Below are positions 1 to 64,000 of a DNA stretch of 64,000 nt, piece after piece (position 1 is the stretch's first letter; each line of letters begins with the position of its first letter). The position numbers and the translations under genes were made by a program. The DNA lies in NCBI GenBank assembly GCA_951406725.2, contig OX597814.1:96906001-96970000 (forward strand), read 5' to 3'. Source of the DNA: Octopus vulgaris (Eukaryota). Under the pieces are notes generated by a model, which saw nothing but the letters and a program-made list of their open reading frames with translations, was not told where the DNA came from and searched no databases.

Positions 1-293
1 TGTTGTTGTTTTTCTTATTCTTTTATTTTTTTCTGATGAGGAGCTAGTGCCCAAAATATCAGGACACTTTTCCTTCTTTTTAAGTATTAAACTAATACAA
101 CATTTGTTAAGGCTTATCCCTCCTGTGTTGGCTTCTTTTTGAACTTTCTGTCTAATGTGTGTGTGTATGACGAAATTGAGATAGACTACAACATAATCAA
201 GACTAACTATAACAATTTTGAGCCCTGATGATGACAAATTTGAAGGTTAACCCTGTATTTATATATAATTGTGTATGTACATATACATCATTG

Positions 294-368
<75 letters not shown>

Positions 369-427
369 TCATATATATACACAAACTACATATATATGCA
401 TATATATACACATACACATATGTATGC

Positions 428-467
<40 letters not shown>

Positions 468-1848
468 ATGTATGCATATATGTAATTAACTTTATGTTTG
501 TGTTTGTGTATACATCATCATCATTGTTTAATGTCCACTTTTCCATGCTTACATGGATTAGAGAAAACTTATTAGATATAACTTGGACATGCTTTCACAG
601 AGGATTACAAGCAACTCACAAATTATGTTGGTGACTTGTGCACAGATGCCATGACAAGAGGAACAGAGACACTTATATATTTATATATCATATTATATAT
701 ATTATATATACATTATATATATATATATATATATATACTTTATATAATTAGGGTTCAGCAAAAAAAATTTACTTATATATATATATATTGTATTATATTG
801 TATTATATATATATATGTTATATATTAAGGTATGTAGAAAAATACAACATGGACAAGAACGTATAACTCTTAGAAGACGATACAATAAACACGGACAGGA
901 CATTCAAAACCCTCAGTCTTCAGCCAAGAACCGGATCATCGTAGTAATTTCGGCTATATTATGTTATATAAATTATATATTGATATATTATATATATTAT
1001 ATATTTTATAGTAAATATATATATGCATGCAAACACACGTGTGCATGCACACACACAATAGGCTTCTTTCTAGTTACCGTTTATCAAATTTTACTCACAA
1101 CACAGACACACAAATGTATTTACGGAATATTAAGTTTTAAAGCTTATTGATTCATAGGATTAAGCATATCCACAGTTTGTCTTTGAACTCATAGAGAAGT
1201 AGATTTGGAATTATTTTGGTAAAAACAAAAGAAGTAAGATACAAAAAAAACCCCCATGACTATGAAACTTTACTAATATGTTTATATTATATGAAAAGAA
1301 GCAGTGCTTACAATATTCCTACTTTTTAAATATAACATTCATTTATACATGAAATAAGACTCAGGTGTACATCAGTAAACTTGCTCTGCCACATGTTCAT
1401 TCATAAAATGCAATATACTTATGTGTATAAATATATGCTTATTCTGTCTACACTCTTGCTTTTGTGTTTGTCTATATGTTTGTGCATAGGAACATTCACT
1501 ATGTGTGTCTGTCTGTCTGTTTCTGTGTTTTATCTGGGTTTGTGCATGGATATTTGCTATTAGAAATGTGTGAGTGTTTCCCATATATGTGTACTGGTCT
1601 GTTTTTATATGTATATCTCCATGTCTGTGTGCACACACTTTACCTTTTATTGTCTCTCTTTTATGTATGGGCAGGAATTATTTTTTATCGATTTTAAAAT
1701 TAAGATTTTTTTTTTTGTTTTGTTTTAAGGCTTTCGAAGCCAAGAAATAATTTTAGGCAAAAGAGCTTCTATTTAAGAGTAGAGTAGATGAAACACTAAT
1801 TAAAATTGTGGTATACACAAACACACTTTTAATATATGTATATATTAA

Positions 1849-2080
1849 AAGCCTTGTGAGTAGATTTGATTGGCAGAAACTGAAAGAAGCCCGTTTTATA
1901 TATGTGAGTGTGTGTCTGTGTTTGTCCCCCCACTATCGCTTGACAACTAATTTTGGTGTGTTTACATCCCTGTAACTTAGCAGTTTGGCAAAAGTGAGCG
2001 ATAGACAACGAATAAGTCCCCTGGCCAATTTGTTCAACTAAAGGTATTGCTACAGCATGACCGCAGTCAAATGACTGAAA
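1849..2080 (+). mobile_element. SINE family A fragment
   Basis: Same body and tail as the 11296-11602 copy. Confidence 0.8.
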
Positions 2081-2106
2081 CATATATATATATATATACA
2101 TTTCTA

Positions 2107-2137
<31 letters not shown>

Positions 2138-2330
2138 TATAGGTATAGGCATGCCTATGTGATTAACAACTGTGCTTTGCAATCATGTGGTTTATAGAAA
2201 TATATACACACACACACATATATACACACATACATACACATACATATATATACATACATATGTATATACATGTGTATATATGTGTGTGTGTGTATTTATA
2301 TGCATTCATTTCTATCCACATCTTTAAGCA

Positions 2331-2400
<70 letters not shown>

Positions 2401-2920
2401 GAATCTTCATCCTTATTCTCTCCTATATTCACTTTCTTGTACCTTGAGAGCATACCCTGACACCCTCATCACTACCATCATTTTCCTCATTCCAGCTGCA
2501 GTAACCATGTATCTCCTTCACAGGCAGAGACTTGTTTCTGCCTGCCTTTTAACAACTAGTATAAAACCATCTCCCTTAATACGACACACCCACTTAGTTG
2601 ATAGGTCTTGTTTTGTGAGTTACTTGGTAACATCATTAATATAAGTACTATGGAAAATGCACCCAGTACACTCTGTAAAACGGTTGGTATTAGGAAGATC
2701 ATACAGCCATAGGAATCATGCAAAAAGCAAACTTTTGAGCTTGATGCAACCTTCTAGCTCATAATAATTGTGTGTGTGTGCGTGTGTATGTATATATGTG
2801 TGTGTGTGTGTGTATATATATGTATATGTATATATTTTTTATATATATATATATATAGGTATGTGTGTATGTATGTGTATACTTTATAATTAGGGTTCAG
2901 CAAAGATATATGTGTGTATA

Positions 2921-2968
<48 letters not shown>

Positions 2969-2976
2969 TATATATA

Positions 2977-3007
<31 letters not shown>

Positions 3008-3839
3008 GTATGTATATATGTATATATATATATATGTATGTATATATATATGTATGTGTATATGTCTATATAGGTATATGCATTTATGTCTTCCATGTTA
3101 ACCTTGTACCTTGAGAGTTTGCCCTGGCAACCCATCACTACCATCTTCATACTTTTCCCAGTTAATACAACTCACCCTTATATAATGTGTTGTAGCCATA
3201 TATCTCCACCATAGCAAGACATTTGTGCTTTTCCCTACATCATACTTCAGCCTTTTAGCTCCAGGATTAGAGCCAACCCTCCCTCCCTCATACTCCCCTC
3301 CCCACCACCTAGTTGTAGGGTCTTTTTATCCTTTTCTGTTCTTTTTATGCCTTGCATCTTGTTCTGCAACCTCACGGTGCCTGGGGCATGTAAAAAGCAC
3401 CCCATACACAATGTAAGGTGGTTTGCATTGGGAAAGACATCTAGCTGCAGAAAACATGCCAAAGCTGGCACTGGATTGTATAGTACTGCTTTGTGGCTCA
3501 CTGGATCCTGCTGAACTGTCCATCCCATGCTGACATGGAAAATGGATATTAAATGATGTTGATGATGCAAAGCGAACTTTTTAACCACACTCCCAAGCCT
3601 GCACAGACACACACACATCATCATCATCATCATCATTTACCATCTGTTTTCCATGCTGGCATAGGTTGGACAGTTTGACAGGAGCTGGAGACCTGCAACA
3701 AGCTCCAATCGTCTGTTTTGGCATGGTTTCTGTGGCTGGCTGCTCTTCCTAGCACCAACCACTTTACATAGTGTATTGGGCACTGTTTATGTGGCACTGC
3801 CATGATCTGTGTGTATGTGTGTGCATATATACATATATA

Positions 3840-3888
<49 letters not shown>

Positions 3889-4871
3889 GCATACATTTAT
3901 ATATAAATATTTAACAGAAGCAACAGAGTAACTAAAGGACTGAGAGCTTCATGTATTAGCACTTGTCAAACTAGTTACAAATCAAGGGGTCATTCTGTTA
4001 CTTCTGCTAAATATGAATAAATATAACTATATATATATATATATATGTATGTATATATATATATATATATATATATACTCATGTTTGAGTTCTAATTTCC
4101 TGTTTGCCTTACCAAACCTATGCATACATACATACAATGAGAAAGAGAGAGAGAAACGCACTTTTTATTAAAACACTGATTCTCTAAAATAAAGCAACAC
4201 ACCTTTCGATTGGTCTCACTTTTGTACTAAATCATATTCACAATCAGTATTAATATTTTGAGTATTTAGTTCTCAGTTTTATCATATTCTCATGAATAGT
4301 TAATCCCAGGGTATATTCACACATTTGTGCACGTGCTTATAATTATATACATGTATATATCAATTTCATTTTGTGTAATTGAAGTCAACTTCTTCAGCAT
4401 TGAGAACCACAGAAACCTTATATTTCAAGTTAGTGTTTACACTGTTAGTTTTACTTCTTTCCTTTCCAAGTAGTTGAATTGACAGGTAATTTGGGATGAG
4501 ACGAATAGCTACACACATATATATGACTATGCATTTAGAAGGATAATGCAAAAGCTCATATGTTTTTGTGTTCAGAAAGTAGTGATTATCCTTTAAGATT
4601 ATAGATATTGTTACATAAAACAAATGAAAAAAGACAACAGTAAAAGTCTGTTTTATTTTGTTGGCACATTTCAGAAGCAATACATTTGTCTTTGTTAAAA
4701 TTTGAGTAAAATCTTTTTTGTGAATTTACACTTTTCACTAACACATATAAATCACAAAATTTGCTTATATTAAGTTTTTAATAGTAATTTTAGTACACTA
4801 ATTTTTTTTTTCTTTTTAATTCAATAATTAGGGTGAGAAGAAATGTTTATTAATTCTTTATTTTAGAACAT

Positions 4872-5099
4872 TTAACTTTTTAGCATTCAGATTACTCTGT
4901 CAAATATAATGCTTGTTTATTCGTGTTGTTTTGTATTAATCAAGCATTATCTCATAGCTTTGATATTTTAATGACGTTATTGATTGTTTTTAGAATGACA
5001 TTATAGGGTAGGTGTGAGAGGCCAGATCTGGCCAGTTTTAACATAAAACAAGTAGAATATTTCAGCCAGATATGGCCTGTTTAACTGCTAAAGGGTTAA
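4872..5099 (+). mobile_element. piggyBac-type MITE (related copies at about 30938-31228 minus, 32920-33135, and split at 39515-41005)
   Basis: ttaactttttagca ... tgctaaagggttaa ends (TTAA plus CCC-type TIR); shared core attcagattactctgtcaaat and agggtaggtgtgagaggc in several copies. Confidence 0.65.
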
Positions 5100-5696
5100 A
5101 TATACTCCCAAATATTTCTTTAAAATAACATTCATAATCATAACTGTATTGATGTAATACAATCACTATGTGACGTTTATACCTATTTGTAATAGTATTT
5201 ATGGTTTAGTTTGCAATTGTTAAGAGCAAAAACTAATAAACATTACTTGCATTCAATAGAACTGTGTTGCTTTATCAATGGCATTGTTTTATTCTTTGAT
5301 GAATATTATTACAAAACCTTACACACACACACACAAATCATATTCATCTCAGTATGTTTTATTGTTTCATGAAAAGAGTGTTTATATCAAGGCCTTGTAT
5401 TCTAGCAGTCCTAGTCAAGTCCTGCATGCCCACCAAAGATAATAAATTAATTGTAAATAGTCAACTTGTTCAATAAATACCATTGTTGAACATAATGGGA
5501 AATTAACTTTTCTGTCCCCTGTTATGAAATGTTGTGGCAGTTGTACTGAGATGTCACCATAAACTCCACAGCTATTTATCTAGGATTGGTGTATGGCGAC
5601 GTAATAGGAAGAAGTCAAAAATGATAGACAATGGATGAGCAACAATTCCATCAGTGTACACTTGTTCATTTTTATGGTGAGCAGTTGTATATCTTA

Positions 5697-5886
5697 TCTT
5701 TTATTTGTTTCAGTCATTAGTCTATGGTCATGGTGGGGCATTGCTTTGAAGGGTTTTAATCAAACAAATCAAACCCAGTACTTAATTTTTGCTGAACCAC
5801 TAAGTTATGAGGATGTAAACATACCAACACCAGTATTTTAAGTGGTGATGGTGATGAGGAACAAACACAAATACACACACGCATGT

Positions 5887-5934
<48 letters not shown>

Positions 5935-6388
5935 AGGTGCAATGGCCCAATGGTTAGGGCAGTGGACTCGCGGTCGTAGGATCGCAGTTTCGATTCCCAG
6001 ACCAGGCGTTGTGAGTGTTTATTGAGCAAAGACATCTAAAGCTCCACGAGGCTCCAGCAGGGGGTGGTGGCAATCCCTGCTGTACTCTTTCACCACAACT
6101 TTCTCTCACTATTTCTTCTGTTGGCCTGCTCGCTTAGCCAGCAGGGTGGCGTCATTTGAAAGCTAAAACAATGCGAAGCGCATTGTGACCAGCAATGTGT
6201 AGCAATATCTGATAGCCTAGTCGATCACAGTGATATATATACAATGGACTTCTTTTCAGTTTCCATCTGCCAAATCCACTCATGATACTTTGATCTATAG
6301 TAGAAGACACTTACCCAAGGTGTCACACAATCGAACTGAACCTGGAACTATGTGGTTGGGAAGCAAACTTCTTACCACACAATCACAC
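5697..6388 (-). mobile_element. SINE family A split by a nested SINE at 5933-6232
   Basis: Tail half at 5697-5885 and head half at 6236-6388, both reverse complement of family A. Confidence 0.75.
5933..6232 (+). mobile_element. tRNA-headed SINE (different family, CpG-retaining, younger)
   Basis: A-box tggcccaatgg and B-box-like gtttcgattcc; inserted in the (TA)n of a family A copy. Confidence 0.8.
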
Positions 6389-7941
6389 CTAAATTCTTGG
6401 AAGCTAATTAAGTAAAACTATTGTCTTCATTATAATTGTTTTCTTGCAATACCATAATATAATGTGGTCATAATTTGTTTTCAAATCTAATGTACTATAT
6501 ACTCAGAAGTAACGACTAAATCAGAAGTGATAATTGGGGCTGTTGATGTGGTCAACTGGAACAATTTAACCTGGAAAGTTGTATTGATATACTCACCCAG
6601 TTTCATCATTTTATTGTGTTCTTGTGCATTATATGTGCTAAAATTTATTAATATTGATCTGGACCACTATTCTTCCATGCACATTTCCCTGGAGCCATTG
6701 TTGCTTAGTTTGAGCCACCTTTTCCATTCAACGTCTCTTAGCCAACAAAATATTTTCAGACCTTCCATCTCAATACTATGTGCAAGATCCAACTCAACAA
6801 CCTCATTTAAATATGATTCTCAGAGTAATCATTAAATCCTCTCACACCGTAACATTTTTTTATCGACCCACCTAAAACATATTGTAATCACAATACATAC
6901 ATGCCCCTCCACCCTACCCTCCTCACAAAACACACACACACACACTATACACGGCCCAAAACAAACAAAATCCCATTCAGATAAAACCAATGTACGTGCA
7001 CATTCTTTTGGAGATGGTTTGAGAAGTTGTGTGGGTTCATCATCATCATCATCATTTAATGTCCACTTTCCATGCTGGCATGGGTTACATGGTTTGACTG
7101 AGGATTGTAAGCCAGGCTCCATTCTGTTTTGGCTTAGTTTCTATGGCTGGATACCCTTCCTAAAGCCAACCACTCCATAGAGTGTACTAAGTGCCTTTTA
7201 CATGTCATTGGCCCAGGCATCTTAAACGCATCACCATTCATGCGTCACCAGCACTGGCCACAGCAGATGTCCCTTTTATCATTATCACTTCCTTCTCTAT
7301 CTGAAAGGTTTGGTGCCAAATGTTTGCTTGTCAAAAAAAGCACTCAGTAGCTGTTGCCATGTGTACCTGTCTTCTTTTGCAATCAACATCTCTTTGCTTG
7401 CTGTATTCCACACATTTCATATGCAGATAATCAAACCATTTGTGGTTGTGGTGGTAGAGGAGTTTATGTTGACATTTAGCATACACAATTTGGATTTGGT
7501 GCCCAAAAGAACACAAGAACTGAACGTAAACTGGGGTGAAAACAACCTGTAGATCGCTGATCAACTTATGTCAAAATAGATTTCAAAGTGAGCATGTTCA
7601 GCTTTCCATTCTTAGATGTCAACCATGCAAGTATTATTACATCAAAAACTAAATATAAGAAAATCAAAAGGTTTTGGGATTTTATGCAATGAATGAAAAC
7701 AAGACTGGATTGTAACAAGTGAATTAACTGGAAGAAATAAGAGCCTGAGGTTAATTTTTGTGGGCAAATTTAAGAAAGTTGTTTATCAAGTAATTTTCTT
7801 GACTTTTAGTGAGCAATTAATTTACAATCATTGTTTTAATCTTTTTGCTTTCTCTGTTCTATATTTTTGTTGTTGTTTTGCCTAAATTTGGGAGCGCTAG
7901 TGGCTTTCCCTGCTTCCATGATTCATATGCCCATGTACATA

Positions 7942-8178
7942 TTGGGTTGGTGCATAATTATTGCGGCTTTTTTCAACAAAAACAATAGCAATATTTAACA
8001 AAAACATCTTTAAATGACAGTCTGATCATCTGCCAAGCAAATAGGAAGCAATAATTGAAGTAGATATGTGAATATGCTCTGGAATAATCATTTAAAGATG
8101 CTTTTGTTACATGTTGTTATTGTTTTTGTTGAATAAAGTTTGTTGAAAAAAAGCCGCAATGATTATGCACCAACCCAA
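7942..8178. mobile_element. Mariner-type MITE
   Basis: TIR ttgggttggtgcataattattgcggcttttttcaaca and its reverse complement, TA on both sides, extended internal inverted repeat; TIR resembles Hsmar1/MADE1-type ends. Confidence 0.88.
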
Positions 8179-9597
8179 TACATAGAAAAGAATTATGTTG
8201 CATATCTAATTCTACATGCTATGATGCTGTTGTATTTGGTGTCTTAAAGAAAAAGATATGCTAAAATGATTTCTTGATGCCTTTTGCATGATGCATGAAA
8301 CCTAAGATTTGGGAGTGGAATGAAAGTTATGACATTCATCAGCAACTTAAGTTATATGGAACAGTCCTAAATAGCTATGTACTGTGTTGAGTGGAATGTG
8401 GTATTACAAGACAAATACCCATTTGAAAAAAATTTATTGTTTTTGTTTTTCTGTGTAGCTGTGTACTTAATGCAGTAATGAGAGGTTCTTAAAGCATTAA
8501 TGAGCAGTTTATCTTGAAACTAATTGTTTGATATCAAAGAAAATGTTTTTTTTACTAAATTGAATGGTTGTTTTTAGGTCATAAAGAACCATGTCATTCA
8601 TTTATTATTTGAGAGATACAGCTGGCTTACTGTTTCACAGCCCATATTAGTAATGTGTAATATTCATGGCAAATACACCTGTTCACACAGATAAGTAACA
8701 AGGGTGATAGATTTAAATGATGAGTTGTGAAAGTTCTATACATTGAGCAATAGTTTTATGATTAGTTACTTGAAAGTTTTGATCTAAAATCTCTTTTATC
8801 AAAAGTTCAGTATTATAACTAAGTTTAGAGGTGTCTCTCAACTGCTCTATACCTTGAAAACTGAGATAAATAAAATCTAACACCATTGAGGTTTGAAGGA
8901 GAAATAAGGTTATTAGTGCTAATATTTGTAATGTAGTGTTGAGTAAGGTGATACAATTCAGAATGTCTTTGTGTTTGGTTGCTTCATACAAAATCATTAA
9001 ATAAAAAGGAAATAAAACTGTTAAACAAATTAATTTAATATACAAGCCTGCATACAGATCATCTATTAACCCTCATGAGCCTCTTATAATGTAAAGGTTT
9101 ACTTTGACAAAAAGGAGAACATGAAGAAAGCAATTATGTAATGCTGTTCATATACTACAGGGAGTAAACCATATCACTTATGATCCTTGTCTGAACAATT
9201 ACATTGCAGAAAGAAATCATTGGTGTAACGCTGAAGAGAGATAACAGCTGGTAAGGTGAGGAGTGGATATTGATTAGAACTAAAACAGGTTTTTTTTTGC
9301 CTTTTTTCTTTTCCAGTTTTTTTCATTATTATTACTTAAGAACTGAGTATCAGTTACACTCAGATGCACTTGCATCATCTCTCATCACTTTTAGTGCATT
9401 TCACTCACCAGACACTGTACTGAACATTTCACTCAATCCTTCTTTTGAAGATAGACGTCCTTTTAGGATACCCTCCCTACACTTAGCCACATACCCCCAC
9501 CCCCAATATCAATATGAGAATGTTGAAAAGAAAAAAAACAAAAAAAAATAAATAAACAACAACTCTATCAACCTTACCAAGCTATTCTTATTCATTA

Positions 9598-9845
9598 ATC
9601 TTTTCTACTCTTGGCACACAGCCTGAAATTTTGGGGGAGGGGTCCAGTCAATTAAATCAACCCCAGTATGCAACTGGTACTTGATTTATCAACCCAGTAT
9701 GCAACTGGTACTTGATTTATCAACCCCAAAAGGATGAAAGGCAAAGTTGACCTAGGTGGAATTTGAACTCGGAACATAAAAATAGACGAAATACTGCTAA
9801 GCATTTCACCCAGCGTGCTAACATTCCTGCCAGCTCACTGCCTTC
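9598..9845 (-). mobile_element. SINE family B (copies also at about 12420-12635 minus, 19520-19690, 35085-35305)
   Basis: Shared gagttcaaattcc B-box and gactttgcctttcatcctttt core; this copy has an internal tandem duplication of about 31 nt. Confidence 0.8.
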
Positions 9846-10804
9846 TTATTCATTAATCTTGAATGACCTGCAAGGGCTATTAGTATTGTCCCACTTCATA
9901 AAACTAACCTCAAAAAAAATAATAAAATAAAATAATAATAATAATAATAATAATAATTGTTGATTATAAATTCATTGATATGCAAATGAATGTGAAAATA
10001 AATATAAAAAACTTGTATTTACAGTAGCTAGTCTGGAGGTAAAGGAAACTAAGTCATTTGACAGATGGTTGGTCTGATTATTTAATAGTATACGTAACCT
10101 TTCTATTCTTAGTTGTAGCATTCTTTATTTATTTTCACTGTTCCATATAAACGTTCCTTCTTTTTCACTTGCATGGAGATCAATATTAATCTGAATTCCA
10201 ACTGCTTAAATTCATTCCCCTATTTCTCTTCCTTTCTCTCTCATTTTTTTTTTTTTTTATTATTTTCATTTTTCCTTCTTATGTGTATTTCTATTTTTCT
10301 GTCATTCTCAGTTTCTGTCTTTTTCTGTTTCTCAACACGACTGAAGAAAGCAGTTTTTGGTTTCTAGTGCTTTCCATACTTTCATCATCCTGCTCTATTA
10401 AATGACAAGCACGTGTTTCACTCACACATGCTGCATTTCATTCACATCATGCATAAATTAGAAAGCATTTATTTTATTTTTTTTAACGATATATGATAAA
10501 TAATAAGGTGATATGATAATTATAACGATATCGATGATGGTAAGAAGATGGAAGAGGAAGATAATAATAGTAATAATAATAATAATAATAATGGTTGTGG
10601 TGGTTGTCATAGTGGTGGTGGTAGTATTTGATGAGAACAAGTGTGGTGGTGATGGTGGTACCTTTGATATGGTAGTGTTGACTTTTATTTTAAACTGTTT
10701 TTCTTTACTTTGAACATAATTACAAATAACAATTTTACTGATTCACACTTAGTACATTAGTTATTACAGTTTTCATAATGTATGCCACATAGTTATTATT
10801 GTTG

Positions 10805-10835
<31 letters not shown>

Positions 10836-11295
10836 CATTATTGCAACATGAAATACAACTGAAACAATAAACAAAATACTTCATCGCTTCTTATTCAGTT
10901 CAGTCAATTTTGCCTCCCATTATTCTAATCAATAAAATAAATAGTGGCTATTGATTGAATTAACTGTAAAATTGGCATTGTGCCTAGTTGAAAGGAACCA
11001 ACATATTTTGACATAAACATATCCATGTTTTTCTATAGCCCAAGGTCAGCTCTTATCATCAAAAGCTTTCCAGCCATGATGTTCATATCTTTTTATGCGT
11101 AACCAAGGTTGTATTGATCAATGTATCCTTTCTTTTTTCCAAGATGATAGGGTGTGATTTGTGGAAAATTTGGCTGTTATATCTAGCATTTTGAATAGCT
11201 GCATAGAGGTATCCTCCTTAGCTTGAACATTTCCTATGTTGTATGTATCAGTGAATGTACAAAAACTATATATATATATTGATATATATATCAAT

Positions 11296-11360
11296 GCCGA
11301 CCAATGCCTTGTGAGTGGATTTGGTAGACGGAAACTGAAAAGAAGCCCGTCGTATATATG

Positions 11361-11391
<31 letters not shown>

Positions 11392-11602
11392 TTGTGTGTC
11401 TGTGTTTGTCCCCCTAGCATTGCTTGACAACCGATGCTGGTGTGTTTACATCCCCGTCACTTAGCGGTTCGGCAAAAGAGGCCGATAGAATAAGTACTGG
11501 GCTTACAAAGAATAAGTCCCGGGGTCGATTTGCTCGACTAAAAGGTGGTGCTCCAGCATGGCCGCAGTCAAATGACTGAAACAAGTAAAAGAGTAAAAAG
11601 AG
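11296..11602 (+). mobile_element. SINE family A (octopus-type), 5'-truncated
   Basis: gccttgtgagtggatttggtagacggaaactgaaagaagcccgtcg...ggtgctccagcatggccgcagtcaaatgactgaaacaagtaaaagag, shared with many copies in the window. Confidence 0.85.
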
Positions 11603-12252
11603 AATATATATATATATATATATATTGGTAGCACAATTAACAATGCTATTTCACTGGTTTACTTTACAGTTTAAGTGCCATTGTAATGTGTATATTATAT
11701 ATTTTTGTGTATATGTCTGTCTGTATGTATGTGTATATACAAACATACACACTTGTAGACATATGTGCGTATGTATGTGAATGTCTCATTAGGTGTGAAC
11801 TTGTGTTTATCCTAAAGAGAGAGGTGTCTGCTCATGCTTGCCCTACTCTCTGTAGAATGAACATGACACTCCCAATAATCAGGCAATAACTAGCTGAAAC
11901 TAACCAAGCTGTTCTTAAGTTTAGCTTGCAGAGAGAATTCTGTGGGTTTAGCCACTGAGTCTATTTATACAGTAAGGCTGAATGAATGTTTATTAAATAT
12001 TTATATATGTAATGTGAGTGTATCCACTCACAGTTGTCTCTGTAATTTTATCTTATTGACCTTGCTCAGATTTACCTGACTCAGTTATACTGACCATCAT
12101 GATCATACACAGTGTTTGGTAGGTTAGCATGGGCTTTATCTCATATCTAGTTTTTGATGGACATTTAACCCAATTAGGTTCGTGTTGACATGTTCATAAA
12201 GGTGTGCATCCTTAATGAATTCTGGCTTAACTCCCCAGTAATGTCTTGCAAA

Positions 12253-12256
<4 letters not shown>

Positions 12257-12343
<87 letters not shown>

Positions 12344-12346
12344 CTC

Positions 12347-12390
<44 letters not shown>
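12257..12390 (+). repeat. (CT)n microsatellite
   Basis: Directly visible; similar tracts at 294-325, 2333-2398 and 35586-35630. Confidence 0.95.
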
Positions 12391-12393
<3 letters not shown>

Positions 12394-12799
12394 CACGGCA
12401 TCTGTAGTTGTAAGAAGATTGCTTTCAAGGTTTGGCACTAGGCCAGCAGTTTCAAGGGAGGGACAGGTCGATTTAGTCAACCCCAGTTCTTGGCTGATAC
12501 TTTTTTTATTGACTCCAAAAGAATGAAAGGCGAAGACAACCTTGGCAGAATTTGAACTCAGAATGAAAAAACCGGATGAAATGCTGCTAAGCTTTTTGCC
12601 CAGTGTGCTAACAATACTGCCAGTTTGCCACCTTAGTGACTATAAGAAGATTGCCATACAGTTTTTGTTTGGTTGGAGATATTAAAAATGGCCTGTAACA
12701 TGAGAGTGTGAGTGCTGTCAAACCTAGTTTCCAGATGTTTGGTGAGCATCCAGTTAGTAGGCCTATACAATAGCACTGATGTCACAGTAACTCAGTTGT

Positions 12800-13040
12800 G
12801 GAGGCATGTGGCTTAATGGTTAGAGTCTTGAACTCATTATTGTAAGATTGTGGTTTCATTTCCTGGACCAGGCAATGCATTGTGTTTTTGAGCAAAATAC
12901 TTCATTTCACATTGCTCCAGTCCATTCAGCTAGCAAAAATGAGTAATCCTGCATCCTGTCCAGGTGGGGAATCTATAAGCTATGGAAACCTGGAAACTGG
13001 TCCTTATGAATCGGCATGACTCTAAAAGGTAACTAACTTT
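12800..13040 (+). mobile_element. tRNA-headed SINE family C (related copy at about 56935-57222 minus)
   Basis: tggcttaatggtt A-box; ttgagcaaaatacttcatttcacattgctccagtccattcagc core shared between the two copies. Confidence 0.72.
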
Positions 13041-13438
13041 ACATTAACACAGCAGTGACTTCTTTCAAGACCATCTGATGCTTATGAAATTCCAAATAGA
13101 TTACACTAAGGCCATCAAGAACAACAAATTTTTATATATTTTCTTTCAATGTATTGTTGCTCTCTGAGTATACAAAGATGTCTACAGATTTTCAAAGGTT
13201 TGAGCATTTAAGGTTAGATTTTGTAATTCTGTAATTCTAATGCATAGCTACTCTATCTGTTTGCACCATTTCTTGGAAATAATATTAAACAGGATTATTA
13301 GAAGTGTACATGCAGTTAGTGAAGCAAGTACTTCCTCTTGGTAGCAGTGTTTAAAATTTAAAAAACAGACAAATATGACAACAACAATGAAATCAATTAA
13401 CTAAATTACTTGGAAAACATACATTTATAAATACATAC

Positions 13439-13471
<33 letters not shown>

Positions 13472-13774
13472 ATGCATGTATATGTATGTGTATATATCAT
13501 CATCAGTGTTTAACGTCCGTTTTCCAGAGTGTAGTTCAACAGAAATATGAGAATGAATGGGTTGATGTAGTGAACTGAGGTCATCTATGCAATTAATTAT
13601 TAGACAGAATTTCCCTGTATGAATGTTTAAAATCCAAAAACAATCAGCAAATTAGACAATAAAATTAGTTGATTGGAAGTTTTGGAAACTATATTAAAAA
13701 AAGATGCAGATTTATGTTTGTATATATTTATATATATGTACATATATGTGTGTGTATATACATATATATATATA

Positions 13775-14880
13775 TCAGGCTGATTAAAAAGTAAGTAACA
13801 TTTCATCACAATTTATTTCAACAATGAAGAAATTTTATTCATCAAAGTACCATTAACAATCAACACATTTCTACCAAGTTATAAGTTTGTTTATTCCAGT
13901 AACATAAAAATCTGGAGTTCTGGAGCTGATGAACTCTTTGAATGCTCTTTCAGCATCAGTTTGATTTTTGAGCCCCTTCTCTTGCAGGAAACCATCAAAG
14001 TAAGTGGTAGTCGGTAGGAGAAAGGTCTGGGGAATAAGCTGGGTGGGGAAGAACTTCATAGCCAAGTTCCCTCAACTTCTGGAGCATCTGTAGTGAAACA
14101 TGTGGTCAAGCATTGTCATGAAGAATGATTGGCCCTCTTCTGTTGACCAGTCTGGGACAGAAGAGTTGCAGTTTTTTGTTCATTTTGGCAATTTCATGGC
14201 AATATGTTTCTGCAATAGTGGTTTTTTGGGGGTTTTAAAAAGTTATAGTGGATGAGTCCAGCAGTACAGCACCAAACAGTCACCATAACCTTTTTGAAGA
14301 GCTCAGAGATTAGGAAGGTTTTCAGTGCTTCATTTTGGTCCAACCACTGCGAAGAATGTTATTTATTATTGTACAGAATCCACTTTTCATCGCAAGTTAA
14401 AATACAGCCGAGAAATGGATCAGTCTGGTTACGGAGACGTGATGAGCAAATTTCATATCTGCACATTTTCTGATTTTCATTAAAATCATGTGATACCCAT
14501 TTGTTGAGCTTCTTTGATTTTCTGATAGCATCCAGCTGTAGAAACTTTGCCAGATCAGATTGAAGCCTGGTTCAGCCTTCTGGCTTGTCAGCCCTCAGTC
14601 AAACTGTCCAACCCATGCCAGCATGGTAAGCGGACATTAAACAATGATGATGATGCAGGCATAGCTAACTTGAAGTTCTTTTGCTAGTTCTCGAGTGGTT
14701 TTACGTGGATCTTTCTCGATGACAGTCTTTAATCGACCGTCATTGATAAGAGATAAGTATCTACTATGCTTACAATCTTCAAGGCTCAAGTCTCCATTGC
14801 ATGTTCGGTTGGATGGGATACTTGAATTTGTTCAAAAGCTTCATAGCACAGTCTTTCTTCTTGTCCTTGATGGTTTGGGA
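13775..14880 (-). mobile_element. Decayed mariner transposon interrupted by a retroposon tail (about 14525-14655)
   Basis: Minus strand gives HDNA*PH and YSPDLSPTDYH motifs; TIR-like end next to (TA)n; right boundary approximate. Confidence 0.8.
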
Positions 14881-17800
14881 TAAAAGTTGGCCTTTCTTAT
14901 TTTGTATGAGGAATACTGAATGCCTTCATGCAATACCTGCCTGATAAGAAACTTTGTCCCTAGCAATGGACCAGATTGACTTGGAGAGATCATTGTCAAT
15001 CATGGCCTGGATCTTTGGAGATATGTTGTGCTTGAGAAGACCCAGCAAGCCAAATATGATTGTAGCCATGGCCAATGCCAGTGTCACATAACCGGCCCAT
15101 TTAAAAATGCCCTTCAATTATTATATTATATATATATATGTGTGTGTGTGTGTTGTGTGTATATATATGTATATGTATATACACAGTAGAGTGTAACAGA
15201 CTTAACCCTTTTGGTTAAGTCCCTGATTCTTTGATATAAACTTTCTATATAAAGGGACCTAAATTAAAATTTCACATTAAAATTCCATGTTATTTTATGT
15301 TCCAATTAGTAATGACCATGATATTTTAGTAAATTCTTTATTGTTTTTCAAAATTTATTGAAATAAAGAGGGTGTAGTTCAGCAGAAATATGGGAATGAA
15401 TGGGTTGATATAGTCATCTATGCAATTAATTATTAGACAGAATCTCTCTGTATGAATGTTTAAAATCCAAAAAAAATTAATTGATTGGAAGTTTTGGAAA
15501 CTATTAAAAAAAGATGCAGATTTAGTTTTGAAACCAACTGGGAAAGGCTGTGGATATGTTATGGCTTTATTAAACTTCCTCAGTGTTTTATTAAAACAAT
15601 ACTATGTGATTCAAGATAGATTTTGTTGCTATTTCTAGCAGGTCACCTAACTACACTAGGAATGTTAGTAAATAAATATGTAGCAACTTACTGTAATCAA
15701 AGAGTTAAAGTTTTTGATATTTGAAAGAACTGGATTGAGTGAGATTCATTTTTGCAGTGGAATTTTGGATGTTTAGTCCTATTGTTACCACAATTCTGTT
15801 GAATTAAATTTATTTTGAAAATGATAAAGAATTTAGTAAAATAAATTTGCTCTTATTAACCTGGTGTTTTGAAAATGAATGAGCATGAATTTAGATGAAA
15901 GATTTAAATCTGAATCAGGACCAGTTTCATGCTAGCCAGTATAAAGATGATTAAAAATGATTGGACATTTAAGTATGAAAAAACTTAATAATTAGCATGT
16001 TGTAAGCTTTTATTACTACCCTTTCTTATCTCTCATATTTATCATTATATACTTAGGATTTTATGGAATATTCATGTTAGTTTTCAGTACTAATGGTAAC
16101 TCAAAAGGATTGCTTACAAATGATAAGAGTATTATAGTAGAATCAGTTGTAACTGCTACATTAATAGCTGCTAGAGTAACTGTAGCAACTGAGGCTGCAA
16201 AAGAAGCAATATCTATTAAGTTTTATTATAAAGCTAATGAAATATGTGTCATGCCTGAAATCAATAACAATTACACAATTCTGACAAAAATCTCTTTTAA
16301 CTTTCAATAACGAAAATGTTTCTAATACAGATGTTTATAGATATTAGAAGCTAATATTATATAACAAAATATTTATGTACCACATGGAATTGAGTAAAAT
16401 ATATATATATATATATATATGAAATTGCAGCTGCTATTATTTTTATATATATATATATAATTTTACAGATATTGCTTTTTGTGTTTTTATTATACTTCTA
16501 TGTCCAACTTCATGATATAGAAAGAAAAATGAATTGTCTGTAGGAATCAATAAAGTTGACTGAACATGAATCTGATGCAGTGCCACTAATATACCAATTG
16601 TTTCATCCATATATATTATGTGTACGCCTTTCATGTATATCTGTTCATATATAGACATATTTCTATGTTTACATGTCTATTCATTGGATATATATAGCAC
16701 TGTATGCTTACTAAAATCTCCTAGCAGTTATTATGGATTAACTGTACATTAAGTGTTGCGTTTTACAAAATAAATTACTACAATCCATTATTTATTCTAC
16801 TTAGGTTTCCTTTTAATGTAAATCATTGTATATGTGAATAAATATTACATTCATTGACAAACTGATGTAAAAAGAAATGGGATGAGTAGTTTATCTTAGC
16901 CAATAATTTAATGAGGAATTTATTATTCAAATGTATTATTTATACTCTCGAAAATCTGAATAAGTTACAAACCATTTGTGACCTCCTGAGTTTGTACAGA
17001 TTGTCTTTGATGAAATGAAAAAAAAAGGAAGTTGAAAAGAGAGAAGAAACTAGTTGATAGTACTTTTCCTCACCATGGACACTATGCAGGTGTTTTAGAT
17101 GAAAATCAATTAAAGGATAGTTGAATGGTTCACTAAGATTTCTCTTAGTATGGTAGTATAAGTTTAGTGTTGAATGAATGATGTTTTGTAGATGTTTAAT
17201 GCTGGTTGTAATATTTAATATTAATAAATGAGTAAATTCTTTCTTTAAATATTTGTTGTTTTGTTAGTAATAATTATTTTTTACTGTCATAATAATTTTC
17301 GTTACACTTATTTATTTCAAGTGGTCCAGTTTTCTGATTCATTAATTAAGAACTTCAATTTAAAATTAAAACCTTAATTAAAATAAACAATAACACAGAC
17401 TACTGAAATCCTTTTAGTTTGGCACTCAAACATTTTTGCTGCTCCACTGCTTTAAAATCACAATAAGATTTATCGCTGAATATTCACTTTTATAGAAAAA
17501 TTTGATTTCAAAAAAATAAATGAGAATTTCTTTACATTTCAAATATTCTTAATTAACTTTAATTTCTCAACCATTATAACAGATTTTTGTTGTTATCTAT
17601 ACATGCAGCCACAATTTCTTAAACCGAAATAAAATAGCCACAAAACTAGCCTTTGATCATACCCTACCCCTCTTAATAAAACACTGCCAATTAAGTAGAA
17701 TATGCTTTGCTGAGAATCTTTCATAAGTATTAGGCTTAAGAAATAATGCCTGGGGTCGATTTGTTCAACTAAAACTCTTCAAGGTGGTGCTCCAGCATGG

Positions 17801-18479
17801 CCACAGTCAAATGACTGAAGCAAGTAAAAGTAAATGAAAAACCTTTGCTCTCTCCCCCCTCTATGGGGCACAGGTCATTGACAACTTGTCTCTGCTGTTC
17901 TCAACCTTGGACTATCTTTTTTGCTTCTTTCCAGCTGGATGCCTGCAAGAGAAGGCCTTCTTCTCCCAGGTCTTGTTGGTTTTGAATAGTCATCTATGCT
18001 TCTGTAACTTTAATTGTTTTTGTTTTTTTGTTTTTTGTTTTTTTTTCTATGCAGACCCATTTTTATTTCTGGGAAGAAGTGGTAAATATTAGCCTGACCA
18101 TTATTCTTTAACTTGCCCAGTATGAGAGGCCCCCTACTAGGAGCTTGCACTCTGCTGGTTTAGCTCTAAGGATACTTGAGCTACACTGCAACAAGGATTG
18201 GACCTTGTGGGTTGAGAAGGTCTAATAAGACTAAACCATGTCCATTGCATTCATCAGTTAACCACAAGAATAGATATATTTCAATATTGCATTTCTTAAT
18301 ATTTTCCAAAACTTTCAAATACACAAACACACACATACACACATACGCATCTTATTAACAAGAAACATTAGTATTTATTTGATAGGAAATTGTATTTTGT
18401 TTATGAAAAATGGTTTCCATTATTTGCAATACATTTCAATAATTTTTTCTAAACTTTATAAATTTTTATTTCTATATCT

Positions 18480-18952
18480 GGTAAGTAGCTTGCTTACAAA
18501 CCGCGTGGTTCCGGGTTCAATCCCACTGCCTGGCACCTTGGGTAAGTGTCTTCTACTATAGCCTCGGGATGACCAAAGCCTTGTGAGTGGATTTGGTAGA
18601 CAGAAACTGAAAAAAGCTCATCGAGTGTGTATATATATATATATATATAATAATAAATATTAGGAAACAAGGAAGACAATCTTCAGATGGAGGTTTTGTC
18701 TCTAATTAATATTATATATATATATATATGTATGTATGTGTGTGTATGTGTTCGTGTGTCTGTGTTTGTACCCCCCAACATCGCTTGACAACTGATGCTG
18801 GTGTGTTTACGTTCCCGTAACTTAGTGGTTCGGCAAAAGAGACTAATAGAATAAGTACTAGGCTTACAAGGAATAAGTCCTGGGGTCGATTTGCTCAACT
18901 AAAGGCGGTGCTCCAACATGGCCACAGTCAAATGACTGAAACAAGTAAAAGA
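18480..18952 (+). mobile_element. SINE family A, nearly complete
   Basis: tRNA-like head ggttcaatccc, ccttgggtaagtgtcttctactatagcc core, family A tail. Confidence 0.85.
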
Positions 18953-20598
18953 GGTATATATATATATATAATTTTGCTTTCCTATCTTGTGGTTTCAGGT
19001 TCAGTCTCACTGTAAGGCACCTTGGGCTACTGTCTTCCATAGTCCCAGGCTTACCAAAGCTGTGTGAATGGTTTGGTAGGCTGAAACTAAAAGAAGCCCA
19101 TTGTATACATACATACATGTGTTTGTGTATGTGTTTGCACCTCCTTGTCTTGACATAGTGTGATAGTTGAAATTGAGTATCACCATCATACAAGCAGTGT
19201 TATTTGTTTCCAATCATATTCTGATCATGGGAAACAATTTAGGGTTGGTAACAGGAAGAGCATCTGTCATAGAAAATCTGCCTCAATGAATTCTGTCTGA
19301 CACATGGAAAAGTGGATGTTAAAATGATGGTAGTGGTGGAGGTGGCGATGATGATGATGTTTCATAGTTTGACATTAGCTGAATGTTTTTTCTTTTACAT
19401 CTTAGGCTTTTGATATAATATTGTCTATTTTCCAAAATAATTTCAATTATAAAGATTTCAGCAAATATAAATTTAAAAAGAGATAGGTTCTTTAAAAAAT
19501 GCTTAATATGAGATTTAATTTCACATTGGGCAAAATGCTTGGCTGTATTTTTGTCTGTCTTCATGTTCTGAGTTCAAATTCCACCAATGTTGACTTTGCA
19601 TTTCATCCTTTCAGTTAAACACTAGGGTTAATTTAAATGACTTGGGTCCTCCCCAACAAACCCACTGGCCTTGTGCCAAAATTTAAAGCCAGTATGGGAT
19701 TTAATTTCATTGTCAGAAATAATTTGTTTTGCCACTTTACACCCCTTCTTCCATGTTTGCGTGGACCATGTATTTATTTGTTGGAGCTGTTAGTATTACA
19801 AAATGATGCTCTTCTGCTACTGACAATGAGTTTCTAATCCACTGCTGTTATTAGACATATGTATCAGATCTTTTGGAAACTTACAAATGTAAATTATATA
19901 TGCCTGCTAAAATCTCAAAAGTTTTTAGGAGCTGGTGCTTTCCAGTTTTATGGTGTGATGTGAGCAAGAGACAACTTTCACCCTAGGATAAGATACCAGT
20001 CAATAAACTGGTTAATATTCCCAGGTGATCTGCTGCATATTTTTGACAGATATGTGAGCTAAAGCAAAAATAGAATAAACAGCTCCACCCAAACATTTAA
20101 CAAAGTACTTGTAGTTCATGTGAACTCTTAACATTCCTGCTGGTAGGTAGTCCAATAGCTTATTCAGTCATCTCACTTCTACATTGTTCTTTCTGATTGA
20201 CCCAGCATGTAATTCATGAGTAGATTTATCTGAACTGCTTAAAACATTAAGCTAGACCTAAACATCAACCATAATGTTGAACTAGTAATGGAACCTCTAC
20301 ATGATTGCTTAGCTTGCTAGAAATGGTATCTAAATCTTTTTCAAATCTCAATGTACCATAGATGATGTAGTCCTATATACACTATATTGGGAAAAGATGG
20401 TGTGGTTATGGATTAAATGTCTTTGATCATAGGATTGTTCAGTCATTGCTAACTATGGGCTAAATTACAATTACTAGATGTTATGAACCTTGTGGAGTTA
20501 TTGGAGACAGTTTTACGTTTGTATGCAAGTTATATTGTATTTTTTAATCTTTATCAAATGGATAATAATAATGATAATGACAATAATAAGAAGAAGAA

Positions 20599-21210
20599 TG
20601 ATAGCGTTACTCATATAGTAAGTGAATGTAGCATTCTGGCACAGAAAGAATACAAGAATAGACATGACAATCTAGGGAGAGTAGTCCACTATGTAGAAAG
20701 CTAAGATTTGACCATACTGATAAATGGTATGAACATGAACCTAGTAAAGTAATAGAAAGTAAGAAATACAAGATGTTGTGGGACTTAAACATTCAGACTG
20801 ACAGAGTAATAGAAGCTAGAAGACCTGATTTGGTAGTAGTAGATAAAGAGAATAGAAAGTGCCAGATAATTGACTTTACAGACCTTAATGATGAAAAAAT
20901 TAATATGAGAAGTATAGAAAATTAGCAAAGTACCAGGACCTTGCTATTGAATTACAGAAACTATGGAAAGTGTGGGTAAAATGTATCCCAGTAGTTATAG
21001 GTGCAGCTCCAGAAAGTTGTACTAAACTGGAGCGGTTTAGTACAGCTCCAGAAAAGTGTTAGGAACAGCTAGGATACTTAGGAAGGTTCCTGGCATCTAA
21101 GGTTACTTCCTGTAACCCAATAAGAGGGTTCTTGGCATCTAAGGCTACTTGTTGTAACCCGGTGTTAGGATTCTTTTCTTTTCCAAGTCTAATCTGTTGA
21201 GTGTATATGA
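20599..21210 (+). mobile_element. 5'-truncated R4/Dong-like non-LTR retrotransposon (zinc knuckle and restriction-like endonuclease)
   Basis: Translates to SVTHIVSECSILAQKEYKNRHDN ... LWDLNIQTDRVIEARRPDLVVVDK; flanked by (TAA)n-type runs. Confidence 0.85.
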
Positions 21211-21871
21211 AAATAATAATAATAATAATAATAATAAATAATAATAATACTAACAACAACAATAATAATAATAATTAATAGTAATAAGTAGATATAAGGA
21301 TCTTTAAATAGAAGTCTCAAAAATCTAAGAACAGCAACTGTACTTGTGATCATCAGAGATTTAGGGCCAGTACCAAAAGGCACTCTTAAACGCTATAGCC
21401 AAATACTAAGAAACCCCAAGGGATCAGAACTACAAAAAATTCTTAGAATGTGAACAGTAGTTCACACCCTAAGAAAAATATCATCAACCTAAAAATACCT
21501 GATTCTCTTAAAACTCTTACAAATTCAACAGAATCTTAGTTCTTAGATTCTGGTCTTCTTCCTGTATAATATATACCATTGCTAATCATAACTAATATTC
21601 ATAGTAAAATGTCCAATTTGCTGTTACTTGAGGTCTCTAACTGAGACACAGAACAGCTCATGTAAAACAAAGCTACAATAACATAAATGCTAAAAAAAAT
21701 ATCATCATTAACAACAGCTGTATTTTAACTACATGCATAAATTTCATAAAAATAAAGATTCATTACAATGATTTTTTTTTTTTTTTTTTGCTTTGCTATT
21801 ACAGAATTTCAAGTATTCTTCAAATTTTAAATGACTACTAACCAATTGCTTGGTAACATGACCTTCAAGTT

Positions 21872-21944
21872 ATGATGAAGTATTTTAGTTCATGTCCAAA
21901 AGAAGATAACAATTTTAAAAAGTCATCAACTAATATGGGAAAGA
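21872..21944 (+). CDS. EcR: NR1H receptor coding exon 1 ([24 protein letters not shown]); exon probably starts at 21805 with 5'UTR
   Basis: Long poly-T tract and acag acceptor ending 21804; in-frame TAA at 21854-56 upstream of ATG 21872; donor a|gtaagt at 21945 is phase 1, matching the next exon. No homology support, so less certain than the other exons. Confidence 0.6.
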
Positions 21945-24900
21945 GTAAGTAACATTTTCTTTTAAATATATTAAACCCTTTTATGACCATATTTCTGATG
22001 GAATAGACTGCTTTTGCTCAAAACCTTTGCCATTATTAACCCTTCTATTCTGTTGAAATACTCTGCTTTTGTTTCAATTTATTTTAAAAATACAAAAAAT
22101 TTAGTAAGATAACATTGTCTTTATTAACCTGATATTTGGAAAAATAATTTAAGATAGGATTTTGATGGAAGATTTGCATCATTGAATCAAAGGTTGTCAT
22201 AGGTGGGTTCGTATCAAAAGGGTTAGGCTGATGTATGGAATTTTGATGGGAAGTTTTAATTTAATACCTTTAAAAAAAGAAAGTAGACTGCTCCTTGTTT
22301 TGTGAAAAAAAGAATGTATTGTAGTTCAAGGGACAGTCTCGGATGGGCTGGTATCGAAAAGGTTTAAACTTTGAAAAGGTTCTGTAATATTTTAGAATCA
22401 TGTTAATTTTCCCCGTTCTATTCTAAATTGAAAATTAAACCTTTCTAAAGTGCTTGCTTCACTTATTGTTAAGTCGGGCATTTCTAAAGTACTTACTTTG
22501 CCTCATCTATCAAGTTGGACAGTTTTTCAAAGTTCTTGTCTTGTAGAGAACAGTTTTCAAATGCTTAGCAATATTTTCTAAAGTGAGTTTGTCTCATTTA
22601 TAGTTAAGTTTTCAGAATTCTTATTTTGTGATAGAACCTTAACTGGCTGTTGCTGAAAGCTGAAGAAAAAGATTGTAATAGATGAATTTTTTAACATTAT
22701 ATAGAGAAAATAATAAAATTAGTGATTGAGTTTAGATCTTATAATAAAATTTCATCCAATTTTTAAGTTTACCATATTGTAAACTCAACCAGAAATCCAG
22801 TATATTACTATTCACAGTAGTAGAAGGATTACTTCTTTTTAATTTCTTCAATTAAAAGAAATGGTGAAATGTTCTGTATGATGTAGAGATCAGCGATTCT
22901 CAACTATTTTTCATCTATGGACTCCTTTGATTACTATTTTACTCTGGTGGACCTCCATAGCCTTTTAATGTTTATCAACTAGTTTTCTAGCTACTTCTTT
23001 CAAAATTCTTACTTTGTTTTTCACACATTAACTTGTGATAGGCTGAACTAATGTAAAATGATACCTAGCTGTTTCTTGCAATAAATATATCTAAAGCAAA
23101 ATTTTTTCATGGACATAAAACTCTACTGTGGCTTTCCAATTTACGACTTTGTTTGCATGGACCTCCAAAAGTCTTATATGGACTCTGGTTAAGAACCACT
23201 GATGTAGATGAACTGAAAAAAAATTTTTTTATTGTTTTAGAAACAAAAAAAAACATGTCTTTTTTCTTTCCCTTTAATTTTGACAACACTCTATTCCCAG
23301 TTATAACATTTTGTATTCTTTGTTAAATATATTTGTTGATGCTAAGCAATTTGTTCTATCTATATCTTATTTGCAGACTTTCTATGCATGCACTAGTAAT
23401 CTATCTTCTTGCAAAAGCGACTTATTTTAATATATGATTTATAAATGTAACATTAATGCACAAATTTGAAGATATGGAAGATTATGGAAGAAATTTAAGA
23501 CATGCAAAACCAAATTTTAGAGTTGCAGTCATATCATTATTGCAATGTTAGCGAAATACCCATAATTCCCTGTAGTGTTATAAATGACTTCTTATTTAGG
23601 TTCTAGGCTACAACTTTATAGATGAGAGAAGAGTTTGTATAATGCTTGTTTTTCTCTAAACTCTTAGCAGAACAAATGAAAGGAACTGGCTTCAACTGGT
23701 GATTAAGATGCCTTATGGACTTGGCTTTTTGAAAGTTAAAATCGTTTTTTATATTGATAGATATAGCTTTCAGACATGTAAGTTGTCCTTGGTATAATTT
23801 TACATCCTGGCTTAGTTTGTACAGTTGTAGTTATTCACTTTAGACTTGGAGCATTTACATAATATTTCTATTTTTCTTCTAACACATTTAATAGAATTAC
23901 TGTTCATAATTGCTACTGTTATAAAAAAAAAAAGAAACAGAAAATTTTCTTAAGTTTTACGAAATTAATTTGAAATCATATTTGTCATAGTAGATGTTAG
24001 ACAAAACTTTAGAAAAAGAGTGGCTGACAAACTTCCTAATTAAACTCACTATAAATTATACTTAGGAGACTCACATGAATCAGAAACATCTTTACAGGCT
24101 ATGCTATATCTATATGGGCTCTTCTCAATTCCCTAGCCTGTGAACTACTTTCCAGAGATGACTTCATGCTGGAGGAAGGGAAAATTATAATGAACATTGT
24201 CTCCATGACTCTTCTCATTACTGACTTTTAGCGAATCTTTTACTGACAAAAGTCTTTTTTCTCTGTCTAATTAATCAGTCTTTGAATGAATGAATGAATG
24301 AATGAATGAATGAATGAATGAATGAATGAATGAATGAATGAATGAATGAATGAATGAATGAAGAGAGAGAGAGAGAGAGAGCAGTTTTGTGAATTGTACT
24401 TTAAAATTGCCATTGTTAATTGGCATTTCTAGATTTAGAGATTTCATTTCCAACAGTCAAACAAATATTAAAAAAATTTTGCAGTTGTTAGATTATTACA
24501 AATTTAGCTTTATTATTTTTGTCTTTTTAACATCTAATTACTACATTAAAGTGATTCTACTGTGTTGGGAATTGAATTGAAATTAAACTGGCAAACATGT
24601 TAATATAACAATAATTTTTGCTCTTGTAGAATTGGTAGAGTATTAGACAAAATGCTATGCTGATATTTGTTTTAGCTCTTTACATTCTGAGTTCCCATTA
24701 AGACTAAATTTGTCTATGTTAGAAATAATCATTATATTCATCATCACTATTATTATCATGATTATTATCATCATCATTATTATTATTATTGTCATTATCA
24801 TTTTCTTTCAATTCTGTTTCCATTTCATGCCAAGTGTCTTCCTGACACCTAGGGCAGAGAAACTCATTATAGACATTTTATAGACCATTAAAATAAACAC

Positions 24901-27255
24901 ATCAGATTGTTCATTTACAAAGTCATGTGATAGAGAAAAGGGAGAAAATAGAAAAAGCAAACAAAGAAAATAAAGGGGAAAAAATAAAGAAAATTCACAT
25001 TGACAATGCTCTTCTCAGTACATGTAACCTGCAGGGATTGTAAGCCAGGGATCAGTCTTAAATAATTTTCAGTTCCTTTTCTTGATCATTCCAAGTGCTC
25101 CTACAATCACTGGTATTGTAACCATCTTGAGACACCAAATCTTTTCGATTTCAATTAGCAAATCTTTATATTTTCTGAGCTTATCAAATTCTTTTACAGT
25201 CACAGGGTATACTCATGTCAATCAATAAACAGATTTTATTGTTTTGATCTTTCGCAACAATATCTGGTTTATTTGCTTTGATGGTCTGGTCTGTACATAC
25301 TGGAAATAACATTATTATTGTCATTATCATCATTATTGATGTTCTGGAGAACTCCCAGAGAGTTCTTAATTACCAGTTATTCTTTACTTGAAAGGTTTCA
25401 AGTAGTGCCTTCTCCTGTAACTCAAAGAGACAATACCCCTTAGAATGTGAGCTGTACCCAACAATGCTGCCTTTTGGATCACCTCGAGTCTGACAGCAGC
25501 CCCAGTATTCTTAATATGTTTTTCAAAGCCCTTGGAAACTGCTCCTAGTGCTTCAATTACCACTGGTATCACCATCACTTTCCTTATGCCCCATAATTTT
25601 CCTATCTCATCCCGCAGTGGCTGGAATTTCTCAGTCTTTTCTGTTTCCTTATATTTCACCTTCAAATTGCCTGGTATTGCAACATCTATTATCTTTACTT
25701 CTTTTTCATCTTTGTGGATGAGCATGATATTATTATTATTTCCTTTGCACAGCTTCTAATGCTGGAGATGTACTACAATGCAACTGTTCACTACCAGTGA
25801 ACTAAGGTAGCACATCTTATTTTTCGAGCAGCTTCCGGATTATTCAAGCAGTTCCAAGCAGTGCTGTTTTCTGCAAGTGCTCCACCCTTATTGCAGCCCC
25901 TATTTGTTCCACATACTTCTCAAGATTTTTACTCACTGTTCCCAGGGCTCCGACAATTATTGGTACTACTGCTACCTTTTTCATCGACCACAATTGCTTA
26001 ACTTCCCAAGCTAACCTGTCATATCTCTCAACTTTTCTTTCTTCCTTATTGCATACCTTGTTGTCAGCTGGGCATGTTGTATCTATGATCCAGCATAGTT
26101 TGTTTTCTTCCTCAATTAAGACTATGTCCAGCTTCCTATTCTCTATCTCATGGTCGCACTGGATCATAAAATCCCATAGGGTCTTTGCATTTCTACTTTC
26201 GATGATGCCTTCAGGTTTGTGGTCCTACCAATTTTTTGGTCTGTCAAGTTCATACTTGTTGCAGAGTGTCCAATGGACAATCCTGGCTATATTGTCATGG
26301 CATCTCTTATATTCCTTCTGGGCTAGTGGCGTACATTGGCTGGTAATATGCCATACGGTTTCACCATTTTGTCCGCAGATTCTGCACTTATCACTTTCTG
26401 ATGTGTTGTCTCTTCTGTATTTTATGTAGTATGTTCTTAGTGCTTGCTCTTGGGCAGCACAGATTTCCAGTTTTAAATCAATTTTCATCATCTACAGCTA
26501 TCTTTTTTCTCTGTCTGTTTTATCTTCAACATCCCTATGAAATTGACCATGCATTCTTTTCTTTATCCACCTATTTTCAGTTTCATTCGTTTTTAATTTC
26601 TTGTATAGTGCTTTATCTTTGCAATCTTTCATCCTACGCAAGTCTGACCTTCCTACTTCTAATAACAGCAGTTGTTTCTTCTGCTTTAATGCTGTGTTTG
26701 CATCCAATAAGTCCTCTTCCCTAGTGCATGCCATCAAAGTGACACTGGGGTAAAATATATGAAGCCCAATATACCCATTGTGACTACCCATCTGACAAGG
26801 GTACACCAGGCACATGCATCACAATCATATGTGCATGACATGCTGATCTCATATCAAGATAAACAGTGTATGACCTTGCAGATGGGGCCCAGTTAGAATA
26901 TTCTTCAGGTCAAATAGCCCATTCCACCCAAAAGGTCCCTGAATAAGGGTTGTTTAAGGATGTTGAATGAAACACCCATGTTTCCAGAAGTAAATTATCC
27001 AAACCCCAAAGAATTATTTTCAACACATGGCTACGTTTGTGATCAGAGATACACATATTGTCAGCCACTAAGGGACATGCCCAACTGGTTAAGATCAAAC
27101 AACTAACAAGCAAATCTGTGGTATTGAGCAGAATATTTGCTGTAGCCCATCTTTTATACCAAGTCAAAAGAATGTACATGATAACACTTTCAATCAGTTA
27201 AAATCAGAAGCCATGAGAGGCAGTGCCTGGTACTGCATCAGGGCATTTCTTCTTC

Positions 27256-27290
<35 letters not shown>

Positions 27291-27312
27291 GTTATTATTA
27301 TTATTATTATTA

Positions 27313-27348
<36 letters not shown>

Positions 27349-27997
27349 TTGGAGCTGTTCAGAATTATAAGATATAACATTTTTTATATCTGTTTTATAA
27401 AATTGATTTTTATTTTGTTTTTTCTAGTTTTAAAAGCTTGTCCATCAAAAGAGGCCATAAGCCAAATTAATGGTCCTCTCACAACTGTATCAATGAATAT
27501 TGCAAGCCAAACAGAGTTCCCAACAGCACAAAATAAATCAGATGAGAAAAAGAATTCCTGGGAGAGTACACCACAAAAATTATCTAACAGAACACAAAAA
27601 ACAACCGAAGAAGAGCTTTGTAGAATATGTGGAGATCGTGCATCAGGTTATCACTACAATGCTCTCAGCTGTGAAGGATGTAAAGGTATGTAACAGCTTC
27701 TATCACATTTCAGTATAATATCTTTGTTATGATATGACCATAGGATGAAGTATTTTAGTTCATGTCCAAAAGAAGATGCCAAGCTGGGAGTTTAACCTTA
27801 CTCTTTTACTTGTTTCAGTCATTTGACTGCGGCCATGCTGGAGCACCGCCTTTAGTCGAGCAAATCGATCCCAGGACTTATTCTTTGTAAGCCTAGTATT
27901 TATTCTATCGGTCTCTTTTGCCAAACCACTAAGTTATGGGCATGCAAACACACCAGCATCGGTTGTCAAGCGATGTTTGAGGACAAACACAGACACA

Positions 27998-28043
<46 letters not shown>

Positions 28044-31000
28044 CATATATACGACAGACTTCTTTCAGTTTCCATCTACCAAATCCACTCACAAGGCTTT
28101 AGTCAGCCCAAGGCTATAGTAGAAGACACTTGCCCAAGGTGCCACACAGTGGGACTGAACCTGGAACCATGTGATTGGTAAGCAAGCTACTTACCACACA
28201 GCCACTCCTACACCTATAGTTAATTTTTTGTAATTCTTCTTGTAAGAGAATTTAGTTCAGTGGTAGAATGCTCACCTGCTACAAGGGCAGCCAAGGTTCA
28301 ATTCCCAGCCAATGCAAAATTATTTATTTATAGGCACAGTGGTAAGAAGTTTGCTTCTCAACCACGTGGTTCCAGGTTTTGTCCTACTGTTTGGCATCTT
28401 GAGCAAGTATCTTTTGCGATAGCCCCAGGCTGACCTAAGCCTTGTTAGTGGATTTGATAAACAGAAACTGAAAGAAGCCTGTAGTGTGTGCACGTGCTTG
28501 TATTTGTGTCTCTGTGTTTGTTCAACCACCACTTAGCACCTAGTGTTAGTTTGTTTACACTTCTGTGAATTAGTGGTTTGGCAAAGAAGACTGATAGAAT
28601 AAGTATTAGGCGTAAAAATAAGTACTAGTATCAATTTGTTTGACCAAACCCTTCAAGACAGTACTCTAGCATGACCACAGCCCAAAGACCTAAACAAGTA
28701 AATGATAAAAGATAAAAGATTACTGAAAGTTAAAGAAAGCTATATAATAACAGAATCATCTTAATAATAATAATAGAAAAAAAAAGAAACATTTCTAACT
28801 TGTTTAAATGGAATTAAACAGCTTTCTCATGTTTTGTAAAGTTTTAAAAAAATGTATTAGGTCCTGATTCTTTATAAGAAAACACAGCACATTTATCTTT
28901 CTAACTTTTTTATCATTTTTATATTATTTATTTATTACATATCAACTCATCTACCTGGTATTAGGGGATATTACTTTTGGCCATTACAGACTGAACGTAC
29001 AATATTTCTTTTGATTATCAGTTCGTAATGGATTCTAATGAATATCTAATATTTTATACATAAAATACGTGGCTTCTCAGTAGTTTAAATATGGAACTCT
29101 AGCAAAACAGACTTTTTTCTTTTTTTTTTTTTTGACATTTTAAAAATGTCTCTATAAAACTGTACTAATCAACATAATCAAATGGGTCATATTTTTGTTT
29201 CAGAAACTCAGCAACTTTTATCATTTAAAGTGGTATTTTGAATTAAAGCAATGCTGAAACAGTGTTTTATTTCTTTCTCTCATTTTACTAGCTATTAGCA
29301 TCAGATCCACATGATAGCACAACTTATTAAATGTTGTAGTTTAATTTTCCTCTAGGAACTACATACATTACATTAAAATTGGAAGTTAACGTATTTTAGT
29401 ACTGAAGTCTTACAACAACATCCTATGATATAATCAAGATAACTTTTGCTAGAAAAGATTTCGTCTAAATGTTGTTACCATATCATGGGTCTGCTCAGAT
29501 AAAGCTGAGGTTAGCCAACAACTACAAGAATAAACTGGTCTCTTCACTCAACTAAATATATTCTTCAAAAGCATTTGTTCACAAAATTTCCAAATAGGGT
29601 TGCAATTTAATTCTGCTTGCTCCAGACTTGTATATAAAGAAAATTGTGTACTATCAACTAAGAAATCATTTTTTTTTATTGAAATTTACCTTAGCAAATG
29701 ACTAAGGTAAATTAGATTAATCACATTTAGCAAGCAGAATGTTTAAAACAAAACTGAAATATATCTTTTACTAAGATTATTAATCTAATACACCATAAAC
29801 ATAAAGCCTGGTAAGAAGCTTTATTGCATCAAGTTCAGAACCTCATGGATTGATTCAATAAGAACCAGTAATATAATAGATGTTATTCAAGAGATTTATT
29901 ATGGTGTTAATGAGCTTACAAGTCTTTGTAGTCTGAGAGTTGTTGTCAGTTGACCAGATGGGTCTTCAACAGCTGAAACTGCTTGAGGTTGTTTCTCAAA
30001 CTTAACATGTTGTAAAGGAGCTCTGCCAATATATTTTTCCTGACATGGCTGTGTAGTTAAGCAGTTTACTTTCCATCCACCTGAGTTCAATCCCACAGTA
30101 CAGCAATTTGGACAAGAGTCTCCGACTATACCTCTAGGCCAATCAAAGCTTTGTAAGATTTCATTGCTGAAAACTGAAAGAAGCCCATTGTATATGTGTG
30201 TGTGTTTACAGTTGAACTTTACATAAATCTGAGCAGTAACGTTGTCATTACTTGTCAACAAACTGTCCATTCACTTTACACTTTCAAGGACATGTGAAAT
30301 AAGAAATCCCTTACGTGAAAAACAGGTAAACATTAATAACAAGAAGGGCATCTCATTGTAAAACAATGCCTCATTGATATATTTGTCTATCCCATGCTAG
30401 CATGGAAAATAGATGTAAAACAAATTAAATTGTATATGGGTTCATTAGACCAAAAGTCAAAACAATTTGTTGATACAGTGACCAAATTTGAATCTGTAAA
30501 TTCAGTTTATTACATTTATTCTGTATTTGTAATATTTCATAGGTTTCTTCCGACGAAGTATTACTAGGAATGCAGTGTACACATGTAAATATGGTGGCAA
30601 TTGTGAAATAGATATGTGGATGAGACGGAAATGTCCAGCCTGTAGACTTTTACGATGTCGAGAAGTTGGAATGAAACAAGAATGTAAGTAAATGCTGCAT
30701 TAAAATTACATATATTTTTCTTTTGAAATACAAATATTTGTGATAATTGAATAACACTTATTTTTGTCTCTATCTTTTATCAAACTTTGCAGTTATATAT
30801 TTTCCAATTGAAAATATACATAACTTGTTTTTAATAAGAAATGTCATTGTATGTAGAGGAAAGTATTTTATCCAAAATGGTATTTATATTATTTTAGTTT
30901 TAAAGAGGGTGGCATTATTAGATTAACCATTTATCTCTTAAACCAGCTGTAACAGACCCAAATATCTCACCTCTTTTATGGTCAAACCAGCCAGATCCAG

Positions 31001-32677
31001 CTTCTCGCACCTATCCTATAGTGTCATTCTAAAAATATATAAACATATAGGTGCAAGTATGGGTGTGATTAATCAATGTCTTTGGGTTGATTTCTACAAC
31101 TATAACCCAGCACTGCCACAGTCAAATGACTGAAACAAGTAAAAGAATAAAAGAATATCATCAGAATCTCAAAGCTACAAGATACCTTCAAAACCATCTG
31201 GCAGAGTAATCTGAATGCTAAATATTTAAATAGCCTATTTTTTAGTTCATGTTCCTATAATTTATTCTTCTGGTGTCAAATTTTCCTTTGATCTTGTCAT
31301 GGTTGATGTGACAAGTACCAACCATACACTAATTAAGTTCAGTCAAATTATTCTCTCTTGCAAGATGATTTGACCTGATGACTAATTTAGAAATCAATAT
31401 ATTATTCAAATTTCATGAATTAACACTTATAATCACTTCAAATTTCACCATTTATGATGATTAAGTATCTAACTGATCATGATAAATTAACATTATTTTT
31501 GCTTTGCTGAAAGAGCAATGAATAGACTATTTGCAATAGGATTGTGTGGCTGGATACTCCACCTGTTGCCAACCTGTACTTGAAAAACAACTGTGGGATT
31601 TATTATTCCAAAGATTTTTAAAAGCATATGCTACTATGGGAAAATGAATGTTAAATAAAAGAATGAATATGTATGTATAAAGAGAGGTAAAGAACCCCTT
31701 CAGTCATGAAGTTGTGCCGGTGACACGTGAACAAAACATTCAAACGAGGTCATTGCCAGTGCCGCTGGACTGACTCTTGTGCAGGTGACACATAAAAAAT
31801 ACCATTTTGAGCATGGCCGTTGCCAGTACCGCCAGACTGGCCCTCGTGCTGGTGGCATGTAAAAGCACCCACTACACTCTCGGAGTGGTTGGCATTAGGA
31901 AGGGCATCCAGCTGTAGAAACTTTGTCAGATCAGATTGGAGACTGGCACAGCCATCTGGTTCGCCAGCCCTCAGTCAAATTGTCCAACCCATGCTAGCAT
32001 GGAAAGCAGACATTAAAGGATGATGATGATGATGATGATGATACACACACACATTACTTATTTCTGAAAAAAAATGTTATGAATTATTTTTTTCTCTCTA
32101 TTCCAGGTTTATTATCCCATGACCAATGCAAGGCTCGTGATATAAGGCGGAAAGCTAAACAAAAACTGCACAAAAAAGATGTGCCAACTCAGAATGAAGA
32201 GAAAGTGTTAAATCCTGAAGTCCCTAAATCCCCTCCGGATGATGCTGACCATTACTTTCATCGTCCATCAATTAATATCAAATGTCCGAACCCTTTGGAA
32301 AAGTTATCTGAAGATAAACAAATTCTGATAAACCAATTAGTTTATTATCAGGAAAAATATGAATACCCTCAGGAGAAATGTATTAACAGCATCGATGAGG
32401 TGAGAAGAGAACTTTGGTAACTTTATTCTTTTATTTTTTGACTGGATTCAGTCTTTAGCCTGTGGCTATGCTGAAGCACCAGCATCAAGGAATGATTCAT
32501 TCATATCACCCATTTGTCCTTTATGTCTGTCTGGCATATATTTTATCAATCTCTTTTTCTTGAACCACAAGTTGCAAGACTTAAAGAGACACATCATAAA
32601 CATCACTGGTTTTAAAACCAATGTAGACATGCATACACACAGACACACAACCAAACACACAGGCATGCACACACACA

Positions 32678-32762
<85 letters not shown>

Positions 32763-35582
32763 TGGCTTTATGCACAGTCTTCTACCAAATTTCACTCACA
32801 AGGTATTAGTTTACCTGTGATTACAGTTGCCCAAACTTCTGCAAAGTGGAATTGAACCTAAAACCACATGGTCACAGAGCAAATTTCTTTACCACACATC
32901 TATGCTAGCATTATCACATTAGCCCTTTAGTATTCAGATTTCTCTGTCAAATGTAATGCTTTTTATTCACATTGTTTTGAATTAATCATGCATTACCTTG
33001 TAGCTTTGAGATTTCAATGACATGATTGTTTATTTCTTGAATAATATTTTAGGATAAGTGTGAGAGGCTGAATCTGGCCAGTTTGAAAATGAAACAGCTA
33101 GAATATTTTGGTCAGATATGACCGGTTTAAATGCCAATATTATAATCATAATATCATAATCAGCTTCCATCAGGCCAGTCACAGGTTTACTGTTCTTCTG
33201 ATGATGAGAATAGCAAGGTATTGCCTCACTTTGTGGAACAAATACCAACAACAGTATTTTTAATTAAAATCTTTGATTTCTTTTCCCTTGCCATGTAGTG
33301 TAATCAAACCCGGAACCCCATGGTTATGAACCAAACTTCTTAACTGCACAGAGATACCTGTATCCTAACATGCCAACAGTTGTCAAATTATTTGTAAATT
33401 TTTACCATGCAGATAGATAATCCTTGAGCTAAAGATTTTGTGAAAATTATAATGCCTTTTGGTTGAGGAATTAACTGAATTTCATAAATACAACATTCTG
33501 GCTACTTCTGAAGAGTTAATATGTATAAATATTGATATCTGATTAACATAAAACTAGATAGGATTATAGAAAATATGTCAAGACAAGGATAGCTTTAACG
33601 ATTAATTAATATGGTTTCAGATTTTTGCAGATTAATACACTTAATACAGTCAACTATATAAATCAATAAATGTATTGTCTAATATAAGATATACATATAT
33701 TGGCAAAAATTTTATATTTTATAAAATTAATGTATGGTTTAAAGAATTCAATAAAACAAGTTAGTATATCAGGGTTCTATGCAAAATGTATTTTAATTAG
33801 ATTGATTTACAATTTTTTTGTAGATAAAATTAGAAATGCTTTGCCAAATTCATTAAAGAATTGAGTATGCTGGTGGGTGTTCACTATACCTTGAGCTCTT
33901 TTCTTGTCATTGTAACGATTAACCCAATTAGTTATTAGTTTAGGACTGTTTTTATACTGTGCCTTGTTTTGCAAGCAACAGGTCTACATAGTATCACAGC
34001 CTGCTAAATGCTGCTGTTCTTTTACAAAGTAACCTACTGAAGCCAATACAATACATATTTTAGTACATAAATCTTAAGACAACATTCTCAGAATGAAGGC
34101 AAAATGGTTACTGACAGAAACATTGATTTATTTAGATATTGCCACAAGGCCATTGGTTTACTCAGGTAAAGAAAACAACACCAATAAATTGATTTTTTTA
34201 AAAAAGTTTTTGATTCAACATCTGTAGTCCTTGTAGGTATTTGTTCACAAAATTTCTATATATGGTATCCTCATTGAGAAGAAAATATACTGAGGAGCAG
34301 TTTTCTTTGGAGAATTTGTTGAAGAGCTACAGAAAATGTATCAGATATTGAAGATACAAATGTTTAAATGTCAATGCAATAATGTCCAAAGTACTTGTTA
34401 GAACTAGAAAACAATAAAAACTATTTGGGAAAGTCCCTGTTGTGAATATATAGGCTGGAAGTTAGTAGAAACAAAATGAAGAGTAATCAGAGTACTCAGC
34501 ATTCTAACAGACTGATTGAGATTCAGAGTTTTAGGTATCTAAATGAGAGTATTGATTACAGAGTTACATGAATAATGATATTCAGCTATAGGAGCATCAA
34601 AAATATGATGTCAATGTGCTTTTGATATAGCTTACTAGACATTGTAAATTCTCTTCTTCTCAAGCCCTTCTCTCCCTATGGAGCACAGGCCTACAATGAA
34701 TTTTCTCCACTGTTCTTGACTCTGAGCTGTCTTTTCCTTTCTCAAATGTTAATGCTTTTGAATTGTCTTCAATGCTTCTGTAACTTTGCTTTTTCTAGGT
34801 AGGAGGTGTTCACACTACACAAACTCCTTCTTTATTTAAGCATAGCAATGGTCGATATTAACCTGGCCTCTATCCTTTGATCCTGTCCAGCGTGGGAGGC
34901 CCTACCAAGAGCTTGCACTCCACTGGCATAGTTCTCTGGGTCATTGATGCACACAAGTCACCACACCACAGCAAAGACTGGACCTTGTGGTGGAGACTGT
35001 AAAATAGTTTCCTATAATTTAGGTAACATAATTAGTGCTGGAATTTGTTCTAGGGAAAGTTTTGTTTTATTAAGTAAATGAAAGGCAGCAACCTGGCAGA
35101 ATCATTACCACACTGGACAAAATGCTTAGTGACATCTCTTCTAGCGTTATGTTCTGAGTTCAAATTCTGCTGAGATCAACTTTATCTTTCATCCTTTTGG
35201 GGTCAATAAAATAAGTAGCTGTTGAGTACTGGGGTTGATGTAATCAACTATCCCTGTCCCTCAAAATTTCTGGCTTTGTGCATAGGCACAAAGAAAAGAT
35301 TATTAAGTAAATGAAATTAAGTAGAAAAGATTATTTAGTAAATGAAAGAGGGCACAGTATCCTTGTCCTTTGTAGGTTAGTGAGATTAATGCAATTAAAC
35401 AGATATCTGTCAATCACTTCACAAGAATGTGGCCGAGGTAAGAATTCTAGAGAGTTACAGTTGAGTGTAGTTTTCCCAATTGAGTTGTGGGGCAAACATC
35501 ATAATATATGACATCACAAACATTTTAAATCTTGCAGAGATTGCCCTTCTCAAGATTTAGCCATAGCAAATTTCAACCAGAA

Positions 35583-35634
<52 letters not shown>

Positions 35635-36784
35635 AGTATTGGAATGGTCCTTTTTTTTCAACCTCAAAATGATGAAAGACACAGCTGACTTTGACAGAAT
35701 TTTAACTCAGAGTGCATAAAGCTAGGATAAACAATATGAGATATTCTATTCAATGTTTTTAATGGTTTTCCCAATTCACAGCTTTCATGCAGATTAGTAG
35801 CTAGAGTAAGGAAGCAATTATTTCTGTTGGTAAATGAAATCAGAAGGATTCACAGAAGTTTGGCAAGAAACAAGTTGATGAAACCCATTGGGTGTGCAAC
35901 ATTAAACTGCATGAAAGATTTCTGCATGTCAGTTGATAAAGCAACTGAATATTAAAGTGTTAACCAAGTGTTTGTTGGAGTGGCAATTAAACTGATATTG
36001 ATATGTATGGCGAGGAGATAGGTTGTTCTCAATGAAAATTACAATGAACTGACAGGGCAAAACATAGAAAATAATAAGATTCAGGCTAACTGAGATGATG
36101 CAGATTTGTACAACTTACACAGTCATGTAAAATCAGATGTTACAGCTATGGTAATGTTGGTAATGGTGGTGGTGGGGATGAAGGAGGAGGAGGAGGAAGG
36201 GTGGTAGTAGTAGTAGCTGTGGTAGCAGCAGCAGCCACAGTTGTAGTAGTAGTAGTAATAATAGTCACTTACTTGATGTGATATTGATGTAGTTATTAGT
36301 TCAATAATTATTTTACATTTCTTTTTCCATATTAAATTACATTATGTTATTGGAGAATGTGAGAAGATCCAATTGCAAAAAGGCCTTTTTTTTCCCTCTG
36401 AATTTATTCTTGTAATTCATAAAAATGTATTACCATTTTAAATAAACACTGAGATGTATTGTAGATAGCTTATATTATTTTTGTAGGAAACAAACATCTT
36501 AAGCACAAAAACTAAAGGTGAACTCCATAATAACATGCTAAAACAGATGGCTTTAGTATGTGTTGCAATGACAAAACTGGTAGTTGAATTTGCTAAAAGA
36601 TTGCCTGGGTTTGATGAATTGCCCAAAGAAGATCAAATTGTTTTATTAAAGGTGAGATTATTGTTATTATCAATCTTGAGACCATTTTGATAACTTGTTT
36701 GTTTTGAAATACTGTTATAGTGTACATATTTTGCATTATGAATAACATCTAATTATGTTGGACTTAAATGAGGACCCATCACTG

Positions 36785-36818
<34 letters not shown>

Positions 36819-39800
36819 TTTTCTTCCGCAAAATGTTTTTTTCACACAATTGCTTGAAAGTGCTCAGGTAGGTCGAACCTGGGATACTAGTCATTATATA
36901 ACTTGGTTTAAGAAGAGAAAAAATTTAGATAATCATCCTATAGTTATGATTTACATCAACATCATAAATACACAATAGATACACCAAGACAACGAACATA
37001 TCAATATATTATTGTTATTTAGAATAGAAATAAGAAATACATGAGGTAAAAATATATGTGAAAAAGATGAATAAATAAAGAGTGATACATCGATTGAAAA
37101 TCATTAAATTTAAGATGAAAAATGTTGAATTGAGAATTAAAAGTTATAAAATACATCGACAGCAGTGAGAGATCTTAATGATGGATTTAACAGAGAAATA
37201 ATAAGGATAAATTTGTTTTAAGAGTTCTAAAGAAATGTTTATAGAGGGTTATAGCTCCATATAAGATATGACTGTAATCAGTTTTGATTAAATGAATTTC
37301 AGCAAAGACATAAAATACATGCACAGGTGTGTGCATGTGTATGTTGTATAAACATTGTATATTAACTATGTTATATAAACTATATAGTTTATATATAAAC
37401 TACTGTGTATCCTTGGAAAATCCATAGATGGTAAATATCTAACTTTATAATTACTTATTTGCAATAAACTGCCGTGAGATTAATTAAATAAAATTCATGT
37501 TCCTCTTTATCACTTAATAAATAATAGATATGCATACATATTTTCTGTATCACTAAATCTTCTAATAACATTGCCAGTTTTATCAAGATTAATGGTGACA
37601 TCTTCCAGAAACCTCCGACAAATATCTTTTTGGGGATATTTGTTGGAAGTTTCTCATTTCATGTTTAGTTAATCTGCTTTTAACTTCAGGGAGAGCTACA
37701 TGTTTTGAGTTCTGTCTGATAGATTGTTTTGATTTCAGGTTCATCATTAAAGTGTGCTTGAGTCTGAAAACCTATTCTTTCTTCATGTATAGTTTATTTT
37801 TACTGTCATGTGAATCTTAGTACAGATTTTGTGTGAGATGCAATGTATTCTTTGTAAAAAAATATATAAAATATATGCATGGGCAGTTAAGTTGAGTGGA
37901 AATTTCTTTATAGCATTCGGCTAACTAAATGATTTGTTAATGTTTCCATGAAATACAGATGTAGTGAAAGTATCATTAGCTCAGCTAACTAAACAACATG
38001 CCTGTATTTCCATGAATTTCAGACACTGTTAAAGTACCTTGGCAGCTAATTGCTTTTCATATGCATATCAGTATGTGTGTTGTGAGAGAGAGAGAGAGAC
38101 TTCTAATTATATTAGTAGATTGTATATATAAATAAACCAACAATAACTCCTCTGTACAGTTATTTGATCTGCCACTAATATTAGTCAAGTCTCCCTACTA
38201 TCTTCTTAAAAAGAGACATATTTGATAATGTGGTCTTAAATGCAAAATAACTGAAAAACAGAGGCAGCCTTGGTATGGACATTTGCCTTGTCGGAAACGA
38301 AAACTAAATTCATTCAAACACAGTCTACTACTGTCTTCTAAAAAAAATATACAAGACAGGTTGGTCATGGTCAGAACATATTTGATCATAAGTCTACACA
38401 CTCAGAGCTTATTGTAACAAGATTACATAGTCATTTTCTGGAATGTCCTTGATTATAAGACTGCTTCATCAGGTTTGACCTCAACAACAATGGCATCAAT
38501 AAATTCATAATGTTAAAAAATTTCAACAAATCTTTTTTTATCTTATTATTCTCATAGGAAGCATCCAATGAAGTTACGACATTAAGAGCCTCCAGGTGTT
38601 ATGATTATAAAACAAAGACGATAGTTTTTATGACTGGAATACCTGTTACTAAAGAAAATTTAAAAGCTCTTGGTATCAGCAATTATGCAGAAGTTGCATT
38701 TACTTTCTTCCAAAGTCTGGTAAACCTTTGTGTGGATAATGCTGAATATGCACTTCTCACAGCTATTTGCATTTTTTCAGGTGAGATATAATTCAACTAT
38801 TTTACATTTTTCCTGCATTACTGACTTTTCTAATAGCTTTCAAAACTTCAGAGTTGTACTTGTCCAAGTGAGCAAATACTACAAAATAAAAGCAAGTGGT
38901 TTTTACTAACTCAAGAATATTAAATATTGTCTAGAGAAAAACGAATAAAGTACATTGTCATGAATCCAGCATAAATCTAAACAAAATTAGTGTCATTTAT
39001 TTCAAACATAAAAACAATTAGAAAAACCATATAATTTACTTCATGACTGCAGATATGTTAAAAGGCTGAATTCTTGAAATATATAAATATCATCCAAAAA
39101 TGTGCAAGACATATTTTTTTGAATACTATAAATACATTCATTGTGAATTAAACTTTGAAAAGAAGCATAAATTTCATGAATACAAATATTTTCAGCCCTT
39201 TGTTTTTCCCCTCTATGTGCACACACACTTTTCAAAATAAATAAATAAATAAACTTATAATTTCCTAAAAGCATGGTAAATTCTTCCTGAAATCTGAAAA
39301 TATTTAAGAGTTGGTGCCTAACTCTGGTTTCATAGCAGGAAGTGAGTAAATGCCCCTTCATCTCACCCCTGCATCCTGGATGGCAATATCTATTCTATTG
39401 CCAACATTCAGACCAGTCTGAGTATAACTTTCCTTGCCATCTATCACAGAAAACCTGCAATGATCATGGGCATTTCCCATGTATACTTTACTCTTGAATC
39501 AGCATTTTTAACTATTTAATATTCAGATTACTCTGTTGAATCTATTTATTGGGTCATCCCATAAATAATGCAGTTTCTTTCAATTGCATGAACTAAAAGT
39601 TGGAAGGGGGCAGGATAAACTACCTGCATCAACTTGCTATAAAAGCAGGTAGCAATTTTACCTTGTTCTTATTCTTAGAGAAAGTTTTGAAGAGTTCAGT
39701 TCGATTTTAACAGTTTTTTTTCAAAGCCATAGTGGAAGTGATAAAGGAGTATATTTGGCATATTTTACTTTATGAGTTCAATAAAAATAGCACAATGGAA

Positions 39801-41744
39801 AGTGCAAGGAATATTAATGCAGTATATGGGGATTGGACAATAAGCATAAGCCAGTGTCAACAGTGGTTCCAGAAATTCTGATCCGGAAACTACAGCCTAG
39901 AAGATGAGCCTTGTCCTCGAAGATCTGTAGAGCTCAACGAGGGCATCCTACAAACCCTGGTGGAATGAAGCTTGGATTTGGTCATTCAACCATTCATCAA
40001 CACCTGCATGCCATCGGAAAAGTCAGCAAACTGGGTCAATGGGTTCCTCACAAACTAATTGCATGCAGAGAGTAAATGTGTGCTCTTCTTTGTTGTCATG
40101 TCTCATGAATGAAACTTTTTTGGACTGAATAGTGACTGATGATGAGAAATGAGTTCTCTATAAGAATGTCAAATGCCAAAGACAGTGATTAAGGAAAGGA
40201 GAAACACCAGCACCCTAGGCTAAAGAAGGTCTTCACCTATGTAAGGTGTTGTCTGTTTGATGGGAGATGAAAGGTTTAGTCCACTTTGAACATTTAAACC
40301 CAAACCAAATGATAACTTAGGAGATCTACTGTGAGCAATTTGAGCAGTTTAAGTCAGTGCTAGAAGAAAAACAACCATCTTTGGTTTCAAGATGAAAGGT
40401 ATTCTTCCACCAGGATAATGCTCAGCCACATACAGCGATGACATTCCAAAGGCTGGAGCAGTTTGAATGGGAAACAATGCCCTGCCCCCATATTCTCCAG
40501 ACATTGCCCCATTTGATTATCATTTATTCTGTAGTCTTCAAAATCATTTGGATGGAAAAATAGGAATTCTGTAAACAAAGTCAGAACAGTACTGGAGGAG
40601 TATTTTTCATCACAGACAAGTGAATTTTGGAAGAGGGGCCTTGCAAGTCTACTAGATAGATGGCAGAGCATTGTAGAAAATGGAGAATGTAATTTAGATG
40701 AAAAAAGAACTTTGTTTATCTTAATTTTGAAAAATAGAAAAGTATGAAAAAAACGCATTATTTTGGGGATTACCCAATAGTTACAATTTTTTTAATTAGC
40801 CATTCTTTATTTCATAGCTTTGAGATTTTGATGATGTTTCATTTCATTTGGGTTTGAGTCCATGCTCAGGCCAAGTCGAAGATGTGGTTGTTTATTTTTA
40901 GAATAACACTGTAGGGTAGGTGTAGGAGGCTGGATCTAACCAATTTGAACATAGAATTGGTAGAATAATTTGGCAGGTATGGCCAATTTAAATGCTAAAA
41001 ATTTAAGTAACTTCAAATATTTTGATTCCTTATAATAAGAGAAGTTTTGTAGTTTACTGAATAAACTACAAGGTTTCTCTTCTAATGTTGTATACTCCAG
41101 AGTAAAGAGAGTTAAATGCTCTGAAGAACAATGTCTCAGGTACGTCAGATTGTTTCAGCTATCCATGGTATGTCTGTACCATGAATAGCTGCAACAAGTG
41201 TATGAGTATTTGTATGATCACTTGGTCTTCCAGAAATAGCTATCTAATCTCCCTCAAACTGCACCCTACCATCTTAAAAAAGAATTGACACATTGGAGAA
41301 TATAGTACTGAATGCACAATAGCAAAAATAGAAAGAAATCGGTGGAATGCTTTTAATCATAGATCACTTCTGTCTGGACTAATTTGGGTGAAACAACAAT
41401 TGTCTCTAATCTATTTCATCAATAGTTTTCTATGTTTTTCTTTAAAAGTCATAATCAGTTTTTATCTTTTTTATTGATTGAATTATTCTTTTCTTTCTTT
41501 CTTAGATCGTCCAGGATTAAAAAATCCAAAAATGGTTGAAAAATTCCAAGAAACATTTGTTGATGCACTTTATGCTTATGAAATTGAAAAGCGTACTCAT
41601 GGGGGCTGTTCTTTCGCTATTTTGCTTTCTCGAATTACGGAACTACGTACTATAAGTTTAAAGCATTCTGAGGATCTATTAGAGCTTGAAATGGACAGAA
41701 TGTTTATTCCTGATTTAGTAAAAGAATTTTTTGGCATTATCTGA
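21872..41744 (+). CDS. EcR: NR1H-group nuclear receptor (ecdysone receptor/LXR/FXR-like), 7 coding exons, 463 aa
   Basis: Hand-spliced ORF of 1392 nt with GT-AG introns and matching phases (1,1,1,0,0,1). C4 [69 protein letters not shown] and LBD signature [44 protein letters not shown] closely resemble EcR/LXR. Exact orthology within NR1H needs a phylogeny. Confidence 0.9.
22891..23201. mobile_element. hAT-type MITE in intron 1
   Basis: Ends cagcgattctcaac ... gttaagaaccactg (CAG...CTG hAT-type TIR); flanks atgtagagat / atgtagat resemble a target duplication. Confidence 0.7.
24283..24380 (+). repeat. (TGAA)n and (GA)n microsatellite
   Basis: Directly visible. Confidence 0.95.
24800..25308 (-). 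mobile_element. R4/Dong-like LINE 3' fragment
   Basis: Minus strand [30 protein letters not shown] ... IPVIVGALG; bounded by ATT/ATC repeats. Confidence 0.8.
25340..25727 (-). mobile_element. R4/Dong-like LINE 3' fragment
   Basis: ORF 25384..25725 KIIDVAIPG...[11 protein letters not shown]...[14 protein letters not shown]. Confidence 0.85.
25740..26720 (-). mobile_element. R4/Dong-like LINE 3' fragment (longest copy)
   Basis: ORFs with [35 protein letters not shown] (CCHC knuckle), [19 protein letters not shown]. Confidence 0.9.
27257..27347 (+). repeat. (TTA)n microsatellite upstream of the exon 2 acceptor
   Basis: Directly visible; source of the poly-Leu in ORF 27223..27693. Confidence 0.95.
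27428..27685 (+). CDS. EcR: NR1H receptor exon 2: A/B region and first zinc finger with P-box CEGCKG
   Basis: ttctag| acceptor, g|gtatgt donor; ends [26 protein letters not shown]. Confidence 0.93.
27799..28214 (-). mobile_element. SINE family A, full length, intron 2
   Basis: Reverse complement of family A from tail (ctcttttacttgtttcagtc) to head (cttaccacacagccactcc). Confidence 0.88.
28246..28316 (+). pseudogene. Degenerate tRNA-Gly(GCC) pseudogene
   Basis: agttcagtggtagaatgctcacctgctacaagggcagccaaggttcaattcccagccaatgca aligns with canonical tRNA-Gly GGTTCAGTGGTAGAATTCTCGCCTGCCACGCGGGAGGCCCGGGTTCGATTCCCGGCCAATGCA; the 5' acceptor strand and anticodon are mutated. Confidence 0.8.
28333..28720 (+). 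mobile_element. SINE family A, older copy, intron 2
   Basis: gtggtaagaagtttgcttc head to acaagtaaatgataaaagataaaag tail. Confidence 0.8.
30543..30683 (+). CDS. EcR: NR1H receptor exon 3: second zinc finger
   Basis: catag| acceptor, t|gtaagt donor; [47 protein letters not shown] (absent from the ORF track). Confidence 0.95.
31715..32042 (+). mobile_element. Retroposon with RTE-type tail (copies at about 3380-3570, 3630-3800 minus, 7040-7260 minus, 53030-53450, 54540-54800, 54810-55100 minus, 55693-55849, 63510-63660 minus)
   Basis: Internal gccagt...ggcacgtaaaagcacc subrepeats, then gagtggttggcattaggaagggcatccagc...ccatgctagcatggaaagc...(gat)n. Confidence 0.82.
32107..32399 (+). CDS. EcR: NR1H receptor exon 4: hinge and LBD helix 1
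   Basis: ttccag| acceptor, gag|gtgaga donor; [20 protein letters not shown]...[25 protein letters not shown], similar to EcR LVxxQDGYEQP. Confidence 0.92.
36487..36651 (+). CDS. EcR: NR1H receptor exon 5: LBD helices 3-4
   Basis: ttgtag| acceptor, aag|gtgaga donor; 55 codons [55 protein letters not shown]. Confidence 0.94.
38558..38780 (+). CDS. EcR: NR1H receptor exon 6: LBD helices 5-8
   Basis: catag| acceptor, cag|gtgaga donor; [27 protein letters not shown]...[16 protein letters not shown]. Confidence 0.94.
39549..40777 (+). mobile_element. Near full-length decayed mariner (DD34D) transposon in intron 6
   Basis: TIRs ttgggtcatcccataaataatgc / gcattattttggggattacccaa with TA on both sides; transposase motifs [35 protein letters not shown] broken by stops and frameshifts. 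Confidence 0.92.
41506..41744 (+). CDS. EcR: NR1H receptor exon 7: LBD helices 9-12 and stop
   Basis: cttag| acceptor after a pyrimidine tract; [25 protein letters not shown]...[36 protein letters not shown]. Confidence 0.94.
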
Positions 41745-43404
41745 AAAACAAAAAGTACTAAACAAAATGTAATCAAGCTATTTCTCAGTTCACAAACAGG
41801 GAAGAATTTAATTTCCTGATAACTCAAGAGCACATGCTCTTCATTGGAAATAAACACTTAAATATTATGGTGGTTGGAAAATAGAAAAGGAAAGAAATGA
41901 AAAGACAGTATCCTTCGAACACTATATTACTAAGCATAACAGCTGAAAAACAACACAAATCTAACAATTTTTTTTTCCTTTTTCATTGATGTGTATACAA
42001 AAAGCATGTGAGTATGTACATGTGTGTAAGTAACTGAAGTTTGTCAATTGTATATAGATCATTTAACGGTTGTACAGTTCTTCATACTATCATAACTCAG
42101 TTGATGATCATCAAATGTTTTGCCAACAAAGTTTGGCAATTCATTAATCATTTAATGTACAGTCTCTTTTCTTTTTCTTTCTTTTTTTTTTTGGTGTTTG
42201 GGGGTGTGTAAAATAAATGAAAGGTTGAAATACTGTGTAATTAATCACTAAGAAATGAAATAATGTTGAAGGTCTCTGTGAAAGCATATGGGGGTAGGAT
42301 GAAATGTTTAAAAGAAGTAAGACATTAGGTATAGATGACTGTACATACTGTTCAATAGATTAACCAATATTGTAAGTAATCACTTTATCTTGGGTTTTTA
42401 TTGACTGGTAAAAATACATTTGCTCAAATATATGGTAAAAAAAAATCCTAATTTGATTACAGTAAACTACGTAATAATTTGATTACAGTAAAGCATGATT
42501 TCATTACAGGAAATAATATATCGAGATCTTTTCTGTTTTTCTTTTGAAATTTTTCTTTCACTCCTTTTCAAAGATAAAAACAAAAGTGCATGTGTTCCCC
42601 GTTTTTAAAGAAATAGCTTTATTAAAATGAAGGAGCAGACTACTTGAAATTATATATTGATTTTTTTCCCCCCCCCCTTCAAATTTTTATCTTCAATCTT
42701 TATCTCAGAAAAAAAAAAGAACTTTAAAAAAAAACAAAAAACATTCAAAGTGACTCTAAAGAAAGAAAATTTTCTGCTGAGGACATTTTTTTTTTCATTT
42801 ACAACTAATGGTATATATAAGTTTTATGAAAGTTTCTATATGAAATGATTAGGTTATCTGAACTATTTCATAAAAAAAATGTATCAGTAGACCATTCCAG
42901 AAATTGATATTTTTTTAATTAGAAAAATAATTAACATAAAAAAAAAATATTAACATTAAAAAGAAATCTGTAAATACTTTTACCCTTAATTAAGTGACTT
43001 CCATTCCATTGAATATCAAAAAAAAAAAGACAAAAAAATCCCTTAACTTATAATCTTATGTTTTATTCAAATGTTCAACCGGTGAACAAATTGTGAAAGC
43101 AGGATTTTTACGACATAAAATACTACACAAAGCTTAACATTTTAACTGTTAAATATTCTTTGCAAAAAATTTATTCCACTATTATCAATGGAATTGTTTG
43201 AAGTCCCAGTTTTTCATCCCTGATGTTATTCTTCAATCTTTTATTTGATCCTTATGGTCAATGTTTTAAATGTTACAATAAGAGCTCTGGTTGTATATTT
43301 CAAAAATATCTTGACATTATAAATCGATTGTAAAAGTGCAATATAGTTCAAAATCTATTTTGAATAGCTTTTTGATTTTTTTTTTCTTTCTCTATTTTTT
43401 AAAA

Positions 43405-43468
<64 letters not shown>

Positions 43469-44100
43469 ATCATTGTTATTTATTCATTTATTTATTATTT
43501 ATTTATTTATTTTTAATTATTATTATTGTTATTATTTTTTGCTATAAGCCTCTTTCTGTGATGAAATGTTTGATATCATATACTTCAGGTGATATCGTTT
43601 GAAACACATGTAGCAAGCAAGTTAAGTGTAGTAACTAAACAAAAAAGTGTATGTTGTTGGAAGCCATCATGTGAAATTGTAAGAATGATTCATGGAGAGA
43701 AACTGCTGACCACATTATATTAAAATTCAATGTTAGGTTATGAATTACCATACATAAAACAAATCAATGTTTGAAGCTTGAAAAATTATAGGACTAAATT
43801 AATAATGTTATCTAAAAATATATTAAAACATTCTTATCTATGTAGATAAGTTCGTAAACATTTTCAAACTATTTACACCGGTGTCTTGTTAGTCTTTCAT
43901 TTTTGACAGCTCAAGAAGTTTGGAAAATGCTTTTTTTCTGCTTTTCTTATGATAAATATATTTAAGGCTATGATTTAAGCCATTATTTTATTTCAAAATA
44001 TAATTCTCACTTGTTAATTTTTATATACACCCTGACATTGTACATTATTCATTGTCATAACACACAGTTCTTCAATGTTAAAATGGCACAGATGATATTA
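41745..44100 (+). other. Probable long 3'UTR / downstream region of the NR1H gene
   Basis: About 2.3 kb AT-rich stretch with no recognisable SINE copies, unlike the flanks; contains AATAAA hexamers; 3' end not determinable. Confidence 0.4.
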
Positions 44101-44146
44101 TATTTCTGCTAAAAGAGTCAAGGGCTTTTTACAGTTTTATACATAC

Positions 44147-44203
<57 letters not shown>

Positions 44204-44241
44204 AACACATATGCACACACACACATATATTTACATATATA

Positions 44242-44279
<38 letters not shown>

Positions 44280-44330
44280 CACACATGCACACATATATAT
44301 ACATACATACATATATTATATATATATATA

Positions 44331-44379
<49 letters not shown>

Positions 44380-45015
44380 TGGGAGATGTGTATCAATGTA
44401 TGTACATATATATATCACATATATATATATACACTTACACAAATATATTCACACACACACACACACATATATATATGTGAAGTCAGATAGATATTAATTA
44501 CACAAGAACAATGACACATGGGCTTTGAAATGTAAAAAAAATACACAATGGAAATATAGACATGATCATACATGCCAATATTGATAGGGATTGTACACAC
44601 CAACATTGAAACTAGTAACAAAGACTTTATATGTGTCTGCATGACAGTGCACACGTTCATGTGTGTGCTTGCATTCAGTAGATGAATACATTTATGTATG
44701 TGTTTTACATACAGACAAACATACATATACACATACATACACATACATATATTTTGTTAAATAGTTTTTTGTTGCTTCTCCTGAAAAATCATAATTATAT
44801 CAATTATTTTTTGAGCACTTTTAGTGAATAATACTTCATTATAACTAATTATAGTGCATCTTGTGCAATGTGTATGTGTCTCCTTTCTGGCTATCTGTAT
44901 TAAATATCTTGTACTAAAGGCTAAATAGCACTCTAAAATAGGTGCATTGTAATACATTTTAAAATGTGTATAGCCAGGTATTAAAAGGAAAAGACTTTAA
45001 GCACATTACTTTTTT

Positions 45016-45715
45016 AATAGAAACATATTGGCAAAATCAGAAATACGCTACTATCATCATCAAGTTCTGAGTGCAGACTGATGATCAAATTGCATATAGT
45101 TCAAAATATACTCAGTATGGAGGAGGAGACCAGAAAGTAACAGGATCAACAAAAAGTGTTTCTGATTTTTCATAATCAGTTTGCATTGTAGATGCCTTTT
45201 TACAGAATGAACTTCTGTTGTCACAAAATTGACTGCAAAACTAGTCAAAGTCAACTTACATAATGAGTACATTAAAATTAGTACTGAAGAACAAGAAACA
45301 TTTCATATGTAAAGTATTTAGAGAGAGCTCCATAAAAAAGACGAGTTCAAGACTATTAATCATATTTTTATGTCATTTACATTTGAGGGGGGTTTTTTTC
45401 TTTAACTCCTTTGTGCATGAAATATTTCTTTTTATTCTGAGAATTTTATTGCAGCATTAATTTCATCATACTCCTCATGTAGGTTGACCTTGTTTTACTG
45501 CCAATATTTGTGATTTGAGTTCTCTCTATAAAGATATTAGCAACAACACAAACAGATTGTGACTGAATAAGAAGCACTTGTGGTTCATCTTATTTTTCCA
45601 GCTTTCTTTCTTCACACTGTACATATTTTGAACAATATTCAATTTAAACATCAGCCCATGTTCATCAACCAGTGATGAAAGTAGTATATTTTTGGCCTCA
45701 ATATATTTCTATTAG
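45016..45715. repeat. About 700-nt diverged inverted duplication
   Basis: 45016-45340 aligns by eye to the reverse complement of 45370-45715. Confidence 0.75.
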
Positions 45716-47240
45716 AAATACACATACATCAAGCCAAGATACTTTGCTGTCTGTCTATATGTATTTTAATATGTAAAAGAAAGATTAGAGTTAAGTATAT
45801 TTTAGATATTAGATTTAATTAGCTTTTCTATCAAGATCTTTCTATATTCTTTACACAAAGTAAGTAATGGTTTTTGGGTTGTTTTAATCTTTTCTATTGA
45901 GTTCTTTCTAAATCCTTTATATTTGTTTGTTCCTGAGAAATTTATTTCAGCTTTCATTGTGTTGTGTATTCATAGTTCTGAGATTCATTGCCTCTGCTGG
46001 CAACAAAAGGATTCTCTCTCCCGGTGAATGGCATATGCGTGTGTAAAAAATGTATTGTTGCTTGTTAGCAAAACATGAGGACTGATTATGGAGGACTACA
46101 AGGCAATGAAGTAATTACGCTTTCATGGATATGTAAGGCTTATGCCATAAGAAACAGAACACAAATTATGCTGAGTAATAGATTGTGTACAGAAGGAATC
46201 AAAAGTATTGTGATGGTACAGAAATGTAGAGATATTTGAGTGAAGAAGTGCTAATACAGCAAAAGGATGCAGAAGAGGAAAACATGGGATGTGATGAAAA
46301 CTGATCTCAAGAGATTAAAGCTCAAGAAGCAGACAAGTAACAAGTGCCAATAATGATCACTGTGCAACAGTTGGCCTGTCAGTCCATGCAAGCATGAAAT
46401 GTAGATATACCATAACAATGATTAATGTCTATATGTGTATGTGTGCGTGTAACCCATGCTAGCATGGAAAACGGACGTTAAATGATGATGATGATATGTA
46501 TATATAATACATATATATATTTATGTATATAATACATATATATGTATACAATACATATATATATATAATATATATATTTATGTATACGTATACAATATAT
46601 ATATATATGTATAAAATATGTATATATATATATGTATATAATATATATATATATGTATATAATATATATATATATACATATATATACATATGTATATATA
46701 TATATATAATATATGTATGTAATATAATTTTTCTGAATCTTCAGATTTTAATATGCTAGACCACTGGTTTTAAATTGATATTAATCAAATTAATTTTTCA
46801 CCCTTCTTATGTATGTATATATATATATATATATGTGTATAATATATATATATATATAATATACATATATATGTATATAATATACATATATATATAGTAC
46901 ATATATATATAAATATATATACATATGTAATACGTATATAATACATATATATATATATATACATATATATATAGAGAGAGAGACAGACAGATAGATTGAT
47001 AGAAAGATCTATGTATGTATATGTGTGTCTATATATGTACCCATCTATATCTCTATACATCTGATGATGTGGACATGTTCTACACCAACAAAATTTTAAA
47101 TAACGTGAAGCTGAGCCAAACTGTTATTAAATTTAGATAGATAGAAATGGATATGTGTCTGCATATACATATATATATAGATAGATATAAATATACATAA
47201 TTGTGTATATATTCTCACACACACATGCATGTATATATAT

Positions 47241-47280
<40 letters not shown>

Positions 47281-48371
47281 GTACACGATTATGTATACAA
47301 TATATATAGAGAGATGTGTGTGTGCATGTATGTATCAATATTCATGTAAATATATATTATGGAGTTTGTTATGTCTGGGACTGTAAATTTTGTTTGACAG
47401 TTATTCAAACTGAAAATTATTTTCTTCCCGATGTTTCTGTAGAGAAGGTTGACAAGCGTCTTTATATAAAATGTTTCCAGCCTTATAGTTTAACTAGTTT
47501 ATTTCCACAGATCTAATTCCTTAGCAGTCCTGTTTCACACTTGATTGGTTGTTGAACTTTATTGCCTCTATGTCATTCTTTTTTTCTTTTTTCTTTCTTT
47601 ATCATTTCTTACTTCCTTCTGTCTTTCCTTCATTTATCTCTGAAGTTGATTATCTGACATTTGAACTTTTTTTATCAATTTCTACTATCCGTAAAATAAA
47701 ATCTCCTATTTCGAATATTAACTATTATAGCTCACCACCTGAGCAATGTGCCTCCTTTTTAAAGAAGCTTTTCATCCTTTCTTATATAAATATTGGAATG
47801 AAAATTTTCTTTGTTGGTTAAATAAGACCCAGACAAAGCAAATCTTGTGGTAAATTTTGCTCTACTTTCAGTATTGAGCTTTCAGTAAATGTTCTGTTTT
47901 CTTAAAGTTACTTTAACATAAACACAGAGTATCACATACATATGTATATGTATGTGTTAACCATGTGGTTCAGTCCCATTGTATAATATCTTTGTAAAGT
48001 GTGTTGCTCTGTAATCCTAAGTAGATAAATGTCTTAGAAGTGGATTTGGAAGATGGAAACTACAATGCCTACCATGTATAAATACATATATGTGTGTGTG
48101 TGTTTGTATGCATATATGCCTGTATAAATATTCATATTCTACACACTTCACATGTAAAAACCAGTGACGTATAAGCAGTGAAAATTGTTGTCATTTCCGA
48201 GTCAACAAATTTTCTGCTGGCTCTGTGCTTTTGAAGGCAAAGCGGTATGAAAATCCCTTACTTGAAAAGCAGGTAAGCATTAGCAACAAAGACAATATCT
48301 GTCTGCAAAACAATGCTTCAATTATATATACTCACCTAATATATGCTAGCATGAGAAAATGGATGTAAAAC

Positions 48372-48430
<59 letters not shown>

Positions 48431-48509
48431 AATATATATGAATATATTTTTTTTTATGGTATCCCAGCATGGCTGCAGTCTAATGTTTGAAACAAGTAAA
48501 AGATCATTT

Positions 48510-48583
<74 letters not shown>

Positions 48584-49107
48584 CACACATGTGTGTGTGT
48601 GTGTTTATACATATAAACACATACATTCATGCACAAATATAAAACACTAATTAACAACAACACCATTTCACATGCAATTTGATAAAAAATGAGAATTAAT
48701 TACAAAATATAAACCTGTGCAAACACAGGTACAACATACATAAAATAAATCATAAGATGTAACAAAACTTTAAGTAAATATAATTTTTTAATCTGCTATT
48801 GATGATTTTATCAACTAAAATAGAGTCCCCATGAGATAATGGAATCTACAGCATAGCCAACAGCAACACGGCACTTTTGCCAAAACTATAATTCAAAGGC
48901 AGGACTGTGGAAGTTAAAAATTTGACTGCACCAACAGATCAAAAGAAGCTGTTGTTCCATTTTAAACATAGGAAACTAATAAGGAAATATAAAACATGCG
49001 TAATAAAAAAACAATCATGCTCAAATATAGTTGTGTCTTTAATATACTTTGAAAAATGATATATTCTCAGTAAAAAGAATAAAAAATATTTTCTTAATAA
49101 AAAAGAA

Positions 49108-49364
49108 CTTAGTCTGATTTTCACATTTTATTATTTGCGATTTTATAATTTTAAAATATTGAAATAAACTAGTACTTTCTTGCATTATGGAATCGTCAGA
49201 TTTATGTGGTGACAGTCATGTTCCACACTTGACAACTATCAATTGTGGAACACAACTGTCACTACATAAACCTGACGATTGCATAGCACATGAAAGCACT
49301 AGTTTATTTCAATATTGTGGAATTGTAAAAATTGCAAATAATAAAATGTGAAAATCAAACTAAG
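49108..49364. repeat. 257-nt imperfect palindrome (fold-back/MITE-like)
   Basis: Arms of about 125 nt, cttagtctgattttcac...ttccacacttga / tcaattgtggaa...gtgaaaatcaaactaag, loop of about 6 nt. Confidence 0.9.
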
Positions 49365-49383
49365 CTGGAATTTCATTGAATAA

Positions 49384-49418
<35 letters not shown>

Positions 49419-50529
49419 ATACGTGTGTATGTATGTATATACATGTGTGTGTATATATGTATGTATACACATATGTGTGTGTCCATATTTGTATGTATAC
49501 GTGTGAAGTAAATTTCAGTATTGCTGGAAATAGATTAAATCTGTTAAATAGCACGGGCATGGAATATTTCCATTCAAAACTCTGAGTTTCTCAGTGATAT
49601 ATTCATTACTCCCTATTGTTCATCAGCTGTTGCAAGCATACTAATACAGTTTTTCTCCTGTATTAAACATACTTGCAACAGCTGACAACCAATTATGAGT
49701 ATTGAATAAATTGCTGTCAAGAAACTCAAAATTCTGAATGTAAGTGTTCCATGCCAGTGTTATTGAATATATGTATGTGTGTATATATATATAGACATAT
49801 ATACATATATAGCTTGTATGTAGATTATTGAAACATGAGTCATGAGAGAAACATACACTAAACATTCATGTGTTGAGCACTCCCATTCGTTTTACACAAC
49901 TAAATGTTCGAGTGTATGCTAGCTGAGTGGTTAAGCAGGTCACTTCCTGGCCTTGTGGTTTGGGTTCAGTTACACCCTGTGACACTTTCAGCCTATCTCT
50001 TCCACTGTAGCCCCGATCTAAACAAAGTCTTGTGAGTGGGATTAGTTGTGTGTGTGTGTGTGTTTTTGTATCCCCTTGTCATGAATTATTTGTAACATGC
50101 AGCATCACTGTCAAACAAGTAATGCTGGTTTCCTATCTTCCATGAAAGCATGTCCAGCCAAGGGAAAATATTTCCTCATTTAGAAACAGGTGAGTGTTGG
50201 GGAGTGGAAGTGCATCCAGCGGTAGAAAATCTGCCTCAACAAATTAAGCATGGATCGTTAAAATATAAAACAAAATTATATATATAAACATATATATTTG
50301 TGTGTGCGTATAAATATATAGACGTATGTGTATGTATATATATGAATATATACAAATAATCAGAAAATGGAGAAAACCTCAGATTAACAAACATCAACTG
50401 GACCACATTTATAGCTTATTTTTTAATACAAAGTATGACATAACAAATCTATGAATATATATATATATGTATGTGTTTATATGTATAAATATATGTGTAT
50501 ATATATTCATGTATTTATGGTTAGATTAT

Positions 50530-51020
50530 ATATTGGTCATGTGATGCATATGGACAAGGAAAACTGCATAAAGAAGTTCTAAGCTCTAAATGTGGAGGGA
50601 ACCTGTGGAAGGGGTAGATCCAGGAAGATGTGAGACAAAGTGGTGAGAAAGGATCTTTAGACACTTGGCCTCATTGAGAAAATGACAAGGGACCAGGAGT
50701 TGTGGCAATTTACTGTATTTGAGAAGATGTGTAAAGCTTAGTAAAATCATGGTCATCCATACATACATTCTTGTCCTTTACAGATTGCCAGTGCCATGTA
50801 AAATGCACTTGTACCTGTGCTGTGTAGAAGCACCCATGCTAATGGCACGTAAAATGCACTCAATACACTCTGCAAAGTGGTTGACCTTAGGAATGGCATC
50901 CAGCCATAGAAACCATGCCACAACAGACAATTGGAGTCTGGACAGCTTCCTGGCTGGTCAGCTCCTGTCTAACCATCCAATCCATGCCAGCATGGAAAAC
51001 AGACATTAAATGATGATGAT
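50530..51020 (+). mobile_element. RTE-like LINE 3' end with its 3'UTR and (ATG)n tail
   Basis: Decayed GHVMHMD...VEGTCGRGRSRKM*DKVVRKDL followed by the ccatgccagcatggaaaacagacattaaatgatgatg tail; similar relic at about 46000-46420. Confidence 0.65.
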
Positions 51021-54000
51021 ATATGCACATATATATTTTATCTTTCACTTGTTTAGTCAAACAAATCAACCCCAGTACTTATTTTTAGATCTGTACTTAT
51101 TCTATTGGTCTCTTAGAATAGTTACAATGCAAAATGTTGATAGTATGCATAAATTTAACACACATGTTTCCAGTAGTTAAATAAGATAACCATTACATAA
51201 TACTATCTTCAGTTGACATTTCAAAATATGAAGGTAAATAAGGAATTGGCCTTATATGTTGTGGTTGTTCAGATTGTTGAAGAAAAGCCACTAAAAGCAA
51301 AGAATGAGTGAGCGAAGGAGGTAAGTAGGGAAAGATAAAGTGATATAAGAGAGTGTGTGAATGAGGGAATATATATAAATAAGAAAATAAATATCAAATA
51401 GGCTATAAACCTCTGTTCCTAAGAATAGTAAAACAAGAAAGGAAAAAAGTTATATATATATATATACAGGAAAAATAATGTTAAACACATGATGCAGATT
51501 ATATCACATGTTCCTTATGTATATTTTATCCGTGTGGTTATTTTGTGGTTCTCTGCCATAAGCATTCTGGGTGCAATTAGATATTGAACCACCACAGTTC
51601 AGAGAAATATTTTATTGCATTATGTTACGTACTTGAAATCAATTAGATGGCAAGACTTTTCCATATATATATATGTATATATACACACACACACATGCTT
51701 ATACATCACATATTTACAAAGATTCACATACACAAATGTTGGCATACATACATATACCCTCAGACCAAATGTACGCATTACACACTCGTGTAAGCTTTCT
51801 GATATCTATATCAATCATATTATGGTTAAATGGTGTGTATATTGAAAACGGGGAATAGAAATGCAAATGGTCTTAACATAGGTGTTCCATCTAGTATTAT
51901 GAGTAGAATAACCAGGCGTGTGAATAAAAAATTCAACATAAATTATAACAAGAAATATAATAAGTGAGTTAAATAAAAAAAAAATGTATTTGGTTCGAAA
52001 GATTTTTGATATGAACTTGAGTATTGAAGCATATTTTGTTTTTCAGAAGATACAATAATAAATGCGCACTAGTTTGATTTCATTTCTTTATTATTATTTG
52101 TCTTGATAAGCTATTTAACTAATTAATTGTTTGTTTAATCATTTGGTTAATCAATTAATCAGCTCTGTTTACCAAATTCCTTACTCTGCTCATTAATTGA
52201 ATCATTGATCAGTTAATCAGCTGGTTAAATATTCAAGTAGCTAACCAATTGATGAATGATAAAGAAAAAAAAGTGAAATTGAAATAGTGTGTGCATTTTC
52301 ATTGGTGTAGTGATCCGCCTTATAACAAAATAAAAATATATAAAGAAAACTAAGATAAGATAAAGTGAAGGCAAGAAATAAAAGAATGATGAAAATAGAA
52401 TATTGTGCCATAAAAATTTTGAAAAATATGAATTAAGAAATAGGATGTAATTAGAATATAAATATGATACAAGAAGTCCAGATCAAAGCATAAATGATAT
52501 TTTCATGAGTTACCTTATTTGATATAAAGATCTAAGAGTATCTGGAAAAAATTATATATCAGGAATATCTAAATGTATGCATATACATATATATATGTGT
52601 ACATATATGTATATATGTGTGTGTGCATATGTGCACATATATGTATATATGTGTGTGTGCATATGTGTACATATATGTATATATGTGTGTGTTCATATAT
52701 AATTGTATACATATGTATATTTCTATATATGCATATGTATGTATATTGACATTAGGAAGGACATCTAGCTTTAGAAACCATGCCAAAGCAAACAGTAGAG
52801 CATGGTGCAGTGTTCTGACTTGCCACCTCCTGTCCATGCCTGCCAACATGAAAAGCAGATATTAAATGAAGACAATGATGATGTGTGTATGAATATGTAT
52901 TTGTGTATATATCTAAATATATAAATAAATGTATACATATATTTATATACACCCAAACATGTATATATATATATATATATATATGGAATATGCTTGAGAA
53001 GACCTGTTGAGTCAAGTAAAACCAATATCGTAGCTGTGGCCAGCTCCCTTTCACTAGCTCCTGTGCCGGTAGCATGTAAAAAGACCATCCAAATGTGGTC
53101 AATGCTAGGTCCACTTGACCGGCTCCCATGCCATTGGCACGTAAAAGGCACCATCTGAACATGGCCAATGCCAGTACCCCCTGACTGGCCCCCATGCCAG
53201 TGGTTCATAAAAAGTACTATCCAAATGTGATCAATGCCAGGCCTGCCTGACTGGTTCCTGTGCCAGTGGTATGTAAAAAGCACCCACTACACACTCAGAG
53301 TGGTTGGCATTAGGAAGAACATCTAGCAGTAGAAACATTGCCAGATCAGATTGGAGCCTGGTGCAGCTGCTGGCTCTCCAGACCTCAATCAAACCATCCA
53401 AACCATGCCAGCATGGAAAATGGATGCCAAACTATGATGGTGATGATGTGTGTGTGTGCATTTACGTATTTATATGTATGGATATATAGATGCTCATGTG
53501 CATAAATACATATATATGTGTGTGTATCAATCATCTTCATCATTTTATCTGTAGTTCACCATGCAAGCATGGGTCAGATGAGGTTATGTTGAAGAAAAAT
53601 TTTCTACAGCTGGATGCCAAACACCCAACTCTTTCCAAGCAAGGAAATAATACATTAATCAATCAAACAGTGAATATCTTTACATGCTATGGTGAAGAAT
53701 GCAAACAAACTATACCATTTGTATGAACAGTGAAGTTTTGGTTCCATTATTTAACACACACACATGCACATATACATACACTGATATATATATTACATTC
53801 ATATATATATAAGCTTCAAGATGCGAAGCCACCAGTGAGCATTAAGAGTCATGAGTATCAAAATGTGAAATCATTGATGATCTGGTTCTATCTGTTGCTT
53901 CCTTTGTCAGTTATTAAGATAGTGCTTCTATGGCTATTGAGTGGTTTTTGGCTCTTATTTCTACTGCTTGTCAGTGCCGTTTGTCACTATAGTGCCATAT

Positions 54001-54064
54001 ATATTTCTACCTTTAGGTTGTAAAAATTGCAAATTAGCCGCCCATATTATTTATAACATTCATG

Positions 54065-54101
<37 letters not shown>

Positions 54102-55123
54102 ATTTGTGTATATATATATAAAATTTGACGCTGCTTACCAAAAACCATCACATATATATATATGTGTGTGTGATGGCTTTTGGTAAGCAGCATCAAATTT
54201 TACAATTCTGTAAATGATAATAATAATACTTTATAAGCGATCACCATGTAATGACTAAAGAAAATAGTCTAATAATAATAATAATAATATATATATATGT
54301 TTTTAACAATAATTGGCAGAAGTTACAGAGTGACTCAAGGAATGAGAGTTTCATGCATTAGCACAACCAAACATTAATAAAACACATATATACACTCATG
54401 TTTTGAGTTCTATTTTGCCTGTTTGAATCACAAGCTAAGTAAAATCGCGGCCATCTGTGCATTCAGGCATGCCCTCTACGCCCCTCTCTTAGTTGAGAGG
54501 TTCCTAGTTTTACAGGCCTGTTGGATGTTGTTGCCATGTAAAAGCACCTATGCCAGTGTCACATAAATGTGTCAATACCAGTGCCTCATAAAAGAAACTA
54601 TGCCAGTGTCGGTGCTATGTTAAAGCCACCCGGTACACTTCGTAAAGAGGTTGGTGTTAGAAAAACCATCCAGCTGTCAAAATCATGCCAAAACAGACAA
54701 AATGAAACCCAGGCAGCTCTCCAGATAACCAGCTTCTGTCAAACCATCCAGCCTATACCAGCATGGAGAACAGATGTTAAATGATCATGATGATGATATA
54801 TATATATATATCATCATCATCATCATCATCGTTTAACGTCCGCATCATTGTTTAACATCTGTTTTCCATGCTGGCATGGGCTGGACGGTTGGGGTCTGGG
54901 AACCCAGGAAGTTGCACCAGGCTCCAGTCTGATATGGCAATGTTTCTACAGCTAGCTTCCCTTCCTAATGCCAACCACTCTGAGAGTGTAGTGGGTGCTT
55001 TTTACATGCCACCAACACAGGAGCTATAGGGGATTGGCAACAACCACGATTGGTTGGTGCTTTTTACGTACCACCAGCGCAGGGGACAGTCAAGGTGGCA
55101 TATATATATATATATATATATAC

Positions 55124-55505
55124 AGGTGCAGGCATGGCTGTGTGGTAAGAAGCTTGCTTCCTAACTACATAGTTCTGGGTTCATTCCTACTGCATGGCAC
55201 CTTGGGCAAGTGTCTTCTACTATAGCCTCAGGCTGGCTAAAGCCTCCTGCATGGATTTGGTAGCTGGAAATTGAAAGAAACCCATTGTATATATATATAT
55301 GAGTGTGTGTGTATGTATTTGTGAGTCTGTGTTTGTCCCCCCCCCCACTCCATGACTGCTTGACAACTGGTGGTGGTGTGTTTTCATCCCCAAAATTTAG
55401 TGGTTCAGCAAAAGAGACTGGTAGAATAAGTACTAAGCTTAAAAAGATAAGCGTTAGGGTCAAATTTTTGTCTTAAACCCTTCAAGGTGATGCTACAGTC
55501 AAATA
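55124..55505 (+). mobile_element. SINE family A, tail truncated at the GC island
   Basis: ggtgcaggcatggctgtgtggtaagaagcttgc head, family A body. Confidence 0.82.
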
Positions 55506-55849
55506 ACCAATCGGCCGGTTCAGGGGCGGCGCATCCGTGCCCGTCCCTTCCGGTCGCGACGATACGGTCGGCCTTCCACATTGGTCGCAGCGCAAATATT
55601 AGACTGAGACCAACGCGTACGGGCCATCGCAGCAGCCGCCACGCCTTCCGCGCACGGATCCTAGGTGTGCGGCGGCTTCACGCCCTTCGATTTGAGTGGT
55701 TGGCGTTAGGAAGGGCATCCAGCCATAGAAACACTGCCAGATCAGACTGGGCCTGATGCAGCCTTCTGGCTTCACAGACCCCAGTTGAACCATCCAACCC
55801 ATGCTAGCATGGAAAACGGATGCTAAATGATGATGATGATGATGATGAT

Positions 55850-56060
55850 AGTTAATCCAAACATGAAAGCACAAAAAAAAAACAACAACGCGAGGACGTG
55901 TAACAAATATAGTATTATTGTACACTCAGGAAAGAAGGAGGGTTTAACGTTTCGAGTGGAGCTCTTCATCGGAAACATAGGAGAAGGAAAGGTCCAGAGA
56001 AGGGAAGACAGAAGAAAAAAATCGCCGACAGTACACACGCGGTCACATTTTGAATGACCG
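55850..56060 (-). mobile_element. Small Penelope-like repeat carrying a hammerhead-like motif (relative at 1-160, plus strand)
   Basis: Minus strand gtttccgatgaagagctccactcgaaacgttaaac followed by tccttctttcctgag...taatactatatttgtta, similar to positions 25-130. Confidence 0.5.
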
Positions 56061-56304
56061 GATATATATATATATATATAACACTATATAAAGCAGACTA
56101 TCAGATGTTGTTATACACAGCTAGTCACAATGTTATTCAATTTTGTTGCAGCTTTCAGATTATGCCACACTATTGGCCAGGCAGGCAGGCCAACATTTCT
56201 CTTGATCAGAATGATAGTCCATCATGTGTTTTGTTCACAATGCTCCACTGATCTGAAACCACTAGATCCTGTATGTATATATATATATTTATATATATGC
56301 CAAT

Positions 56305-56636
56305 GCATGGCACCTTGGTTAAGTGTCTTCTACTATAGCTTTAGACCAACCAAAGTCCTGTGACTGGATTTGGTAGATGGAAACTGAAAGAAGCCCAATG
56401 TATATATAAATATATATGTGTGTTTTTGTGTTTATGTTTTTCCCCACCACTGCTTGACAACAGGTGTTGATGTGTTTATGTCCTCATAACCTAGTAGGTC
56501 AGCAAAAGAAACTGATAGCATATGTACCAGGCTTTAAAAACACACAAAAAATAAAGTACTGGAATTAATTCATTTGACTAAAACTTCTTCAAGGGGGTGC
56601 CCCAGCATGGCTGAAGTCCAATGATGGAAACAAGTG
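56305..56636 (+). mobile_element. SINE family A fragment
   Basis: ggcaccttggttaagtgtcttctactatagc ... ccagcatggctgaagtcc. Confidence 0.78.
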
Positions 56637-58183
56637 AGAGATAAATTACAAAAAGATATATGCTGAAGAAGTTACCAAAATAACAACAAGATGGGGTTTG
56701 TTTGTCTTTAAAATTATCAGATTGACTCACAGGGAAGTGGAAAGTATTGTTAAGATGTTTCTGAAAGTGTCCTTCAGAATATTGTGCCAAGGTGAAGAAA
56801 GGCTGAAAAAAGAAAGGAAGAGAGAGAAAAAAAAATTAAAGTGCAATATTGCCATCCTAACAAAAGAAGCAATGTGAAATTAATAATGATGGTCATGTGT
56901 GTGTTTGCGTGTATAACATGTACATATATAACTGGCATTCTCTCAGTTACAACAATGAGGCTTCCAGTTGATCTAATCAAAGGAACAGCCTGCTCATGAA
57001 ATTAATGTGCAAGTGGCTGAGCATTCCACAGACACATGTGCCCTTAACATAGTTCTTGGGGTGATTCAGTGGGACACAGAATACATGTACTAATTTTTGC
57101 CAGCTGAGTGAACTAGAGCAACAAGAAATAAAGTGTCTTGCTCAAGGATATAGTGCGTTGCCAGGAATTGAACTCACAACCTTATGAGCCAAATACCCGA
57201 ACCACTAAGCCATGCGCCTTCACTCATATATATATATGTGTGTGTGTATACATAAATGTCAAACAATGAGAATGAGTGTTCACTGGTGAATAAAAATTAT
57301 TTGTGTATTAAGGCTACTATTGGTTTCATGTTAAGAAAACTATTTTAATATCTTAACAATTTTTCAAGCTGATCCCATGGAGAATGGTGTTCCTACATTT
57401 TGGATGAAAACACCAAAATGGAAACAGACATTTTTTTAACATAAAACCAGTGGTAGCATTAATACACAAATAAAGAAATACATATATATGTATATGTATA
57501 TAATATATATATACAAATTTATTTGTCTTATGACTGCTAGTAAGATGAAACAACCAAGTCATTTTCAAACTTTTTCTTAAAAATTTAATTGAGAACATTA
57601 TTATGTATATATATATGTGTGTGTGTGTGTATACATGCACATGTGTATACATATATATGTGTGTGTATGTGTGTATATATATACATATATATAATATATA
57701 TAAATTAGAAAAAAACCACTATTATGCAATTCAAACAATGATAGACATAAACCAAATCACAAATAGAAAATAAAATATATTTTAAAACATATTACTAGAT
57801 CACAAAAAGTACAAAAATGAATAAACAATTTATAATAAGTAATAATATATATATATAATGGCTACTTCTGATGAGTGCAGGGTTACATAATCAGACTTAC
57901 ATCTAGTGCAAAACCAGTTGGTAAGATCAGTCATAATGGATATATAATACTGTACTCTTCGATTAAATATATACATACATACATATTTAAATATATATAT
58001 GAATTGATCCTAGGACTTACTTTTAAAGCAAGATAGAATAAGTACCAGGTTTTAAAATGCAAATACTAGGATTAATTCATTCAGCAAAAAAAAAACCTTC
58101 GAGGTGATGCCCTAACAGAGCTACAATCCAAAGGCTCAAACAAGCAAAAAATAAAAGATAAATGTGTATGTACATGTATCTTC

Positions 58184-58381
<198 letters not shown>

Positions 58382-58555
58382 TTTAGTAAAATTTAGATTC
58401 AGATGAATATGGTACTTAAGTTAAAGGCACCAGAATTTAGTATGGTATTATCCATATGATTCAAAATGGGGTGATTATAATCAAAATAAGCAACAAGGAT
58501 ATCCAGAGGTAATGCAGAGGTAATACCTCTGGATATACTTGTTGCTTATTTTGAT

Positions 58556-58589
<34 letters not shown>

Positions 58590-60020
58590 TTTATACGTAC
58601 ACACACACATACCTACACACACAGCAAGAAACATATAAATGTATGTGTATTTATATATTTATCTAGCATCTACCTATCTATTAACACAAATATACATACC
58701 TGAATTATTGCATGGAGATACATGGCATGTTATATAAATCTACCAATTTAATGTATCTTAAAAGCACGAAACTATTAATAACACTTTTGTAATTGTGTAT
58801 ATTAAATGTTAGATATATATGTGGCAAGCTTGCAGAATTGTTAGCACACTAGGCAAAGTGCTCGGTGACTGAAACAAGTAATAAAAATGTGTGTGTGTGT
58901 GCATGTATATTTGTGTATATACCAAAGTAAATGCATAAATGAACTTGATTGGCATAAACACATACAAATCTACATTTTAACGCACACATGTACATATCCT
59001 AAACACTCCTCCTCACATAACCATACAGCTCTGCACCTGCCTGAGCATGCTATATGGTGTACCTGTGTGCCTAGTTTGTAATTTGAAATGAGAAACTTCA
59101 CAAACCATTCAGCTTGACCACTAGATGTTCTTTTATCTAGCATAAAGCATTACAAAGTAAAACTTACACACAGACAAATCAATAGGACAAATAATATAGC
59201 TTCCTTTATACCATATATACATAAATAGATACGTACATACATACACCTATTCATATGTTCATATACACATTAACATGATATAACATACACACACTCAATA
59301 CTCTTCCTCCTATATACTTGTAAATACATGAATAACAAGAGCATAAATCATGCACATTCATACACTAAGTATATTTACACATATGCACATCTACACACAA
59401 ACACATATATGTGCGAGTGTATGCAGCTACACACACACACACACATACACATACACATACACACACATACACACTCACACACAGCACACTCGTTTGTCAG
59501 CACAAGACAGAAACTCAGACATGCATAAAATAGCTCTTTCCAAGAATTTCCTACACTTAATATATGACTGTTTGACGTCATTCCCGCACACACCATTCAT
59601 AACCACACCCTCATCACCCAGTACGATTTACACTCCATAACAATATTTGCAACTCACAACAAGCAAACAAACACAAACACACAGACACAATCAATCACAA
59701 GCAGTTACCAAAGTAAATAAATTTGCTGATGTACTCTAAGAATGATACATCTAGATGTGTAGCATCATAGATTCTCAACTTAAGTGGAGCAAACCAAACA
59801 TATATGCCGAGCACTATCATGAAAGGTATGTGACTTAAGGCCCTTGAACACATGGGATATTAATCCATTTCAGATGAACCTGCCGAAATGGAAGAATCAT
59901 ACCAATATGAGCTCTACACACCACTTGTATTCAGGTTATTTCAGTAATGTCTTCCCAGTTCAACAACCTGCAACACACCATACATATGTATTTAAATATA
60001 TACATTAGTATTTATACATA

Positions 60021-60068
<48 letters not shown>

Positions 60069-60540
60069 TATATATAATATATATGTATGTATGACTATAT
60101 GTATAAGTGTAAATATATTTATAAGTATATATTTGAATATTTTATATATAAATATATATATAAAATATTCATAGCAATTTCGTTCAGATTCCGTACTACT
60201 TCAAGTTTCACAGGCCTCCAAAGAGCCTGAGGAGGTTCTGTTAGAGGCCTGCAAAATTAGCATGGAATTCGAAACAAACTGTTTCAAATATTACATATAA
60301 CCACTAATAAATGTCTTGAGTGCCCTTTCTTTCATTTGTCCACTCGTTCATACACACACACATACACCCCCACACACACACACACATATACATACACTCA
60401 TAGTCGATTAACTCAAAAGACCCACATTTATCAATGCTTTGTTAGTAAACTAAGTGGATGGAAACAAAGAGAAAGACTGCCATGTGTGTGTGTGTGTCTG
60501 TGTGTGTGAGTGTGTGTGTGTGAGTGTGTGTATTTATTTA

Positions 60541-61719
60541 CAGGGCATCCCAAAATTAAGGCAACCAACTTTTTTCAATTTTGTCAAAGCAAAATATTAT
60601 TATATTTCAGTTCCAAGCGTTGTAGTGCAATAGTAAAGGAAACACAATTATGATACAACCACATTTATTTGATATGACCACCTCTGTTTCGAATCACATC
60701 CTTAAGTCTAGGTTGCAAATGCTTTGCATGCAGCATGCAGCTGTTCATGCAATTGAGGCCTATTCCTGGTGCAGTTTTGCCTTCAGAACATCGAGCAAAG
60801 CATGAGGAGTGCTTCAGACCCTCATCTCCAAAATGGGCCAAACAGAAAAATCCAACATGTTGAAATCGGAACTTTTTGCTTATGAATGATGGAATGTTTT
60901 TCTGAATCCAGTGTTGTGTCTGTCTGGAGCTGTGAGATGGTGCTGAATCCCGTTGGAGGATCCAAGGTGCATCTTGAAAGAGCTCATTCACCCATGAAAG
61001 CAGTTCAGCTTCCAGAATGTTGCTAATATATTGCTGGTTGTTAATTTTCCCACCTGAGGTCACAAAATCGAGATGAGACCTTCCAGTGGCTGTCACAGCT
61101 GCTCAAACCATAACTGACTGTGAATTTTGATGTTGATTTATGAATCTACCCTCGACAGAGCCAGATACACTCCAAAGTCGGTCATTCTCGAGTTTACTGT
61201 CTGCTTGATGTCAAATTTGTTTTCCTCAGTGAACACCAGGTTTAGGCAGTGTGCTTTCAGCAATCTGATGCAGGATAAGATGACTTCTCTCCAGTCTCAT
61301 AACCTTATAAACTTGTGTGAGCTCATGACAGCAGATCATCTTGTAGGGGTGGGTCCTGAGATCTTCTTTCAGCACTCAATGCATTGGTGTTCAGCTTATT
61401 TTTTATGTGGCTGCCAGTTTTCTGACAGAACAAAGAGGATTTTACAATATTTTTTCTCTGGTACTTTTGATAAGCTAAGGGGTCTTCAAGCTTCTTTTTC
61501 AGCCACATCTAGATCGACCAACAGTGGAACCAATCTCTTGAAATTTCTTGACAATTTTCCAGACTGTTCAGTTAATTTTAAGCTTTTTTGCTATAGCTGT
61601 ATTACTTTTAATCTGAACTTTTAATCTGAAACAAAAAGAAGACACACTAAACATTTATAATGATGTATAATTTATTAAAGCCCGAAACTTCACTTGCTGT
61701 AATTTTGGGATACTCTCTC
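60541..61719 (-). mobile_element. Decayed Tc1/mariner-superfamily element (maT/DD37D-like)
   Basis: Imperfect TIRs cagggcatcccaaaattaaggcaa / ttgctgtaattttgggatactct; ORF 60665..61096 has WILQRDSAPSH, followed by frameshifted LDFSVWPILE. Confidence 0.8.
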
Positions 61720-61765
61720 TAGACATATATATATGCTTATTATATATGCATACATTTATATATAT

Positions 61766-61822
<57 letters not shown>

Positions 61823-62275
61823 AAGATAGATAGATATAGATATAGATATTTGATACATATATATATATACATAAAGAGAGAGTGGGGAGAGAGATAGACT
61901 TCATGTTTCTCCATTATTTTGATTCTTTGTCCATGTTTAATGCTTGTCCAGTATTTGAAAATGCAAGCAGCATGGATATGATTGTTGCAAATAGTATGAA
62001 TGAGTGAACGACACTGCATTTGGTAAACAGATACATTCTTTGTGGGTTAACAATACCACCATTGGTTTCGTGTAAAATAACATCTTTGAGTGGAATGCTT
62101 GAAAATTGCAAGTTATTCACATGGAATCAATGGTAGGATTGCTGATCCCCAAATAAACAATATATTTGTCTGCTTAATGTGATACTGAGTACTCACTCTC
62201 GTTGTTCATCACTATTGTACATATATATATATATATGCTCTTTCAATACAAATACACACGCGCATATATATATTA

Positions 62276-62687
62276 GGCACAGGCATGGCTCTCTGGTAAG
62301 AAGCTTCCTTCCCAACAATATGGTTCTGGCTTCAGTTCCACTGCATGGTACCTTGGGCAAGCGTCTTCTACTTTAGCCTCAAGCCAGCCAAAGCCTTGTG
62401 AGTAGATTTGGTAGACAGAAACTGAAAGAAACCTGTCGTATATATATGTGTGTGTGTGTGTGTTTATCTTCGTGTGTGAGTCTTTGTATCTGTGTTTGTC
62501 CCACCATCACCACTTAATAACTGGTGTTGGTGTTCTTACATCCCTGTAACTTAACAGTTAAGCAGTAGAGACCAACAAAATAAGTACTAGGCTTAAAACA
62601 TAAGTCCTGGAGTTGATTTGTTTGACTAAAACCCTTCAAGGTGGTGCTCCAGCATGGCCACAGCCTAATGTCTAAAGCCTGTAAAAG
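62276..62687 (+). mobile_element. SINE family A, full length
   Basis: ggcacaggcatggctctctggtaag head to ggtgctccagcatggccacag tail. Confidence 0.82.
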
Positions 62688-62964
62688 TGGTGTGTATATA
62701 TATATATATTACGGAGATGTACTTGCATAGCAAGTGACTTGATCTGAGATTGTGTGCTGGAACGAAAACAATTGCAGCGTGGAAGGTGTTTATAAGGCAT
62801 TTAAGAAACACACAAAACCTGAGATGCAGCATGAAACTTTGTCAGTGAACAGGTCGCAGTCTCAAAGTGACGAAAAAATTTTGACAAATTAAATTTAAAT
62901 GTTGAAGTGAATCTAACGGTTTTGTGTGTTTCTTAAATGGCTTATAAACACCTTCCATGCTGCA

Positions 62965-63082
<118 letters not shown>

Positions 63083-64000
63083 TATATATATATATGTGAT
63101 GATTCAAGGATTGCTTTAGCATTAATATATACCAACTAACAACCAAGATCAGATGAGTTTAATTTAGCTTTTTAATGCACATTTCATTTCACACTCTATT
63201 CCTCCCTTACACCAACAACTTACTCAACCATCCACCTCCCCCTAACTACATTCATTATTTTCCCTTCCACTTCCATCGACTGCCATGCCTCAGGGATTCT
63301 AGGATAGCTGGTTCACTGCCCAACCATTCATACTGCCATTCATTGAAATATCGTCACATTGTCTGCACAATTGAAGAAAATTATTATATTATGCTATTTT
63401 TTGGACAAAGATTATTTTTGCAAGTTTGCAAAATGATATTTTTCTAAATTATATAAATTAATCTGTGTGTGTGTGTGTGTGTGCATGCAACTTTGTCACT
63501 CATCATCGTCCTCATCATCATCATTGTTTAACGTCTGTTTTCCATGCTAGCATGGATTGGACAGTTTGACTGGGGTCTGGGAAGCCAGGAGGCTGCACCA
63601 GGCTCCAGTCTGATCTGGTAGTGTTTCTACAGCTGGAAGCTTTTCCTAACGCCAACCACTCCATCTGCTTGACAAAAGCTGTTGGCTTGTTTACATTACT
63701 TCGACTTGGCTGATCAGCATTAAGAGATAGACAGGAAAAAATCCAAACTTCAAAGAAGGACTATAGTTGATTTCATCAAGTAGAACCCTCTATGTAGTGG
63801 CCATAATAGCAGTTAGAAACAAAAGCAAGTCAGAGAATATATATATCAAAAAGACATTCAAGACAAAATAGCCAATTCAGTATTAGAAATATATTGAAAT
63901 AAAATTGTAACAAATTAATATAGAAGCTTTATCTTCTAAATACTGAAGAGACATCTCAATAACACTTGGGAACTTGGGACATACATACATACATACATAC

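What the first reader, a model, noticed from the sequence alone, without database searches (positions are those of the whole stretch)
55511..55692. GC-rich, CpG-rich island that folds into a nested multi-branch RNA and is fused to a LINE-type tail
Seen: 120 of 180 bases in 55511-55690 are G/C (67%) in a roughly 30% GC, CpG-poor window. Mutually nested helices are visible: aggggcg 55522-28 with cgccctt 55681-87; gcccgt 55539-44 with acgggc 55619-24; ttggtcgcag 55581-90 with ctgagaccaa 55604-13 (9 of 10); agccgcc-acgcct 55634-46 with aggtgt-gc-ggcggct 55663-77, closed by a tccg-cgca-cgga tip. An alternative pairing, atccgtgc 55533-40 with gcacggat 55652-59, also exists. The island runs directly into the RTE-type tail (gagtggttggcgttaggaaggg...(atg)n), replacing the subrepeats other copies carry there, and has no tRNA A/B box that I can see. 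Inference: a young retrocopy or SINE whose head comes from a structured non-tRNA RNA (rRNA expansion segment or spacer, ribozyme, or unknown ncRNA). I could not identify it.
Basis: partly seen in the sequence, partly recalled or inferred. Interest (0 to 1): 0.75.

Follow-up and report, generated by a model that had tools for sequence, protein, structure and literature searches.

The report
18S rRNA scrap on LINE tail
The GC-rich island is a decaying 183-base piece of the animal's own 18S ribosomal RNA gene joined to the tail of a jumping gene, likely a one-off by-product of that element's copying enzyme and not a new RNA or a new SINE family.

Summary
The island (55511-55693) is nt 293-475 of the host's 18S rRNA, in the expanded V2 region: 93% identical to the tandem 45S array. 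Eight of 13 differences are CpG-type decay; the other five are older rDNA states shared with other dispersed copies. It is joined, same orientation and with 0-1 nt homology, to the last 135 nt plus (ATG)7 of an APE-RT LINE. The junction occurs once in 2.8 Gb; no A/B box: not a SINE. The process recurs: 14 of 45 dispersed 18S pieces have a sense retroelement directly 3', 1 antisense; a 28S replicate points the same way but is not significant (5 vs 1 of 26). No TSD was found, so single-event origin is inferred. Known kind (U6/LINE, 28S/L1 chimeras). This scan noted 18S-SINE and 18S-L2 chimeras in other genomes and 5.8S chimeras in this one.

The parts
55121..55510 (+). Older tRNA-headed SINE copy (left flank; its 3' end is cut or decayed where the 18S piece begins). 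Not of the same age as the fusion.
   Evidence: Head 87.6% identical to the best and 82% to the median of 23 other copies; annotated in sense next to the island; tRNA-like head judged by eye and recall
55511..55693 (+). Fragment of 18S rRNA, nt 293-475 of a 2,641-nt 18S, inside the expanded V2 region
   Evidence: 92.9% identical to the C20 45S array; Rfam RF01960 on the parent, 988 bits, with 5.8S and 28S in the same unit; length; two published cephalopod V2 primer candidates resemble 55583-55616 (PMC8074623, passages)
55694..55826 (+). 5'-truncated 3' UTR end of an APE-RT LINE with a PHD-like insert (RTE-like by recalled C-terminal motifs; clade not tested by a tree)
   Evidence: 98-99% identical to many copies, 961 candidates; copy L035/L130 carries ORF2 upstream with RVT_1 at 67 bits and weak Exo_endo_phos_2 and PHD hits; window tail differs from it at 2 sites, both CpG
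55827..55849 (+). (ATG)7AT microsatellite 3' end of the LINE
   Evidence: Read directly; same end in the other tail copies
55850..56048 (.). Separate common repeat abutting the microsatellite; it may have displaced the original right flank
   Evidence: Three other copies (L051, L058, L117) begin at the same base next to an (AT)n run

Best explanation
The feature is a single, decaying copy of 18S rRNA nt 293-475 joined in the same orientation to the 3' end of a LINE, likely made in one retrotransposition event when the LINE reverse transcriptase jumped from its own RNA to 18S rRNA. Shown: identity of both parts, same orientation, blunt junction (0-1 nt homology), single copy, CpG-type decay, no private non-CpG change in either part, and a genome-wide excess of rRNA pieces with a sense retroelement on their 3' side. 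Inferred: the enzyme primed at the (ATG)n end, copied about 155 nt of LINE RNA, switched to 18S RNA at the U-run that ends the V2 expansion (nt 475), copied 183 nt and stopped; the copy was then methylated and has no function of its own. The high GC and the stems are inherited from the octopus-type V2 expansion.
For: Parent is 18S. Tail is a LINE 3' end. Junction unique with up to 2 mismatches in 21 nt. Ages agree: all 5 non-CpG differences of the island recur in older dispersed rDNA copies, and the tail differs from an ORF-bearing copy at 2 CpG sites only; CpG decay 8 of 35 against 2 of 4, Fisher p 0.27. Orientation bias: 14 of 45 dispersed 18S pieces have a sense retroelement within 25 nt of their 3' end, 1 antisense, 1 in the mirror position; background 9.9% sense and 7.3% antisense; without the window's copy and the 4 loci that supplied seeds, 9 of 40 against 1 (p 0.021). 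Four pieces start within 8 nt of the mature 18S 5' end beside non-rDNA (L062, L117, L118, L120), as expected of RNA templates. L119 holds a pre-rRNA piece inside ORF2 of the same LINE family, in sense. Precedent: U6 chimeras with RTE-like and L2 LINEs, often with small or no TSD (PMC4476161, passages); 28S/L1 chimeras, 83% sense (PMC13174262, passages).
Against: No target-site duplication: longest word shared by the two flanks is 5 nt; the family rarely shows a clear one and a second repeat sits on the right flank, so the test is inconclusive and single-event origin is not shown. No empty allele was seen. The 28S replicate alone is not significant (5 sense, 1 antisense of 26; p 0.22) and 2 of its 23 visible 5' sides had an antisense element. 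30 of 45 18S pieces have no retroelement of my library directly 3', so other routes make rDNA scraps here. Sequence alone cannot separate template switching from RNA ligation.
Confidence: 0.55

Rival explanations
1. Same product, other join: an 18S breakdown fragment ending in a U-run with a 2',3'-cyclic phosphate was ligated (RtcB-like) to a 5'-OH LINE RNA fragment, and the fused RNA was then retrotransposed.
For: Blunt junction after GAUUU; 3' ends of 7 of 18 other pieces found with the island fall in nt 461-478, simulated p 0.006-0.018 (post hoc); RtcB joins U6 to L1 RNA (PMC6789731, abstract and outline).
Against: Several other fusions sit inside an element with short homologies at the joints (L102, L110, L119) or before a full-length SINE head, which is easier to explain by enzyme jumps; no chimeric RNA data here.
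Confidence: 0.2
2. Two separate events: an rDNA scrap was pasted at DNA level (break repair), and a 5'-truncated LINE copy later landed at its edge, or the reverse.
For: The family is dense (about 15 long tail matches in this window); about 10% of random points have a sense element directly downstream; no TSD; most dispersed pieces have no retroelement partner.
Against: No 18S sequence resumes after the (ATG)n; both parts look equally young; chance adjacency predicts equal orientations, against 14 to 1.
Confidence: 0.19
3. Founder or member of an 18S-headed SINE family.
For: rRNA-derived SINE heads exist (SINE28, MeloSINE; PMC5786205 and PMC7245038, passages). An 89-nt contig with only 2 differences from the window's variant stands at depth 225 in run X5 of another species label, unexplained.
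Against: Junction found once; the window's variant pattern matches only itself and one array-edge copy at 2 mismatches; no A/B box; other fusions have different breakpoints and partners.
Confidence: 0.03
4. Assembly chimera or contamination.
For: Both parts are repeats; no laid record bridges the right junction with 31 letters on both sides.
Against: The island carries 8 private CpG-type changes; a contig of run X2 (another sample and study) crosses the left junction with 81 and 172 letters and carries the island's variants; a contig of run X1 (possibly the assembly's source) crosses the right junction with 115 and 22 letters at depth 30.
Confidence: 0.03

Closest known systems
[quoted passage not shown]
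   Same: Internal rRNA fragment of 50-482 nt fused 5' of a truncated LINE, mostly in sense, with a recurrent breakpoint; ascribed to template switching or RNA ligation.
   Different: Here the RNA is 18S (the term 18S has 0 occurrences in that paper's main text), the LINE is RTE-like with an (ATG)n end, the host is a cephalopod, and no TSD is seen.
U6 chimeras with L2, RTE-like LINEs and SINEs in platypus, opossum and Anolis (PMC4476161; passages read)
   Same: 5'-truncated cellular RNA upstream of a short LINE or SINE 3' piece; microsatellite-ended LINEs; small or absent TSD.
   Different: U6 is a small Pol III RNA joined at its natural 3' end; here an internal slice of a Pol I rRNA.
Bipartite and tripartite chimeric retrogenes of Magnaporthe (PMC2104539; abstract read)
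   Same: Abundant RNA fused to LINE or SINE parts, preferred switch sites, double switches; compare L101, L105, L119.
   Different: Those carry direct repeats and an unknown RNA (WEIRD).
SINE28 and MeloSINE (rRNA-derived SINEs; PMC5786205, PMC7245038, PMC10946416; passages read)
   Same: rRNA-derived sequence on a LINE-derived tail.
   Different: Those are many copies of one uniform structure; this junction is single.

Membership tests
18S rRNA (RF01960) derived sequence | Colinear match to an 18S gene in a 45S unit | tested here: met
   92.9% over 183 nt to nt 293-475; parent scores 988 bits; 5.8S and 28S in the same unit
Chimeric retrocopy (cellular RNA + LINE 3' end) | Cellular RNA copy 5', LINE 3' end with native terminus 3', same orientation, direct fusion | tested here: met
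Chimeric retrocopy (cellular RNA + LINE 3' end) | One target-site duplication around both parts | tested here: inconclusive
   None found; the family seldom shows a clear one; right flank taken by another repeat
Chimeric retrocopy (cellular RNA + LINE 3' end) | Both parts inserted at one time (empty allele or ortholog) | tested here: inconclusive
   Divergences agree; no empty site seen in 7 runs laid, most of which do not cover the flank
SINE family (SINE28-like, rRNA head) | Many copies with one head-tail structure | tested here: not met
   1 match in the genome with up to 2 mismatches; control pattern also 1
SINE family (SINE28-like, rRNA head) | Internal Pol III promoter | tested here: not met
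   No A or B box by recalled consensus in 55511-55850
Self-cleaving ribozyme head (HDV-like, hammerhead) | Match to a ribozyme covariance model | tested here: not met
   No such hit among 31 matches at E up to 10 in 54500-56700
Self-cleaving ribozyme head (HDV-like, hammerhead) | Cleavage in vitro | not testable with these tools
   Bench assay
RTE-clade LINE (source of the tail) | APE and RT in ORF2, microsatellite 3' end | tested here: met
   RVT_1 67.3 bits; Exo_endo_phos_2 26.3 bits, just under its 27.4 cut-off; (ATG)n end
RTE-clade LINE (source of the tail) | RT groups with RTE in a phylogeny | not tested

The most novel reading that the evidence does not exclude
Octopus 18S rRNA has a preferred break or enzyme landing site at the U-rich end of its V2 expansion (nt 461-478), and retroelement RNAs are joined there again and again, so the genome holds a fossil map of an undescribed cut in cephalopod small-subunit rRNA.
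Probability: 0.12. Interest if true: 0.55.

Novelty: new member of a known kind. Interest (0 to 1): 0.25.

Why it matters
By itself it is an ordinary by-product. It extends rRNA/LINE chimeras to 18S and to an RTE-like LINE in a mollusc, which my three searches on the subject did not find in print (for 'SINE18' gave one unrelated paper; subscription journals and Repbase are not covered). As a set, the fusions show the raw material from which rRNA-headed SINEs arise and keep older states of the fast-evolving V2 region. Dispersed V2 copies could also mislead 18S V2 metabarcoding of cephalopods.

Tried and rejected
Rfam scan of the window alone found nothing useful in the island because the slice is mostly expansion sequence; the own-genome search solved it. 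Ribozyme, unknown ncRNA and SINE readings rejected. TSD search negative. The first repeat library had a seed with an antisense second element and unmasked microsatellites; it was rebuilt, and only one search is used. Spacer control: 0 of 10 visible 3' sides had a retroelement (11 loci), but several of these loci were really 28S pieces and two are duplicates, so it is too weak to count. Sequencing runs: no RNA holder listed; X2's RNA label is a guess; raw-read runs X21 and X22 were read to about 3% and laid 0 and 2 reads, no test; X5, X7 and X10 do not cover the left flank, which proves nothing. Look-up of earlier findings by sequence returned nothing. No covariation test was run: the variants at hand are pseudogenes. 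No supplementary files were opened; those of PMC13174262 may list small-subunit chimeras.

Full report
Observation. The composition is as described: 120 of 180 bases G/C, 27 CpG, in a 32.8% GC, CpG-poor window where no other 180-nt stretch exceeds 100. The helix strands are at the stated places. The fold is only modestly better than shuffles (z -2.36, 3 of 200), and Rfam found nothing in the island on its own.

Identity of the island. A search of the own genome scored 40 of 53 candidates; the best lie in a tandem array on C20 with about 18-kb spacing at 92-93% identity. Their flanks are 18S rRNA: Rfam RF01960 scores 988 bits on L010, and a 20-kb stretch of the array holds 18S, 5.8S and 28S. 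The island is nt 293-475 of a 2,641-nt, 64% GC 18S, inside an expanded V2 region. Two primer candidates in a cephalopod 18S V2 paper resemble the island's middle (PMC8074623, passages), which fits a cephalopod host. Of 13 differences from the array, 8 are CpG-type transitions; the other 5 recur in older dispersed rDNA copies among the 24 compared, so they are earlier rDNA states. The island is a slice of a larger RNA, not a domain.

Identity of the tail. 55694-55828 matches a young family at 97-99% (40 scored of 961 candidates). The 29 other copies viewed do not carry the island and are cut at varied 5' points. One copy continues upstream into an ORF2 with RT, a weak endonuclease hit and a PHD-like insert; I call it RTE-like from recalled motifs, without a tree. 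The window's tail differs from that copy at two CpG sites only.

The junction. rDNA continues TGGTGAC after GATTT and the LINE has ..CTCGCG before GAGTGG, so the join has 0-1 nt of homology. A 21-nt junction pattern with up to 2 mismatches matches only the window. No A or B box was found. No TSD was found; the right flank is another repeat that begins at the same base beside a microsatellite in three other copies, and the left flank is an older SINE. A contig of run X2 crosses the left junction (81 and 172 letters, 1 difference); a contig of run X1, perhaps the source sample, crosses the right one with 115 and 22 letters, short of the tool's 31-letter rule.

Is it a pattern? From three 18S queries I examined 56 loci outside the intact units and dropped 11 (7 with an end beyond the fetched DNA, 3 rearranged, 1 duplicate). 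Of 45, 14 have a sense SINE or LINE within 25 nt of the 3' end, 1 an antisense one, and 1 the mirror arrangement; random points give 9.9% and 7.3%. The window's copy and four loci that supplied library seeds are among the 14; without them it is 9 of 40 against 1 (p 0.021). A 28S query (28 loci, 26 with the 3' side in view) gave 5 against 1, not significant alone; pooled, 14 of 66 against 2, p 0.004. The spacer control was too weak. Some pieces start at the mature 18S 5' end, and L119 has pre-rRNA inside ORF2 of the same LINE family. The 3' ends of 7 of 18 other pieces found with the island lie in nt 461-478; a simulation that allows for the search bias gives p 0.006-0.018, a post hoc result, and smaller clusters near the query end appear with the other queries too.

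Mechanism. Best reading: one LINE-driven event with a template jump from LINE RNA to 18S rRNA (0.55). RNA ligation before copying gives the same product (0.2; PMC6789731, abstract and outline). Two separate insertions cannot be excluded without an empty allele (0.19). A SINE family or an artefact is unlikely (0.03 each).

Comparison. It works like the 28S/L1 chimeras of human (PMC13174262, passages), the U6 chimeras with L2, RTE-like LINEs and SINEs (PMC4476161, passages) and the Magnaporthe chimeras (PMC2104539, abstract). It fails the SINE test of many uniform copies (PMC5786205 and PMC7245038, passages; PMC10946416, passages). Searches found no paper on 18S/LINE chimeras in molluscs; coverage is limited to open papers. 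Earlier notes of this scan, unchecked by me, report 18S-SINE and 18S-L2 chimeras in other genomes and many 5.8S and U6 chimeras in this one; my reading was written down before I saw them.

Verdict. Real, explained, a new member of a known kind; interest 0.25. The possible break or landing site at the end of V2 is the only lead with higher potential.

Noticed in passing
L131, L132, L134, L139, L160, L161, L162, L169 (28S pieces): Eight dispersed 28S pieces stop within about 15 bases of one place and run into non-rDNA, two of them (L132, L139) into the same sequence. From recall this is the R2 retrotransposon target site, so these may be R2 5' ends.
   Followed up: no
L022, L023, L117 (18S) and L155 (28S); Four independent rRNA pieces join at nearly the same point, the start of the roughly 60-nt SINE 3' tail: a preferred switch site on the retroelement side.
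   Followed up: partly
L119, L101, L105, L065, L102, L110; rRNA pieces that replace 10-50 nt inside a SINE or inside LINE ORF2, all in sense, some with short homologies at the joints: candidates for double template switches.
   Followed up: partly
window 55596-55684; runs X5 and X7: An 89-nt contig with only 2 differences from the window's variant (the array differs at 7 sites there) stands at depth 225 in X5 and 44 in X7. It may be a minor rDNA variant, an ortholog or a small family in the other species; unexplained.
   Followed up: partly
G000 contigs C1, C5, C11, C16, C28, C29, C33: Long, often near-identical rDNA copies lie outside the C20 array on at least seven contigs (orphons, or misplaced array pieces).
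   Followed up: no
L072-L073: The 18S is 2,641 nt and the 28S about 4,890 nt, far above the Rfam models (1,831 and 3,401).
   Followed up: no
window 54743-54889: Two LINE tails lie tail to tail around (AT)n/(ATG)n and form a long hairpin that gives sub-threshold miRNA hits.
   Followed up: no
L025, L026: Two 18S pieces on different contigs share the same 5' flank, so one such insertion was duplicated with its surroundings; L025 runs on into a 21-nt minisatellite.
   Followed up: no
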